From Thermoplasmatales archaeon SW_10_69_26 (lineage in GTDB: Archaea; Thermoplasmatota; SW-10-69-26): DNA of 45,569 nt. Positions 1 through 45,569 of the stretch are shown here, one piece after another. The position numbers and the translations under genes were made by a program. Numbering within the stretch: position 1 is the first letter of the stretch; each line of letters opens with the position of its first letter. Under the pieces are notes generated by a model, which had not been told where the DNA came from, did not search any database, and worked only from the letters and a program-made list of their open reading frames with translations. Location: contig PXUB01000006.1 in assembly GCA_003009755.1 (NCBI GenBank), positions 1-45,569 on the forward strand, in the 5' to 3' direction.

Positions 1-85
1 AAGGCGTTGCGGGGTCTTGTCCAAGTGGGGCGGGTGACGCGCGAGCAGTTGAAGGGTGGGGCGGAGGCGGAGTTATATTGAAAGC

Positions 86-600
86 CCACGGTCAGCACCC
101 TCGACAGAGACCGCTGCGAGGTGTCCACGAGGTCTGCGATGGCGAGCGGTCTCTGGCGATTCGACACGGCCTCGGTGGTATCCACGGTCGGCCGTGCTCT
201 CGCCAGAGACCACCTTGACGTGTCCACGAGGTCCCCGACGGTGCCCGGTCTCTGGCGATCCAGCCGGATCGAAGATCCGGTCTCTGTTCGTGTACGCGAT
301 CTTAAATCCACTGTCGGTACACGATGGCGCGACGCGAGCATCGAGCCTCACGGTGGCTGCGAGGCTAGCGATGCTCGCGATTCGGACGAGCTCTCTCGCG
401 GTTTCCCCAGCTCGTCCTCTCTACGCGATCGTCGTTATATCCATTGGAGGTAGACGATCGCGTAGACGCTGTCACGCGACCATCGGACGAGCGCTCGACA
501 CCGTCAGCGATGGTCGCGATTCGGCCGGATCGAAGATCCGGCCTCTGTTCGTGTACGCGATCTTAGATCCACTGTAGGTACACGATCGCGTAGACGAACA
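86..600. repeat. Tandem array of hairpin cassettes containing duplicated cox3 3' ends
   Basis: 263-325 matches 524-586 at 60/63 nt. cox3-end copies lie at 435-467 and 302-328 (minus). Stems: 546-562/584-600, 523-543, 475-485/508-518, 420-433/453-466, 384-392/409-417, 333-343/369-379, 264-280, 200-211/247-258, 165-171/190-196, 101-115/145-159. GTGTCCACGAGGTC occurs at 121-134 and 220-233. Confidence 0.9.
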
Positions 601-1363
601 CCCAAACCAGGTCAACGAAGTGCCAGTAGATCGCGGCGGCTTCGAGGAGCACGTGGCGTTCGGCGTCGAACTGGTCGTGCACGAACGCCCGCCAGGTGAC
701 GACGCCGAGCACGAACAGGCCGGCGAGCACGTGCAAGCCGTGGGTGCCGGTGAGCAGGTAGAAGGTCGTGCCGAACGGGTGCGTGGTGAGGGTCAGGCCC
801 TCGTGGACCAGGTGGTAGTACTCCATCCCCTGGCCGACCATGAAGATGCCACCCAGCAGGAGCGTGAGCAGCATGTGGCCCTTGAACGCGCTCCGATTGC
901 CGATCCGGAGGGCGCTGTGGGCCCAGTGCATCGTGGCGCCGCTGAACAGCAGAACGATCGTGAACATGCCCGTCGTCCCGATCGGGAGATGCGGCGTGCC
1001 TTCCGGTGGCCACATCGCGGCCGTGTCCGCGAAGTTGTAGTACGTCGCGAACAGCGAGCCGAAGATCATGATCTCGCTGCCGATGAACAACAGCACGCCC
1101 CATCGGCCGACGCGGGGGCCGGTGCCGACGCGGTCGTCGAACCACTCGACGTCCTCCCGAAGCCAGCCGAGCCCGGAGACGGCGAACGCGAGGAACCCGA
1201 CGATCAGCATCGGACCGATGCGCAGCTCGCCCAGGCCCGGGTCCCACACGGTCGGGCCGGGCACGATCAGGCCGAGGCCAAGCAGCACGACCCCGAGGCC
1301 GAAGGCCAGCGGCCACCAGCTCTGGTGCGGGAGCTCGTAGGCTTGGGTCTCGGCGTCAGCCAT
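563..1363 (-). CDS. coxC: Cytochrome c oxidase subunit III
   Basis: Hydrophobic 266 aa with LFIGSE, TGTHGLHV and YWHFVDLVW motifs; abuts the cox1 stop. Confidence 0.95.
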   Translation of the reverse strand: MADAETQAYELPHQSWWPLAFGLGVVLLGLGLIVPGPTVWDPGLGELRIGPMLIVGFLAFAVSGLGWLREDVEWFDDRVGTGPRVGRWGVLLFIGSEIMIFGSLFATYYNFADTAAMWPPEGTPHLPIGTTGMFTIVLLFSGATMHWAHSALRIGNRSAFKGHMLLTLLLGGIFMVGQGMEYYHLVHEGLTLTTHPFGTTFYLLTGTHGLHVLAGLFVLGVVTWRAFVHDQFDAERHVLLEAAAIYWHFVDLVWVFVYAIVYLQWI

Positions 1364-2947
1364 CTAGGACGCCTCCTCGGCTTGGACAGCCGGGGTCCCA
1401 GGGCCCGGGCTCTCGGGAACCCAGTCGTCTTGCTCCCACTCGGGCCGCTGTTCGCCGCCCCACGGGTCCTCGTGCACGACCGGTCCGGCCGTGAAGGACC
1501 AGAGAGCGTTGATCATGAACACGAGGATGCCGGCTCCGATCAGGAAGCCGCCGACCGTGGACGCCTGGTTCATGCCGGTCCACCCGGCGCCCGCGGCGTA
1601 GTCGAAGATGCGTCGCCGCATCCCCTGCAGCCCGAGGACGAACTGCGGGAAGAAGGCAACGTTGAACCCGATGAACATGAGCCAGAAGTGGATCTTCGCC
1701 ATCGCCATGTTGTACATCTTGCCGGAGAACATCCGCGGCCACCAGTAGTACAGGGCCGCGAAGATGCCGAACATGGCGCCGCCCACCATCGTGTAGTGGA
1801 AGTGAGCGACGACGAAGTACGTGTCGTGAACGTGCAGATCGAAGGGGACGGCGGCCAACATCACGCCGGTGATGCCGCCGATCACGAACAGCCAGATGAA
1901 GCCCATCGCGTGCAGCATCGGTGGCTTCAGGTCGATGACGCCGCCCCACATCGTCGCCAGCCAGTTGAACACCTTGATTCCGGTGGGGACGGCGATCACC
2001 AAGCTCATCGCCATGAACCCGAGATCTGCGGCGGGGTTCATGCCGGTCGTGAACATGTGGTGGGCCCAGACGAGGAACCCGAGCGAGGCGATGGCGATGA
2101 TCGCGTACGCCATCGAGTGGTACCCGAAGATCGGGCGGTTGCTGAACTTCGACACGACCTCGCTCAAGATCCCGAACGCCGGTAAGATCAACACGTAGAC
2201 TTCGGGATGCCCGAAGAACCAGAACAGGTGTTGGTACAAGATCGGGTCGCCACCTGGCCCGGTGAAGAAGGTGGTGCCGAGGTTGCGGTCGAACAGCAGG
2301 AAGGTGAAAGCGATCGTGACGACGGGCAGCGAGAACAGCAACAGCAGCGAGGTGGCCATCTGCGCCCAGCAGAACAGAGGCATGTTGTGGATCTCGACGT
2401 CCTCGCCACGCATGCCGAAGATCGTGGCCAGGAAGTTCACGCTACCGAGCGTGCTCGCCACGCCCAGCAAGATCAGCCCCATCAGCCACAGGTCCAGCCC
2501 GGTGTTGGGGTCGGCGACGGACAAGGGCGGGTAGCCGGTCCAGCCGACGTTGACGGTCGTGATGCCCGGCACGATGAGCCCAGCCGAGATCATCAGCCCG
2601 GCCGGTGGGATCAACCAGAACGAGAGCGCGTTCACGCGCGGGAACGCCATGTCCGGGGCTTCGAGCATCAACGGCACGAAGTAGTTCGCGAACCCGGCCA
2701 GTGCTGGCTGGATCCACAGGAAGATCATCAGCGTGCCGTGGAGGCTGAACAGCTCGTTGTACGTGCCCCCACTCATGATGTCCTGACCCGGGAAGAACAG
2801 CTCCATCCGAACGAGGAGCGCCGCGACCCCACCGATGATGAAGAACGCGAAGGCAGCCCAGAAGTACAGCAGACCGATGTCCTTGTGGTCGACGGTGGTG
2901 AGCCACCGCTTGATGCCCTCGGGGTTCTCGTGGGCGTCCTCGGCCAT
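1364..2947 (-). CDS. coxA: Heme-copper oxidase subunit I, A1-type
   Basis: TTVDHKDIG, WFFGHPEVY, VWAHHMF and VAHFHY metal-ligand motifs. Confidence 0.97.
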   Translation of the reverse strand: MAEDAHENPEGIKRWLTTVDHKDIGLLYFWAAFAFFIIGGVAALLVRMELFFPGQDIMSGGTYNELFSLHGTLMIFLWIQPALAGFANYFVPLMLEAPDMAFPRVNALSFWLIPPAGLMISAGLIVPGITTVNVGWTGYPPLSVADPNTGLDLWLMGLILLGVASTLGSVNFLATIFGMRGEDVEIHNMPLFCWAQMATSLLLLFSLPVVTIAFTFLLFDRNLGTTFFTGPGGDPILYQHLFWFFGHPEVYVLILPAFGILSEVVSKFSNRPIFGYHSMAYAIIAIASLGFLVWAHHMFTTGMNPAADLGFMAMSLVIAVPTGIKVFNWLATMWGGVIDLKPPMLHAMGFIWLFVIGGITGVMLAAVPFDLHVHDTYFVVAHFHYTMVGGAMFGIFAALYYWWPRMFSGKMYNMAMAKIHFWLMFIGFNVAFFPQFVLGLQGMRRRIFDYAAGAGWTGMNQASTVGGFLIGAGILVFMINALWSFTAGPVVHEDPWGGEQRPEWEQDDWVPESPGPGTPAVQAEEAS

Positions 2948-3074
2948 CGAGAAGCGGAGAAGGACACCCCTTAGAAAACCTTACCGATGGCGGGTCGCCG
3001 CATGGGTCCTCCGGCCATCCCATCGGAGCGCGCAAGGCTTTTCAACAGGTCCACGGCTGGCTCGCCGAGCCCGT

Positions 3075-4382
3075 ATGCGCTGGGCCTCTCTCGCCTCGAT
3101 CGTCGCGCTCGTGGTGATCGCTCCCGAGACCCTCGCCTCCTGGGGGATGCCGGACGCGGTCAACGAACGGATGCAGACCATCGAGTCGATCTACCTGCAG
3201 TTGTTGCTCATCGGCGCGGTCGTCTTCCTCGTCGTGTTCGGCTGGCTGGGTTACAACCTCGTCAAGTTCCGTCCCGGTGGCGAGGGTGAACCCTCCTACG
3301 AGGAGCACCGCGGGAACATCAAGGCCGAGGTCATCTGGACCGCGATCCCGATCCTGATCGTCGCCTGGGTGGGCTTCATCAGCTTCGACGGCTTCCAGCA
3401 GTTGCAAGCCGAGCCCGAGGAGCCCGCCGCCGAGATCCAGATGGAGGGCTTCCAGTGGTTCTGGCAGGCGCGCTACAGCGGGGACGTCAGCCTCTCCCAG
3501 CAACCCGGCGACGCCGGCAGCCTCGAGGGCGAGGATCCGTTCCTCATCCCCGCCAACGAACCGGTGGTGGTCAACGTCACCTCCGGCGACGTGCAGCACG
3601 CCTTCGCGATCCCCGAGCTGGGCGTCAAGGCTGATGCCTACCCCGGCGAGACGAACACCGTCTCGTTCACCGCACCCGAGGGCGAGTACATCATCCAGTG
3701 CGCCGAGCTCTGCGGGAACCCCGGGCACGCCTACATGCGCGCCAAGCTGCACGCCGTCCCCCAAGACCAGTACGAGGACTGGATCGCCGAACAGGAGCGC
3801 CAAGCCCAGCTCAGCGGGCAGGCCATCGGGGTGAACATCACGGCTGGGGGCCTGCAGCCCTCCGAGCTCACCGGCTTCGCGGGCGTCCCCACCGATCTCG
3901 TCGTCACCAACCAGGCCGACGAAGCCCGTTCGCTCAGCGTCGAGGGCGTCGAGGACGCCACGACCGACGACATCGAACCGGGCGAGTCCGCTCGACTACC
4001 GGTGAACCTCGAGGCCGGCGAGTACACGCTCGACAGCCAGGGCGACACGGCCACGCTCGACGTGCGCGAGGTCGAGTCGGTGTCCGTCGAGCTCGACGAG
4101 TGGGCGATCCGTGGCGACCGCACGGAGTTCGAGGCCGGCCAAGCCTACCTGTTGAACGTGGAGAACGTCGGCAACAGCGTGCACAACCTCTTGATCGGTA
4201 CCCCCGAAGAGGAGGGCAGCGAGGACGAGGTGGTCTGGCAGACGGAGAACCTCGACCCCGGCGCCTCGACGACGCTGTTGATCCAACCCTCCGAGGACCA
4301 GGTGGGCGACTGGACGTGGTGGTGCGACATCTCCGGCCACTACGCCCAAGGCATGCGCGGCGACATCACCGTCGTCGAGTAG
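3075..4382 (+). CDS. coxB: Cytochrome c oxidase subunit II with two C-terminal cupredoxin-like domains
   Basis: Signal peptide, two TM helices, FQWFW, CuA ligands (DVQH...CAELCGNPGHAYM); last domain has HN...CDISGHYAQGM. ATG 3075 chosen because the longer ORF overlaps cox1. Confidence 0.92.
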   Translation: MRWASLASIVALVVIAPETLASWGMPDAVNERMQTIESIYLQLLLIGAVVFLVVFGWLGYNLVKFRPGGEGEPSYEEHRGNIKAEVIWTAIPILIVAWVGFISFDGFQQLQAEPEEPAAEIQMEGFQWFWQARYSGDVSLSQQPGDAGSLEGEDPFLIPANEPVVVNVTSGDVQHAFAIPELGVKADAYPGETNTVSFTAPEGEYIIQCAELCGNPGHAYMRAKLHAVPQDQYEDWIAEQERQAQLSGQAIGVNITAGGLQPSELTGFAGVPTDLVVTNQADEARSLSVEGVEDATTDDIEPGESARLPVNLEAGEYTLDSQGDTATLDVREVESVSVELDEWAIRGDRTEFEAGQAYLLNVENVGNSVHNLLIGTPEEEGSEDEVVWQTENLDPGASTTLLIQPSEDQVGDWTWWCDISGHYAQGMRGDITVVE

Positions 4383-4422
4383 GGCGAAGCCTTCTTGACG
4401 GGGACCCGGCTACTCGCCTGTG

Positions 4423-4887
4423 ATGGTCACGTACTGGGGCCTGGCCGCGATCGTCACCGGGATCGTCGCCCTCGTCGCGATCACCGTCGTCGCCAGTCAA
4501 CTGTTCCTCACCTACGGCGAGCGCGCCCGGTGCTCGCGATGCGGGGCCACGCTCGCCGAGGAAGGCGAGGACTGCACCGTGTGCGAGGCTCCGATGGCCC
4601 AGCCCCAGCCCACGGGGACCGAGGGGAACGGCCGCGGCACGATCGAGGTCGACGAGTCCCAGCTCCCGACCAAGGACCCCGAGGCCGGCGCGTTGAACCC
4701 CGGCGTCTCCGAGCGCATGGTGCGCTGGGCGCTGATCGTGATGTTCGCCGGCATCGGCGTGCGCCTGCTCGGCATGCTGGAACCCGTTGGCCTGGACGTG
4801 GGCCTGTCCCAGACCGTCATGGCGACGTTCACCGTCATCGGCGGGATCGCGATGTTCCTGGCGTTCGTTGTGCTCGACCTGGCGTGA
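4423..4887 (+). CDS. Membrane protein with zinc-ribbon motif
   Basis: N-terminal TM, CSRC...CTVC, two C-terminal TM helices. Confidence 0.75.
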   Translation: MVTYWGLAAIVTGIVALVAITVVASQLFLTYGERARCSRCGATLAEEGEDCTVCEAPMAQPQPTGTEGNGRGTIEVDESQLPTKDPEAGALNPGVSERMVRWALIVMFAGIGVRLLGMLEPVGLDVGLSQTVMATFTVIGGIAMFLAFVVLDLA

Positions 4888-4926
4888 GCCACCGCTCGCC
4901 GGCTCCCGATCGACGCGGCGCCGCGT

Positions 4927-6279
4927 CTATCCGCCGCCTCGCCTCCGGCGGAGGAGGGCCACGCCGGCGAGGAGGAGCGCCACGGCAGCCAGCGACGGCG
5001 CCGGAACCATCGTGCGCATGCCGGTCTGCTCGTCGTGCATCGCGATGGTCCAGCCCGTCGCATCCTCGCTGAGCGCCGTGAACCGGATCTCGTCGCCCGG
5101 CGAGACGTGGCCGTCGCCGTCGACGTCCTCGTAGACGAGCTTGGCATCCGCGGTCGTCGTGGCCCCGGTCTCTGCCGGCAATGCCAGCACCGGGTCCTCG
5201 GTCCGCGGGCGGTTGTCGAGCAGGTGGACCTCGGCCTCCTCGAGCGAGACCATCCCTGGCTGGTGGGAGGGCTGCACGGTGCGCGTGCGGGTGTCGTTCA
5301 CCTCGTAGGACGGGCTGCCCAGCGTGCCCTCGGTGTCCTCGGGCGTCAAGATCGCCATCGAAGCCAACCGATGGAGATCCTCCTCGTAGCGGTGGTGGAC
5401 CTCGTCCTCGTACCCGAACGTGGCGTCGATGCGGGCCCCGTCGTCGAAGGGCGGTTCCCCGTCGGCTTCCTCGACCGTGCCGTTCATCGCTAGCAGCCGC
5501 TCGGTGTCTTGGGCGAGCACGAACCGGAGATCCAGCGAGGTCGTCGCGTTGTCGTGCTGGACGTGGATCTCGCGAGCGGGATCGCCCTCGTAGGTGATCG
5601 TCCGATCGCTCACGGTGGCCTCGTCGGGCATGTCTTCGAGCTCACCCGTCAGGTTGTGGGCCAGCTGCTGAGGGGACAGACTGTCACTGGTGGAGCTGGA
5701 ACTGGAGGTCAGACTCATCTCATCCTCGAGATCGGTGAGGTTGCTCGCGGATTCGTTCCAATCCGCCGACTCATTGTACACGGTGATGGCCGAGGATGGG
5801 GTCCCCACGAACGTGGTCTGGTGGATCTGGCCGAACAGGATGCCGTCCATGTCTCCGACCAGGTTCTGGCTGGCGGCCGCCTCTTCGTCGGCGTCGGAGG
5901 GTTGGATCTGGCTGAGGCCCTCGAAGCTGACGATCGCCGTTCGATCGGCGGGATCGAACAGGACCCCCATGTGGAAGGTCCCCTCGCCGTCGAGCGGTTC
6001 CATCGTGATCGACGCGGATCGGCGAGGGATCTCTTCCTGGGCTTGGTCCACCTCGACGAAGGACGAGCCCACGGCTTGCTCGACCTCGGTGACCTCGACC
6101 TCGTCCGCCGGCTCGGTGTCGGCCGCGTCGGCGTCGGCCTCCTTGGTGGTGGGGGAACCATCGGTGACCACGTCTTGGGTGGCTTCCCCGATCGGTTCCA
6201 GGCAGCCGGACAACGGGGCCAACAGCAACAGGCTGGCCACGATCGCTCCACGCCAGTCGGACCTCGCAGCATCGAACAC
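4927..6279 (-). CDS. Acidic surface lipoprotein with C-terminal sorting-like signal
   Basis: Lipobox LSGC; ends VPAPS + hydrophobic helix + RRRR. Confidence 0.8.
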   Translation of the reverse strand: MFDAARSDWRGAIVASLLLLAPLSGCLEPIGEATQDVVTDGSPTTKEADADAADTEPADEVEVTEVEQAVGSSFVEVDQAQEEIPRRSASITMEPLDGEGTFHMGVLFDPADRTAIVSFEGLSQIQPSDADEEAAASQNLVGDMDGILFGQIHQTTFVGTPSSAITVYNESADWNESASNLTDLEDEMSLTSSSSSTSDSLSPQQLAHNLTGELEDMPDEATVSDRTITYEGDPAREIHVQHDNATTSLDLRFVLAQDTERLLAMNGTVEEADGEPPFDDGARIDATFGYEDEVHHRYEEDLHRLASMAILTPEDTEGTLGSPSYEVNDTRTRTVQPSHQPGMVSLEEAEVHLLDNRPRTEDPVLALPAETGATTTADAKLVYEDVDGDGHVSPGDEIRFTALSEDATGWTIAMHDEQTGMRTMVPAPSLAAVALLLAGVALLRRRRGGG

Positions 6280-6370
6280 GGTGAGCCACGCCCCACCGGC
6301 TCGACCGAGGGGGACTCATATCGTTTGGGTCAGCGCACGGCCCGGCCCGCCGACGGCGCGAGCACCGCGT

Positions 6371-7921
6371 CTACAGCGGGATGTTGCCGTGCTTGCGCGA
6401 GGGGCGGTCGGCGCGCTTGTCCTCGAGCATGTCGAGCGCGTCGATCAGCCTCGGGCGCGTCTCCTCCGGCATGATGACGTCGTCGAGGTAGCCGCGCGCG
6501 GCGGCCTTGTAGGGGTGGGCGAACTCCTCGCGGTACTCGTCGACGAGCTCGGTCGTCTTGGCGTCTCGATCGTCGGCGTCCTCGAGTTCGTCGCGGTAGA
6601 GGATCTGCACGGCGCCATCGGGGCCCATCACGGCCAGCTCGGCCCCGGGCCAGGCGACGTTGTAGTCGGCGCGGATGTGCTTGGAGTTCATCACGTCGTA
6701 GGCGCCGCCGTAGGCTTTGCGCAGGATGACGGTCAGCTTGGGCACGGTGGCCTCGGCGAAGGCGTACAGCAGCTTGGCGCCGTGATCGATGATGCCGTTC
6801 CACTCCTGCTCGGTGCCGGGCAGGAACCCGGGCACGTCCTCGAAGGTGACGAGCGGGATGTTGAACGCGTCGCAGAACCGGACGAAGCGGGCTCCCTTGC
6901 GGGAGGCCTCGATGTCGAGGGTGCCGGCAAGCACCTTGGGCTGGTTGGCGACGACGCCGACCGGCTTGCCGTCGAGGCGGGCGAACCCGCACACGATGTT
7001 GTCGGCGAAGTCCTCGTGCACCTCGTAGAAGAAGCCCTCGTCGACGACCTTGCGGATGACCTCCTTGACGTCGTAGGGCTTCTCGGGGTCGTCGGGCACG
7101 ATCTCGCGCAGATCCTCGTCGGTGCGGTCGACCTCGTCGTCGACCTCGGCCTCGGGCGGCTGCTCGCGGTTGCTGGCCGGCAGGAACTGCAGCAGCTCGC
7201 GCACGTTCCACAGGGCTTCCTCCTCGCTTTCGACCGTCTTGTGCGCGACGCCGGACTTCTCGGCGTGCGTGGAGGCGCCGCCGAGCTCCTCGAAGGTGAC
7301 GTCCTCGTTGGTGACCTGCTTGATCACGTCGGGACCGGTGATGAACATGTGGCTGGTGTCCTCGACCATGATCGTGAAGTCCGTGATCGCGGGCGAGTAC
7401 ACCGCGCCGCCGGCGCAGGGTCCCATGATGACGCTGATCTGCGGCACGACGCCGCTGGCGTTCGTGTTGCGCCAGAAGATCTCGGCGTAGCCGCCGAGCG
7501 CGTCGACGCCCTCCTGGATGCGCGCGCCGCCGCTGTCGTTGAGGCCGACGACCGGGGCGCCGGTCTCGACGGCCATGTCCATGATCTTGCAGATCTTCTC
7601 GGCGTGCGCCTCGCCCAGGGAGCCACCGAACACGGTGAAGTCCTGCGCGAAGACGAAGATCTTGCGTCCGTTGACCTCGCCCCAGCCGGTGACGACGCCG
7701 TCGCCGGGGACCTTGTTATCCTCCATCCCGAACTGGGTCGCCCGGTGCTCCTTGAACGGGTCGACCTCGTGGAAGGTGCCCTCGTCGAGCAGGATCTCGA
7801 TGCGTTCGCGAGCGGTGAGCTTGCCGGCCTTGTGTTGCTTGGCGATGCGCTCCTCGCCGCCGCCCTTGCGGGCGTCCTCGCGACGCTCCTCGAGCTCCTC
7901 GATCCGGTCCTCGGCCGTCAT
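6371..7921 (-). CDS. pccB: Acyl-CoA (propionyl/methylmalonyl-CoA) carboxyltransferase beta subunit
   Basis: [45 protein letters not shown]; start MTAEDRI at 7921. Confidence 0.95.
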
Positions 7922-8003
7922 CGCCGGGGGAAGACGGGAGGCCAACAAGAACCTGGCGGCCACACGAGCGGCCGAGCGAGACCGAGGGTCGGTCCCGAAG
8001 TCC

Positions 8004-8013
8004 CAACGGTTTT
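8004..8013 (+). promoter_or_regulatory. Putative BRE/TATA-like promoter CAACGGTTTT
   Basis: Identical 10-mer at 8591-8600 and CACGGTTTT at 20122-20130, each ending 28-29 nt before an ATG (8042, 8628, 20158), consistent with leaderless transcripts. Confidence 0.55.
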
Positions 8014-8041
8014 CAAACGGTCCCGGTGAGCATCGTTGGGA

Positions 8042-8566
8042 ATGCAGGCTCCGCCGACCGCCGACGACGAGGAATCCCGCTTGCGGGCGCTGGAACGCTT
8101 CGACCTGGACGCGCCCGGTTGCCGTCGGGAGCTGGACGAATCCGCCCGGCTGGCCAGCTACGTGACCGGCGCCTCGGTGGGGTTGGTCACGGTGATCGGG
8201 GAGGATGAGCTGGGGATCAAGGCCTCGCGGAACTTCCCGCAGGGCACCGTCGACCGCGCGGCGACGATGTGTGCCCACCTGCTCTCCGACCCGGGCGAGC
8301 TGCTGGTCGTCCCGGACGCTCGCGAGGACCCACGGTTCGCCGACCACCCGGCGGTGACCGAGCTGGGCCTGCGGTTCTACGCCGGCGCCCCGTTGACCAC
8401 CGCCGAAGATCACGTCATCGGGTCGCTTTGCGCCTTCGACACCGAGCCCCGGGAGCTGGACCAGGAGCAGCGCGATCTGTTGGCCACGCTGGCTCGCCAG
8501 GCCATGCGTCGCGTGGTGGCGCGCCACCGGTTGCGTCAACTGGACGAGCAGATCGAGGCGCTGTGA
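8042..8566 (+). CDS. Stand-alone GAF domain protein
   Basis: EESRLRAL...[14 protein letters not shown]...RFYAGAPL...[11 protein letters not shown] signature. Confidence 0.88.
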
Positions 8567-8618
8567 GGCGCGGCGGGAGGAGAAACAAGCCAACGGTTTT
8601 TACGCGGGGCTGGCAGAG

Positions 8619-9191
8619 ATGACCTCGATGCGCATCCCTCCTCGATCGGATCGCGAGCCGCAGCGCCTCGAGGCGCTCCGAGAGCACGGGATCCTGGACA
8701 CCGATCCCGAGCGCTCCTACGACGACCTGGTCGAGATCGCTTCCTACGTGGCGGAAACGCCCGCCGCGCTGATCACGCTCGTGGACGAGGACCGGCAGTG
8801 GGTGAAGGCCGCCGACGGTGTCCCGCGGAGCGAGCTTCCGCGAGAGATCTCCTTCTGCGCCCACCAGATCTCCGATCCCGACGAGATGCTGATCGTCGAG
8901 GACGCGCGGGAAGACCCACGCTTCGAGAACAACCCGCTGGTCGAGGACGAACCCCACATCCGGTTCTACGCCGGGCAACCGCTGCGGACCGAGGAGGGCC
9001 ACGTGCTGGGGTCGCTTTGCGTCATCGACTACGAGCCTCGCGACCTGGGGGAGGACCAACGAACGGCGCTGGAGGCGTTGGGGCGGCAAGCCAGCATCAA
9101 CCTGGACCAGCGCCGGGAGCGGCAACGCCTCGAGGAGCGCATCGAGACCCTCGAAGACCAACTCGAGGACAGCGGGCTCGGCCGCGTGTGA
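8619..9191 (+). CDS. Stand-alone GAF domain protein (paralog; start may be 8628)
   Basis: RLEAL...ILDT...SFCAH...[14 protein letters not shown]...RFYAGQPL...GSLCVID. Confidence 0.9.
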   Translation: MTSMRIPPRSDREPQRLEALREHGILDTDPERSYDDLVEIASYVAETPAALITLVDEDRQWVKAADGVPRSELPREISFCAHQISDPDEMLIVEDAREDPRFENNPLVEDEPHIRFYAGQPLRTEEGHVLGSLCVIDYEPRDLGEDQRTALEALGRQASINLDQRRERQRLEERIETLEDQLEDSGLGRV

Positions 9192-9195
9192 TCAG

Positions 9196-10026
9196 CTAGC
9201 TCTCGTCTGCCCGCGGTTCGGTCGGGTCCTCGCGCGGGAGGAACTGGATCCTGATGTCATCCCCGACCTCGATCCCGTGGCGGTCGGCGAAGCTCTCCTC
9301 CCGCATGGCGAGCTCGGCGAACCCCGCCGATCCGATCACGAGCGTCGGCTCGTCGGGCTCGGCGTGGCGGTAGGTCCGATGCAGGGCCGCCTCCAGGCGC
9401 AGATCCTTCGTCTCGACGACGGCGGTGGCTCCCCACGCGGCCTCGTCGAGCACGGTGCCACCCTGGATGTTCGTGGTCACGTTCCCGAACCGGTCGACGT
9501 GCACGGCTTCCGTCGTCCACGTGCCATCCTCGATCCAGGGCTCGCCGAAGGACAGATCCACGAGCTCGTCCTCCCGCAGCTCGCGCCCGAGATCGGCCAG
9601 GTCCACGCCGACGTTCAGGTGGGCGCCCACGGGGGCGAACACGTCGCGCCCGTGGAAGGTCCGGGAGATGTCCTCGTTGACGTACTTGTCCTCGGTCAGC
9701 TCGACGACGCGATCGATGCCGCCGAGCTTGCGCGCCACGGGCCGGAGCACGCCGTTGTCGGGTCCCACGAACGTGTGGCCGCCGGCCTCGAGGGCGATCC
9801 CGCGACGGTCGGTCCCCACGCCCGGGTCCACGACGACGATGTGCGTGGCTCCCTCAGGGTAGTAGGGGACCGCGCTGAACAAAGCGAAGGCGCCCGAGCG
9901 CACGTCGTGGGGCGGGACCCCGTGCGTGAGATCCACGATGCGGGCCTCGGGATCGATGGCGAGGATCGAACCGCGCACGGCGCCCACGTAGCCCGAGTCC
10001 CCGAAGTCGGTCGTGAGGGTGAGCAT
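9196..10026 (-). CDS. SAM hydroxide adenosyltransferase (DUF62 family)
   Basis: LTTDFG, VVDPGVG, GPDNG, TFHGRDVF, VDRFGN. Confidence 0.92.
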   Translation of the reverse strand: MLTLTTDFGDSGYVGAVRGSILAIDPEARIVDLTHGVPPHDVRSGAFALFSAVPYYPEGATHIVVVDPGVGTDRRGIALEAGGHTFVGPDNGVLRPVARKLGGIDRVVELTEDKYVNEDISRTFHGRDVFAPVGAHLNVGVDLADLGRELREDELVDLSFGEPWIEDGTWTTEAVHVDRFGNVTTNIQGGTVLDEAAWGATAVVETKDLRLEAALHRTYRHAEPDEPTLVIGSAGFAELAMREESFADRHGIEVGDDIRIQFLPREDPTEPRADES

Positions 10027-10035
10027 GGCGACGGA

Positions 10036-12579
10036 CTAGTCTCGCTCGGGGTTAAGGGTCTTGCTCCAGCCGATTTCGGGGGCGGAGGAGGCGGCTCGAT
10101 CCCCGAGGGCGGCCGCGACCAAGGAAGCGACGACGACCGCGGCCGGCCCGACCGAGGGCGTGGGCTGCCTCGTCGGGGTCCCGGACTCGTTCACCGCCAC
10201 GACGGAGACGTTCCGGAGGTCCACGGCCGTCTGCCGGGCATCCCGGACCTCGAGCCCGAGCGTGTACGGCCCGGGGTCGAATCCGGTCGTGTTCCACGTC
10301 GCGGCCCACCTCTGCTCCCCCTCCCTCGTCGTCTCGAGTAACTCGACCGCGGACCACTCCCGGCTTCCGTTCCCCTCGCGGAGGACCAACAACCGGAGCC
10401 GGGACGGCTCGGAGTTCCCGTTCCCGGCCCTCGTCTCGACGAGGACCTCTCCGGACACGGTCTCGTTCTCCTCGGGGGAGAGGATCTCGGCGACGGGAGC
10501 CTTCGAGGGATCCGGGACGACCACGGTCTTCTCGGCCCGGCTCGTCCGGTGGCCGTTGTCCGCCTCGACGCGCACGAGGTACCGGCCGGGATCGGCACCG
10601 GTGGCGTTCCACGTCGCCGTCAACGTGTGCTCGCCGGACCGTTCCAGCGGCGGCCGCGCGACGGTTCGACGCTGGTCCCCGTCGAGGGCGAAGATGGTCA
10701 GGTTGACCGTGGACGTGCTCGGATCGGCGTTGTAGACGTCGACCTCGATCGGGACCTGTCCCGTCGCGGTCGCGTTATCCCCGGGCGGGAAGATCTGGAT
10801 CTGGGGGGCCTTCGCCTCGGCCTCGAAGCGGTGGCGGAACGTCGCGTTCGCGTCGTGGACGCTGATCGACGGGGAGACCGACGAGCCCTGGCGGTGGCCC
10901 GTCGGGAGGTGGTGGAGGGTTGCTTGAGGGGTCAGGTTCAGCCAGACGGGCATCGCGACGGACAGGGCGTCGGCCATCGTCCGCTCTGCGAAGGCGACCG
11001 TGAGGTTCGCGGGTGTTCGCGAGCGCCACGTCAGCCGCTCGGGCGACACCTCGCCTTCCCCGTCGGCGAGCCGCGGGGTCGCCGTGTAGTCGCCCTCGAA
11101 GGCGAAGCGGACGGTCCAGTTCTCGCCGAGATGGACGGATTTGGTCGTGTCGTTCCCCAGCCACGCCTGCGTCTCGATGACTCGCGTCCCTTGGACCTCT
11201 TCGTCGGGGCAACACGGCGGCGAGAGTTCGTAGCGCAGGGTGGTGGTCTGAACGGCGCGGTCGATGCGGACGGGGACCGTGACCGGTTCGCCGGTGGGGA
11301 TCTCGTACCGGTCGATGCGCCAGGCGGCACGGACCGAGGTCTCCATCGTCAGGTTCACGTCCGGGCCGTCGGGGAAGAGGTCGCCGCTCTCCGGCGCTCT
11401 TACGTCCTGGACTGGGTGCAGCTTGCGGATGTCGTAGCCGGGGTCGGCGATGTGGCGGGAGTCGTAGCGGACGTCGAGGGTCTCCCCCGTCGCCGCGTTT
11501 TGGAGGCTCGAGGCTGGGAAGAAGCCGCCGCGGCCCTGAGTGGCCTGGTCGATCTCATGCGAGCGACCGCCCTCCCCGTCCTCGATCTTCCAGGCGTAGG
11601 CGGCCGTGGGCAACACCGTGTCGGGGGAAGGGTGGACGAGGACGAGCTGGGGGCCCGTAAGCTCTTGGAAGGTAACGTTCCGCGCATCGAGCGATCGCGC
11701 GGCCTGGACCCTCAGATCGTCGGGAGCCGTGAGGTCCAGGTCCTTGGCGTCGATCCAGGGCCCACTGCGGACTCCGAGGATCTCGTCGTCGGGCGAGACG
11801 ATGACCTCGGCGTGGTTCAGCCAGCTGAACCGCTCCGCGACCTCGACGCCCTCGGGGAGCCTGTCGGGGGTCTGCCCGGCGACGAAGGCGGTGCATTCGC
11901 AACGTAGGAAGGTCCGTCGTCCGTGGAGGCAACCGTAGGCGGTGCAGGTCTCGTCGCGGGTGTAGAGGTGGACGGATCCCGAGGAGGTGCGGGTCCAATC
12001 GTCTGGGGAGGTGGCTGGGATCCCCAGCCGGCCGGCGAGGTCCGCGACGCGCTGGGAGGCGTTGGTTCCCTCGAGCGGGGGGCTTCCCGGCGGGAAGACG
12101 AGGTCGACGACCGGTTCGCCTCGGTCGATGTCGTCCCTCACGGTGACGCCGGTGTGGGCCGGCAGCGCTTCGGCAGGACGTTCGGGGTCGGGCGTGTGGA
12201 GGACAGCTCCCGGGCTCAGGTGTTCGGGCTCGAGGTACGTGTTGTGGGGGATCCCCCGCATGGGGATGGTGGATTGCCGCCAGGTGCGGTTGGCTGGGTC
12301 GGGCGCTGTGACGTCGAACCGGAGCGTGGTCTCGTCGGTGATCGTCCCGACGAGGTGGGAGCGGTTGGACAGGCCCAGCACCCAGTCCATCTCAAGCCCC
12401 GTGGCGGCCTCCAGGTGGTCGACGAGGCCGTCGGCGTCGCGGGCCTCCGGCGGTGGGAACACCAGGGCCTCGTCCATGCCGCTGGGCGAGTCGGCGGCCG
12501 ACACCGCCGGCACGAGGGCGAGGAGGCCGAGGAGGGCGACGAGCCAGCAAGCCGTCCGGGAGGGCCTCGTCCTGAACAC
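10036..12579 (-). CDS. Large secreted protein with C-terminal Ig-like repeats
   Basis: Signal peptide; two repeats of P.....G.V.IEV...ATWN.TG.DPG.Y; TPSVG + hydrophobic tail. Confidence 0.75.
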   Translation of the reverse strand: MFRTRPSRTACWLVALLGLLALVPAVSAADSPSGMDEALVFPPPEARDADGLVDHLEAATGLEMDWVLGLSNRSHLVGTITDETTLRFDVTAPDPANRTWRQSTIPMRGIPHNTYLEPEHLSPGAVLHTPDPERPAEALPAHTGVTVRDDIDRGEPVVDLVFPPGSPPLEGTNASQRVADLAGRLGIPATSPDDWTRTSSGSVHLYTRDETCTAYGCLHGRRTFLRCECTAFVAGQTPDRLPEGVEVAERFSWLNHAEVIVSPDDEILGVRSGPWIDAKDLDLTAPDDLRVQAARSLDARNVTFQELTGPQLVLVHPSPDTVLPTAAYAWKIEDGEGGRSHEIDQATQGRGGFFPASSLQNAATGETLDVRYDSRHIADPGYDIRKLHPVQDVRAPESGDLFPDGPDVNLTMETSVRAAWRIDRYEIPTGEPVTVPVRIDRAVQTTTLRYELSPPCCPDEEVQGTRVIETQAWLGNDTTKSVHLGENWTVRFAFEGDYTATPRLADGEGEVSPERLTWRSRTPANLTVAFAERTMADALSVAMPVWLNLTPQATLHHLPTGHRQGSSVSPSISVHDANATFRHRFEAEAKAPQIQIFPPGDNATATGQVPIEVDVYNADPSTSTVNLTIFALDGDQRRTVARPPLERSGEHTLTATWNATGADPGRYLVRVEADNGHRTSRAEKTVVVPDPSKAPVAEILSPEENETVSGEVLVETRAGNGNSEPSRLRLLVLREGNGSREWSAVELLETTREGEQRWAATWNTTGFDPGPYTLGLEVRDARQTAVDLRNVSVVAVNESGTPTRQPTPSVGPAAVVVASLVAAALGDRAASSAPEIGWSKTLNPERD

Positions 12580-12661
12580 TGTCTCGTCCTTCCCAATGGA
12601 CGAGAGGGTCCTCAGTGCTTGGATTCTGTTGGGCGAGGACCGCCTTCAGGGGGAGGGGCGG

Positions 12662-13771
12662 TTACGGGTCTTCACCGACCACGTCGTGCTCCAGCTCCAC
12701 CGCGTCCTCGTGCTCGTGCGGGGCCGGCTTGGTGCCTTTGAACTCGTCGAAGATGTAGTCCTCCCACGAGCGCTTGCCGACGACGATCTCGAGCTCTTGG
12801 GGGGTGATCATCGGGGCGTCGTAGCGGGCGTAGTCGTCGGTGGTGATGCGCGGGCAGGCGGTGTTGACGAACGCGCCCATGTGGCGGAAGCTCTTCAACG
12901 CCTCCGGCGAGAAGTAGTCCATCGCGATCAGGTGGGCCTCGAACCCCTTGCGCTCGCACAGCGTGACGAGGCCCTTGGCGTACTTGACGCGTTGTTGGCC
13001 CACGCGGGTGCCGACGAGGATGCCGATCTCGTCGGCCTCCTTCGCGTTCGCGATCGCGGCGTGGCGCTGTTTCATCAGCTCCTCGATGCGGTCGTTGACC
13101 TGGCGGACCTCGCTCGTCATCGGGTCGGCCACGTACAGCGGCAGCTCCTTGAGGCCCCAGGCGGCCGCGATCGGGTGGAAATCGCCCGAGCCGATGTAGA
13201 GGAACGCGTCGGACTGCTCGGCGATCGTGCGGGCCGCGGTGAAGTTGCATCCCAGCAGCTGGCCCGGGTTGATGACGCGGTTGTCGCCGTACCCGACGAG
13301 CGGGTCCACGCCCTCGTCCTCGAGCGCCTCGCAGACGTCGTCGAGGCGTTGGGCGTGCTGGGCGGTGGTGAGCAGGCCGACCGTCTTGCCTTCGAGGTGC
13401 TGGGCGGCCTTGCGGACGACGGGTTCGACGGGTGCCTTGCTGTAGGTGGGAACGAAGATCACGTCGAAGGCGTCGATGCCGTCGATCGAGGGCATCGGGC
13501 TGTGCCCGAAGTGCACGAGCAGGTCGACGCCGATGTGCTCGAGCTGGAGGGCGAGGTCGCAGGCGCCGAAGCTCGGGTCGCCGCTGATGACGCAATCGAT
13601 GCCGGTCTGCTCCTCGATGGCGTCGGCGATGGCGGGTCCGTAGTCGCGGATGCCGTCGGGGAACTGCAGGCCGACGAGCTCGGGGTCGCGGTCCTCGATC
13701 TTCGCGGCGAGGCCGTCGAGCTCGATGTCGTGGTTCTTGCGCAGTTCGTCAAGCCCGTAGGATGCGACCAT
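12662..13771 (-). CDS. dph2: Diphthamide biosynthesis enzyme Dph2
   Basis: GLQFPDG and three Fe-S cysteines (FGACD, LGCN, TACPR). Confidence 0.94.
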   Translation of the reverse strand: MVASYGLDELRKNHDIELDGLAAKIEDRDPELVGLQFPDGIRDYGPAIADAIEEQTGIDCVISGDPSFGACDLALQLEHIGVDLLVHFGHSPMPSIDGIDAFDVIFVPTYSKAPVEPVVRKAAQHLEGKTVGLLTTAQHAQRLDDVCEALEDEGVDPLVGYGDNRVINPGQLLGCNFTAARTIAEQSDAFLYIGSGDFHPIAAAWGLKELPLYVADPMTSEVRQVNDRIEELMKQRHAAIANAKEADEIGILVGTRVGQQRVKYAKGLVTLCERKGFEAHLIAMDYFSPEALKSFRHMGAFVNTACPRITTDDYARYDAPMITPQELEIVVGKRSWEDYIFDEFKGTKPAPHEHEDAVELEHDVVGEDP

Positions 13772-14909
13772 CGTCCACCTCCAGGCGGTTCGGCAGCTCG
13801 CGCGCGAACTCGGTGAGGCGCTCGGCCGTGACGTGGGGCATGCACACGATGCGGATGCCGGGCACGAGCGTCGTCAAGGACACCTTCCAGCCCCTCTCGG
13901 CGAGCTGGGCGCGCACCTGTTCGTTGTGTTCGACCTCGATCGCCAGGATGCCCAGCGAAGGGTCGCGGGCGAGCGAGGCGCCCTTGTTCTCGAGGACACC
14001 GGCGAACCACTCGGCCACCTCGACGGCGGCGCGAGCCTGCGTCTGGTAGCCGTCCTGACCCAGCGCGTGCATGCTGGCCCAGGCTCCGGCCGCAGCCGCG
14101 CCGGGCCGGGTCGACAGCAGGCCGGCTTGCTCGTCCGTGGACACGTAGGGCGTCTCTGTGGCGCCGGGGGACAGCTTGTCCTCGTGGTCGACGAGCAGGC
14201 CCCCCGCCGGGACCGGGGCTCGGCCCATCTTGTGGGGATCGATCGTGACGCTGTCGACGCCGTCCACGTCGAGTCCGAAGGGGTCGCCGTCGGGCAGGAA
14301 CGGGAGCACGAAGCCGCCGTAGGCGGCGTCGACGTGCGTCCAAGCGCCGACCTCGTCCCCGATCTCGGCGATCGCGGGGATGTCGTCGACGGCGCCGAAC
14401 TCGGTGTTGCCGGCGACGCCGACCACGCAGGCCGTGTCCTCGGTGACGGCCTCGTTCATCGCCTCGACGTCGGCGGCGAACCCATCCGTCACGGGCGTCC
14501 TCGTGACGGTGAGACCGAGCGCGTGGGCGGCCTTCTCGAAGGAGAAGTGGGCCGTCTCGGGCATCACGACCTCGTCGCGGCCGGTACGGTCGCGTGCCAG
14601 GCGCAGCGCGGTGACGTTGGCTTCGGTGCCTCCGGACACGAACAGGCCATCGGCCTCGGGACCGCCACCGGCGATCGAGCACAGGACGTCGACGACCTCG
14701 TCCTCGAGCTCGGCGGCGCCGGGGTTGATCAACGGGTCGCCGAGGTTGGCGTCGGCGAACACCTGCCAGGCTTGCAGCCCGGCCGGGTGGGGGGCCGTGC
14801 ACATCGAGCCGAGCACGTGGCCCGAGAGGAACGGCGTGTCCTTCTGGCGGGCCTCCCCGATGCGACGACCGAGCTCTTCCTCGGGCAGACCCTCGTCCGG
14901 GAGGTCCAT
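13749..14909 (-). CDS. mfnA: PLP-dependent tyrosine/aspartate decarboxylase
   Basis: LGSMCT.PHP, NLGDP, SGGTEAN, HVDAAYGG, IDPHKMG; overlaps the dph2 start by 23 nt. Confidence 0.92.
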   Translation of the reverse strand: MDLPDEGLPEEELGRRIGEARQKDTPFLSGHVLGSMCTAPHPAGLQAWQVFADANLGDPLINPGAAELEDEVVDVLCSIAGGGPEADGLFVSGGTEANVTALRLARDRTGRDEVVMPETAHFSFEKAAHALGLTVTRTPVTDGFAADVEAMNEAVTEDTACVVGVAGNTEFGAVDDIPAIAEIGDEVGAWTHVDAAYGGFVLPFLPDGDPFGLDVDGVDSVTIDPHKMGRAPVPAGGLLVDHEDKLSPGATETPYVSTDEQAGLLSTRPGAAAAGAWASMHALGQDGYQTQARAAVEVAEWFAGVLENKGASLARDPSLGILAIEVEHNEQVRAQLAERGWKVSLTTLVPGIRIVCMPHVTAERLTEFARELPNRLEVDDGRILRA

Positions 14910-14973
14910 CGCCGACAGCACTGGCCCCGGGTAGTTAAACGATTCCCACCTGCCCGTCGGGGCCAACGGGGGC

Positions 14974-15894
14974 TCAGGCGGCCTCCTCGGCGGGTCGGAG
15001 GGATTCGATCGCGGGCAACAGCAGCCCCCAGAAGACGAGCACGAGCACCAGGAACAGGACCCAGCCGGCGTGCGCGTGCACCGTCTGGAGGGCGGAGCCT
15101 CCCCAGCGGTAGCCGACCAGGGCCAAGGCGACGAGGCGGACGAGGTTCATCAGGTACACGCCCAGCAGGCCCAACGTCAACAGCACGACCGCTCGTCCCG
15201 GGGGTGTGGGTTCTCGCCAGGTGTGCAGGCCGAGCACGCCGAGGAAGAGGATGCCGGGCTGCAGGCCCGCGCACACCAGGCCGACCGTGAGGAACAACGA
15301 GCCCCGCGGCGTGCCGAGCTCGACGGTCTGGCCACGGTAGACGACGTCGAACCCGAGCACGTCCAAGGAAGCCGTCATCGGGGGCACGAGCACGTGGCGG
15401 ATGAACGCGTCCAGCGGCGAGCTGCCGACGCCGGCGTCGAGGGCGGCATCGAAGGCGTACACGCCCAGCGGGGCCGCGACGAGCGGCAGGCTCCAGGCCA
15501 CGACCTCGTGGACCGGGACCCCGCGGACCTCGCGCTCGAGGTGGCCGGCGGCGAGCACGAGCATGGCCCCGTAGGCGACGATCGCCAGCTCGGGCAGGCT
15601 GAGCCCGGACCCGGCCCACGCGTTGTACCCGGTGACGCCGGCCAGACACACGAGGCCGAGCCCGACCGTGGCCCACCGCCGGGCGGGGGAGGGGCCCTGG
15701 GCCGCGGTCGACGGTTCCTGCCTCGGTGACGCCCCGGTGGCGGTGAGGCCGACGAGGGCCCCGCCGGCGAGGAGGAGGCCGATCGCCACGAGCTTGGACT
15801 CGTGGGCGAGCACGTCGAGGAGCACGAGCGCGCCGTACCCGGCCAACAGGACGCCGGCCGTGAACGCCAGGCCCCGTCTGCGAGCGCGCTTCAC
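14974..15894 (-). CDS. Archaeosortase/exosortase family transpeptidase
   Basis: Multi-TM protein with Cys (VCAGL), Arg (NLVRL) and His (VHAHAG) triad; next to a CTERM-bearing substrate. Confidence 0.88.
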   Translation of the reverse strand: MKRARRRGLAFTAGVLLAGYGALVLLDVLAHESKLVAIGLLLAGGALVGLTATGASPRQEPSTAAQGPSPARRWATVGLGLVCLAGVTGYNAWAGSGLSLPELAIVAYGAMLVLAAGHLEREVRGVPVHEVVAWSLPLVAAPLGVYAFDAALDAGVGSSPLDAFIRHVLVPPMTASLDVLGFDVVYRGQTVELGTPRGSLFLTVGLVCAGLQPGILFLGVLGLHTWREPTPPGRAVVLLTLGLLGVYLMNLVRLVALALVGYRWGGSALQTVHAHAGWVLFLVLVLVFWGLLLPAIESLRPAEEAA

Positions 15895-15925
15895 GGGGGC
15901 CCCCCTCCGGTGGACGGGCTCATGG

Positions 15926-17029
15926 TCACCCTCGCCGGCGGGCCAGCGCCAGGCAGGCCACCGAGCCCACGATGGCGAACCCGACGGTGGCCGTGGTGGG
16001 GAACGTGGGGATGGCGGTGGCCTCGAGGATCGGGCAGTCCTCGGATTCGCCGTCCTCGTCGGCGCCGACGACGCGGTAGCGGTACGTCTGGTCCTCCTCG
16101 GTGTTCTCGTCGACGTAGCCGGGCTCCTGGACGCTTTGGATCTTGCCGAGGGAGCCGTTGCCGGTGGCGCGGTAGATCTTGTAGGCGTCGGCCTGGGCGG
16201 AGCCGCTCCAGGCGAGCTCGATGGCGCCGCCCTCCTGGGGCTGGGCTTGCACGTCGCTCGGGCACGGCGGCGGGCGCGTGTCGCGGGCGGTGATCTGGAC
16301 GTGGTCGCAGGGTCGACCGGGGTCGCCGTCCTCGTCGAGCACGGTCACGATGTAGGTGTAGGTGGTGCCCTTGTCGACGTTGGCGTCGCGGTGGTCGGTC
16401 TCGTCTTGGTCGAGCTGGGCGATCGTGGTGAAGTTGCGTTCGCCCTGGACCGACCGGTTGACGAGGTAGCCGTCGGCGTCGTCTTGGAAGCCCCAGTGCA
16501 CGACGATGGCGAGCCCGTCGTGGTAGGCGTCCACCTCGGGTGGACCATCGCACGGCTCGGAGCTCTCGCCCGGCAGCGGCTCCTCGTCGGCCGGCGTTTC
16601 CTCGCAGGCCGTGTGGTTCACCGCGTAGGCCTGTGTGGAGTGGTTGCCGGAGAGGTTGGCCTGCAGCCAGGCCTGGCCGGCGTCGTGATCGTGGTGGGAG
16701 AGGGGACCGAGGTGGAAGCGGTCGGTCCCGTTGGCGCTCCAGTTCGCGACCGTGTGCGTGTGGTTGCCGTCGCCGTCGTGCGTGATCGCGAGGGTGCCGT
16801 TCGTGGCTTCGAAACCCTCCGCTCGGACCCAGAACTCGCACGACAGCGAGCGCGTGGCGTCGCCGTCCTGCTCGTCGTGGAACGTCAGCTCGCCGTGCTC
16901 GTCGCTGGCGTGCGCGGCGACGCCGGCGGCCAAGAGGACGAGCCCGGCGACCAACGCCAGCCAGGGCAACCGTCCGTTGGTCTCCCCCCGTCGACGGAAG
17001 CGATCGGGCCGATCCATCCAGGGCACCAT
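15926..17029 (-). CDS. Secreted fibronectin type III protein with PEF-CTERM-like tail
   Basis: Signal peptide, two FN3-like repeats (W...Y.V/I.R...Y.Y.V), ends IPTFPT + TM + RRRG. Confidence 0.85.
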   Translation of the reverse strand: MVPWMDRPDRFRRRGETNGRLPWLALVAGLVLLAAGVAAHASDEHGELTFHDEQDGDATRSLSCEFWVRAEGFEATNGTLAITHDGDGNHTHTVANWSANGTDRFHLGPLSHHDHDAGQAWLQANLSGNHSTQAYAVNHTACEETPADEEPLPGESSEPCDGPPEVDAYHDGLAIVVHWGFQDDADGYLVNRSVQGERNFTTIAQLDQDETDHRDANVDKGTTYTYIVTVLDEDGDPGRPCDHVQITARDTRPPPCPSDVQAQPQEGGAIELAWSGSAQADAYKIYRATGNGSLGKIQSVQEPGYVDENTEEDQTYRYRVVGADEDGESEDCPILEATAIPTFPTTATVGFAIVGSVACLALARRRG

Positions 17030-17230
17030 TCGGACCTCGTTTCGGGCGGTGACGGTAAGTCGGTTGAGGGACATCCTCGGGCCCGTCGCTCACCGGTCCC
17101 GCTGAGCCCCGAACACGTGCACCAGGCCGGCGCCAGCGATGGCGGGATGGCCAGCGCCACCTGCCGGGTCGACGCATCGACGACCGCACGCGAACCCTCT
17201 TCCTGCAGAGCGGTCCCCTTTAGGGGAGGC

Positions 17231-19081
17231 ATGGCATCCCAACTTGCGATGACGGATCAGCGGGTGGGCTCGATCGTCGGCGACGTCACTACGAGCGCGT
17301 TCCGGTTCGGGGTGGAGGACACCGACCTCAACGCGACCCAGTACATCTCCTTCGACCACGAGGAGGACACCTACCTTGCGCAGGTCATCCAGATCGAGCG
17401 CGAGGTCGACGGCTCCGATGAGGGGGCCGACGGCGACCTGCTCGCCGAGGCCCAGATCGTGGGGCGTCGCGATGACAAGGACCGGCTCACGATGCCCTCG
17501 ACCCCGCCCAAGCCCGGCACGCCGGTCCGGGATGCCGAGACCGAGCTCGTGCGCTCGGCGTTGAACATGGAGGACGAGGGCGCCTTCCTCGGCCAGCTGC
17601 GCGGCCTCGAGCTGCCCGTGCACCTTGACGTGAACGGGCTCGTGCAGAAGCACTGCTCGATCCTGGCGAAAACAGGCGCCGGCAAATCCTACGCGCTGGG
17701 CGTCCTGATGGAGGAGATGCTCAAACACGATGTCCCGGTCGTCGTCGTGGATCCCCACGGCGAGCACGCCTCGCTGCAGGCGCCCAACAGCAGCGACCAC
17801 GACATCCCGCTGATGCGGCGCTTCGAGGTGAAGCCGACGAGCTTCGAGGACAGCGTGGTCGAGTTCGCGCCCGACCAGGACGCCGTGCCCGATGCCGAGC
17901 CCTTCCGCCTGGACGAGCGCAACCTGTCGGCCCGCGACATCAAGGAGCTGCTCGAGGACGGCCTCACGAGCGCCCAGACCGGGACCCTTCACCAGGCGAT
18001 CCGCGAGATCGACGACGACACGTACGGGCTCGAGGATGTCATCGCGAGCGTCGAGAACCAGTCCGGCGCCAGCAAGTGGCCGGTGCTGCACGCGCTCGAG
18101 GACCTGCAGGATCTGGGCATCCTGTCCTCGGAGCCGACACCGATCGAGGAGCTCGTCGACGAGGGCCAAGCCTCGATCTTGAACCTCAAGGGCCTGGCAC
18201 CGGGCGTCCAGCAGCTGGTCGTCGGCTCGATCGCTCAACGGTTGTTCGAGGCGCGCAAGACCGGGCTCGTGCCTCCCCACCTGTTCGTGCTCGAGGAGGC
18301 GCACAACTTCTGCCCCGAACGCCACCTCTCGCAGGCGGCCAGCGGGGAGATCATCCAGACGATCGCCAGCGAGGGACGCAAGTTCGGCATGGGGCTGTCC
18401 GTCGTCAGTCAACGCCCGGCCAAGGTCGACAAGAACGTCCTCTCGCAGTGCAATACGCAGATCATCCTCAAGGTCACCAACGCCAACGACCTGAAGACGA
18501 TCTCCAAAAGCGTCGAGAACCTGCCCGAGGGCATCGAGGAGGAGATCCGAGCTCTCCAGGTCGGGACGGCGCTCGTCAGCGAGCCCAGCTTCGCGATGCC
18601 GTTGTTCTGCGAGATCCGGCCCCGCCAGACCCGGCACGGCGGCTCCAGCATCCAGGTCGTCCGCGAGGACGTCCCCGAGGGCGCCGAGCCGGCGCTGGAG
18701 ACCGAGGCGACCGAGGACGAGGAGGTGGCCTTGGCCGAGACCGCCGAGCCCGAGTCGGCGCCCGAGCCCGAGGACCCGGTCGACGGGACCCAAAATCCGG
18801 CCATGGAGGCCGAACCCGAGGACCCCGAGCCCGAGCCGGCCGAGGAGCCCCCGACGGTGCTGATCGAGGTGGCTCGGGCGGAGGAGGAGCTGGCCGAGGC
18901 CGAGCTCGCGGACCTCTCGCCCGGCTTGCTTGAACGGTTGCTGGTCCAGATCGAGACCCTGATGCGCGTGCTCGACGAGCGGGCCACCGACGCCGAGGCC
19001 GACCAAGCGCGCATCGCCGGGCTCCGCTCGGGCCTGAAAGCCCAGCACCGTCGCGTCCGCGAGCGCCTCGAGCAAGCCTGA
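17231..19081 (+). CDS. HerA/FtsK-like ATPase (HAS barrel + DUF87)
   Basis: Walker A AKTGAGKS, DPHGEH, Walker B LEEAHNF, EGRKFG, SQRP; GGAGG before ATG 17231. Confidence 0.92.
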   Translation: MASQLAMTDQRVGSIVGDVTTSAFRFGVEDTDLNATQYISFDHEEDTYLAQVIQIEREVDGSDEGADGDLLAEAQIVGRRDDKDRLTMPSTPPKPGTPVRDAETELVRSALNMEDEGAFLGQLRGLELPVHLDVNGLVQKHCSILAKTGAGKSYALGVLMEEMLKHDVPVVVVDPHGEHASLQAPNSSDHDIPLMRRFEVKPTSFEDSVVEFAPDQDAVPDAEPFRLDERNLSARDIKELLEDGLTSAQTGTLHQAIREIDDDTYGLEDVIASVENQSGASKWPVLHALEDLQDLGILSSEPTPIEELVDEGQASILNLKGLAPGVQQLVVGSIAQRLFEARKTGLVPPHLFVLEEAHNFCPERHLSQAASGEIIQTIASEGRKFGMGLSVVSQRPAKVDKNVLSQCNTQIILKVTNANDLKTISKSVENLPEGIEEEIRALQVGTALVSEPSFAMPLFCEIRPRQTRHGGSSIQVVREDVPEGAEPALETEATEDEEVALAETAEPESAPEPEDPVDGTQNPAMEAEPEDPEPEPAEEPPTVLIEVARAEEELAEAELADLSPGLLERLLVQIETLMRVLDERATDAEADQARIAGLRSGLKAQHRRVRERLEQA

Positions 19082-19157
19082 GCCCGCCCCACGAGCGCCC
19101 ACCCGGCCGAGGGGAGGGACCGTCGAACATTTCAACCGGACGCGGATAGCGGAGGCC

Positions 19158-19721
19158 GTGTTCGTCCTGGGCCACCTCGGGTTCACCCTCATCGGAGCCC
19201 GCCTGTTGGCGCCCGCGCTCCGCCGAGGAGCCAGCTTCCCCGTGGGCTTCTTGCTCGTGGGCGCCCTGCTGCCCGACCTCGTCGACAAACCCCTCGGCCA
19301 CGTGATCCTGCCGTGGGACAACGGCCGGCTGTGGGCCCACACGCTGTTGTTCACGGTGCTGCTCGCGGCCCTCGCTTGGGGGACCGCCTCCCGCCGGCTG
19401 GGCGCCACGAGCCTCGGCGTGGGCTTCCACCAACTGCTCGACCAGATCCCCTGGCAGGACCCCGGCGCGTGGCTGTGGCCGCTGGGCTCCTTCCCTCGTG
19501 AGGTCAGCGCGGGCGTGCCCGACTGGTGGGCGGCCCTCCTCACCGACCCCTACCTGTGGACGACCGAGACGATCGGTCTGCTGGCCGTCGCGAGCCTGCT
19601 CGTGTTGCCCATGCTGGGGTGGCGCCCGGCCTGGTGGCGGGGACCCGCGTCCGACGCGTCCGCTCCGGGACCGGTGCCGGTGCCGGTGCGGCCCGGCGCG
19701 GAGGGCGAGACCGACCCCTAG
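19158..19721 (+). CDS. Membrane-bound metal-dependent hydrolase (YdjM-like)
   Basis: GH...LLPDLVDKP...R..AHT...HQLLD. Confidence 0.85.
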   Translation: MFVLGHLGFTLIGARLLAPALRRGASFPVGFLLVGALLPDLVDKPLGHVILPWDNGRLWAHTLLFTVLLAALAWGTASRRLGATSLGVGFHQLLDQIPWQDPGAWLWPLGSFPREVSAGVPDWWAALLTDPYLWTTETIGLLAVASLLVLPMLGWRPAWWRGPASDASAPGPVPVPVRPGAEGETDP

Positions 19722-19758
19722 CGAAGGGCTTTTCCCGTCGGGAACGTCCCTTGTCCCT

Positions 19759-20097
19759 GTGAACGGTCGCCTGGCGCTGGCGTTGGTGTTCCTCGTCGGC
19801 GGGGCCACGGTGGCCTTCGCCGGCGCCCAGCCGCAAGCCTCCGCCACGCCCACCCAAGCGCTCGAGGCCGGCGAGGGACCAACCCGCGTCAAGGGCGTCG
19901 TCGCCGACGTCGACCACGCCAACGACACGTTCGCGCTCACCGGCGAGGACGCCGACCTGCCGGTCGAGGCCGACCGGATGCCGGCCGCGGTTCGCGAGGG
20001 CAAGGCCCTGCTGGCGGAGGGCGAGATCGTCGTCGCCGACGGCCAGCCGGTGCTCGTGGCGGAGACAATCCAGATGGGCTGCCCGTCGACATACTGA
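19759..20097 (+). CDS. ccmE: CcmE-like heme chaperone, CxxxY type
   Basis: N-terminal anchor, OB-fold pattern (RVKGVV...P...REG...AEG), terminal CPSTY. Confidence 0.7.
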   Translation: MNGRLALALVFLVGGATVAFAGAQPQASATPTQALEAGEGPTRVKGVVADVDHANDTFALTGEDADLPVEADRMPAAVREGKALLAEGEIVVADGQPVLVAETIQMGCPSTY

Positions 20098-20157
20098 GGC
20101 CGGCTCCCGTCGCCGGACCCTCACGGTTTTCTTCCGGGCCCGGGTTGGGGGTCCACG

Positions 20158-20529
20158 ATGTGCCGGGACTGTACCGCTGACGTGCGCGAGGTGCTCGAGG
20201 AGCCGGGTCGGTTCGAGGGATCGAACCGGCAGATCGTCGAGGTCGAGGAGATCGACGGCGACGACGTGCACCTGGCCAACCACGAACCGAACCCGGCCTT
20301 CCACGTCAGCCACGTCGGCGAGCTGCTGCACTGGTTGCGGGACGATCACTTCATCTGCGGCGTCTCCAGCGGCACGACGGCGATCATGACGCTCGTCGGC
20401 GAGGGCAAGCGGGCCGAGTGCAGCCGCTGCGCGCAGAACGCCAGCCAGATCTGGGCCGTGTTGAACGCGTTGCCGGACGTGCAACGCGACGGTCAGTCCG
20501 GGCTGGCGCCGAACCCGCAGGGTCAGTGA
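20158..20529 (+). CDS. Hypothetical Cys-containing protein
   Basis: CRDC and CSRC pairs, host-like codon use, promoter-like motif 28 nt upstream. Confidence 0.7.
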   Translation: MCRDCTADVREVLEEPGRFEGSNRQIVEVEEIDGDDVHLANHEPNPAFHVSHVGELLHWLRDDHFICGVSSGTTAIMTLVGEGKRAECSRCAQNASQIWAVLNALPDVQRDGQSGLAPNPQGQ

Positions 20530-20532
20530 GGC

Positions 20533-21018
20533 TCACAGACCGGGCGCGTTGGGCTCGTGATCCTCGGCCTCTCGACGGATCGCCTCGAGCCCGGTCTCGA
20601 GCTCGTCGAGCAAGCCGGCGATTCCAGCCGAGGGGTCGTCGATCGCGTGCTCGGTGATGCGACCCCCGTCGACGCGGGTGCGGGCGGCGTCGGCCGACAG
20701 CTCGATCTCGTTGCCGGTCGACATCAAAAACGGCAGCCCGAGCTCGGTCAGGTCCAGGTCGTGCTCGTGCGTGGCCGTCAGGGCTTGCTCGTGCTCGACG
20801 GTGCCATCCTCGTCGACGGACTCGGGCCCGAACTCGACGGCGAGATCGGGGAAGGCCCGATGCATCGCGTCCACGAGCTCGATGTACTCCTCCTTGCCGA
20901 GTTCGTGGGAGAGACCCTCCTGTTCGAAGACGAAGCCCTCGTCCATGCACTCGGCCAACGTCTCCGTGTCCCCTTCCTTGTGGGCCCTCGCCCACCGTTC
21001 CAAGATGCCGGTATCCAT
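20533..21018 (-). CDS. SnoaL/NTF2-like protein
   Basis: GD...L...M.E.F, AFPDL, TATHE, STGNEI, GGRITE pattern; start MDTGIL. Confidence 0.75.
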   Translation of the reverse strand: MDTGILERWARAHKEGDTETLAECMDEGFVFEQEGLSHELGKEEYIELVDAMHRAFPDLAVEFGPESVDEDGTVEHEQALTATHEHDLDLTELGLPFLMSTGNEIELSADAARTRVDGGRITEHAIDDPSAGIAGLLDELETGLEAIRREAEDHEPNAPGL

Positions 21019-21129
21019 GCGTTCGTCCCCCGCGAGAGGACGTCCCATGTGTGGGTCCTGGTACTTGAGGCTGCGGGTGGGGGAACCCCGCGCTGTAAGG
21101 ATAAGAACGGGGGGGACCACCAAGTACGC

Positions 21130-21387
21130 GAAGGGACACCAGGGCACAAACGAGAGCAGCTGCCGTGACAAAGCCGCCCGGCGGCGAGTCACAGGCCCTT
21201 CGTGGCCTTGGCGATCCCTCGTATCCTTCGCGGCCCCTGCTTAACCAGACAGCCCGACGTGAGGGGACGCCAGGGCACAACGGGGAGCAGCTGCTGTGAC
21301 AAAGCCGCCCGGCGGCGAGTCACAGGGCCTTCGTGGCCTTGGCGATCCTTCGTGTCCTTCGCGGCCCCTGCTTAACGAGACAGCCCG
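21130..21387. repeat. Tandem direct repeat, 2 x 127 bp (period 131), with internal hairpins
   Basis: 21130-21256 and 21261-21387 differ at ~10 positions; central GTGAC-GCCGC/GCGGC-GTCAC hairpin at 21165-21192 and 21296-21323. Confidence 0.92.
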
Positions 21388-21410
21388 GGGGAACCCGGCG
21401 GTCGCCGATC

Positions 21411-22181
21411 TCAGGCCAGCTGCTGGACGAGCAGGGCCAACAGGACCGCGACGAGGACGCTGGCGAGCGTGCCGACGAGGAAGTACTCGGCGAAGGGTCG
21501 GCTTTTGAGCTCCTCGAACCGGGCCAGCGATTTGGCCCCGACGACGAGCACGATCGCCTCCCACTGGCCGGCGAAGGCGAGCACGAGCACGATCCAGCGT
21601 TCCAGCATCCCGATCGTTCCGCCGGCGCCCAGATCCTCGTTCGTATCGGGGGCGTCGATCGAGGCCATCGCCCGCCGGGGCAGCAAGCCCTGCACGATCG
21701 CGTTCCCGCCGTGGCCGGCGAACACGAACGCGGAGACGTACAGGCTGCCGGTCGCAAGCAGCGACCACGCCTGGAAGGGCAGCCCGTCCAACGCCTGGAC
21801 GACAGGTGAGCCCGTCCAGGCCTGGCTGGGGATCTGGGTCCAGACGACGAGCAGGACGAGCACGTGGACCAGCTGGTCGCCGGCGAACAGGCCCAGCGAG
21901 GCCTCCGCGGGGTCGCCCAGCCGGGCTTTGACCCCGTCGACGAGGACGTGGGTGAGGCCGATGGCGAGCACGAGCCCGGCGACGGAGACGGTCAGCATCG
22001 GGGCGAGCACGAGCAGATGCACGAGGGTCACGACGAGCCCGTGGGCGAGCAACGGCCCCCAGCGGTGCTTGTGGGCGACCATGCGGTCGGTCTGGAGCGC
22101 GAAGTCGGCCAGGACGTGACCGAGCAAGAGCAAGGCCAACGCCGCGCCCTGGGGACCCATGCCGGCGAGCGCTCCGCTCAC
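21411..22181 (-). CDS. DUF3307 membrane protein
   Basis: HVLADFALQ, H...THVLVD, DQLVH, IGMLER, AKSLARF, EYFLVGTL; GTGA overlap with SatD. Confidence 0.9.
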   Translation of the reverse strand: MSGALAGMGPQGAALALLLLGHVLADFALQTDRMVAHKHRWGPLLAHGLVVTLVHLLVLAPMLTVSVAGLVLAIGLTHVLVDGVKARLGDPAEASLGLFAGDQLVHVLVLLVVWTQIPSQAWTGSPVVQALDGLPFQAWSLLATGSLYVSAFVFAGHGGNAIVQGLLPRRAMASIDAPDTNEDLGAGGTIGMLERWIVLVLAFAGQWEAIVLVVGAKSLARFEELKSRPFAEYFLVGTLASVLVAVLLALLVQQLA

Positions 22182-22819
22182 GGCGCGTCCTCCCCGGGTT
22201 CGCGGTCAAGGTAGGTGCCCACCTGGGTCTCGGCGGCGTGGACCTCGCGGGCGTGGGCCGCCGACAGGCTCTCGGAGACCGAGGACTTGGATCGTTGGAA
22301 GGCCTCGGCGACGGCTTGCTGTGTGTCGGCATCGCGGACGGCCAAGGCGTACCGGCACTGGACCTGGGTCCAGTCCGAGCGCGTGGCTTGCACGAGGCCG
22401 AGCATCGCGGAGGCGTGGGCGTCGGGCTCGGTGCCGAAGCCGCGGACCTCGACGCCGGCCGGCGTCGGGTCGGCGGCCTCGATCGCGGCCCGGGCACGGT
22501 GGAAGCAGGGTCCGTCCATGCCGATGGCCTCGGGTTCGAGCGAGGTCTCCAGGCCGCCTCGACCGAGGCCGAAGGCGAAGGACAGCTCGGCCAACCGCTC
22601 GTCGAGCCGGCCCAGGGCCTCGACGGCCGCCGAGGGCACGTGGAACAGGCCCTGGAACTCGTCGCCGGTCGTGATCACCATCTCGGCCGCCAGCGAGGCT
22701 GCCAGATCCTCGTTGACCTCCCCGAGCGCCGAGGCGAGCTCCTGCTGGACGCCGGCGCGGTCCTCGAGCTCGCGCGAGCCGCGGATGTCGCCGATCAACG
22801 CCGTGTAGATCCCGTCCAT
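22178..22819 (-). CDS. SatD family protein (cyclase-like domain + C-terminal HTH)
   Basis: GDIRGSR, TGDEFQG, GLGRG, MDGPCFHRAR, WT..Q, TQQAVAEAF.RSKSSVSESL. Confidence 0.9.
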   Translation of the reverse strand: MDGIYTALIGDIRGSRELEDRAGVQQELASALGEVNEDLAASLAAEMVITTGDEFQGLFHVPSAAVEALGRLDERLAELSFAFGLGRGGLETSLEPEAIGMDGPCFHRARAAIEAADPTPAGVEVRGFGTEPDAHASAMLGLVQATRSDWTQVQCRYALAVRDADTQQAVAEAFQRSKSSVSESLSAAHAREVHAAETQVGTYLDREPGEDAP

Positions 22820-22822
22820 GTC

Positions 22823-22901
22823 GTTCGGTCGCCTGTCCGAACCTCGGACCGGTTCGGTTTATGAGTCGAACACATCTAAAGGTTCGGTGTAGGCGTCGAA
22901 C
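22823..22901. promoter_or_regulatory. Three palindromic operator-like sites GTTCGG-N8-YCGAAC
   Basis: 22823-22842, 22852-22871 and 22882-22901, directly upstream of the SatD ATG and flanking a TATA-like CTTTAGAT (minus). Confidence 0.8.
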
Positions 22902-22974
22902 GCCGAAGGCGGCGGTGCCGGTGTCCCCCAAGCTTCATCCCAGCCGCGGGCGCACAATCGGCCCGGTGGCGCCC

Positions 22975-23148
22975 ATGTCCGAGGAGACCGACGAGCAAGA
23001 GAAACGCGAGCTCACGCAGGACCCCGAGAACCTGCTCGACGAGGAGACCGACGACGAGGACGTCGAGCAAGCCCGCGAAGAGGGGGGCCTGCGCAAGGAC
23101 CCAGAGGACAAGGCCGAGGACACGGAGAACAAGCACCAGCCCTCCTGA
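22975..23148 (+). CDS. Small highly acidic protein (57 aa)
   Basis: MSEETDEQ...; host-like codon use; internal EETD...DPE repeat. Confidence 0.65.
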   Translation: MSEETDEQEKRELTQDPENLLDEETDDEDVEQAREEGGLRKDPEDKAEDTENKHQPS

Positions 23149-23280
23149 GCGGAAGCGGCTCCTCGAGGCGGTACGTCGACCACGAGGAGCCCGGGCCGAG
23201 CCCGCGAGGGCGGACGAAATGCCGCCGATCGGAGCTCCTGCCTGATCGGGCCGGGCCGCCGGCCCACCTCGCTTGTCTTT

Positions 23281-23691
23281 TCAATCGCTGACGACGGGGC
23301 CGAACTTGTACCCGTAGTGGACGACGCCGGACTCGCTGGCTTCGCCCAGCTTGCGGAACCGGGATTCCAGCTCCATGCCGATCTCGACCTCCTCGGGATC
23401 GAGGTCGACGATCTGGGCGGTGACGCGGGGGCCCTCGTCGAGCTCGACGATGCCCATCAGGTAGGGCGTCTCGAGTTCGCGGTCGGACAGGGCCTCGTGG
23501 ACGCGCGTCCAGGTGACGAGCTCGCCGGTGCCCTCGAAGCGGACCTCCTCCATCTGGCCCTGGGACTCGTGGCGGCAATCGGGGCAAAGCGAGCGGCGCG
23601 GGAACACGCGCAGCCCGCAGTTGTTGCACTTGCTGCCGACGAGCTTGTAGCGTTCGCTCTGCTCGCGCCAGTAACGGGGAACCTGCATCAC
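23281..23691 (-). CDS. DUF35 Zn-ribbon/OB-fold protein (thiolase-HMGS scaffold)
   Basis: PRYWRE, CNNCG...CPDC, YGYKF; coupled to the thiolase. Confidence 0.93.
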   Translation of the reverse strand: MMQVPRYWREQSERYKLVGSKCNNCGLRVFPRRSLCPDCRHESQGQMEEVRFEGTGELVTWTRVHEALSDRELETPYLMGIVELDEGPRVTAQIVDLDPEEVEIGMELESRFRKLGEASESGVVHYGYKFGPVVSD

Positions 23692-24863
23692 AGCTCACCT
23701 CCGCCTTCGAGGACGTGGACGATCGAGGTCCCGCCGGTGCCGGCCACCGCCTGCGTGAGGCCGACCTGGGCGTCCTCGACCTGCCGTTCGCCCGCATCCC
23801 GTCGGATCTGGGCCGCCACCTCGGCGGCCTGGGCGAGGCCGGTCGCGCCGAGAGCGTGCCCGCGAGCCTTCAGTCCGCCCGAGGGGTTGACGACGAGGTC
23901 GCCGCCGTGCGTGGTGCGGCCCTTGACGGTGGCGGTTGCGGCCATGCCGGGCTCGTAGAAGCCCAGCGATTCGAGCGAGATCAGCTCGGCGATCGTGTAC
24001 ACGTCGTGCAGCTCGGCCAGGTCGACGTCCTCGGGGCCGTGGTCGGTCTCGGCGAAGGCTTCCTCGGCGGCGGCCTGGCTGCTGGCGAGCTCGGTGATCG
24101 CGTCGCGACGGTGCAAGGCCAGCGCGTCGCTGGCTTGCGCGGTCGCCGTGATCTGGACGCGGGGGCCGCCGAGCTGTTCGGCGGTGTCGCGGTCGGCGAG
24201 CACGAGCGCGGCCGCCCCGTCGACGGGGCTGGCACAGTCGAACATGCGGATCGGGTCGCTGACCGGCGGACTGCCCTTGACGCTCTCGAGGCTCGTCGTG
24301 AACGGGAACGCGGCGTCGGGGTTGTCGGCGCCGTGCTCGTGGTTCTTGACGGCCACGTGGGCCAGCTGGTCGCGCGTGGTGCCATGCTCGGCGGCGTGCG
24401 AGCGCGCCATCATGGCGTACAGCGCCGGCAGCGTGGCCCCGAAGAAGCCCTCCCACTCCATGTCGGCGCTCGAGGCCAGCGCGCGGGTCGCATCGTCCTC
24501 GAGCACGTCGGTCATCTTCTCGACGCCACCGGCGACGACCACGTCGTGGGCGCCGGAGGCGACGGCGAGCGCGGCCGATCGCAGGGCCGCAGCCCCGCTC
24601 GCGTCGCCCGCTTCGATGCGGGTGGCGGGCACGTGGTGGCCGGCCAGGCCCGCCTCGTCGAGCGCGAGCACGCCCAGCTGTTGCTGGCCGAGCAACCGGC
24701 CGGCGCTGGCCGAGGCGACGTACATCGCGTCGATGTCCGGGCCACGGACGCCAGCGTCTTGGACGGCCTCGAGCCCGGCCTCGGTGATCAGCTCGCGGAG
24801 AGCCTTCTCCCACAGCTCGCCGAACTCGGTCATGCCGACGCCGACGATGAACACATCACGCAT
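23688..24863 (-). CDS. Archaeal acetoacetyl-CoA thiolase family protein
   Basis: GVGMTEFGELW, GVEKMTD, ELHD, NPSGGLKARGH; expected nucleophile motif reads EAGDASG. Confidence 0.92.
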   Translation of the reverse strand: MRDVFIVGVGMTEFGELWEKALRELITEAGLEAVQDAGVRGPDIDAMYVASASAGRLLGQQQLGVLALDEAGLAGHHVPATRIEAGDASGAAALRSAALAVASGAHDVVVAGGVEKMTDVLEDDATRALASSADMEWEGFFGATLPALYAMMARSHAAEHGTTRDQLAHVAVKNHEHGADNPDAAFPFTTSLESVKGSPPVSDPIRMFDCASPVDGAAALVLADRDTAEQLGGPRVQITATAQASDALALHRRDAITELASSQAAAEEAFAETDHGPEDVDLAELHDVYTIAELISLESLGFYEPGMAATATVKGRTTHGGDLVVNPSGGLKARGHALGATGLAQAAEVAAQIRRDAGERQVEDAQVGLTQAVAGTGGTSIVHVLEGGGEL

Positions 24864-24948
24864 ACGGATCGCCTCCCTCGTGGGGCATCTTGGTGTGCCG
24901 GGTGCGGTAGCGCCACAAGATCGCGATGATCGTGAGCGCGACGATCAT
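24856..24948 (-). CDS. Putative 30-aa membrane micropeptide
   Basis: [30 protein letters not shown]; GGAGGTGA SD; ATGA overlap with the HMGS stop; its stop overlaps the thiolase start. Confidence 0.65.
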
Positions 24949-26003
24949 GCCGTCACCTCCCCTTCATCGATCTTGCCGCGGAACTTCGCGTACGTGGCGT
25001 AGTCGATCTCCTTGCGGTCGTCGACCAGATCGCGCACGGTCGGCGAGCTCCGGCGGTAGTCGGCCATCTCCTCGGTGACCGTCAGGTCGAAGGCGTCGGA
25101 GCCGGCGCCCGAGCCGTAGCCGCACACGAAGATGCGGCTGCCGGGCCGGGCGACGTCGAGGATGGCGGACAAGCCGATCAGGACGGCCCCGGAGTAGGTG
25201 TTGCCGATGACGGGCGCCAGAAGGCCGGTCTCCGTCTGCTTGTCGGAGAAGCCCAGCTGCTTGGCGGCGCGCACCGGGAACTTGCCGTTGGGCTGGTGGA
25301 AGACGGCGTAATCGTAGTCCTCGGGCTCGGTGCCCGCCTCCTCCAACAGCTGGTTGCTGCAGTTGAGCGTGTGCCGGTAGTAGGCGGGTTCGCCCGTGAA
25401 GCGGGCGGCGTGGGAGGGGTACTTCTCGCCCTCGCGCCGCCAGAAGTCGGGGGTGTCGGTCGTGTAGCTGACGGTGTGATCGATCTCGGCGATGATGTCA
25501 TCGTCGTCAGTGCCGATCTGGAAGGCGGCCGCGCCCGCGCTGGCGGCGTACTCGAGCGCGTCGCCGGGGGCGCCCTGGCTCGTGTCGGCGCCGATGGCGA
25601 GCGCGGTGTCAACCATGCCGGAGGACACCATGCCCAGCGAGGACTGGATCGCGGCCGTGCCGGCCTTGCAGGCGAACTCGAAGTCGGCGGCCGTCATGCG
25701 CGGCGAGGCGCCGATGGCCTCGGCCACGATCGTCGCCGTCGGTTTGACGGCGTAGACGTGGCTCTCGGAGCCGATGTAGATCGCGCCCAGCGCGTCGGGG
25801 CCGCGATCCGAGCGGCGCAGCGCTTGTCGGGCAGCCTCGACGGACAGCGTCGTCGTGTCCTCGTCGGGGCCGGGGACGGACTTCTCTTGCACGTTGAGGC
25901 CCTTGGCGACGGAGTTGTCCTCCTTGCCCCACACGCGGGAGATCTCCTCGGTGGTGATCCGGTAGCGCGGGATCCAGGCCCCGTAGCTGACGATGCCGAC
26001 CAT
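24945..26003 (-). CDS. Hydroxymethylglutaryl-CoA synthase, archaeal type
   Basis: [44 protein letters not shown]. Confidence 0.96.
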
Positions 26004-26005
26004 GC

Positions 26006-26695
26006 TTACACCTTCCTCAGGTCTTCGATCATGCTCTCGAGTCCGACGGTCGTCGAGACCAGCGGGATGCCTTCCATGCCGGCCAGCTTGGTCGCGAGAT
26101 CGTCCACGCTCTTGGGCTGGTGGTAGACGACCATCGCCGGCTTCATCGGGTGAACGCGCACGGCCACCATCGGGCTGCGTCCGTACGTGATGCCGGTGAA
26201 GATGAGCGCTCGCTCGCTCGACCACCCGTACATCTTGAGGTAGTCGAAGCTGGACAGCTCGGTGATCGCCTTCAACGAGTCGACGACCGTGTAGCCTTTC
26301 AGCTCGCGGTCGAGGTCGTCCTCGGCGGCGAGCACGTCCCCGTCCAGCGTCTCGACGATGTCGCGCGCCGGCACGGGCTCGTACAGTTCGCGGATGTCCA
26401 AGATCGCCCCAGGCGTGTCCCGCAGCGAGGAGTACTTCCGCAACACGGAGCCACCCTGGGCTTCGTCGATGTCCAGCAGGGCTTGCACCATGCGGCGCAC
26501 GGTCTTCGTGCCCGGGCTCTCGCGGCGACCGGACTCGTAGTCGGAGATCACGCTGGGGGAGACGTCCAGTTGTTCGGCGAGATCCGTCTGCGAGACGCCG
26601 AACGTCCCCCGCCACTTCTTGATCGTCTGGCCGGGATTCTCGGACAGCGAGATCTCGCCGGCCATCTTCTCCGCGAGCACCGCCCGGGTCTGCAT
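26006..26695 (-). CDS. XRE-family HTH transcriptional regulator (COG1709-like)
   Basis: [48 protein letters not shown]. Confidence 0.9.
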
Positions 26696-26864
26696 CCACC
26701 CCGGACAGCACCCTCTCCCTCATAACTGTTGCCGATTCCGGGTACGTCGGACGTCGAAGGGAACCGTTCATCCGGGGGTTGCCCCCGAACGCGCGATTCG
26801 TCCTCTGACGCTCGGGGCAACCGAAGGCTTATCCCTGAGCCGGCTCGCACCCATCAGACCCGCC

Positions 26865-26993
26865 GTGGAGACGCGAACCTGCGATCGCTGCGACGCCGAA
26901 CGAAGCGTGGCCGCCGTCTGGTACCTCGTGAACACCGACCGAGGCCGCTTCGTGTGCGGCCCCTGTCACCAAGACCAGCCCGCCGAGCCCTAA
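26865..26993 (+). CDS. Small zinc-finger protein (42 aa)
   Basis: GTG start, CDRC...CGPC, promoter-like GAAGGCTTAT upstream. Confidence 0.6.
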   Translation: METRTCDRCDAERSVAAVWYLVNTDRGRFVCGPCHQDQPAEP

Positions 26994-27052
26994 ACCCCCA
27001 CGTAGCCGTTCGCGGGCGAGAGCTTTCAACGACCAGCTACACTGGCGTCCCC

Positions 27053-27493
27053 ATGCCCACGAACGAGCGAGGTTACGAGGTACCCACGCTCGCCACCGAC
27101 GCCGTCCTCATCGAAGACGGCCAGGTCCTGTTGATCCGCCGCGGCAAGGACCCAGCCGAGGGCCAGTGGGCCCTGCCTGGCGGTTTCGTCGAGGTGGGTG
27201 AGACCATCGAGCAGGCTTGCGTGCGCGAGCTGGCCGAGGAGACCGGCATCGAGGCCGAGCCCGTCGAGCTCGTCGGCGTCTACAGCGACCCCGACCGCGA
27301 CCCGCGCGGGCACATCATCTCCACCCCGTTCGTCGTTCGACGAACCACCGAGGCCGAAGGCATCGACGCCGCCGGCGCCGACGACGCCGCCGAAGCCGCA
27401 TGGTTCGACCTCGTCGACCTGCCCGCGATGGCGTTCGACCACGGCCAGATCCTCGACGACGCGAAAGGACGGATCGAAGCCGCAAGGCGGTGA
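27053..27493 (+). CDS. Nudix hydrolase
   Basis: WALPGGFVEVGETIEQACVRELAEETG, YSDPDRDPRGH, AFDH. Confidence 0.95.
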   Translation: MPTNERGYEVPTLATDAVLIEDGQVLLIRRGKDPAEGQWALPGGFVEVGETIEQACVRELAEETGIEAEPVELVGVYSDPDRDPRGHIISTPFVVRRTTEAEGIDAAGADDAAEAAWFDLVDLPAMAFDHGQILDDAKGRIEAARR

Positions 27494-27771
27494 AGCGGTC
27501 GACCGCGTCGCCGTCCCGACCTGGGAGGAGTCGCTTGCCCGAACCGCCGCCGGCCCTCACGATGGCCACCGATCGCGACCGGGATGGACGTGCTGAAGCT
27601 GGATTAGGCTTCGAGAAGAGGACGACGCCGGACGGAGAGGGTCGACAGGCACGTAGCGAGGGCGGTATCGATGGGACGGTGGGAGAAAAGCGGAGGAGAT
27701 CGCGGAAGGCAACGAAACGAAGCAGAGGCCAACGGGGACGGAGATGTGGCCGAAACGGCGAGGGCGTCGAC

Positions 27772-27954
27772 CCGGTCAACGCTGCTGTGGTGCAATCAGG
27801 GTCTATGGGCGAGGGTCTGCAAGATCAGAGACCGCCATGGCGCAATGTTCGCGGCGGTCTCTGACTTCACCCGAACGCTCGTCACCGCCGTATCCGCGAG
27901 CGTTCGGGTTCGTTCAAATCCGGTCAGGCGCCGCTATGGCGTAGTAGAAGACTA
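27772..27954. repeat. Three-hairpin cassette with duplicated tRNA 3' end
   Basis: 27912-27925 is a perfect inverted copy of tRNA 27962-27975; stems 27869-27881/27897-27909 and 27825-27836/27853-27864; CTATGGGCGAG at 27803-27813 and 27952-27962. Confidence 0.85.
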
Positions 27955-28029
27955 TGGGCGAGACCGGATTTGAACCGGCGACCTCCCGGTTATCAGCCGG
28001 GTGCTCCAGCCTGGCTAAGCTACTCGCCC
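27955..28029 (-). tRNA. tRNA-Ile(GAT)
   Basis: GGGCGAG/CTCGCCC acceptor stem, CCCGG-CTGATAA-CCGGG anticodon arm, GGTTCAAATCC T arm; no encoded CCA; TTATAG ~27 nt upstream. Confidence 0.97.
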
Positions 28030-28066
28030 GGACGGGGCGGCGCTATCCAACTTCTCCTATAAGAGC

Positions 28067-28607
28067 GTGGTTGATGGTGCGTCGGCGTTGCACGGGTCCG
28101 ACGCGGCGCCGGAAGACACCCAGGGTTTTGACCGGCGCCTCGTGATGGTTCAGGGGTGGCAACGAGCAGAGCGGACCGGCTGGGAGTCGCAGGCTCGGCA
28201 AGCCTCGATCGTCGGCGTCGAGCCCGCGGTGGCCGGCATCGCGCCCGCCGTGGGGGGACAGGCTGTCGACGAACCGCGAACGGCAACGGTCCCGGCCGAG
28301 GGAGACGGCGCGATCTGCGGCTTCGTGTACGAGGGGATCGCGACCGAGGACAACGGGGGCGATGCCCAAGTGCTCGCCATCGGCCATAGCGGCGTCGTTG
28401 TCGCGACGAACGACACGGTCGGTGACGATGGCAACTACCGCCTGGAGGAGCTCTCGGGTAGCACCTACGACGTGGTCGCCGTGCTCCAAGAGCCCCGTCT
28501 GCTACCCAACCAGGAGACAGGTGTCGATCGGGGAAAGGGTCGAGTTCGTCACGTTCACCCTGAGCGATGAAACCTGGCTGGGTCATCACCCTGGCGGGAC
28601 AAGTTGA
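28067..28607 (+). pseudogene. Degraded secreted protein with carboxypeptidase-regulatory-like domain
   Basis: GAICGFVY...TVGDDGNYRLEELSGSTYDVVA; apparent frameshift continuing ERVEFVTFTL; no clean start. Confidence 0.45.
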
Positions 28608-28842
28608 GCGTGTCGTTCTCCCTCAAAGGAGAGTTACCGGGGCAGTCCGGAGGGAGCCTCCCGCGGCCACCAGTCCCCGTCACCGTCCATCACTGGAGTT
28701 CCGCCACCCGACCTGCTCGAAGTCCTCGTCGAACCCGAACGCCGCATCCACCCCGAGCCGTTGAGCCGGCTGTCGGTCCGTACATGTACGGTCCACCGGA
28801 CCGACTTCCCAGGCGGCAGGCTACCAGCCACCGGTGACATCC

Positions 28843-29433
28843 ATGACGAACGTAGCGATCATCGGTCAGGGGAACGTAGGCTTCGCGCTCGAGGAAGGGC
28901 TGGAACCGAGCGAGCACGACGTGAAGACGGTCGGCCACCAGGCCGACGAGGTCCACGACACCGCCGACTGGGGGGAGATCGTCGTCCTCGCCGTCCCGTT
29001 CGACGAACGCGAGAACGCCGTCGAGGAGATGGGCAACACCATCGAGGGCAAGACGCTCGTCGACGTCACGAACGCCATCACCGACGACAACGAGTACGCC
29101 TCGAGCACCGAGAAGTCCGGCGCCGAGGAGCTGCAGGAGATGGCCTCCGAGGCCAACGTCGTAAAGGCGTTCAACACCGTGTTCGCCGAGCAGATGAGCC
29201 AAGGCAACTCGCACGGCGAACCGCTGACGGTGTTCGTGGCCGGCGACAACGACACCGCCCGCCAGCACACCTCCTCGCTGGCCGAGGACATCGGGTTCGA
29301 GACGGCCGACACCGGCCCCCTCGAGAACGCCCGCTGGCTCGAAGGGATGGGCTACCTGCACGTCAAGCTCGCCTACGAGCAGGGGATGGGCGACGAGATC
29401 GGGTTCCACCTCGTCAACCCGAGGGGGAGCTAG
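28843..29433 (+). CDS. NADPH-dependent F420 reductase family oxidoreductase
   Basis: IIGQGNVG, VLAVP, VDVTN, SGAE, VVKAFNT, D.GPL.NAR.LE. Confidence 0.9.
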   Translation: MTNVAIIGQGNVGFALEEGLEPSEHDVKTVGHQADEVHDTADWGEIVVLAVPFDERENAVEEMGNTIEGKTLVDVTNAITDDNEYASSTEKSGAEELQEMASEANVVKAFNTVFAEQMSQGNSHGEPLTVFVAGDNDTARQHTSSLAEDIGFETADTGPLENARWLEGMGYLHVKLAYEQGMGDEIGFHLVNPRGS

Positions 29434-29599
29434 GCCGCCCACCGACCACGGCGAGGCCAACGACCACAGGCCGCCGGGAACGGCGGCGGAGGCAGGCGCC
29501 GGCCCGCCGGCCGACACCCCTCCTTGCTCGCCTTCCCGGGCGACCGGGGTTAAGCGCGGGCGTGGACGTACATCGAGCTCGAACGGTCAACCTCGAGTT

Positions 29600-30077
29600 G
29601 GGCCAGGCTCCCCACCGGATCCGCCGGATCCGTGCGGTCGGCGAGGTCACGGGCCAGCCGGATCGGGTCCTCGTGGAGACCTTCACGGCGTTCTCGAACG
29701 CCCACCCTGAGTCCACGATCCTCGAGGATCCCGCGGACCTCACGTTCTCCACCGACCCATTACCAGTGGTGGCCTGGTTACTGGTTAGGCGTCCCGTCAC
29801 CGCCGTCGCCGCTTACCGAAGAGCCCGACGGCGTCCACACCGTCCTCGATGCCCGCCATCATCCGGCCCGTTTGGGCACCGTGTGAGTCGGATCCAACGT
29901 CCACGTTGTCGTCCGCCGGGGAGTTGGAGCTGGTCGAAGGAGATCCTCGTCGAGCTCGTAGGAGGAGTGCTGGCCGGCGCGGAGGATGAAGACGTCCAGA
30001 CCTCGGTCCTCCCAGCTCGGATGACTGGGGTTCATCTTGATGATCTCCGGCCGGGTGCCGGGCACGATGCCGATCAC
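29600..30077 (-). pseudogene. wecB: UDP-N-acetylglucosamine 2-epimerase remnant
   Basis: GTRPEIIKM, GQH.SYELD and DVGSDSHGAQTGRMMAGIE across frameshifts; most of the gene missing; GTGA overlap with the upstream gene; lower boundary approximate. Confidence 0.8.
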
Positions 30078-30877
30078 AGGAACCGCCCTCCTTGGTCTCG
30101 GAACGCCTTCCCGTCCTGTGTTCGCGGCGACTGGGAGGGACGACTTTTGCGAACGACGGGCCGGCGGTCGACGGTGCCTTCGTCGATGTCGCGAAGCGTA
30201 CCGATGAGGAGCTCGGCTCCGTACGGTGAGAACCGGCGACGCAGCGAATCCCACGATTCCGATTCACGGATCGGAACGTGCCCTTGGGCGAGGATCGGCC
30301 CGATCTCGGTCCCCTCGGCGACCTCGTGCACGGTGACCGTCGCCTCGTCTTCTCCGTTCTTGAGGGCCCAGAACCCGGGGTTCGATTCCTGCAGATCCCC
30401 GTGTTGGAGGGTCAGGCAGGCTTCGTTCGGTGCGTCCAGCAGATCCGAGCCGAACGGCTCCTCGGTGCCCAGCGAGACGACGACGTCGACGTCCTCCTGG
30501 CGCAGGAACCGGACGTGCTCGGGGTGGTTGACCCGATCGAACCCGAGGACGGGGACGTCGTGATCTCGGGCCACACTGGAGACCGTCTGCGGGGAGTTCA
30601 CGAGGTCCAGCAGCTTTCGCTTGCCGACCTGGAAGCCGAACCAGAGGGAAGCATACGGACCCAGGAAGTCCAGGTAGTAGCCGGCGTTGTCGAGCCGCGA
30701 AGACTCCCTCTCGAGCGGGAGCACGCCTCGCACGTCCACGTTCTCAGGCAGCTCGGTCAGCAAGTAGTCGGCCATCTCGGGCGTGTAGAGCACCGATTCC
30801 TCTGCGACGATCGTCACCCGCATCGCGTCGGTGCTCTCGTCCTCCGGCTCCTGCAGCTCCTGTAACTCCTCGGTCAT
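30074..30877 (-). CDS. Formyltransferase-like protein (degenerate)
   Basis: VN.PE, DVVVS, PGFWALKNGE, TVH.V.EG...GPILAQ; ATGA overlap with glmS. Confidence 0.75.
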   Translation of the reverse strand: MTEELQELQEPEDESTDAMRVTIVAEESVLYTPEMADYLLTELPENVDVRGVLPLERESSRLDNAGYYLDFLGPYASLWFGFQVGKRKLLDLVNSPQTVSSVARDHDVPVLGFDRVNHPEHVRFLRQEDVDVVVSLGTEEPFGSDLLDAPNEACLTLQHGDLQESNPGFWALKNGEDEATVTVHEVAEGTEIGPILAQGHVPIRESESWDSLRRRFSPYGAELLIGTLRDIDEGTVDRRPVVRKSRPSQSPRTQDGKAFRDQGGRFL

Positions 30878-32730
30878 TCGACGGTCACGCTCTTCGCCAG
30901 GTTGCGCGGCTTGTCCACGTTGCAGCCCCGCTCGACGGCGCACTGGTAGGCGATCCGTTGGCCTTGGACGAGCGCGCTGTAGACGAACCCGGCCTCGGTC
31001 TTCGAGGCGACGGGCACGGTCTGGAAGCCCCGCTCCTCGATCGGTTGCGGCTCGTCGGTGATGGCGATGACGTCGGCGCCGCGGGCAGCGACCTCGCTCA
31101 TCGACGAGATCATCGCCTCAGGATCCTCGGCCGTCCGCGGAGCCAGGGCCAGGACGGGCGTGCCCTCCTCGACGAGGGCGAGCGGTCCGTGCTTGAGCTC
31201 GCCGGCGGGGAAGGCCTCGGCGTGGACGTAGCTGATCTCCTTGATCTTGAGCGCGATCTCCTCGGCCAACGGGTGGTTGGGGCCGGAGCCGAGGACGAAG
31301 CAGCGGTCGTGGTCGGCCAGGCGTTGGCCGACGGCGTTGGCGGGGCCGGCCTCGTCGAGCGTAGCCTGGACCTGCGTGGGCACGTCCTGCAGGTGGTCCA
31401 GCTCCTCGCGGACCCGGGGATCGGGCGTGAACCCGCGCAGGTGGGCCAGGTGGGCGGCCAGGTTGTGCAGGACGGCCAGCTGGCTGGCGAACGTCTTCGT
31501 GGCCGCGACGCTGATCTCGGGCCCGGCGCGGATCGGGACCCAACCGTGCGCGGTGCGCGTGGCCGTGGACCCGTTCGTGTTCGTGACGGCCAACGTCGTG
31601 AACCCGGCCTGCTTGGCGGCCTCGAGCGCGCGAAGCGTGTCGGCGGTCTCGCCGGATTGCGTGACGGCGACGACGGCGGCGCGGTCGGTCTGCCAGGGGT
31701 TGGGTTCGTACTCGCTGGCGCGCTCGACGCGGGCCTCGATGCCGGCCAGTTGCTCGAACTCGTGCGCGGCGGCGAGGGCGGCGTTGTACGAGGAGCCGCA
31801 GGCGATGAAGATCAGTTGGTCGTGGTCGGCGACCTGGGCGAGATCGATGCCGCGGTCCCGCGCGGTCTCGTTCGACGGCGAGCAGGTCGGGGTGTCGCCG
31901 TCGTTGAGCTCGATGGAGCCAGGCTGGGTGCGGCCGGTGAGCGCCTCGCGCAAGGCGCGGGGCTGCTCGTGCATCTCCTTGAGCATGAAGTGCGGGAACC
32001 CGGCCTTGGTGGCGTCCTCGAGATCCCAGGCGACCTGCTCGGCTTGGACGGGCTCGGTCCGCTGGCCGTCGACGATCAGGCCTTGGGGGGTCAGGCGGAC
32101 GAGATCGCCGTCCTCGAGGTGGACGACGCGGTCGGTGTGCTCGCGGAAGGCCACGATGTCGGAGGCCAGGTACAACGCGCCGTCGTCGATGCCGACGACG
32201 AGCGGGGACTCATGCCGGGTGCCGACGACGAGGTTGGGCTCGTCGGCGTGCACAGCCAGGATGGCGTAGGAGCCCTCCAGCCGATGGCGGGCCTGGCGCA
32301 GGGCTTGGCCCAGGTCGCCGGTGGCCTGGTAGGCGTCCTCGATGAGGTGGGCGATGACCTCGGTGTCCGTCGTGGAGGTGAACGCGTGACCGTCTTGGCG
32401 GAGCTGTTGGCGCAGCTCGTCGTGGTTCTCGATGATGCCGTTGTGCGCGATGGCGATGCGCCCGGCACAGTCAGTGTGCGGGTGGGCGTTGGCCTCGTTG
32501 GGCTCGCCATGCGTGGCCCAGCGCGTGTGGGCGAGGCCGAACGTGGAGTGCGGGATGTGCGTGGGCTCGATCGCTTCCACACGGCCGGCGGTCTTGTCGA
32601 CTTGGATATCGCCCTCGTGGGCGACGGCGATCCCGGCCGAGTCGTAGCCGCGGTACTCGAGCCGTTTGAGGCCATCGTGCAGGACTTGGGCGGCGTCCTC
32701 GACGCCGATGCAGCCCAGGATCCCGCACAT
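30874..32730 (-). CDS. glmS: Glutamine--fructose-6-phosphate aminotransferase
   Basis: MCGI, LEYRGYDSAG, HTRWATHG, TQSGETADT, ELKHGPLAL, PRNLAKSVTVE. Confidence 0.97.
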   Translation of the reverse strand: MCGILGCIGVEDAAQVLHDGLKRLEYRGYDSAGIAVAHEGDIQVDKTAGRVEAIEPTHIPHSTFGLAHTRWATHGEPNEANAHPHTDCAGRIAIAHNGIIENHDELRQQLRQDGHAFTSTTDTEVIAHLIEDAYQATGDLGQALRQARHRLEGSYAILAVHADEPNLVVGTRHESPLVVGIDDGALYLASDIVAFREHTDRVVHLEDGDLVRLTPQGLIVDGQRTEPVQAEQVAWDLEDATKAGFPHFMLKEMHEQPRALREALTGRTQPGSIELNDGDTPTCSPSNETARDRGIDLAQVADHDQLIFIACGSSYNAALAAAHEFEQLAGIEARVERASEYEPNPWQTDRAAVVAVTQSGETADTLRALEAAKQAGFTTLAVTNTNGSTATRTAHGWVPIRAGPEISVAATKTFASQLAVLHNLAAHLAHLRGFTPDPRVREELDHLQDVPTQVQATLDEAGPANAVGQRLADHDRCFVLGSGPNHPLAEEIALKIKEISYVHAEAFPAGELKHGPLALVEEGTPVLALAPRTAEDPEAMISSMSEVAARGADVIAITDEPQPIEERGFQTVPVASKTEAGFVYSALVQGQRIAYQCAVERGCNVDKPRNLAKSVTVE

Positions 32731-32911
32731 CAGTCGATCGGCCTCCCTCGGCTGGCTCCGGTCCTCCGGGTTGGGTTGTGCCTGCACGTCCGCATGATCA
32801 GCCTCCTGTCCCCCACGGTCGGGCGGGACCCGAATGCGGCAGAGGGAAAGCAAATAGTTTTCGATGTGACGGCGAACGACGCTGGCCACGCTTCCCCGTG
32901 GTCGATCGCGC

Positions 32912-34078
32912 TCACGTGACCCAGCCTCCGTCGGGGATGCGGCCGGTGAGGCGGGCGCCGGCGGCGATCTCGGCGTTGGCGCCCACGATCGTCCCTGGCT
33001 CCAGCGTGGCGCCGGGCCCGATCTCGACGCCGGGTCCCACGATGGCGCCGAACCGGGGCAGCTGGTGGGCCTGGCCGTCCTCGGCGATGACCTCGGCTTC
33101 GGCGGCGCCGATCGTGACGTCGGCGCCGATCGTGGCGGCCTCGCCGACGACGCTGTCCTCGACGACGGCGCCGCGGCCGATCTTGACGCCCTCCAACAGG
33201 AGGGCCGAGCTGACCTGGGCGTGGGCGCCCAGGCGGGTGTTGGCGCTGAGGCTGGTGGGGCCCTCGACGACGGCTTGGGGGCCCAACCGGCAGCCCTCGT
33301 CGAACTGCACCTGACCGACGTGCGTGGCCGTCGGGTGGGCATCGAGGGTGTCGGGGTCGGCCGGTTGGTGCAGGTGGAGCAGGTGCTCGGTCATCGGGAC
33401 CAGGTCCCACGGGTAGACGGCGTCGTGCCATCGCCCCGTGGTGAGGCTGGCCTCGATCGTGTGGCCCTCCGCGAGGATGCTGGCCAGGACCTCGGGGAGG
33501 TCGGTGGTGCCCTCGCGCACGAGCCGCGTGACGGGGTCGAGGGCTTGGCGGCTGAGCAGGTAGACGCCGGTGCTGATCAGGGCCTGGCCCTCGACGAGCG
33601 GTTTCTCGCGCAGGGAGGTGATGACGTCGCCGTCGAGCTCGACGACGCCGTAGCGGGAGGGGATGTTGGACTTGGTTACCCCGATGGCATCGGGCCCGGT
33701 GGCGATCAGGTCCTCGAGCAAGGCGGGCTCGATCACGTTGTCGGCGCCGAGCACGAGCGCCGAGGAGGGCAGCCCCTGGGCTTCCAGCGCCTCGGAGAGC
33801 GCGTGCGCGCTGCCGAGCTGGGGTTGCTGGTGGACGTAGTCGAGCTCGAGACCGATGTCCTTGCCGTCCTGGAGGTGGGCTTGGATCTTCTCGGCCTGGT
33901 GACCGACGACGATCGTGGCCCGATCGAGACCGGCCTCCCGCAGGCTGTGCAGGCACCACTCGATCATCGGGCGCCCGGCGACGGGCACCATCGGCTTGGG
34001 ACGCGATCGCGTCAGCGGCCGAAGGCGCGAGCCGCGGCCACCGGCGAGCACGATCGGGATCGGAGATTTCTGAGGCAT
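32912..34078 (-). CDS. Bifunctional sugar-1-phosphate nucleotidylyltransferase/acetyltransferase (GlmU-like)
   Basis: LAGGRGSRLRPLT..RPKPM, EKP, YPWDL, hexapeptide repeats. Confidence 0.92.
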   Translation of the reverse strand: MPQKSPIPIVLAGGRGSRLRPLTRSRPKPMVPVAGRPMIEWCLHSLREAGLDRATIVVGHQAEKIQAHLQDGKDIGLELDYVHQQPQLGSAHALSEALEAQGLPSSALVLGADNVIEPALLEDLIATGPDAIGVTKSNIPSRYGVVELDGDVITSLREKPLVEGQALISTGVYLLSRQALDPVTRLVREGTTDLPEVLASILAEGHTIEASLTTGRWHDAVYPWDLVPMTEHLLHLHQPADPDTLDAHPTATHVGQVQFDEGCRLGPQAVVEGPTSLSANTRLGAHAQVSSALLLEGVKIGRGAVVEDSVVGEAATIGADVTIGAAEAEVIAEDGQAHQLPRFGAIVGPGVEIGPGATLEPGTIVGANAEIAAGARLTGRIPDGGWVT

Positions 34079-34130
34079 GGTGGGACCCACCGAAACGACA
34101 GCAGGGACCCTGTCAGCACGGGCGACCCCG

Positions 34131-34607
34131 ATGAGTCCTGCGGTCGTCGGTCGACCTCGGAGGGGTCTCCTGGTCGGTGGGTTACCTCCCGTCGGGGATC
34201 TCCTCCGGCGGGAGCGGCTGGGGCAGTCGGGATCGAGCCTCGTCGAGGCGGCGGGCGCCCTCGGTGGCTTGCCCGTTCTCGTGACCGTTGGCCTTGCTGT
34301 GGCCGTTGGCGGCAGCGACCCCGCGGCCGTCCGCCGGATCGATCAGACCCGCGAGGAGGCCCCGGTTCGCCGGCGCCGATCCGCGGCGGGCTCCCGCTGC
34401 TGGGCGTACTCGTCCTCCAGCAGGTTGACGCCGGCCACCGTTCGACTGCGAGGGCACCGCCAGCGGCGAGCAAGCCTGCGAGGACGAGACGTGGAAGACC
34501 GGCGACTCGTTACAGTGACCGTGACCGCCCGCGGCCTGGATGCCCAGATCGACGGACAGTCCGTCACCTGGGACACCCCACGCTCGGAGACGCTGACCGT
34601 CGAGTAG
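34131..34607 (+). pseudogene. Possible degraded membrane/surface protein gene
   Basis: Patchy protein-like segments (hydrophobic stretch, C-terminal ...VTWDTPRSETLTVE*) in a gap between divergent clusters. Confidence 0.25.
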
Positions 34608-34887
34608 CGCGTCCACCCCAGGGCCGGCGCCACCGGCCCCTCCCCCCTTCCTTTCCCTTTCTCTTCTCCCCCCGCCAGCCCGAGCCTTGTCCCTGTTCCT
34701 CCGACATGTCTGCGCCTCCGAGCCCTTAGGGCCGACGAGCTGCGAAGGACAAGACCGAGGCGGCCGGTCTCGCCCAGGAGGAGCCTTCCCTGTCGTCCAC
34801 GCACTCGCTCGCGAACGTCCACGCCTGCTCGAGGTCCCACCGACCGGCAAGCGGCTGCCCGTGGGGACGAACGCGCGAGGAGGTCGG

Positions 34888-36114
34888 GTGAGCCCCGTGC
34901 AGGCGCGCCCCCAGGCCCCCCAGACGGTCGAGCCCTACACCCCACAGGGCGAGGAGCTGGCGATCGGGTTCGTCTCGGACGTGATGTACCCCTTCCACGT
35001 CGGCGGCGCCGAGAAGCGCATCTACGAGATCGGGCGCCGCCTGTCCGAGAACCACGAGGTCCACCTGTTCACGATGGGGTGGGGCCAGGACGGCGCCGAC
35101 GAGATGCTCGACGGCATGCACATGCACAAGGTCGGGCCCGTGCGGTCGGTGTACGCCGACGGCGACGGCCGGCGCAGCACCCGCTCCTCGCTCTTGTTCG
35201 CCAAAGACTGTCTGCGAGCGATCCCGACGAACGAGTTCGACGTGCTCGACTTCACCCAGGCCCCCTACCTGCACTTCCTGGCCCACCGGCTGTTCAAGCC
35301 CTGGGACTTCACGCCGACGATCTTCACGGTGCACGACACCTGGTGGCCCCACTGGGACGACTACCTGTCGAACCCGATCCAACGCCAGCTGGCGCGCTGG
35401 GTGGAGAAGACATCCTACCAGCTGGCCGACGAGATCCTGGCCGTCTCCCAGACGACCGCCTACGGCATCCGGCAGACCGGCGTGGACCCCGACAAGATCC
35501 ACGTCGCCCCCAACGGCGTGGACTTCGAGCAGCTGGCCAACTCCACCCCGGACGAGGACGGCTACGACATCGTCTACACCGGCCGCCTCAACGGGTACAA
35601 GAACGTCGACCTGCTCGTCCAGGCCGTCAAGTGCTTGGAGGCCTGGGGCCACGACGTCTGCGCCGGCATCGTCGGCCAAGGCCCCGAGCGCGAGCACCTC
35701 GAGGAGCTCGTGCACGATCAGCACCTCGAGGACCGCGTCGAGCTGCTGGGCTATCTGCCGGACATCGAGGACGTCTACGGCCTCATGAAGGCCTCCAACG
35801 TGCTCGTGCAACCCTCGAACGTGGAGGGGTTCGGCATCGTGGCCCTCGAAGCCCTCTCGACGGGGACGCCGGTGTTGACCCTGGATTCGGCCACGAACGC
35901 CACGACCGAGCTCGTGCTCGACGACGAGCTGGGCGACACCTTCGGGCCGCCCGCCACGAACCTGGCCGCCAAGCTCGAGCGCTGGATCTACCGGGACGAG
36001 GACCCGCGCAAGAAGACCGTGCGCCAGCAGTTCGGCCGCGTGCTGGATTGGAACCGCGTGGCCGAGCGCGTCGACCGCTTGTACCATGACGTCGCCGAGC
36101 GAGGCGCGCCATGA
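34888..36114 (+). CDS. GT4 glycosyltransferase
   Basis: YPFHVGGAEKR, PNGVD, GRL..K, EGFGIVALEA; GGAGGT before the GTG. Confidence 0.93.
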   Translation: MSPVQARPQAPQTVEPYTPQGEELAIGFVSDVMYPFHVGGAEKRIYEIGRRLSENHEVHLFTMGWGQDGADEMLDGMHMHKVGPVRSVYADGDGRRSTRSSLLFAKDCLRAIPTNEFDVLDFTQAPYLHFLAHRLFKPWDFTPTIFTVHDTWWPHWDDYLSNPIQRQLARWVEKTSYQLADEILAVSQTTAYGIRQTGVDPDKIHVAPNGVDFEQLANSTPDEDGYDIVYTGRLNGYKNVDLLVQAVKCLEAWGHDVCAGIVGQGPEREHLEELVHDQHLEDRVELLGYLPDIEDVYGLMKASNVLVQPSNVEGFGIVALEALSTGTPVLTLDSATNATTELVLDDELGDTFGPPATNLAAKLERWIYRDEDPRKKTVRQQFGRVLDWNRVAERVDRLYHDVAERGAP

Positions 36115-37286
36115 GCCCGTCCACGACGGGCCGCTCCACCTTGCGGGTGCTCAACGCCGCCCCCTACTACTGGCCGGAGGTCGGCGGCCTGGAGAACGTG
36201 GCCAAGCAGATCACCGACCGGTTGAACGCGCGAGAGGGCTTCGAGGTCGTGCCCGTGGCCAGCTGCTCGTGCAAAGACGTGAACCAGGCCCACCGACTGG
36301 ACGGCGGCACCGTGCACCTGCCGACGCTGGCGCGGCTGTTCCACACCCCGGTCGGCGCCCGGTGGCGCTCGCAGCTCGCGGAGCTCATCGCCGACGAGGA
36401 CGCCGACCTCGTGCTCACGCACACGCCCGTGCCCGGCATGGCCGACGCCGCCGTCCGCGCCGCCCACAGCCAGGGCGTTCCCTCGGTCCTGTTCCACCAC
36501 AACGACCTCGACCCCCGGCACACCCTGCACCGCACGGCGATCGCCGCCTACCGCTGGGCGCTGGGCGAACGCACACTGGCGCTGGCCGACCGGATCCTCG
36601 TCACCTCCGACGCCTACGCCGCCTCCAGCGACGAGCTGGCCCCCCACCGGGGCAAGACCGAAGCCGTCCCGCCGGGCGTCGACACGGACCGCTACCACCC
36701 CGCCAACGCCGCCGAGGCCACCCCACCCGAGATCGTGTTCGTCGGCCGCCTGGACCACACCAGCTCGCACAAGGGCCTGCCCGTCCTCTTCGAAGCGTTC
36801 GCCCGCCTGGCCGCGAACCACGAGGCCCGCCTCTCGGTCGTCGGCGACGGCGACCGCCGGGCCAGCTACGAGCAGATGACGCGCGAGCTCGGGATCGAGG
36901 ACCGGTGCACCTTCCACGGGTTCGTCGCCGACGACAAGCTGGCCGAGATCTACGCCCGAGCTCGCACCGTGTGCCTGCCCAGCACCACGCGCTCGGAGGG
37001 CTTCGGTCTCGTGTTGCTAGAGGGTCAAGCCTCCGGCACCCCGGTCGTGGGCTCCAACGTCGGCGGCATCCCGCAAGCCATCGAGGAGCCGCGCACCGGG
37101 TACCTCGTGCCCCCGGGTGACCCCGACGGGCTGGCGGCCAAGCTGGCGCGCCTGATCGAGGACCCCCAGCGGGCTCGCGAGATGGGCCACGCCGGCCGCC
37201 AGCGCGTCGTGGAGCGCTTCTCGTGGGACGCCGCGATAGAGACTTTGGTGGAAACCCTCCATCTCTACAGCCGTTCTCACGTGTAG
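36111..37286 (+). CDS. GT4 glycosyltransferase
   Basis: PYYWPEVGGLE, PPGVD, FVGRLD...KG, EGFGLVLLEG. Confidence 0.94.
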   Translation: MSPSTTGRSTLRVLNAAPYYWPEVGGLENVAKQITDRLNAREGFEVVPVASCSCKDVNQAHRLDGGTVHLPTLARLFHTPVGARWRSQLAELIADEDADLVLTHTPVPGMADAAVRAAHSQGVPSVLFHHNDLDPRHTLHRTAIAAYRWALGERTLALADRILVTSDAYAASSDELAPHRGKTEAVPPGVDTDRYHPANAAEATPPEIVFVGRLDHTSSHKGLPVLFEAFARLAANHEARLSVVGDGDRRASYEQMTRELGIEDRCTFHGFVADDKLAEIYARARTVCLPSTTRSEGFGLVLLEGQASGTPVVGSNVGGIPQAIEEPRTGYLVPPGDPDGLAAKLARLIEDPQRAREMGHAGRQRVVERFSWDAAIETLVETLHLYSRSHV

Positions 37287-37330
37287 GGGTCGAGTCACGT
37301 TGAGTTGGGTGACCTCCAGAACCAGGTTCC

Positions 37331-38059
37331 ATGCAACCCAGCCACCGGATCAAGCTCGCCGTGCGGGCCTCGCCCCCGCTGTGGAGCGCCTACGTGGCTG
37401 CGAGGTTCCCGTCACAGCGCTGGAAGCGAGCACGTGATGCGGTGTGCCTGCCCCACCACGATCTGGTCCTCGACGGCTACCCGCGCTCGGCGAACTCGTA
37501 CATGTTCAACTTCGCGGCCCGGTTCCTCGACGGCCACCGCATCGTGCATCACAGTCACGCGAGCGCGACGCTCAAGATGGCTCGCCGCTTCGGCGTGCCG
37601 ACGTTCGTCCTCGTGCGCGACCCGATGGATGCGGTCACCTCCAACGTCATCCGCTCAGGTGGCAACCTGCCCTACCACGAGGCCCACTACGCCCAGTACC
37701 ACCGCTACGTCGACGACCACCGGGAGGCCTTCACCGTCGTCCCGTTCCAGACGGCGATCGAGGATCCCACGCGCGTCCTGGCCGAGATCGAGACCTCCCT
37801 GGGCCAAGAGCCCTCACGGCCCTCGCCGGAGGCCGTGGCCGAGGCCGAGGCGGCGATCTCGGCCCACCTGGAGCGGTTGGCCGAGGACAAGTACGGCGAC
37901 AAGGCCGACGCCAAGAAGGCGGTGCCGGACGAGGACCGCGAGCAGCAGAAGGCTCGCGTGCGGGAGACGGTGCGCGAGCGCGGACCGGTCGCCGAGCTCG
38001 ACGCCCTCTACGAGGCGCTGGTGGGCGATGCCCCCCTGGCGCGGCAAGCGCCCGCGTGA
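37331..38059 (+). CDS. Sulfotransferase-like protein
   Basis: 5'-PSB-like DGYPRSANSY and 3'-PB-like VLVRDPMDAVTS. Confidence 0.7.
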   Translation: MQPSHRIKLAVRASPPLWSAYVAARFPSQRWKRARDAVCLPHHDLVLDGYPRSANSYMFNFAARFLDGHRIVHHSHASATLKMARRFGVPTFVLVRDPMDAVTSNVIRSGGNLPYHEAHYAQYHRYVDDHREAFTVVPFQTAIEDPTRVLAEIETSLGQEPSRPSPEAVAEAEAAISAHLERLAEDKYGDKADAKKAVPDEDREQQKARVRETVRERGPVAELDALYEALVGDAPLARQAPA

Positions 38060-38237
38060 GCCATATGTCGGGCACACGCGGCCCCTTTTGGCCTCTCAGC
38101 CCCCCTAGTCCTCCCGGGCCCCCGGCCCAGGAGGACGCCTCGTCGGTGCTCTTGCAACCTGATCGTCGTCGGCCTGTCTTGCCCGTTCGGGAAGCGAACG
38201 AGCGACCGCTGCTTCGGTTCGACCGAGGGCCAGCCCC

Positions 38238-39407
38238 GTGCGGGTCCTGATCGTCGCCGCGGCCGACCCGGCCCGCCACACCGGCGGTGCCGAACGCGTG
38301 GCCGCCTGCTTGGCCGAGGGCTTGGGCCACGAGCACGAGGTGACCGTGCTCAGCCTCGCCGACGAGGCCCCCGACCCGGGCCCGGTGCCCTGGACGAGGC
38401 TCACCGTTCCACTCCAGGCGCCCTATCACCCGGCCGAGGCCGAGGGGGCCTCGATCGTCGAGCAAGGGGTCTGGCACGTCAAGGAGCTGCACGGCGAGGG
38501 CATGCGAGACCGCCTGGACAGGGCGCTGGCCGAGACCGGGCCCTTCGACGTGGCCTCGGTCCACAACATCCAGGGCTTGGGGTTCGGCGTGTTCGACGCC
38601 TTGGCCGCGCACGGGATCGCGACCGTGTACACGGCGCACGATTTCAAGCTGGCCTCCCCCGTCCTCAACCGCCGGCCCGAGGGCATCGGCCGCGTGGCCG
38701 CGGCTCTGGAACCGGCCTACCAGGCCTGGGTGCGCCGTCGCACCCGATCCCTCGACCGCGTCGTCACGCCCTCACGCTACCTCGGGCGTGAGCTCGTCGA
38801 CGAGGGGGTCGTCGAACCCGACGAGCTAGCGATCGTGCCCAACGGCGTCCCGACCGACGTCGACCACGTGCTCGATAGCCCCGATCCGCGGTTGACGATG
38901 TACGGCGCCCTCGCCGAGCACAAGGGCGTGCTCGCCTTCGTCGAGGCCTTCGCCGCCTCGAGCGCCGACCTCGACCTCGACGTCGCCGGCACCGGTCCCC
39001 TCGCCGAGGAGATCCAGGCGATCACCGAGACCGATCCCCGCATCGATCACCTCGGGTTCGTCGACGAGGAGCAGCTGGCCACCCAGGTCGCCAACAGCCT
39101 GGCGACCGTCGTGCCCTCCCGCTGGCCGGAGAACTGCCCGATGGTCGTCCTCGAGAGCCTCGCCGCCGGCACGCCCGTCGTGCACACCGCCCGCGGCGGG
39201 TTGGCCGAGATCTGCCCGCCCGGCGAGCTCGGCGTGCGCCTGCCCGAGCACCCCGTCGACTGGAACGACGCGATCGAGACCCTGAACGAGGAGCGGTTGA
39301 TCGCGATGCGGCCGCGGTGCCGCAAGGTCGCCGAGCAGCGCTACTCGGTCCCCCGCATGGTGGAGGCTTACGAGCACCAGTTCCGAGACGTCACGGGAGG
39401 GAGCTGA
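38238..39407 (+). CDS. GT4 glycosyltransferase
   Basis: GGAE, HN, TAHDF, PNGV, HKG, ENCPMVVLES. Confidence 0.92.
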   Translation: MRVLIVAAADPARHTGGAERVAACLAEGLGHEHEVTVLSLADEAPDPGPVPWTRLTVPLQAPYHPAEAEGASIVEQGVWHVKELHGEGMRDRLDRALAETGPFDVASVHNIQGLGFGVFDALAAHGIATVYTAHDFKLASPVLNRRPEGIGRVAAALEPAYQAWVRRRTRSLDRVVTPSRYLGRELVDEGVVEPDELAIVPNGVPTDVDHVLDSPDPRLTMYGALAEHKGVLAFVEAFAASSADLDLDVAGTGPLAEEIQAITETDPRIDHLGFVDEEQLATQVANSLATVVPSRWPENCPMVVLESLAAGTPVVHTARGGLAEICPPGELGVRLPEHPVDWNDAIETLNEERLIAMRPRCRKVAEQRYSVPRMVEAYEHQFRDVTGGS

Positions 39408-39410
39408 CCC

Positions 39411-41318
39411 GTGGCGATCGATCACGCCCGCCGGCCGGCCGCCAGGGTCGACCGAGGCTCGGGCTGGCTGGTGGCGACGGCGCTGGCTGCCCTCGCCGTG
39501 GCCGTGGTCGCCAAAGCCCTCGGATCGGCCCCCTACCTCGTCGTGATCGGCGGCCTCGCCTTGGGCGCGGTGGCCTTGGCCGTGCACGCCTGGCTGGTCG
39601 GCTCCCGGGTCGATCCCTACGCGGGGCCGATCGCGTTCAAACTGGCGATCTTGGCCGTCACGATCTTCCTCCAGCCGAGCCTCGTCGGGCGCGATCCCCA
39701 CTTCGAGGTCGCCGTCACCGAGCGGTTGCTGGCCTCGGGCACGTGGGAGCCGGGCCTAGGGTTCGTCTCCCAGAAGGCCACCGGGTACGCCCACTACCCG
39801 GGGTTGAGCTTCGTGACCGGCACCCTGGCCGCCCTGACGGGGGTCGAGGTGCAGGCGCTGGCTCGCCTGGTGCCCCCGGCGTTGACGTTGACCGCGCTCG
39901 TCATCGTGGTCACGCTGGCGCGCGAGGTGCTGGCCGACGACCGGCTGGCCGCCTGGGTCGGTCTCGCCTGGGCGGCGTTCTCGTTGACGAACGTCTTCCA
40001 GGCGATGTACGTCCACGAGTCGCTGGGGTTCGTGTTCTTCCTGGCGGGCATCCTGTTCCTGTTCCGCTACGCCCGCCGCCACGATCCCGTCTTCTTGGCC
40101 GCGTTCGTGCTCGTGGCCGCCGCGTTGGTGTTCACCCACCACCTCAGCACCGCGTTCCTGTTGACCTTCCTGATCCTGTTCGTCCTCAGCCACCACGCGC
40201 TCGAGGGCGTAGGCTTGGGCTCGGGCGTCTCGAGCGCCTGGCTGCCGGTGCCGGTGAGCGTGTTCGCCGTGTTCGCCGTCGGCTACACCGTCGTGTTCGG
40301 CGATCCCAGCGTGCTCGGCCAGTTCGACTCCCTGTTCGACACGATCACCAGCCCGATTGGTGACCCGGCAGGCCAGCCGCCGCCGGATCCGGTCGCCAAC
40401 GGCTCGAGCGCGAGCGCAGGCGCCGACGGCTCCGCGAACGCCTCGACCGGTGACACGCCGGACCCGAACGTGCAGGAGGCGGTGTTCTACGAGCGCCAGG
40501 GCCGGGACGTGTTCATCTTCAACACGCGCGCCGTGCTCACCGTCGCGCTCGTCGCCTTCGGCCTGCTCAACGTGGCCTGGCGGGCCGTGCACGGCACGCT
40601 CGACGGTCGGCGGGTGTCGCTGCTGGCGTGGTCGGGCGTCTTGCTCGGCATCATGCTCGCGGTCTACGTCACGAACGTGACCGTCGGCCTCGACGCTCCC
40701 CGCATGCTGCCCTGGGGCTACGTGTTCTTGCTCGTGCTGGCCGCCGACGTGCCCTCCCGGGAGTCGGTGTTCGCCTCGGCGCGGGAACGGTTGGCTCCGA
40801 TCCGCGACAAGATCGGCGACGTGGCCGCGCTCGTGCCCAGCCCCCGCCCGGTGCTGGCCGTCGTCGGCGCCCTGCTGGTCGTCTTCGCCACCTTCCAGTT
40901 GTACACGCTGTCGCCCCACCTGCTCAGCGACGACCGCGAGCCCGCCCACTACCGCAGCCAGGTGCGGATGTACTACGCGACCGACGAGCAAGCGATGGCC
41001 GACTGGGTCGACGAGGAGCTCGACGACGGCACCGTCGTGTACGGCGACCTGACCACCCACGAGTTGGTGGGTCCGATGGCGCACGGCGAGGTGCACGCCA
41101 CCGGGTCCTACGTGTACAGCGGCGACGGCGAACCCGTCGGCGAGACCTACATCCTCTGGCGCGAGGAGATGACCGACCTCTACTTGGGCCTGGACAAGAG
41201 CCTCTCGTTGGTGTTCTTCCCCGTCGACGAGGACCAGCGCCGCACGTTCGCGACCTCCCCCGCCTACGCGAAACTGTACGACACGCCCAACACGGGAGCC
41301 TACGTCTATGCCGAGTGA
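39411..41318 (+). CDS. Polytopic membrane protein (DUF2206/GT-C-like)
   Basis: Many TM helices, GRDPHFE loop, YPG, THH, soluble C-terminal domain ending KLYD. Confidence 0.75.
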   Translation: MAIDHARRPAARVDRGSGWLVATALAALAVAVVAKALGSAPYLVVIGGLALGAVALAVHAWLVGSRVDPYAGPIAFKLAILAVTIFLQPSLVGRDPHFEVAVTERLLASGTWEPGLGFVSQKATGYAHYPGLSFVTGTLAALTGVEVQALARLVPPALTLTALVIVVTLAREVLADDRLAAWVGLAWAAFSLTNVFQAMYVHESLGFVFFLAGILFLFRYARRHDPVFLAAFVLVAAALVFTHHLSTAFLLTFLILFVLSHHALEGVGLGSGVSSAWLPVPVSVFAVFAVGYTVVFGDPSVLGQFDSLFDTITSPIGDPAGQPPPDPVANGSSASAGADGSANASTGDTPDPNVQEAVFYERQGRDVFIFNTRAVLTVALVAFGLLNVAWRAVHGTLDGRRVSLLAWSGVLLGIMLAVYVTNVTVGLDAPRMLPWGYVFLLVLAADVPSRESVFASARERLAPIRDKIGDVAALVPSPRPVLAVVGALLVVFATFQLYTLSPHLLSDDREPAHYRSQVRMYYATDEQAMADWVDEELDDGTVVYGDLTTHELVGPMAHGEVHATGSYVYSGDGEPVGETYILWREEMTDLYLGLDKSLSLVFFPVDEDQRRTFATSPAYAKLYDTPNTGAYVYAE

Positions 41319-41365
41319 CACTACCACGCACCGAGCCGCGAGGAGCGCCGGGAGGGGCCCGCCGG

Positions 41366-42130
41366 ATGGCTAGCTTGACCTCCTGGCTGTTGCTGGTGAT
41401 CGTGGGCCCGGTCCTGTTGCTGGCGCCCGGCTACCTGGCCCTGTCGATCACGCGGGCCTGCGGCTGGATGGGGGTCGACACGAGCAGCCTCTACGAGACG
41501 CTCGGGCTCTCGGCGGCCCTCAGCCTGTCCGCGATCGTGCTCGTCGGGTTCGCGCTCTCGCAGACCCTCGGGCTGTCCCGGCAGACCCTGCTCGTCACCC
41601 ACCTGGTCCTGCTCGGGGGACTGGCCCTGGGAGCCACGCAGGCCGGGGCGGACCAGGCGCGCGCCGACGAGGCCCCGACCGAGCCTGGGCCCTCGCCGGC
41701 GAGCCCGACCTCGGCCGTCGTGATCGGGGTCGCCCTGGTCGTCGTCGCCCTCGGAGCCGGCCTCTACGACGGGACCGACCCCTACACGGAAGCCCACTAC
41801 GCCAACGCCTCGGAGGTCGACCCGATCGCGCACGTCGCCCCCGAGCAGCCGATCGCGTGGACCCTGACCGTCGAGAACCACGAGCAGCGCACGGTCACCT
41901 ACACCCTAGAGACGCGGCTGTTCCCCGAGAACGCGACGAACACCTCGCGCGAGGCCGGCTGGCCGGTGCACGAGGACCAGCTGAGGCTCGCGGACGGCGA
42001 GCAGGCCCAGGTGGACGTGTCGTTCTCGGCGCCCTCGTGTTGTCTGTGGACGGCTCGCACCTACGTCGACCTCGACCACCGCGAGGAGCCGTTGACGATG
42101 CACCGCTGGGTCGAGGTCCACACGGGCTGA
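41366..42130 (+). CDS. DUF1616 domain membrane protein
   Basis: LLAPGY, LSAALS, YTE.HY, VENHE...YTL, HRWVEV; alternative GTG start at 41315. Confidence 0.8.
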   Translation: MASLTSWLLLVIVGPVLLLAPGYLALSITRACGWMGVDTSSLYETLGLSAALSLSAIVLVGFALSQTLGLSRQTLLVTHLVLLGGLALGATQAGADQARADEAPTEPGPSPASPTSAVVIGVALVVVALGAGLYDGTDPYTEAHYANASEVDPIAHVAPEQPIAWTLTVENHEQRTVTYTLETRLFPENATNTSREAGWPVHEDQLRLADGEQAQVDVSFSAPSCCLWTARTYVDLDHREEPLTMHRWVEVHTG

Positions 42131-42131
42131 G

Positions 42132-43553
42132 TTACACCTCGCCCTCGGGCTCGCCGATATCGGGCAGCTCGGGCTGCCAGACGATCCACAACACGACGAG
42201 GTAGACCAAGGCCGCCCCCGAGACCGCGCCGGCCAGACCCACGTAGCCTTCCAACCGGGGCAGGGCGAGCAGGCTGGCCGCCATCGCGCCCGTCCCCAGA
42301 CCCACGCCGACCCACAACCGCCCGTCGTTGACGATGGCGAAGGCTCCACCCACGCGGTAGGCCTTCAACGCGAACGTCAACGCGTACGTGACGACGGTCG
42401 TGGCGGCGGCGCCGAGCACGCCCCAGATCGGGATCGCGGCGAGGTTGGCGAGGAGGTTGACGCCGGCGCCGGCGGCGTGGATCACGGACAACGGGCGAGT
42501 CGACTCCTCGAGCTGGTAGGCGCGGTTGAACGAGAACTCCTGGAAACCGAGCAGGAAGGCACCGCTGGCGACGAAGGGCACCAGCACGCGGCCGACCTCC
42601 GCGTAGGCTGGATCCAGCAGGATGCGGGTCAGATCGCCGGCGACGAGGCTGAGCCCCACGGTGGCGGGGACGCCCAAGGCCACGAGGTAGTTGACGTTCT
42701 CCTCGAGGATCTCGACGACGCGGCCCGCAAGCTGGCCCTCGTAGGCCGCGACGGCGCGCGGGAAGTAGGACAGGCTGACCGCCATCAACGGCACGAAGAT
42801 GGCCTGCTGGGCGATGTCGTAGCTGACCGCGTACACGCCGGCCGCGCCCGAGTCCACGAGCACGCCCAACAGGATGCGGTCGATCTGCGCCATCACGTAC
42901 GTGAACACGAACATCGCGGCCAAGGGCAGCCCGTAGGTGCGCAGCCGTCGGCGATCGTCCCCGTCCAGGGCCGGCCCCTCGTCGGTGGGGATGCCCACCG
43001 CCAGCAGACCGGCTCCAGCGAGGAAGCCGGCCGCCACGCCGGCCAAGGGACCCACGAAGGTGCCCAACGTCAACGCCAGCCCGCCGCCGAGGCCGAGCAT
43101 GGCCACGGCTTTCGTGACCAGCCCGGCCGCGTAGCGGGCCGAGTCCTCGACGCTTCGCCGGTACTCGAGGTGCAGCTCGAACAGGCCCTGGCAGGCCAGC
43201 ACGGCCGCGACGCCCGCGGCCAGGATCGCGGCTCGGGCGTCGAGCCAGACGTAGGCGCCCGCGGCGGCCAGCAAGCCCACCACGACCACCAGCCCGACGA
43301 GGGCGGCGTACCGGCGGCGGGCGTGGGCCAGCACCGCGAACCGCTGGGGGTCGTCCCCGGTGCTGAACCGCAGCACGAAGTGCTTGATCCAGTTGAAGAA
43401 GACGGCGTTGCCCAGCGCGGCCGTGGCGAGCCCGATCGCGTACAGCCCGTACTCGCTGGGCGGCAGAAGCCGGCTGAACACGACCAAGGCACCGAACTGC
43501 AGCAGGCTGTAGGTGCCTCGCCCGCCGACGTAAACCAGCGTGTCCCGGTCCAC
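42132..43553 (-). CDS. Wzx-like oligosaccharide flippase
   Basis: About 13 TM helices; SRLLPPSEYGLY, YGLPL, IDRILL, AGVYAV, G..GAA. Confidence 0.9.
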   Translation of the reverse strand: MDRDTLVYVGGRGTYSLLQFGALVVFSRLLPPSEYGLYAIGLATAALGNAVFFNWIKHFVLRFSTGDDPQRFAVLAHARRRYAALVGLVVVVGLLAAAGAYVWLDARAAILAAGVAAVLACQGLFELHLEYRRSVEDSARYAAGLVTKAVAMLGLGGGLALTLGTFVGPLAGVAAGFLAGAGLLAVGIPTDEGPALDGDDRRRLRTYGLPLAAMFVFTYVMAQIDRILLGVLVDSGAAGVYAVSYDIAQQAIFVPLMAVSLSYFPRAVAAYEGQLAGRVVEILEENVNYLVALGVPATVGLSLVAGDLTRILLDPAYAEVGRVLVPFVASGAFLLGFQEFSFNRAYQLEESTRPLSVIHAAGAGVNLLANLAAIPIWGVLGAAATTVVTYALTFALKAYRVGGAFAIVNDGRLWVGVGLGTGAMAASLLALPRLEGYVGLAGAVSGAALVYLVVLWIVWQPELPDIGEPEGEV

Positions 43554-43596
43554 GCCGCCTAGCCCCCCCGTAGGTGGCGTGCTGCCGGCGTGGGGG

Positions 43597-44871
43597 TCAT
43601 CGCGACGCCGGGGTGGGGGCCAGCTGGGCGTCCAGCACGTCCCGGGCCGGTTGGCGGGCCCGGGTCTGGACCTCGGGCATCCGCGCCGCCAACCGCTGGG
43701 CGTAGCCCTGCCGGGCGCGCATCAGGCGCTGGAACCCGTCGCGGAGCTTGTGAGGGGTCAGCTCGGCGATGTCCAGCACCCAGTCCTCGAGGCCGAACAT
43801 CTCCATGATGCCGTCCGTCTTCGGCAGGTAGGAGACGGCCAACGTCGGGACGCGCCCGCACAGCGCGAACACGTTGGAGTGCATGCGGGTGCCGACGAAG
43901 GCGTCCATCCGGGCGATGGCGGCGATCAGCTCCCGGGGGGTCAGCTCGGGGTCGAGGCTGTGCACGTTGGCCGGCCGATCGGACCAGTCCATCAGCTCCT
44001 CGAGGTCCGCCAGCGCGATCCGGTCATCGTCGTCGCCGGGCCCGGTGACCTGTGGGACGAACACGAAATCCACGTCCTCGTGGTCGCGGAACAGGTCCCC
44101 GTAGGCGGCCAGGTAGCGCTCGTAGCGGGCCTGGGTCTGGTCCAAGCCGGGGAAGTGCCACCGACGGACCGTGAACCCGACGACGGGGGGCTCCAGCTGG
44201 TGCACCGCGTCGATCGCCTCGCGAGCCGCGGACGTGGGGTCGGCCTCGAGAGCGAACGCAGGGTCGGGGGCCAGGGTGAGGGGGGCGTCGACGTCGAGGT
44301 GCTGCACGAAGCTTTCGGAAACGGGTTCACGGACGTAGACGTGCTCGGCGCGGGCCAGGGTGCGGGCGAGCAGGCGGCGTTCGATGCCGCTGGCCGGGCC
44401 GATCGATTGCGGCAACAGGTGGACGTCCAGCCCGGCGCGGTCGGCCAGCCACAGCTGGGCCAGGTGCACGTACAGGCCCATCCGGAAGGAATCGTGCAGG
44501 TAGCCGCCGCCGCAAGCCAGCGCCAGGTCGGCCTCGCGGGCTCGGGCCAGAAACCGGCGAGCCTCGGGCGAGGCCCAGCGGCCGTCCCCGCGGGCCCCGG
44601 CCCACGAGGTTGGGAACCGCCACAACAGCTGGGCGAGCCAGTGCCGGGCCTGAGCGGCCTTGCCGGCCTCGGGGTCGGGCACCGGGACGGGGGCCTCGAT
44701 CACCTCGATCCGGGGATCGGTGTAGTAGGCGCGGTCCGCCTGCGGGTCCAGGGACACGAGCGTGAACCCCACGTCCTCGTCGACCGCCCAGAACGAGGAC
44801 AGGATGCCCTGCACGATGCCGCCATCGCCCTTGTTCCGGTGGCTGTAGGTGTTCGTCAGCAGGATCTGCAT
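43597..44871 (-). CDS. Polysaccharide pyruvyl transferase (WcaK-like)
   Basis: NKGD, CGGGY, QSIGP, YVRE..S, DPAF, GTRMHS, YLPKT. Confidence 0.92.
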   Translation of the reverse strand: MQILLTNTYSHRNKGDGGIVQGILSSFWAVDEDVGFTLVSLDPQADRAYYTDPRIEVIEAPVPVPDPEAGKAAQARHWLAQLLWRFPTSWAGARGDGRWASPEARRFLARAREADLALACGGGYLHDSFRMGLYVHLAQLWLADRAGLDVHLLPQSIGPASGIERRLLARTLARAEHVYVREPVSESFVQHLDVDAPLTLAPDPAFALEADPTSAAREAIDAVHQLEPPVVGFTVRRWHFPGLDQTQARYERYLAAYGDLFRDHEDVDFVFVPQVTGPGDDDDRIALADLEELMDWSDRPANVHSLDPELTPRELIAAIARMDAFVGTRMHSNVFALCGRVPTLAVSYLPKTDGIMEMFGLEDWVLDIAELTPHKLRDGFQRLMRARQGYAQRLAARMPEVQTRARQPARDVLDAQLAPTPASR

Positions 44872-45078
44872 GGGCCGACCTCCGGTCACCGCTCGCCGAG
44901 GCAAGCGGCGACCCAGCGCCACATCCGGGTCGAGGGATTCGGTTTCGGTGAAGCGCCTGTTGGGCGGGACCAACAGCCTCCCGACGGTGCGAGCCCTCGC
45001 TTGCCGCCGGCCGTGGCCCCGCTGGGGAAGACCTTCGCGTCAACCCCCTTGCCGGTCCCCGCGCCTGTCGCGCTCGCC

Positions 45079-45338
45079 ATGGTCGACCAGCGCACCGTCG
45101 CCAAGACGTTCGGCTACGTGTTCGTGGCCATCGGCGTGCTCGGCTTCGTCCCGAACCCGCTCGTGAGCGCGGACGGGCTGTTCCAGGTGAACGCCACGCA
45201 CAACATCGTGCACCTGCTGTCCGGCATCGTCGCCCTCGTCGCCGGGTACGAGCGGGAATCCCACGCCCGCACCTACAACTCGGTTTCGGGGCCGTGTACG
45301 GTCTCGTCACCGCGCTCGGGTTCCTCGGCGTCTCCTAG
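45079..45338 (+). pseudogene. DUF4383-like membrane protein, frameshifted and truncated
   Basis: GVLGFVP...LFQVNATHNIVHLLSG; a 1-nt loss near 45279 shifts the natural continuation GFGAVYGLVTALGFLGVS, which stops at 45336-45338. Confidence 0.7.
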
Positions 45339-45372
45339 ACTGCCGGACATGCTTGGGTTAAGCTCTCGCCGT

Positions 45373-45556
45373 GAGGGGGGGTCACGGAGACCGCTCCCCC
45401 TCGATTTGGTGAACATTTTCTGGCCGACCGCTCGTAGGGGGAGACCGTGGGACCGGAAATGTTCTGGTGCGCCGGTCTGAGGCGGGCAATCTTGCTGTAC
45501 GGATCGAAGATCCGTACGCAGCCGAGACCGGTCTGCGTGGCAGACCGGTGCTCGGC
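45373..45556. repeat. Chain of four hairpins related to the cox3-end cassettes
   Basis: Stems 45373-45379/45396-45402, 45411-45423/45453-45464, 45497-45517 and 45521-45556; CGGATCGAAGATCCG is identical to the cores at 265-279 and 526-540. Confidence 0.75.
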
Positions 45557-45569
45557 CGTTGTCGCCCCC

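Follow-up and report, generated by a model that had tools for sequence, protein, structure and literature searches.

Why should the last codons of cox3 be found again, twice and in frame, in the DNA behind the gene, each time after the same series of hairpins? The question is raised by the 45,569-nucleotide window analysed here, which is the first 45.6 kb of contig C6 in the genome of Thermoplasmatales archaeon SW_10_69_26 (uncultured, from a salt crust; 2.8 Mb, 69% G+C, 49 contigs), and in which cox3 lies on the minus strand at 563-1363, downstream of cox1 (PF00510, E 7.6e-38). A mitochondrial origin was considered and rejected, since the window, with 64-74% G+C, belongs to a 2.8-Mb genome, and its cox3, cox1 and cox2-like genes use the standard code.

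On the gene strand, the last cox3 codons, VFVYAIVYLQWI and the stop (563-565), are followed by an inverted copy of TGTTCGTCTACGCGATC that forms hairpin A (17 nt, one mismatch), by GAG, by hairpin B, by the linker GAATC and by hairpin C. Seven nucleotides past C comes a second cox3 end, GTCTACGCGATC to the stop codon (435-437), with its own perfect inverted arm and then B', GAATC and C'. The gene end recurs a third time (stop at 302-304), truncated at its 5' side, with an inverted arm identical to the first and two further B/C pairs after it. The stops are spaced by 128 and 133 nt, and the cassettes behind cox3, about 130 bases in length, each precede an older copy of the final cox3 codons. The parts are these:

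563-1363, minus strand: cox3 coding sequence, 266 amino acids (open reading frame and PF00510); its last 30-38 nt are the anchor copied downstream.
546-600, minus strand: hairpin A1, coding arm a at 584-600 and inverted arm a' at 546-562 (17 nt, 94%).
Between 584-600 and 546-562, minus strand: loop of A1, holding the last six cox3 codons and the stop.
523-543, minus strand: hairpin B1, Y3 type, CCGGATC ttc GATCCGG, arms 523-531 and 535-543 (9 bp, 100%).
518-522, minus (gene) strand: linker GAATC after B1.
475-518, minus strand: hairpin C1, X type, stem CGCGACCATCG, arms 475-485 and 508-518 (11 bp, 100%).
420-468, minus strand: displaced cox3 end no. 2, stop 435-437; 453-466 pairs with 420-433 (14/14).
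384-417, minus strand: hairpin B2, arms 384-392 and 409-417 (9-bp stem, 100%), then linker GAATC.
333-379, minus strand: hairpin C2, X type, stem CGCGAGCATCG, arms 333-343 and 369-379 (11 bp, 100%).
285-329, minus strand: displaced cox3 end no. 3, stop 302-304; arm 285-301 identical to a' of A1.
263-280, minus strand: hairpin B3, Y3 type like B1 (from alignment), then linker GGATC.
200-258, minus strand: hairpin C3, X type, 12-bp stem GCCAGAGACC..; the loop contains GTGTCCACGAGGTC.
165-196, minus strand: hairpin B''', Y2 type, 7-bp stem and conserved 18-nt loop GACC..CCGA, then GAATC.
101-159, minus strand: hairpin C''', X type (15 nt, 93%), last cassette before the IS end.
1-100, plus strand: 3' end of an IS1595-type transposase ORF (stop at about 78-80) and IS terminus; the contig breaks inside this repeat.
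201-546, no strand: block missing from a contig of a related strain, which runs from B1 through C3 and takes in every displaced gene end; CTCT (AGAG when read on the gene strand) is common to its two ends.

The initial annotation, made from the letters alone, had described this repeated architecture, and its stops and its A, B and C parts are where it placed them. It had also called the second copy synonymous, which is correct: the copy reads YAIVYLQWI* (asterisk, stop codon), is 26/30 identical to the gene, and has all four differences at codon position 3, its inverted arm matching the altered copy throughout. The third copy, VYRQWI*, matches at 21/23 up to and including the stop codon. The exchange of CGCGACCATCG for CGCGAGCATCG between the first two C stems is compensated, as had been proposed, since both stems pair over 11 bp without a mismatch; and the two further B/C units (100-160 and 199-259), which are 80% alike, do have the loop core GTGTCCACGAGGTC in common. 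Unit 1 resembles unit 3 (255-329 against 516-590, 92%; a 75-nt repeat, D1), and the same pattern is seen at another locus, on contig C40.

The structure exceeds chance. Positions 86-600 contain nine perfect hairpins (stem of at least 9, loop of 3-45), whereas 1000 dinucleotide shuffles of that stretch average 0.23 and never exceed 3; and the stretch folds as single-strand DNA at -153.1 kcal/mol, against -110.7 +/- 5.5 for the shuffles (z = -7.7). The statement that the window encodes no transposase does need correction, because bases 1-80 are the last 26 codons of the IS1595-type ORF, which converges on cox3, abuts the array and is cut by the contig start; a full copy lies at L001 2190-3119 (PF12762, 4e-28, plus PF12760).

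Is the array peculiar to cox3? The rest of the genome says that it is not. It has 186 perfect hairpins whose stems reach 12 bp or more, where a shuffled genome has 26, and hairpins stand in chains, 56 of three or more and 189 of two. Arm-linker-arm pieces match many genome sites: B1 has 30 near-copies, eight of them with an internal mismatch or an asymmetric core (on C1, C22, C27:6096, C34, both strands of C43, C44 and C45), and the C2 arm with its linker recurs on C38, C39, C29 and C17. Two types were defined by a conserved loop within variable stems; Y1 hairpins (loop GAGC..GCGA) number 20, against 1 in a reversed-loop control, and Y2 hairpins (loop GACC..CCGA) 17, that at 165-196 included, against 3. 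Fifteen aligned Y2 copies have several stem sequences around one loop, with four of eight pairs changed on both sides, the pairing itself being true by construction in a set selected for its stems. On the 3' side of tRNA genes, Y1 is found nine times in sense and never in antisense, Y2 four times and never; neither is found upstream. The same modules, in sense orientation, stand behind 16 of 56 tRNA calls and at least nine protein genes, each with displaced copies of its own end.

Copied protein-gene ends are recovered without reference to any hairpin. When the last 30 nt of each of 4779 ORFs were compared with the 700 nt downstream, 23 ends had a copy matching at 23/30 or better, against one in a permuted control; requiring at least 18/24 together with at least two perfect hairpins between end and copy gave 21 against 3, and raising the match to 20/24 gave 11 against 0. 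By eye, loci on C22, C40, C42, C27, C17, C10 and C32 show the plan of cox3, that is, gene end, partly pairing inverted arm, GAG, Y, G(A/G/T)ATC, X and copy, and at such loci, again by eye, the copy and the paired segment start only a few bases apart. The copies look like former functional gene ends, as had been claimed for cox3. In ten copy pairs from nine loci there are 32 differences, 26 of them at codon position 3 and three each at positions 2 and 1 (P = 3.5e-8 against equal thirds; P = 0.054 against two thirds), so that, in every pair, coding constraint acted on one copy at least as it diverged, the bias not being clearly beyond what selection on the functional copy alone would leave. This count leaves out tandem coding repeats (C1:134177/134191), duplicates around N runs (C2:1015, C31:29017), frames within repetitive genes (C46:32606, C38:50214, C19:23674, C1:71279), C40:1978, apparently a tail common to two adjacent acidic ribosomal proteins, and C14:23786. 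The cassettes behind cox3 are therefore not a cox3-specific element; they belong to a genome-wide family of small non-coding cassettes, which sits only downstream of conserved genes and in their sense orientation. Of the small element first proposed, the non-coding nature and the target-complementary arm stand, whilst its specificity for cox3 does not.

The tRNA-anchored members have a plan of their own. ARAGORN made 57 calls, several of them dubious, of which 56 had enough flank; in 16 of these the final 16 nt recur at 15-16/16 in the next 450 nt downstream, the distance being 93-120 nt in most cases. The displaced copy begins in the T-loop, and the order of parts is ..GTTCGA|ATCC with T-stem and acceptor, a spacer, an inverted copy, GAGAACC..GGTTCGA, X, GA, Y, GAA and the displaced copy, where GAGAACC..GGTTCGA is an inverted T-arm with TC replaced by GA, followed by the 5' half of a direct T-arm. 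The tRNA-Ile gene of the window (27955-28029) has the cox3-type order instead. At tRNA-Arg (C32) and tRNA-Leu (C14) the repeated target block is identical, its non-functional loop included, whilst the X and Y hairpins in between differ, which speaks for separate additions and not for plain tandem duplication.

How far do such units extend? The motif GGAT-GAGAA(C/G)C..GGTTCGA occurs five times in the genome, each time at a tRNA array, and is absent from 86-600. Among 301 genomes of the phylum its exact form was found only in this one and in G097, with none of the five family relatives among them, and it is thus too strict for mapping the family. The looser GGATGAGAACCCT..GG..TTCG, sought in one genome per species, gave at least 118 stretches in many bacterial and archaeal phyla (Verrucomicrobiota, Bacteroidota, Proteobacteria, Paenibacillus, Thermoplasmata and others among the matches listed), and 10 of 14 loci checked have a tRNA 3' end just upstream on the same strand. 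Behind tRNA-Ser, a Verrucomicrobiota contig has five units of 127 nt; units of 115 nt stand behind tRNA-Arg on a 'Candidatus Saliniplasma' contig.

The present genome is alone in its genus. A comparison of cox3 flanks among relatives, as the initial annotation had advised, shows displaced cox3-end copies in other genera as well: three of six family genomes have them, this one included, with two copies in G003 and four in G005, both of which also have B-like (CCGGATC..GATCCGG) and X-like hairpins and G(T/G)ATC linkers. G002 has hairpins and no gene-end copy, and G001 and G004 have neither; in four class-level relatives no convincing cox3-end copy was found, the single match being 16/24 at a distance of 495 nt. 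By eye, the inverted arm tracks each genome's own codons.

Nearer variation comes from 11 sequencing runs of three studies, all labelled halite metagenome; part of the stretch is present in nine of them. The array is tiled by contigs of run X1, the probable source (74-292, 285-553, 524-575 and 546-1087, with 0-2 differences each), and the array is hence not peculiar to one assembly, insofar as X1, possibly the same data, can tell. In run X3, which is from another study, position 564 comes next to 200 on one contig, the two being separated by 16 letters identical to 547-562, so that 201-546 is missing on balance; cox3 and its inverted arm are directly followed by the last B/C pair, and the displaced copies are absent. 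A second contig has a different order of modules. These variants are indications and not proof, being short k-mer metagenome contigs at 85-91% identity, from diverged strains; the contig without the 346-base block points to a difference between strains of the kind that the initial annotation had proposed to look for. A search of metagenome contigs with the cox3 protein gave near-full-length matches at no more than 41% identity and no alleles, mostly under soil-type names, with one short segment (L054) at 49%. The array is real and non-random and, on these indications, polymorphic.

No recombinase linked to the cox3 array was found: PF00589 has three matches in the genome, on C1, C2 and C19, and none on C6. 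Three tyrosine recombinase genes do lie beside array-carrying tRNA genes, and their elements use the same T-loop junction as the units. That the cassettes are miniature ends of these three integrase elements was considered and rejected, because the elements are nested in units or adjacent to them. A 4.4-kb integrase element at tRNA-Gly is nested in the inverted T-arm copy of a unit and flanked by CCGGGATTTG, a 13.7-kb one at tRNA-Phe neighbours a separate mini-unit, and neither of these two closely read elements shares the cassette ends.

How could such arrays arise? The anatomy, the family, its orientation, its recurrence in relatives, its polymorphism and its kinship with known repeats are observations, and from them we infer, with confidence that is about even, that the cassettes insert at a fixed junction, regenerate the gene end, depend on a recombinase supplied in trans, and are then reshuffled by unequal recombination. 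Each unit is built like a tiny integrated element: it starts with the regenerated target end, identical from the fixed junction to the end of the gene; next comes the a' arm, an inverted target copy spanning the junction; then hairpins Y (that is, B) and X (C), joined by GA-type linkers; and the older, displaced target end comes last. Units would join one by one at the gene-proximal junction by site-specific recombination, the junction presumably being T-loop G57/A58-A59 in tRNA genes and the T-loop-like GGGTGTTC|G in cox3, whose resemblance to a T-arm is by eye. The inverted arm spans the junction, so that a single strand could pair with the direct T-arm half and the target end, the rest of the cassette standing out as a side branch. 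In this way the a' arm may fold an extruded or single-stranded cassette into a mimic of the duplex target, and it is this rebuilding of the target by folding that would liken it to integron attC or to the attP of CTX phage. Unequal homologous recombination between repeated gene ends and linkers could subsequently reshuffle the arrays, within a cell and between strains; were the terminal copy of one allele to recombine with the functional end of another, unlike units would be stacked and once-functional copies would remain. Such reshuffling would explain both the likeness of unit 1 to unit 3 and the almost exclusively synonymous differences.

The logic is that of site-specific integration, in that the junction is fixed, the target is regenerated, a fragment is displaced and stacking is proximal; in tRNA genes, the T-loop position is one used by many tyrosine integrases. 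Insertion is weakened, on the other hand, by the need to explain how cassettes come to have ends matched to more than 25 different targets, by the lack of a recombinase linked to the cox3 array, by the integrase-bearing elements not sharing the cassette ends, and by the identical target blocks at C32 and C14, which suit a target duplicated on insertion better than one brought in by the element.

Some of the same observations would also fit an origin in place, in which nothing is inserted: template switching at quasi-palindromes and unequal crossing-over would build the units, and these would be kept as modules for RNA 3'-end processing, stability or protein binding. The tRNA units are, after all, a direct copy, an inverted copy with a turn of 2-4 nt and a direct copy; every unit is in sense and 3' of a gene; entire units are identical in Verrucomicrobiota, E. 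coli and G005; and the identical neighbouring target blocks at C32 and C14, identical even in the loop, fit duplication of the target in situ better than a copy borne by an element. A role in RNA would agree with the tRNA-linked repeats (TLRs) of E. coli, which give rise to transcripts and, in vitro, bind Hfq and CsrA (PMC8144298, in extract). Copying in place, however, would not be expected to put mutually unrelated X and Y hairpins between identical target blocks, or to yield the same X and Y families at dozens of unrelated loci and in other genera; the loop between target and a' is no local palindrome and has motifs common to several loci (CCAAG, by eye); and an a' arm pairing with the tRNA's own 3' end would compete with tRNA folding. 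On balance, we find an origin in place doubtful, if a good deal less so than the explanations that follow.

Each unit could alternatively be the scar of a full-size integrated plasmid or provirus, which lost its interior and left its att arms. A regenerated target with a directly repeated, displaced fragment is the signature by which integrase islands are recognized (Islander; PMC4383910, in extract), tandem integration is known in archaea (PMC8371274, in extract), and here the 4.4-kb and 13.7-kb integrase elements occupy the same tRNA junctions. Independent deletions, though, would hardly be expected to converge on the narrow size of about 100-130 nt, or on the same modules at many targets and across domains, and the two closely read integrase elements do not end in X/Y modules; scars are thus an unlikely source of the family.

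Still less probable are units of REP/BIME or PATE type, moved as single strands by an HUH Y1 transposase (a RAYT or the TnpA of IS200/IS605), although the initial annotation had named such machinery among the candidates, the chains of two, three or more hairpins with short conserved linkers recall them, and many contig ends look by eye like IS1341-type right ends with a Y3-like hairpin. Neither the Y1 transposase (PF01797) nor TnpB (PF07282) has a single match in this genome, which is 95% complete, whilst control genomes did match. Moreover, that family duplicates no target, when 15-50 nt of target are repeated here, and the units are strictly in sense relative to the gene. An error of assembly at a contig end rich in repeats is a barely credible source of the array: the array does begin 85 nt from the contig start, the contig does break in an IS and the 75-nt D1 does occur twice, but the X1 contigs tile 74-1087, as far as their independence goes, the copies of D1 are distinguishable at 92% identity, and similar arrays are found within long contigs at other places in the genome and also in relatives.

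The insertion reading can be extended to all TLR-like units. Tentatively, and as a possibility to which we would give clearly less credit than to insertion in this genome, they might all be enzyme-less, 'att-only' mobile cassettes common to both prokaryotic domains, inserted by host or foreign recombinases and rebuilding the gene ends that they enter. The inverted arm would then let one strand fold as a copy of the target duplex bridging the junction, and the targets would be tRNA 3' ends, plus, in this archaeal lineage, conserved protein genes. If mobile, the cassettes would make up a very small class of gene-end-targeting elements with no gene of their own, and would give rise to variable 3' flanks, broken contigs and partial genes called in error; if not, they would represent a conserved 3'-end structure common to both prokaryotic domains. 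The 'att-only' reading, if true, would also account for the tRNA-linked repeats of E. coli.

How do the units compare with the systems already known? REP/BIME sequences, REPINs with their RAYT, and PATE/MITE elements are, like them, short extragenic hairpin arrays with defined linkers 3' of genes; REP/BIME, however, alternate in orientation, whereas Y1 and Y2 behind tRNA genes are in sense 13 times and never in antisense. With tRNA and tmRNA islands the units have in common a target that is split and restored, a displaced 3' fragment at the far end, tandem accretion and the T-loop junction, two integrase elements being present at tRNA genes of this very genome; the regenerated target and the displaced fragment give direct repeats at the unit ends, as in integrase-mediated islands. 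Unlike islands, the cassettes are only about 100-130 nt long and non-coding, contain an inverted copy of the target, use many targets, protein genes included, and have no integrase gene within the units or on contig C6. To integron attC and CTX-phage attP(+), in which a single-strand hairpin mimics the duplex target, the likeness would be one of working only; as in integrons, new units would enter proximally and push older ones outward, and cassettes may lack genes, but the targets here are gene ends, and not attI or dif.

The closest system is that of the TLRs, which covers the 178-bp repeats of E. coli tyrT/tyrV and RttR and is represented in Rfam by RF00391, 'RtT RNA'. First described in 1978, and said in the extracts of PMC8144298 to have 'no known function', TLRs number 22 at ten loci in tRNA or rRNA operons of E. 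coli K-12; they are units of 100-180 nt, in tandem, one to five per locus, in sense and directly 3' of a stable-RNA gene, and the final 18-19 bp of each repeat exactly the end of that upstream gene (PMC8144298, same extracts). RNA-level roles have been suggested for some of them. The E. coli K-12 tyrV unit consists of target end, spacer, GGGGAAGGAT, GAGAAGC..GGTTCGA, a GAGCGCCAGCGA hairpin, a second hairpin, and AATCC with the target end, and so shares with the tRNA units of the archaeon both the order of parts and the motifs GGAT-GAGAA..GGTTCGA and the GAGC..GCGA loop. The RF00391 consensus displays the same parts. Its model aligns with the Verrucomicrobiota units over their full length (37.4 bits, E 1.5e-5, below the threshold of 45) and with the present tRNA units at 17.8-18.5 bits against the same threshold, 18.5 being the best score in the genome; in positions 1-1500 of the window it has no match at E up to 10, and Rfam as a whole gives there nothing but two chance-level rows (E 4.4 and 6). 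A hammerhead-like reading of GAUGAG..CGA, made by eye, was rejected, the core C3/U4 being absent and Rfam reporting no ribozyme. A match with some repeat family already on record, which the initial annotation had named as counting against its reading, is not seen for the cox3 array, which fails the RF00391 model, but is seen for the tRNA-anchored form, which matches TLR/RtT. Phage records compared with the E. coli unit gave only a Salmonella genome record annotated RtT. In the literature searched we found no report of TLRs outside E. coli tRNA/rRNA operons, and the T-arm motif was not found in print, although older TLR papers may propose integration remnants.

TLRs were recognized in E. coli decades ago and still lack an accepted origin or function, and the units described here make their origin testable: units of the same order and motifs stand behind about a quarter of an archaeon's tRNA genes, the TLR motif lies beside tRNA genes in many phyla, stacked modules behind protein genes preserve the reading frame, and the stacks vary among co-occurring strains. 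The cox3 array is itself TLR-like, in that the 3' end of each unit repeats the upstream gene end (the copies at 26/30 and 21/23) and that inverted arms (546-562, 420-433 and 285-301) are followed by the internal hairpins B and C, and it shares its hairpin families with the tRNA-anchored units of the same genome. It differs from TLRs in being anchored on a protein gene, when 16 other arrays of the genome follow tRNAs, in copies that keep the open reading frame and its stop, in an order of hairpins that is Y then X, and in having neither the inverted-plus-direct T-arm motif nor a match to RF00391. With no match to the Rfam model and no tRNA anchor, it is not filed as a member of that family but as the same kind of thing; judged by its parts, it is a protein-gene-anchored archaeal variant of the TLR/RtT class, in which the archaeal host and the anchoring on protein genes are new and the kind of repeat is known.

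The window holds a second example of the family, at a tRNA-Ile gene, in which the parts follow one another in the same order as at cox3.

Window 27955-28029, minus strand: tRNA-Ile, with an array spanning window 27825-28029.

On the 3′ side of this tRNA there is an inverted copy of its T-loop and T-stem (GACCGGATTTGAAC), followed by Y-like and X-like hairpins, after which comes a short displaced copy of the acceptor end (CTCGCCCATAG).

A tRNA-linked unit also appears to house an integrase element elsewhere in the same genome (G000).

C2:33433-37590 (L117): element of 4.4 kb carrying a split tyrosine integrase and an ORF that resembles a DNA methyltransferase.

The integrase is split into two ORFs (214 and 210 aa), and a 10-bp direct repeat, CCGGGATTTG, flanks the element, which appears to lie within a unit linked to tRNA-Gly, inside that unit's inverted copy of the T-arm. 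This position suggests that inverted T-arm copies are usable by integrases as harmless landing sites.

Hairpin arrays are also adjoined, at no fewer than three places, by an IS1595-type element (PF12762 and PF12760), the terminus of which (..TCAGCACCCT) directly abuts a hairpin.

Window 1-100; L001 2190-3122; L008 ~1480-1520; contig C39, both ends: IS1595-type element against hairpin arrays.

The arrays may be preferred insertion sites of this element, and it is within a copy of it that contig C6, to which the window belongs, is broken. Many contigs are broken by a multi-copy non-coding repeat ending ..GCCGGCAGTCTAG and carrying a hairpin (CCGGATCTTCGATCCGG) similar to Y3, the CCGGATC ttc GATCCGG type found at cox3.

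Ends of contigs C1, C4, C20 (left) and C29 (right); C14:16700-16830; C41:38700-38830: multi-copy non-coding repeat.
Window ~45440-45569 (far end): a further repeat, containing ACGGATCTTCGATCCGT and two N.

By eye, the first of these resembles IS1341/TnpB-type elements at their right end, yet the G000 assembly gave no match to the TnpB domain (PF07282). The second recurs at C3:46519 and at other contig ends; repeats therefore bound contig C6 on both sides.

As a separate observation on cox3, the relative G002, of the same family as G000, has a second, partial cox3-like 3′ fragment at the extreme start of a contig (L035, G002:C150:1-1730). It covers residues 193-263 with 37% identity, and could be a paralogue or a longer displaced fragment.

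The Y1 loop motif (GAGC..GCGA), for its part, is found in a hairpin formed by a gene end and its inverted arm.

G000 C40:34269-34292: gene-end/inverted-arm hairpin with the Y1 loop motif, in the second unit behind the gene.

Here the loop reads GAGCGCCAGCGA, its first GA being part of the TGA stop codon, and the same 12-mer is the hairpin loop of the tRNA-linked repeat (Rfam RtT) behind E. coli tyrV.

What the first reader, a model, noticed from the sequence alone, without database searches (positions are those of the whole stretch)
27772..27975. Same cassette architecture at the tRNA-Ile 3' end with a different target-matching arm
Seen: a perfect 14-bp inverted copy of the tRNA T-arm region (27912-27925), a 13-bp hairpin, a GACTTC linker and a 12-bp hairpin follow the tRNA. 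The last stem core CAGAGACCGC/GCGGTCTCTG is identical to the one at 105-114/146-155. An 11-bp duplicate of the tRNA end lies 149 bp away, followed by a decayed CCGGTCA arm. Order and orientation relative to the gene match the cox3 units. Inference: one scaffold with a variable arm complementary to the host gene end suggests a programmable RNA- or ssDNA-guided targeting element, or a 3'-end regulatory structure that can refold the tRNA precursor.
Basis: partly seen in the sequence, partly recalled or inferred. Interest (0 to 1): 0.82.

Follow-up and report, generated by a model that had tools for sequence, protein, structure and literature searches.

The report
Hairpin insertion cassettes at gene ends
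The hairpins behind this archaeal tRNA-Ile gene are one copy of a family of small non-coding DNA cassettes inserted at the ends of tRNA genes and a few protein genes, each carrying a spare copy and an inverted copy of the gene end it sits on.

Summary
Downstream of tRNA-Ile (27955-28029, minus strand) lie a perfect 14-nt inverted copy of the T-arm, two perfect hairpins, and an 11-nt direct repeat of the tRNA end 149 nt away.

It is not a one-off. In this 2.8-Mb, 69% GC genome of a Thermoplasmatota archaeon, 17 of 45 credible tRNA genes carry a perfect inverted copy of 10 nt or more of their own 3' part. Most also have hairpins and then a direct repeat of the tRNA end. A few protein genes, cox3 in this window among them, show the same build. 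Their displaced gene ends differ from the live ends almost only at synonymous sites.

Relatives across the phylum have it too, and the inverted arm changes along with the tRNA. Contigs of related strains carry an extra unit at this very locus.

My best reading (0.55) is a small, cargo-less cassette inserted by recombination at the gene end, probably moved in trans by a site-specific recombinase. The enzyme and the role of the inverted arm are not shown.

"Programmable guide" remains an open possibility at about 0.17. Six literature searches found no description of this.

The parts
27955..28029 (-). tRNA-Ile(GAT), the target gene. It is intact, and no CCA is encoded.
   Evidence: ARAGORN; Rfam RF00005, 66.7 bits.
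27962..27975 (-). Target arm: T-loop and 3' T-stem of the tRNA, which pairs with the inverted copy.
   Evidence: the repeat finder I1.
27952..27962 (-). Direct-repeat copy 1: the last 8 nt of the tRNA plus 3 nt of trailer.
   Evidence: the coordinates are read.
27926..27951 (-). Spacer, which forms the loop of the long hairpin. It is homologous to the spacers of relatives and of the displaced unit.
27912..27925 (-). Inverted copy of the tRNA T-arm, 14 nt and perfect.
   Evidence: Conserved and co-varying in relatives.
27869..27909 (-). Hairpin X: 13-bp perfect stem, 15-nt loop, of the CGAAC / GTTCG stem type.
   Evidence: I2; the family is listed.
27825..27864 (-). Hairpin Y: 12-bp perfect stem, 16-nt loop, of the AGAGACCGC type. 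Its closest copy is at G000:C25:104349-104382.
   Evidence: I3; (88% over 34 nt).
27814..27824 (-). 11-nt joint between hairpin Y and the direct repeat.
   Evidence: In the folds it pairs with the tRNA just 5' of the T-arm.
27803..27813 (-). Direct-repeat copy 2: the displaced tRNA end.
27766..27802 (-).
   Evidence: D1. My hand comparison finds this spacer 17 of 23 identical to the first spacer of relative G005.
563..595 (-). Last 33 nt of cox3 including the stop codon: the target of the same architecture.
   Evidence: Pfam COX3, 7.6e-38; sequence.
551..562 (-). Inverted copy of the cox3 end, directly after the stop codon. The stop codon lies in the loop.
   Evidence: (C6 554-592, stem 9, loop 21).
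435..467 (-). Displaced copy of the cox3 end. Its 4 differences from the live end are all synonymous and the stop codon is kept.
   Evidence: read by hand in frame.
420..434 (-). Inverted arm that pairs with the displaced cox3 copy (14-bp perfect stem, 420-433 / 453-466).
290..325 (-). Third, partial cox3 end copy (302-325) and its inverted arm (290-301).
105..254 (.). Two AGAGACC-type hairpins (105-155 and 204-254) with a CGAAC-type hairpin between them: cassette modules in the cox3 array.

Best explanation
The 27766-27975 stretch is inserted DNA. It is one ~140-nt, non-coding member of a family of hairpin cassettes that sit at gene ends in this Thermoplasmatota archaeon and its relatives. 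Most are at tRNA 3' ends, some at tRNA 5' ends, and a few at protein-gene 3' ends.

Read in the sense of the gene, a unit consists of:
1. the live gene end;
2. a spacer of 9-36 nt, longer in some loci;
3. an inverted copy (10-18 nt) of the gene end that spans the left edge of the repeat;
4. one or two perfect hairpins drawn from a small set of dispersed families, joined by GA or GAAG linkers;
5. a direct repeat of the gene end.

The direct repeat is the old gene end, pushed downstream when the cassette came in with its own copy. This is how site-specific integrating elements rebuild their target. Units pile up in tandem, with the newest next to the gene.

At this locus the unit next to the tRNA is the later arrival. 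The displaced unit behind it is the counterpart of the single unit in relative G005, and its inverted arm has decayed.

Inferred, not shown: the cassettes have no genes, so they would be moved in trans by a recombinase. The tyrosine integrases found next to tRNAs in the same genome are the first candidates. The inverted arm plus hairpins would form the folded or palindromic attachment site.

The long hairpin with the gene end may also act as a terminator.
For: Shown:
1. Anatomy at the locus and strong folding (z = -7.2).
2. Genome-wide recurrence. 17 of 45 tRNAs carry an own-3'-part inverted copy of 10 nt or more, and 13 of 45 one of 14 nt or more, against 9 of 1980 mismatched pairs. In 15 of these 17 loci a direct repeat of the tRNA end of 10-28 nt follows the inverted copy. 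Five more tRNAs have the repeat with only an imperfect inverted arm.
3. Hairpin plus downstream repeat of its 5' arm of 14 nt or more: 123 of 5411 cases against 1 of 5369 in an offset control.
4. Strong tRNA bias, as in integrating elements. ORF-end inverted copies of 12 nt or more occur in 7 of 1701 ORFs against 1 of 1701 when permuted.
5. Displaced protein-gene ends look like alleles (read by hand in frame).
   - cox3: 4 of 4 differences are synonymous.
   - C40 ORF: GTA>GTC, GAA>GAG, TAG>TGA.
   - C17 ORF: GGA>GGC, ACC>ACG, TGA>TAG.
   - Two stop-to-stop swaps each need two changes.
6. Tandem units: 5 units at C19 orf44956-46011, plus arrays at C14, C3, C32 and C47.
7. Relatives. tRNA-Ile carries the inverted arm in G005, G003, G002, G027 and G007, but not in G001, G004, G036, G030, G015 or G010. 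In G000, G005, G003, G027 and G007 the arm pairs in 98.5% of cells, with 2 compensatory pairs. The spacers have diverged; by hand, G000 and G005 are 17 of 29 identical.
8. Phylum survey. A T-loop followed by its inverted copy was found in 33 of 401 genomes, and the reversed control pattern in 0. By eye, about half of the matches extend into tRNA-specific bases.
9. Strain polymorphism. Contigs of two runs, X3 and X5, carry an extra unit at this locus. The joint runs from 27971 back to 27909 with 68 other letters between.
10. Three PF00589 integrases, each next to a tRNA. One sits in a 4.2-kb stretch with a methylase and a BamHI-like endonuclease. That stretch ends in inverted copy, two hairpins and direct repeat.
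Against: - No recombinase is linked to the cassettes by anything but neighbourhood.
- Only 3 integrase genes were found for more than 25 different targets, in an assembly rated 95% complete.
- The boundaries of the 4.2-kb candidate are ambiguous, because a further short inverted copy lies at its left edge. The other two integrase elements (C1, C19) lack the hairpin module at their far end.
- A protein cannot plausibly recognise the unrelated arms of tRNAs, cox3 and other ORFs, so classic protein-read attachment sites do not explain the perfectly matched inverted arm.
- In 13 of 16 tRNA loci that arm reaches 4-13 nt to the left of the repeat. It therefore copies target sequence that the cassette does not carry in direct form.
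- A 90-150-bp double-stranded circle is an unlikely intermediate.
- The joint in run X3 has only 28 letters on its shorter side, and reads were laid at 85% likeness. The tool warns that such joints can come from other organisms or repeats. X5 has 83 letters there.
- My gene calls are crude (GC3-based ORFs), and the counts of synonymous changes are small and made by hand.
Confidence: 0.55

Rival explanations
1. Nucleic-acid-templated targeting, the first reader's 'programmable' idea. The cassette carries two target-derived segments: a direct copy of the sequence right of the crossover, and an inverted copy spanning the junction. Folded as single-stranded DNA or as RNA, these would pair with the two strands of the target and direct a structure-specific recombinase. 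The target would then be set by the cassette's own sequence, not by the protein.
For: - One scaffold sits on many unrelated targets with perfect arms.
- Near-identical hairpin modules occur on different targets: 21 of 351 locus pairs share a stretch, some at 94-100% identity.
- The inverted arm includes target bases left of the repeat in 13 of 16 loci.
- There are few integrases for many targets.
- Three IS110-family (PF01548) genes are present in the genome. That this family uses guide RNAs with two arms pairing to opposite strands is my recollection, not read here.
- The arm is kept perfect while the spacers diverge.
Against: - No enzyme, transcript or single-stranded form was seen.
- Rfam gives no match other than the tRNA, apart from one chance-level hit.
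- The IS110 copies are not next to cassettes, and their far ends are lost at contig ends.
- Shared modules can also spread by gene conversion between arrays.
- How a new pair of arms would be acquired is unexplained.
- The strong tRNA bias is what protein-read integrases show.
Confidence: 0.17
2. Host-useful 3'-end structures. The gene-end hairpin, with the stop codon or tRNA end in or near the loop, and the following hairpins would act as transcription terminators or RNA-end protectors in a GC-rich archaeon that has few T-runs. Selection keeps them, and they spread between strains by ordinary recombination.
For: - In GC-rich Haloferax volcanii a hairpin upstream of a termination site stopped 59% of transcripts in a reporter test, and a non-T-run motif 11-27% (PMC7237163, passages read).
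- The arm is kept perfect in relatives while spacers drift.
- The displaced arm at this locus has decayed.
- The RNA fold is very stable (z = -6.8).
Against: - Only 7 of 1701 ORF ends have such an arm, against 13-17 of 45 tRNAs. A general terminator would be common at protein genes.
- In a pre-tRNA a 14-18-bp helix would compete with the T-arm and acceptor stem.
- In low-GC relatives T-runs lie in the spacer before the arm (one search matches, for example G117 and G109). By established knowledge of archaeal termination at oligo-T, the arm may therefore not be transcribed with the tRNA.
- This reading does not by itself explain the direct repeats, the tandem units, or the mirror-image units at tRNA 5' ends.
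Confidence: 0.13
3. By-product of replication or repair. Template switching at palindromic sites would give 'direct - inverted - direct' triplications of the gene end, and unequal crossing-over would then multiply the units. No dedicated mobility would be involved.
For: - The arrangement is the known signature of two template switches (from my own knowledge).
- A minimal form with only spacer and inverted copy between two direct copies exists in an IMG/VR contig (L200:13652-13740).
- Tandem arrays with near-identical units exist.
Against: - The displaced ends differ from the live ends mostly at synonymous sites and by stop-to-stop swaps. A copy born identical and then left to decay would not show this.
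- The hairpins between the copies are not copies of local sequence. They are shared with other loci.
- The strain variant brings 68 new letters.
Confidence: 0.08

Closest known systems
Genomic islands and proviruses that integrate into tRNA genes by tyrosine integrases
   Same: The principle is stated in the abstract of PMC4383910, seen in the listing. The target is the 3' part of a tRNA gene. The incoming DNA restores the gene, and the displaced fragment remains as a direct repeat marking the far end. Arrays build up at one tRNA. The repeat often starts in the T-loop. Here three such integrase elements sit at tRNAs in the same genome.
   Different: The cassette is 90-330 nt long and has no gene. 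It carries a perfect inverted copy of the target plus hairpins. The same scaffold also sits on protein-gene ends and on tRNA 5' ends.
Non-autonomous derivatives of integrating elements: cis-mobilisable elements, and satellites that borrow an integrase
   Same: Attachment sites without their own integrase, tandem accretion at one site, and presumed mobilisation in trans.
   Different: The known ones are kilobase-sized and carry genes. This comparison rests on my own knowledge. The reviews PMC5704250 and PMC5812530 were seen only in the listing. Nothing so small, and nothing with an inverted target copy, turned up in my searches.
Integron cassettes and their attC sites
   Same: Arrays of units each bounded by an imperfectly conserved palindromic site that is recognised by structure rather than sequence. 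Insertion is next to a fixed point, with the newest unit first.
   Different: No integron integrase was found (TIGR02249). The units have no ORFs. The stems here are perfect and copy the target. There are many insertion points, not one attI.
REP / BIME and other intergenic palindromic repeat mosaics
   Same: GC-rich perfect hairpins of a few families, combined in mosaics after gene ends and joined by short fixed linkers.
   Different: No RAYT/Y1 transposase was found (PF01797). One arm of the first hairpin lies inside the gene. There are direct repeats of the gene end and a tRNA bias.
IS110-family elements with bridge RNA
   Same: The idea of two short target-matching segments in one structured scaffold. 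IS110-family genes are present in this genome.
   Different: As I recall, IS110 insertions leave no long direct repeat and the guides are a few nucleotides long. The cassettes are not next to the IS copies, and no RNA family match was found.

Membership tests
tRNA-integrating element of the tyrosine-integrase type | The target gene is regenerated and intact. | tested here: met
   tRNA-Ile scores 66.7 bits against RF00005 and ARAGORN calls it.
tRNA-integrating element of the tyrosine-integrase type | A displaced fragment of the target lies at the far end as a direct repeat. | tested here: met
   The 11-nt exact repeat 27803-27813 = 27952-27962. Direct repeats of 10-28 nt follow the inverted copy in 15 of the 17 tRNA loci that have one.
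tRNA-integrating element of the tyrosine-integrase type | An integrase gene lies inside the element. | tested here: not met
   The unit is about 140 nt and non-coding. Integrases exist elsewhere, at C2, C19 and C1, each beside a tRNA.
MITE | Terminal inverted repeats and a fixed-length target-site duplication. | tested here: not met
   The ends of the unit are not inverted repeats of each other. The direct repeats vary from 10 to 33 nt and differ from the live end at synonymous sites.
REP/BIME with RAYT | A Y1 (RAYT) transposase in the genome. | tested here: not met
   PF01797: 0 matches in G000, which is rated 95% complete.
Integron | An integron integrase. | tested here: not met
   TIGR02249: 0 matches at E <= 0.001.
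Integron | attC with conserved R''/R' boxes and extrahelical bases. | not tested
   The stems here are perfect. No attC model was run.
Casposon or casposon-derived element | A Cas1 casposase, terminal inverted repeats and a 14-15-bp target duplication. | tested here: not met
   PF01867: 0 matches. There are no terminal inverted repeats, and the repeats look like alleles.
IS200/IS605 or TnpB element | A Y1 transposase or TnpB. | tested here: not met
   PF01797 and PF07282: 0 matches.
IS110 family with bridge RNA | A DEDD transposase beside the structured non-coding end. | tested here: not met
   Three PF01548 hits, at C3, C2 and C41. None is near a cassette that I examined, and their far ends are cut by contig ends.
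Retroelement | A reverse transcriptase. | tested here: not met
   PF00078: 0 matches.
Intrinsic terminator, bacterial type | A GC-rich hairpin followed by a T-run. | tested here: not met
   No T-run follows any of the three hairpins.
Known RNA family (Rfam 15) | A match at or near the gathering score. | tested here: not met
   Only the tRNA matches. The one other hit is at E = 0.19, 19.6 bits against a cut-off of 65.7, and lies on the tRNA itself.

The most novel reading that the evidence does not exclude
The cassettes are a reprogrammable insertion system. Two target-derived segments sit in one folded scaffold. One is a direct copy of the gene end, and it becomes the new gene end. The other is an inverted copy spanning the crossover. 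Together they choose the site by base pairing for a structure-specific recombinase. One machinery could then serve dozens of unrelated gene ends in archaea.
Probability: 0.17. Interest if true: 0.9.

Novelty: new variant of a known kind. Interest (0 to 1): 0.72.

Why it matters
If the reading holds, gene-end replacement by site-specific insertion is not confined to kilobase islands. It also works at the scale of 100-nt gene-less units.

- These units fill the flanks of a third of the tRNA genes of an archaeon and recur across a phylum.
- The displaced ends are a fossil record of alleles from other lineages, so they can be used to trace gene flow.
- The perfectly matched inverted arm on unrelated targets poses a clear mechanistic question: how does a gene-less cassette come to hold both a direct and an inverted copy of each target?
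- If the answer is base pairing, the system would be a natural, compact, sequence-addressed way of inserting DNA.
- In practice, such units produce tRNA fragments and hairpins that confuse tRNA finders, terminator predictors and assemblers.

Tried and rejected
- **Strain-level comparison through the neighbouring NUDIX gene.** It gave no filled/empty-site comparison.
- **Far ends of integrase elements in relatives.** Homologues of the C2 integrase sit next to tRNA-Arg, -Gly, -Asn, -Val, -Pro and -Glu genes. The four stretches I fetched ended at contig ends or held no second copy of the tRNA end. Whether those elements end in the hairpin module is unknown.
- **IS110 link.** The two full copies share 85% identity from about 65 nt before the ORF to the contig ends. 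Their downstream non-coding ends are not assembled, so this cannot be judged.
- **Genome-wide listing of 13-mers of every tRNA end.** Too noisy to use, because T-loops are shared and the genome is GC-rich. Only the same-contig distal hits already known came out.
- **RNA evidence.** The RNA runs offered hold 4-6% of the sampled words. I did not lay them, so nothing is known about transcription.
- **CRISPR, C/D-box guide, primer-binding-site and split-tRNA readings.** I considered these from the sequence and dropped them:
  - no C or D boxes next to the arm;
  - no complement of CCA;
  - the tRNA is whole.
- **Aloposons (PMC8813620, passages read).** These are giant-gene elements at tRNA sites and are not related to this.
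- **Viral contigs.** 15 stretches match the T-loop palindrome pattern. Two (L205, L200) show the full build. Their hosts are unknown.
- **Supplementary files of papers** were not opened.
Full report
**What is in the window**

The window is contig C6 of a 2.82-Mb, 49-contig, 69% GC assembly rated 95% complete. Its cytochrome oxidase subunit I is closest, at 70% identity, to proteins of uncultured Thermoplasmatota/Thermoplasmatales MAGs. The window also holds HMG-CoA-synthase-like and thiolase genes side by side. Several tRNAs are predicted with introns, and none of those I looked at encodes CCA. I therefore take the organism to be a Thermoplasmatota archaeon. The runs that hold the stretch are labelled halite metagenome.

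**The observation**

tRNA-Ile(GAT) lies at 27955-28029 on the minus strand. Read in the sense of the tRNA, the features that follow the gene are these:

| Feature | Window coordinates |
|---|---|
| Spacer, 29 nt | 27926-27954 |
| Perfect 14-nt inverted copy of the T-loop and T-stem | 27912-27925 (pairs with 27962-27975) |
| Linker GA | 27910-27911 |
| Hairpin X, 13-bp perfect stem | 27869-27909 |
| Linker GAAG | 27865-27868 |
| Hairpin Y, 12-bp perfect stem | 27825-27864 |
| Joint, 11 nt | 27814-27824 |
| Exact 11-nt repeat of the tRNA end plus 3 trailer bases | 27803-27813 (= 27952-27962) |

- The similarity runs on past the repeat to 34 nt at 71%. It ends in a decayed copy of the inverted arm.
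- As single-stranded DNA the stretch folds at -56.4 kcal/mol, against -32.8 +/- 3.3 for shuffles.
- The Y stem core is the same as at 105-155. Such AGAGACC...GGTCTCT hairpins occur 10 times in the genome.

**It is a genome-wide family**

ARAGORN finds 57 tRNAs. 45 of them remain after I drop those inside GC3-supported ORFs or without an assigned anticodon.

- A perfect inverted copy of 10 nt or more of the tRNA's own last 40 nt lies within 150 nt downstream in 17 of the 45.
- One of 14 nt or more lies there in 13 of the 45.
- With tRNA ends paired to the downstream regions of other tRNAs, 9 of 1980 pairs reach 14 nt.
- In 15 of the 17 loci a direct repeat of the tRNA end of 10-28 nt follows the inverted copy. 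It usually starts in the T-loop at (G)AATCC and usually runs a few bases into the trailer.
- Five further tRNAs have the repeat with only an imperfect inverted arm.
- Units stand in tandem at tRNA-Leu(tag), Gly(tcc), Arg(tcg) and Leu(cag).
- Taking every perfect hairpin with a stem of 9 nt or more, a repeat of 14 nt or more of its 5' arm lies 20-420 nt downstream in 123 of 5411 cases. An offset control gives 1 of 5369.

**Protein genes**

cox3 (563-1363, minus strand) ends with 33 nt (595-563). The array that follows is listed here:

| Element after cox3 | Coordinates | Note |
|---|---|---|
| Inverted copy | 562-551 | directly after the stop codon |
| Hairpins | between 550 and 468 | |
| Second copy of the 33 nt | 467-435 | 4 differences, all synonymous; stop codon kept |
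| Its own inverted arm | 434-420 | |
| Third, partial copy | 325-302 | one synonymous and one Leu-to-Arg change |
| Its inverted arm | 301-290 | |

Other ORF ends show the same build:

- **C40 orf34400-35347:** differences are GTA>GTC, GAA>GAG and TAG>TGA.
- **C17 orf34262-35200:** differences are GGA>GGC, ACC>ACG and TGA>TAG.
- **C24 orf9056-11050:** two synonymous changes, then the copies diverge.
- **C19 orf44956-46011:** five tandem units of about 90 nt.

Two stop-to-stop swaps each need two base changes, and synonymous changes predominate. This means both copies were once working gene ends in different lineages. The repeats are therefore imported alleles, not duplications made at the moment of insertion.

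The counts are small and were made by hand. Overall such arms are rare at ORF ends: 7 of 1701 at 12 nt or more, against 1 of 1701 when permuted. The family is strongly biased to tRNAs.

**Mirror-image units at tRNA 5' ends**

At three tRNAs the first 23-25 nt of the gene, together with upstream sequence, are repeated upstream, with the same hairpin types between the copies. These are Arg(cct), Ser(tga) and Arg(tcg).

**Relatives**

- The orthologous tRNA-Ile carries the inverted arm in G005, G003 and G002 (same family), in G007 (same class) and in G027 (another family, low GC, with tandem units).
- It does not in G001, G004, G036, G030, G015 or G010.
- Where the tRNA differs, the arm differs with it. 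Across five genomes 98.5% of cells pair and two pairs show compensatory changes, though 23 of 500 shuffles do as well.
- The spacers have drifted while the arm stayed perfect. By hand, G000 and G005 are 17 of 29 identical.
- The spacer of the displaced unit in the window is 17 of 23 identical to the first spacer of G005 (hand comparison). The unit next to the tRNA is therefore the later arrival, and the displaced arm has since decayed.
- A T-loop followed within 12-42 nt by its inverted copy occurs in 33 of 401 genomes sampled from the phylum. The reversed control pattern gives none. By eye about half of the places extend into tRNA-specific bases. The rest are T-loop-only matches or convergent tRNA genes.
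- Two IMG/VR contigs show the full build (L205, L200).

**Variation among strains**

Contigs of four runs from another study cover the cassette with few differences.

- In X3 and X5 one contig each goes from 27971 back to 27909 with 68 other letters between. That is an extra unit whose repeat starts in the T-loop.
- The X5 contig has 83 letters on the shorter side of the joint. The X3 contig has only 28.
- The reads were laid at 85% likeness, for which the tool urges caution.
- One X3 contig has other sequence in place of hairpin Y.

**Enzymes**

| Searched in G000 | Result |
|---|---|
| PF00589 tyrosine integrase | 3 matches, each next to a tRNA (Gly-ccc, Phe, Glu-ctc) |
| PF01548 IS110 family | 3 matches |
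| PF00239 serine recombinase | 1 match |
| Y1 transposase | none |
| TnpB | none |
| Reverse transcriptase | none |
| Cas1 | none |
| Integron integrase | none |

At tRNA-Phe a 13.4-kb integrase element lies between the gene and a displaced end. That end is itself followed by spacer, inverted arm, hairpins and a further repeat.

At tRNA-Gly(ccc) a cassette comes first, followed by 4.2 kb of genes. These are:
- an integrase catalytic domain;
- an N6/N4 methylase;
- a small HTH protein;
- a BamHI-like endonuclease.

After the genes come an inverted T-arm copy, two hairpins and a 17-nt repeat with one mismatch. This is a candidate cargo-bearing version. Its left edge is unclear, because another short inverted copy lies there.

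**What the arm is**

- In 13 of 16 tRNA loci the inverted arm reaches 4-13 nt to the left of the repeat and overlaps it by 1-13 nt.
- At C19 all five arms match the live gene, not the neighbouring displaced copy.
- The arm therefore copies the intact target across the presumed crossover point.
- Hairpin modules are shared between loci with different targets, in 21 of 351 locus pairs.
- Linkers between adjacent hairpins are GA/TC in 18 and GAA/TTC in 8 of 56 pairs.

**Reading**

The repeats, allele-like displaced ends, tandem growth, strain variation, tRNA bias and co-location with integrase elements make inserted, gene-end-replacing cassettes the best account. That they move in trans by a site-specific recombinase is inference. 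A protein-read site does not explain perfect arms on unrelated targets, so a base-pairing role stays open. A terminator role may coexist with either; hairpins do terminate in Haloferax volcanii (PMC7237163, passages read). Pure template switching fits the layout but not the synonymous differences or the shared foreign hairpins.

**Literature**

Six full-text searches listed nothing that describes this build. I saw only listings and abstract starts, except for passages of PMC7237163 and PMC8813620. Papers outside the library and supplementary files were not seen.

Noticed in passing
G000:C34:10065-10394, G000:C1:123368-123697, G000:C32:66766-67095 (not in the window): Mirror-image units at tRNA 5' ends. 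The first 23-25 nt of tRNA-Arg(cct), Ser(tga) and Arg(tcg), together with upstream sequence, are repeated two or three times with the same hairpin types between them. In one case the upstream sequence includes a TATA-like TTATAT inside a hairpin made of copies of the anticodon arm.
   Followed up: partly
L173:512-4222 (G000:C2:33411-37121): A small island at tRNA-Gly(ccc). It holds a tyrosine integrase catalytic domain of 214 aa, whereas its homologues in relatives lie in open frames of 371-509 aa, so it may be split or truncated. It also holds an N6/N4 DNA methylase with an HTH domain, a small HTH protein and a BamHI-like restriction endonuclease.
   Followed up: partly
G000: downstream of tRNA-Gly(gcc) on C30 (48964-49040), tRNA-Gln(ttg) on C42 (19563-19635) and tRNA-Thr(cgt) on C48 (19803-19875): A conserved stretch of about 40 nt lies 60-100 nt after three unrelated tRNAs. 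It has a GGTGTCGC...TGCAT core followed by a short hairpin. It is unexplained and may be a small RNA or another element end.
   Followed up: no
G000:C27:4683-4729, C27:6189-6231, C29:7012-7056, C38:41648-41689, C25:104403-104445, C1:114096-114139: A hairpin family starting CTTCTCGAC or CTTCTCAGC that begins right at the last base of several tRNAs or of displaced tRNA ends. The trailer TTCTC is shared by about 19 of the 57 predicted tRNAs.
   Followed up: no
G000:C5:5548-5690, C22:11922-11974, C43:26991-27043, C45:16700-16770: A low-GC hairpin or repeat family with GAAAATTTCC, which stands out in a 69% GC genome. One copy sits in the insert behind an ORF whose last 70 nt are exactly duplicated (C45 orf14097-16658).
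   Followed up: no
G000:C12:17619, C17:66009, C30:62285, C30:94424, C32:56141, C41:49077, C41:62040, C43:28913: Eight or more hairpins with 12-14-bp GC stems and T-rich loops of about 30 nt, flanked by GGGCC...GGCCC. This is a separate dispersed repeat family.
   Followed up: no
G000:C3:88268-89666 and G000:C2:62080-63482: Two IS110-family copies, 85% identical, both running into contig ends. A third, partial hit lies at C41:8005-8124.
   Followed up: partly
L205:8287-8440 and L200:13652-13740 (IMG/VR contigs): tRNA 3' fragments followed by spacer, inverted copy and a direct repeat, in viral or proviral contigs of 50% and 43% GC. L200 has the minimal form, without extra hairpins.
   Followed up: partly
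window 23281-26771: Thiolase, an HMG-CoA-synthase-like gene and a 136-aa ORF lie side by side on the minus strand. This looks like the archaeal acetoacetyl-CoA thiolase / HMG-CoA synthase cluster. The small ORF was not scanned.
   Followed up: no
window 27790-28029 (RNA fold): In the RNA fold of tRNA plus cassette, the 5' acceptor strand pairs with the downstream repeat rather than with the tRNA's own 3' end, and the whole cassette sits like a giant insertion. This follows from the repeat and is probably of no functional weight.
   Followed up: no
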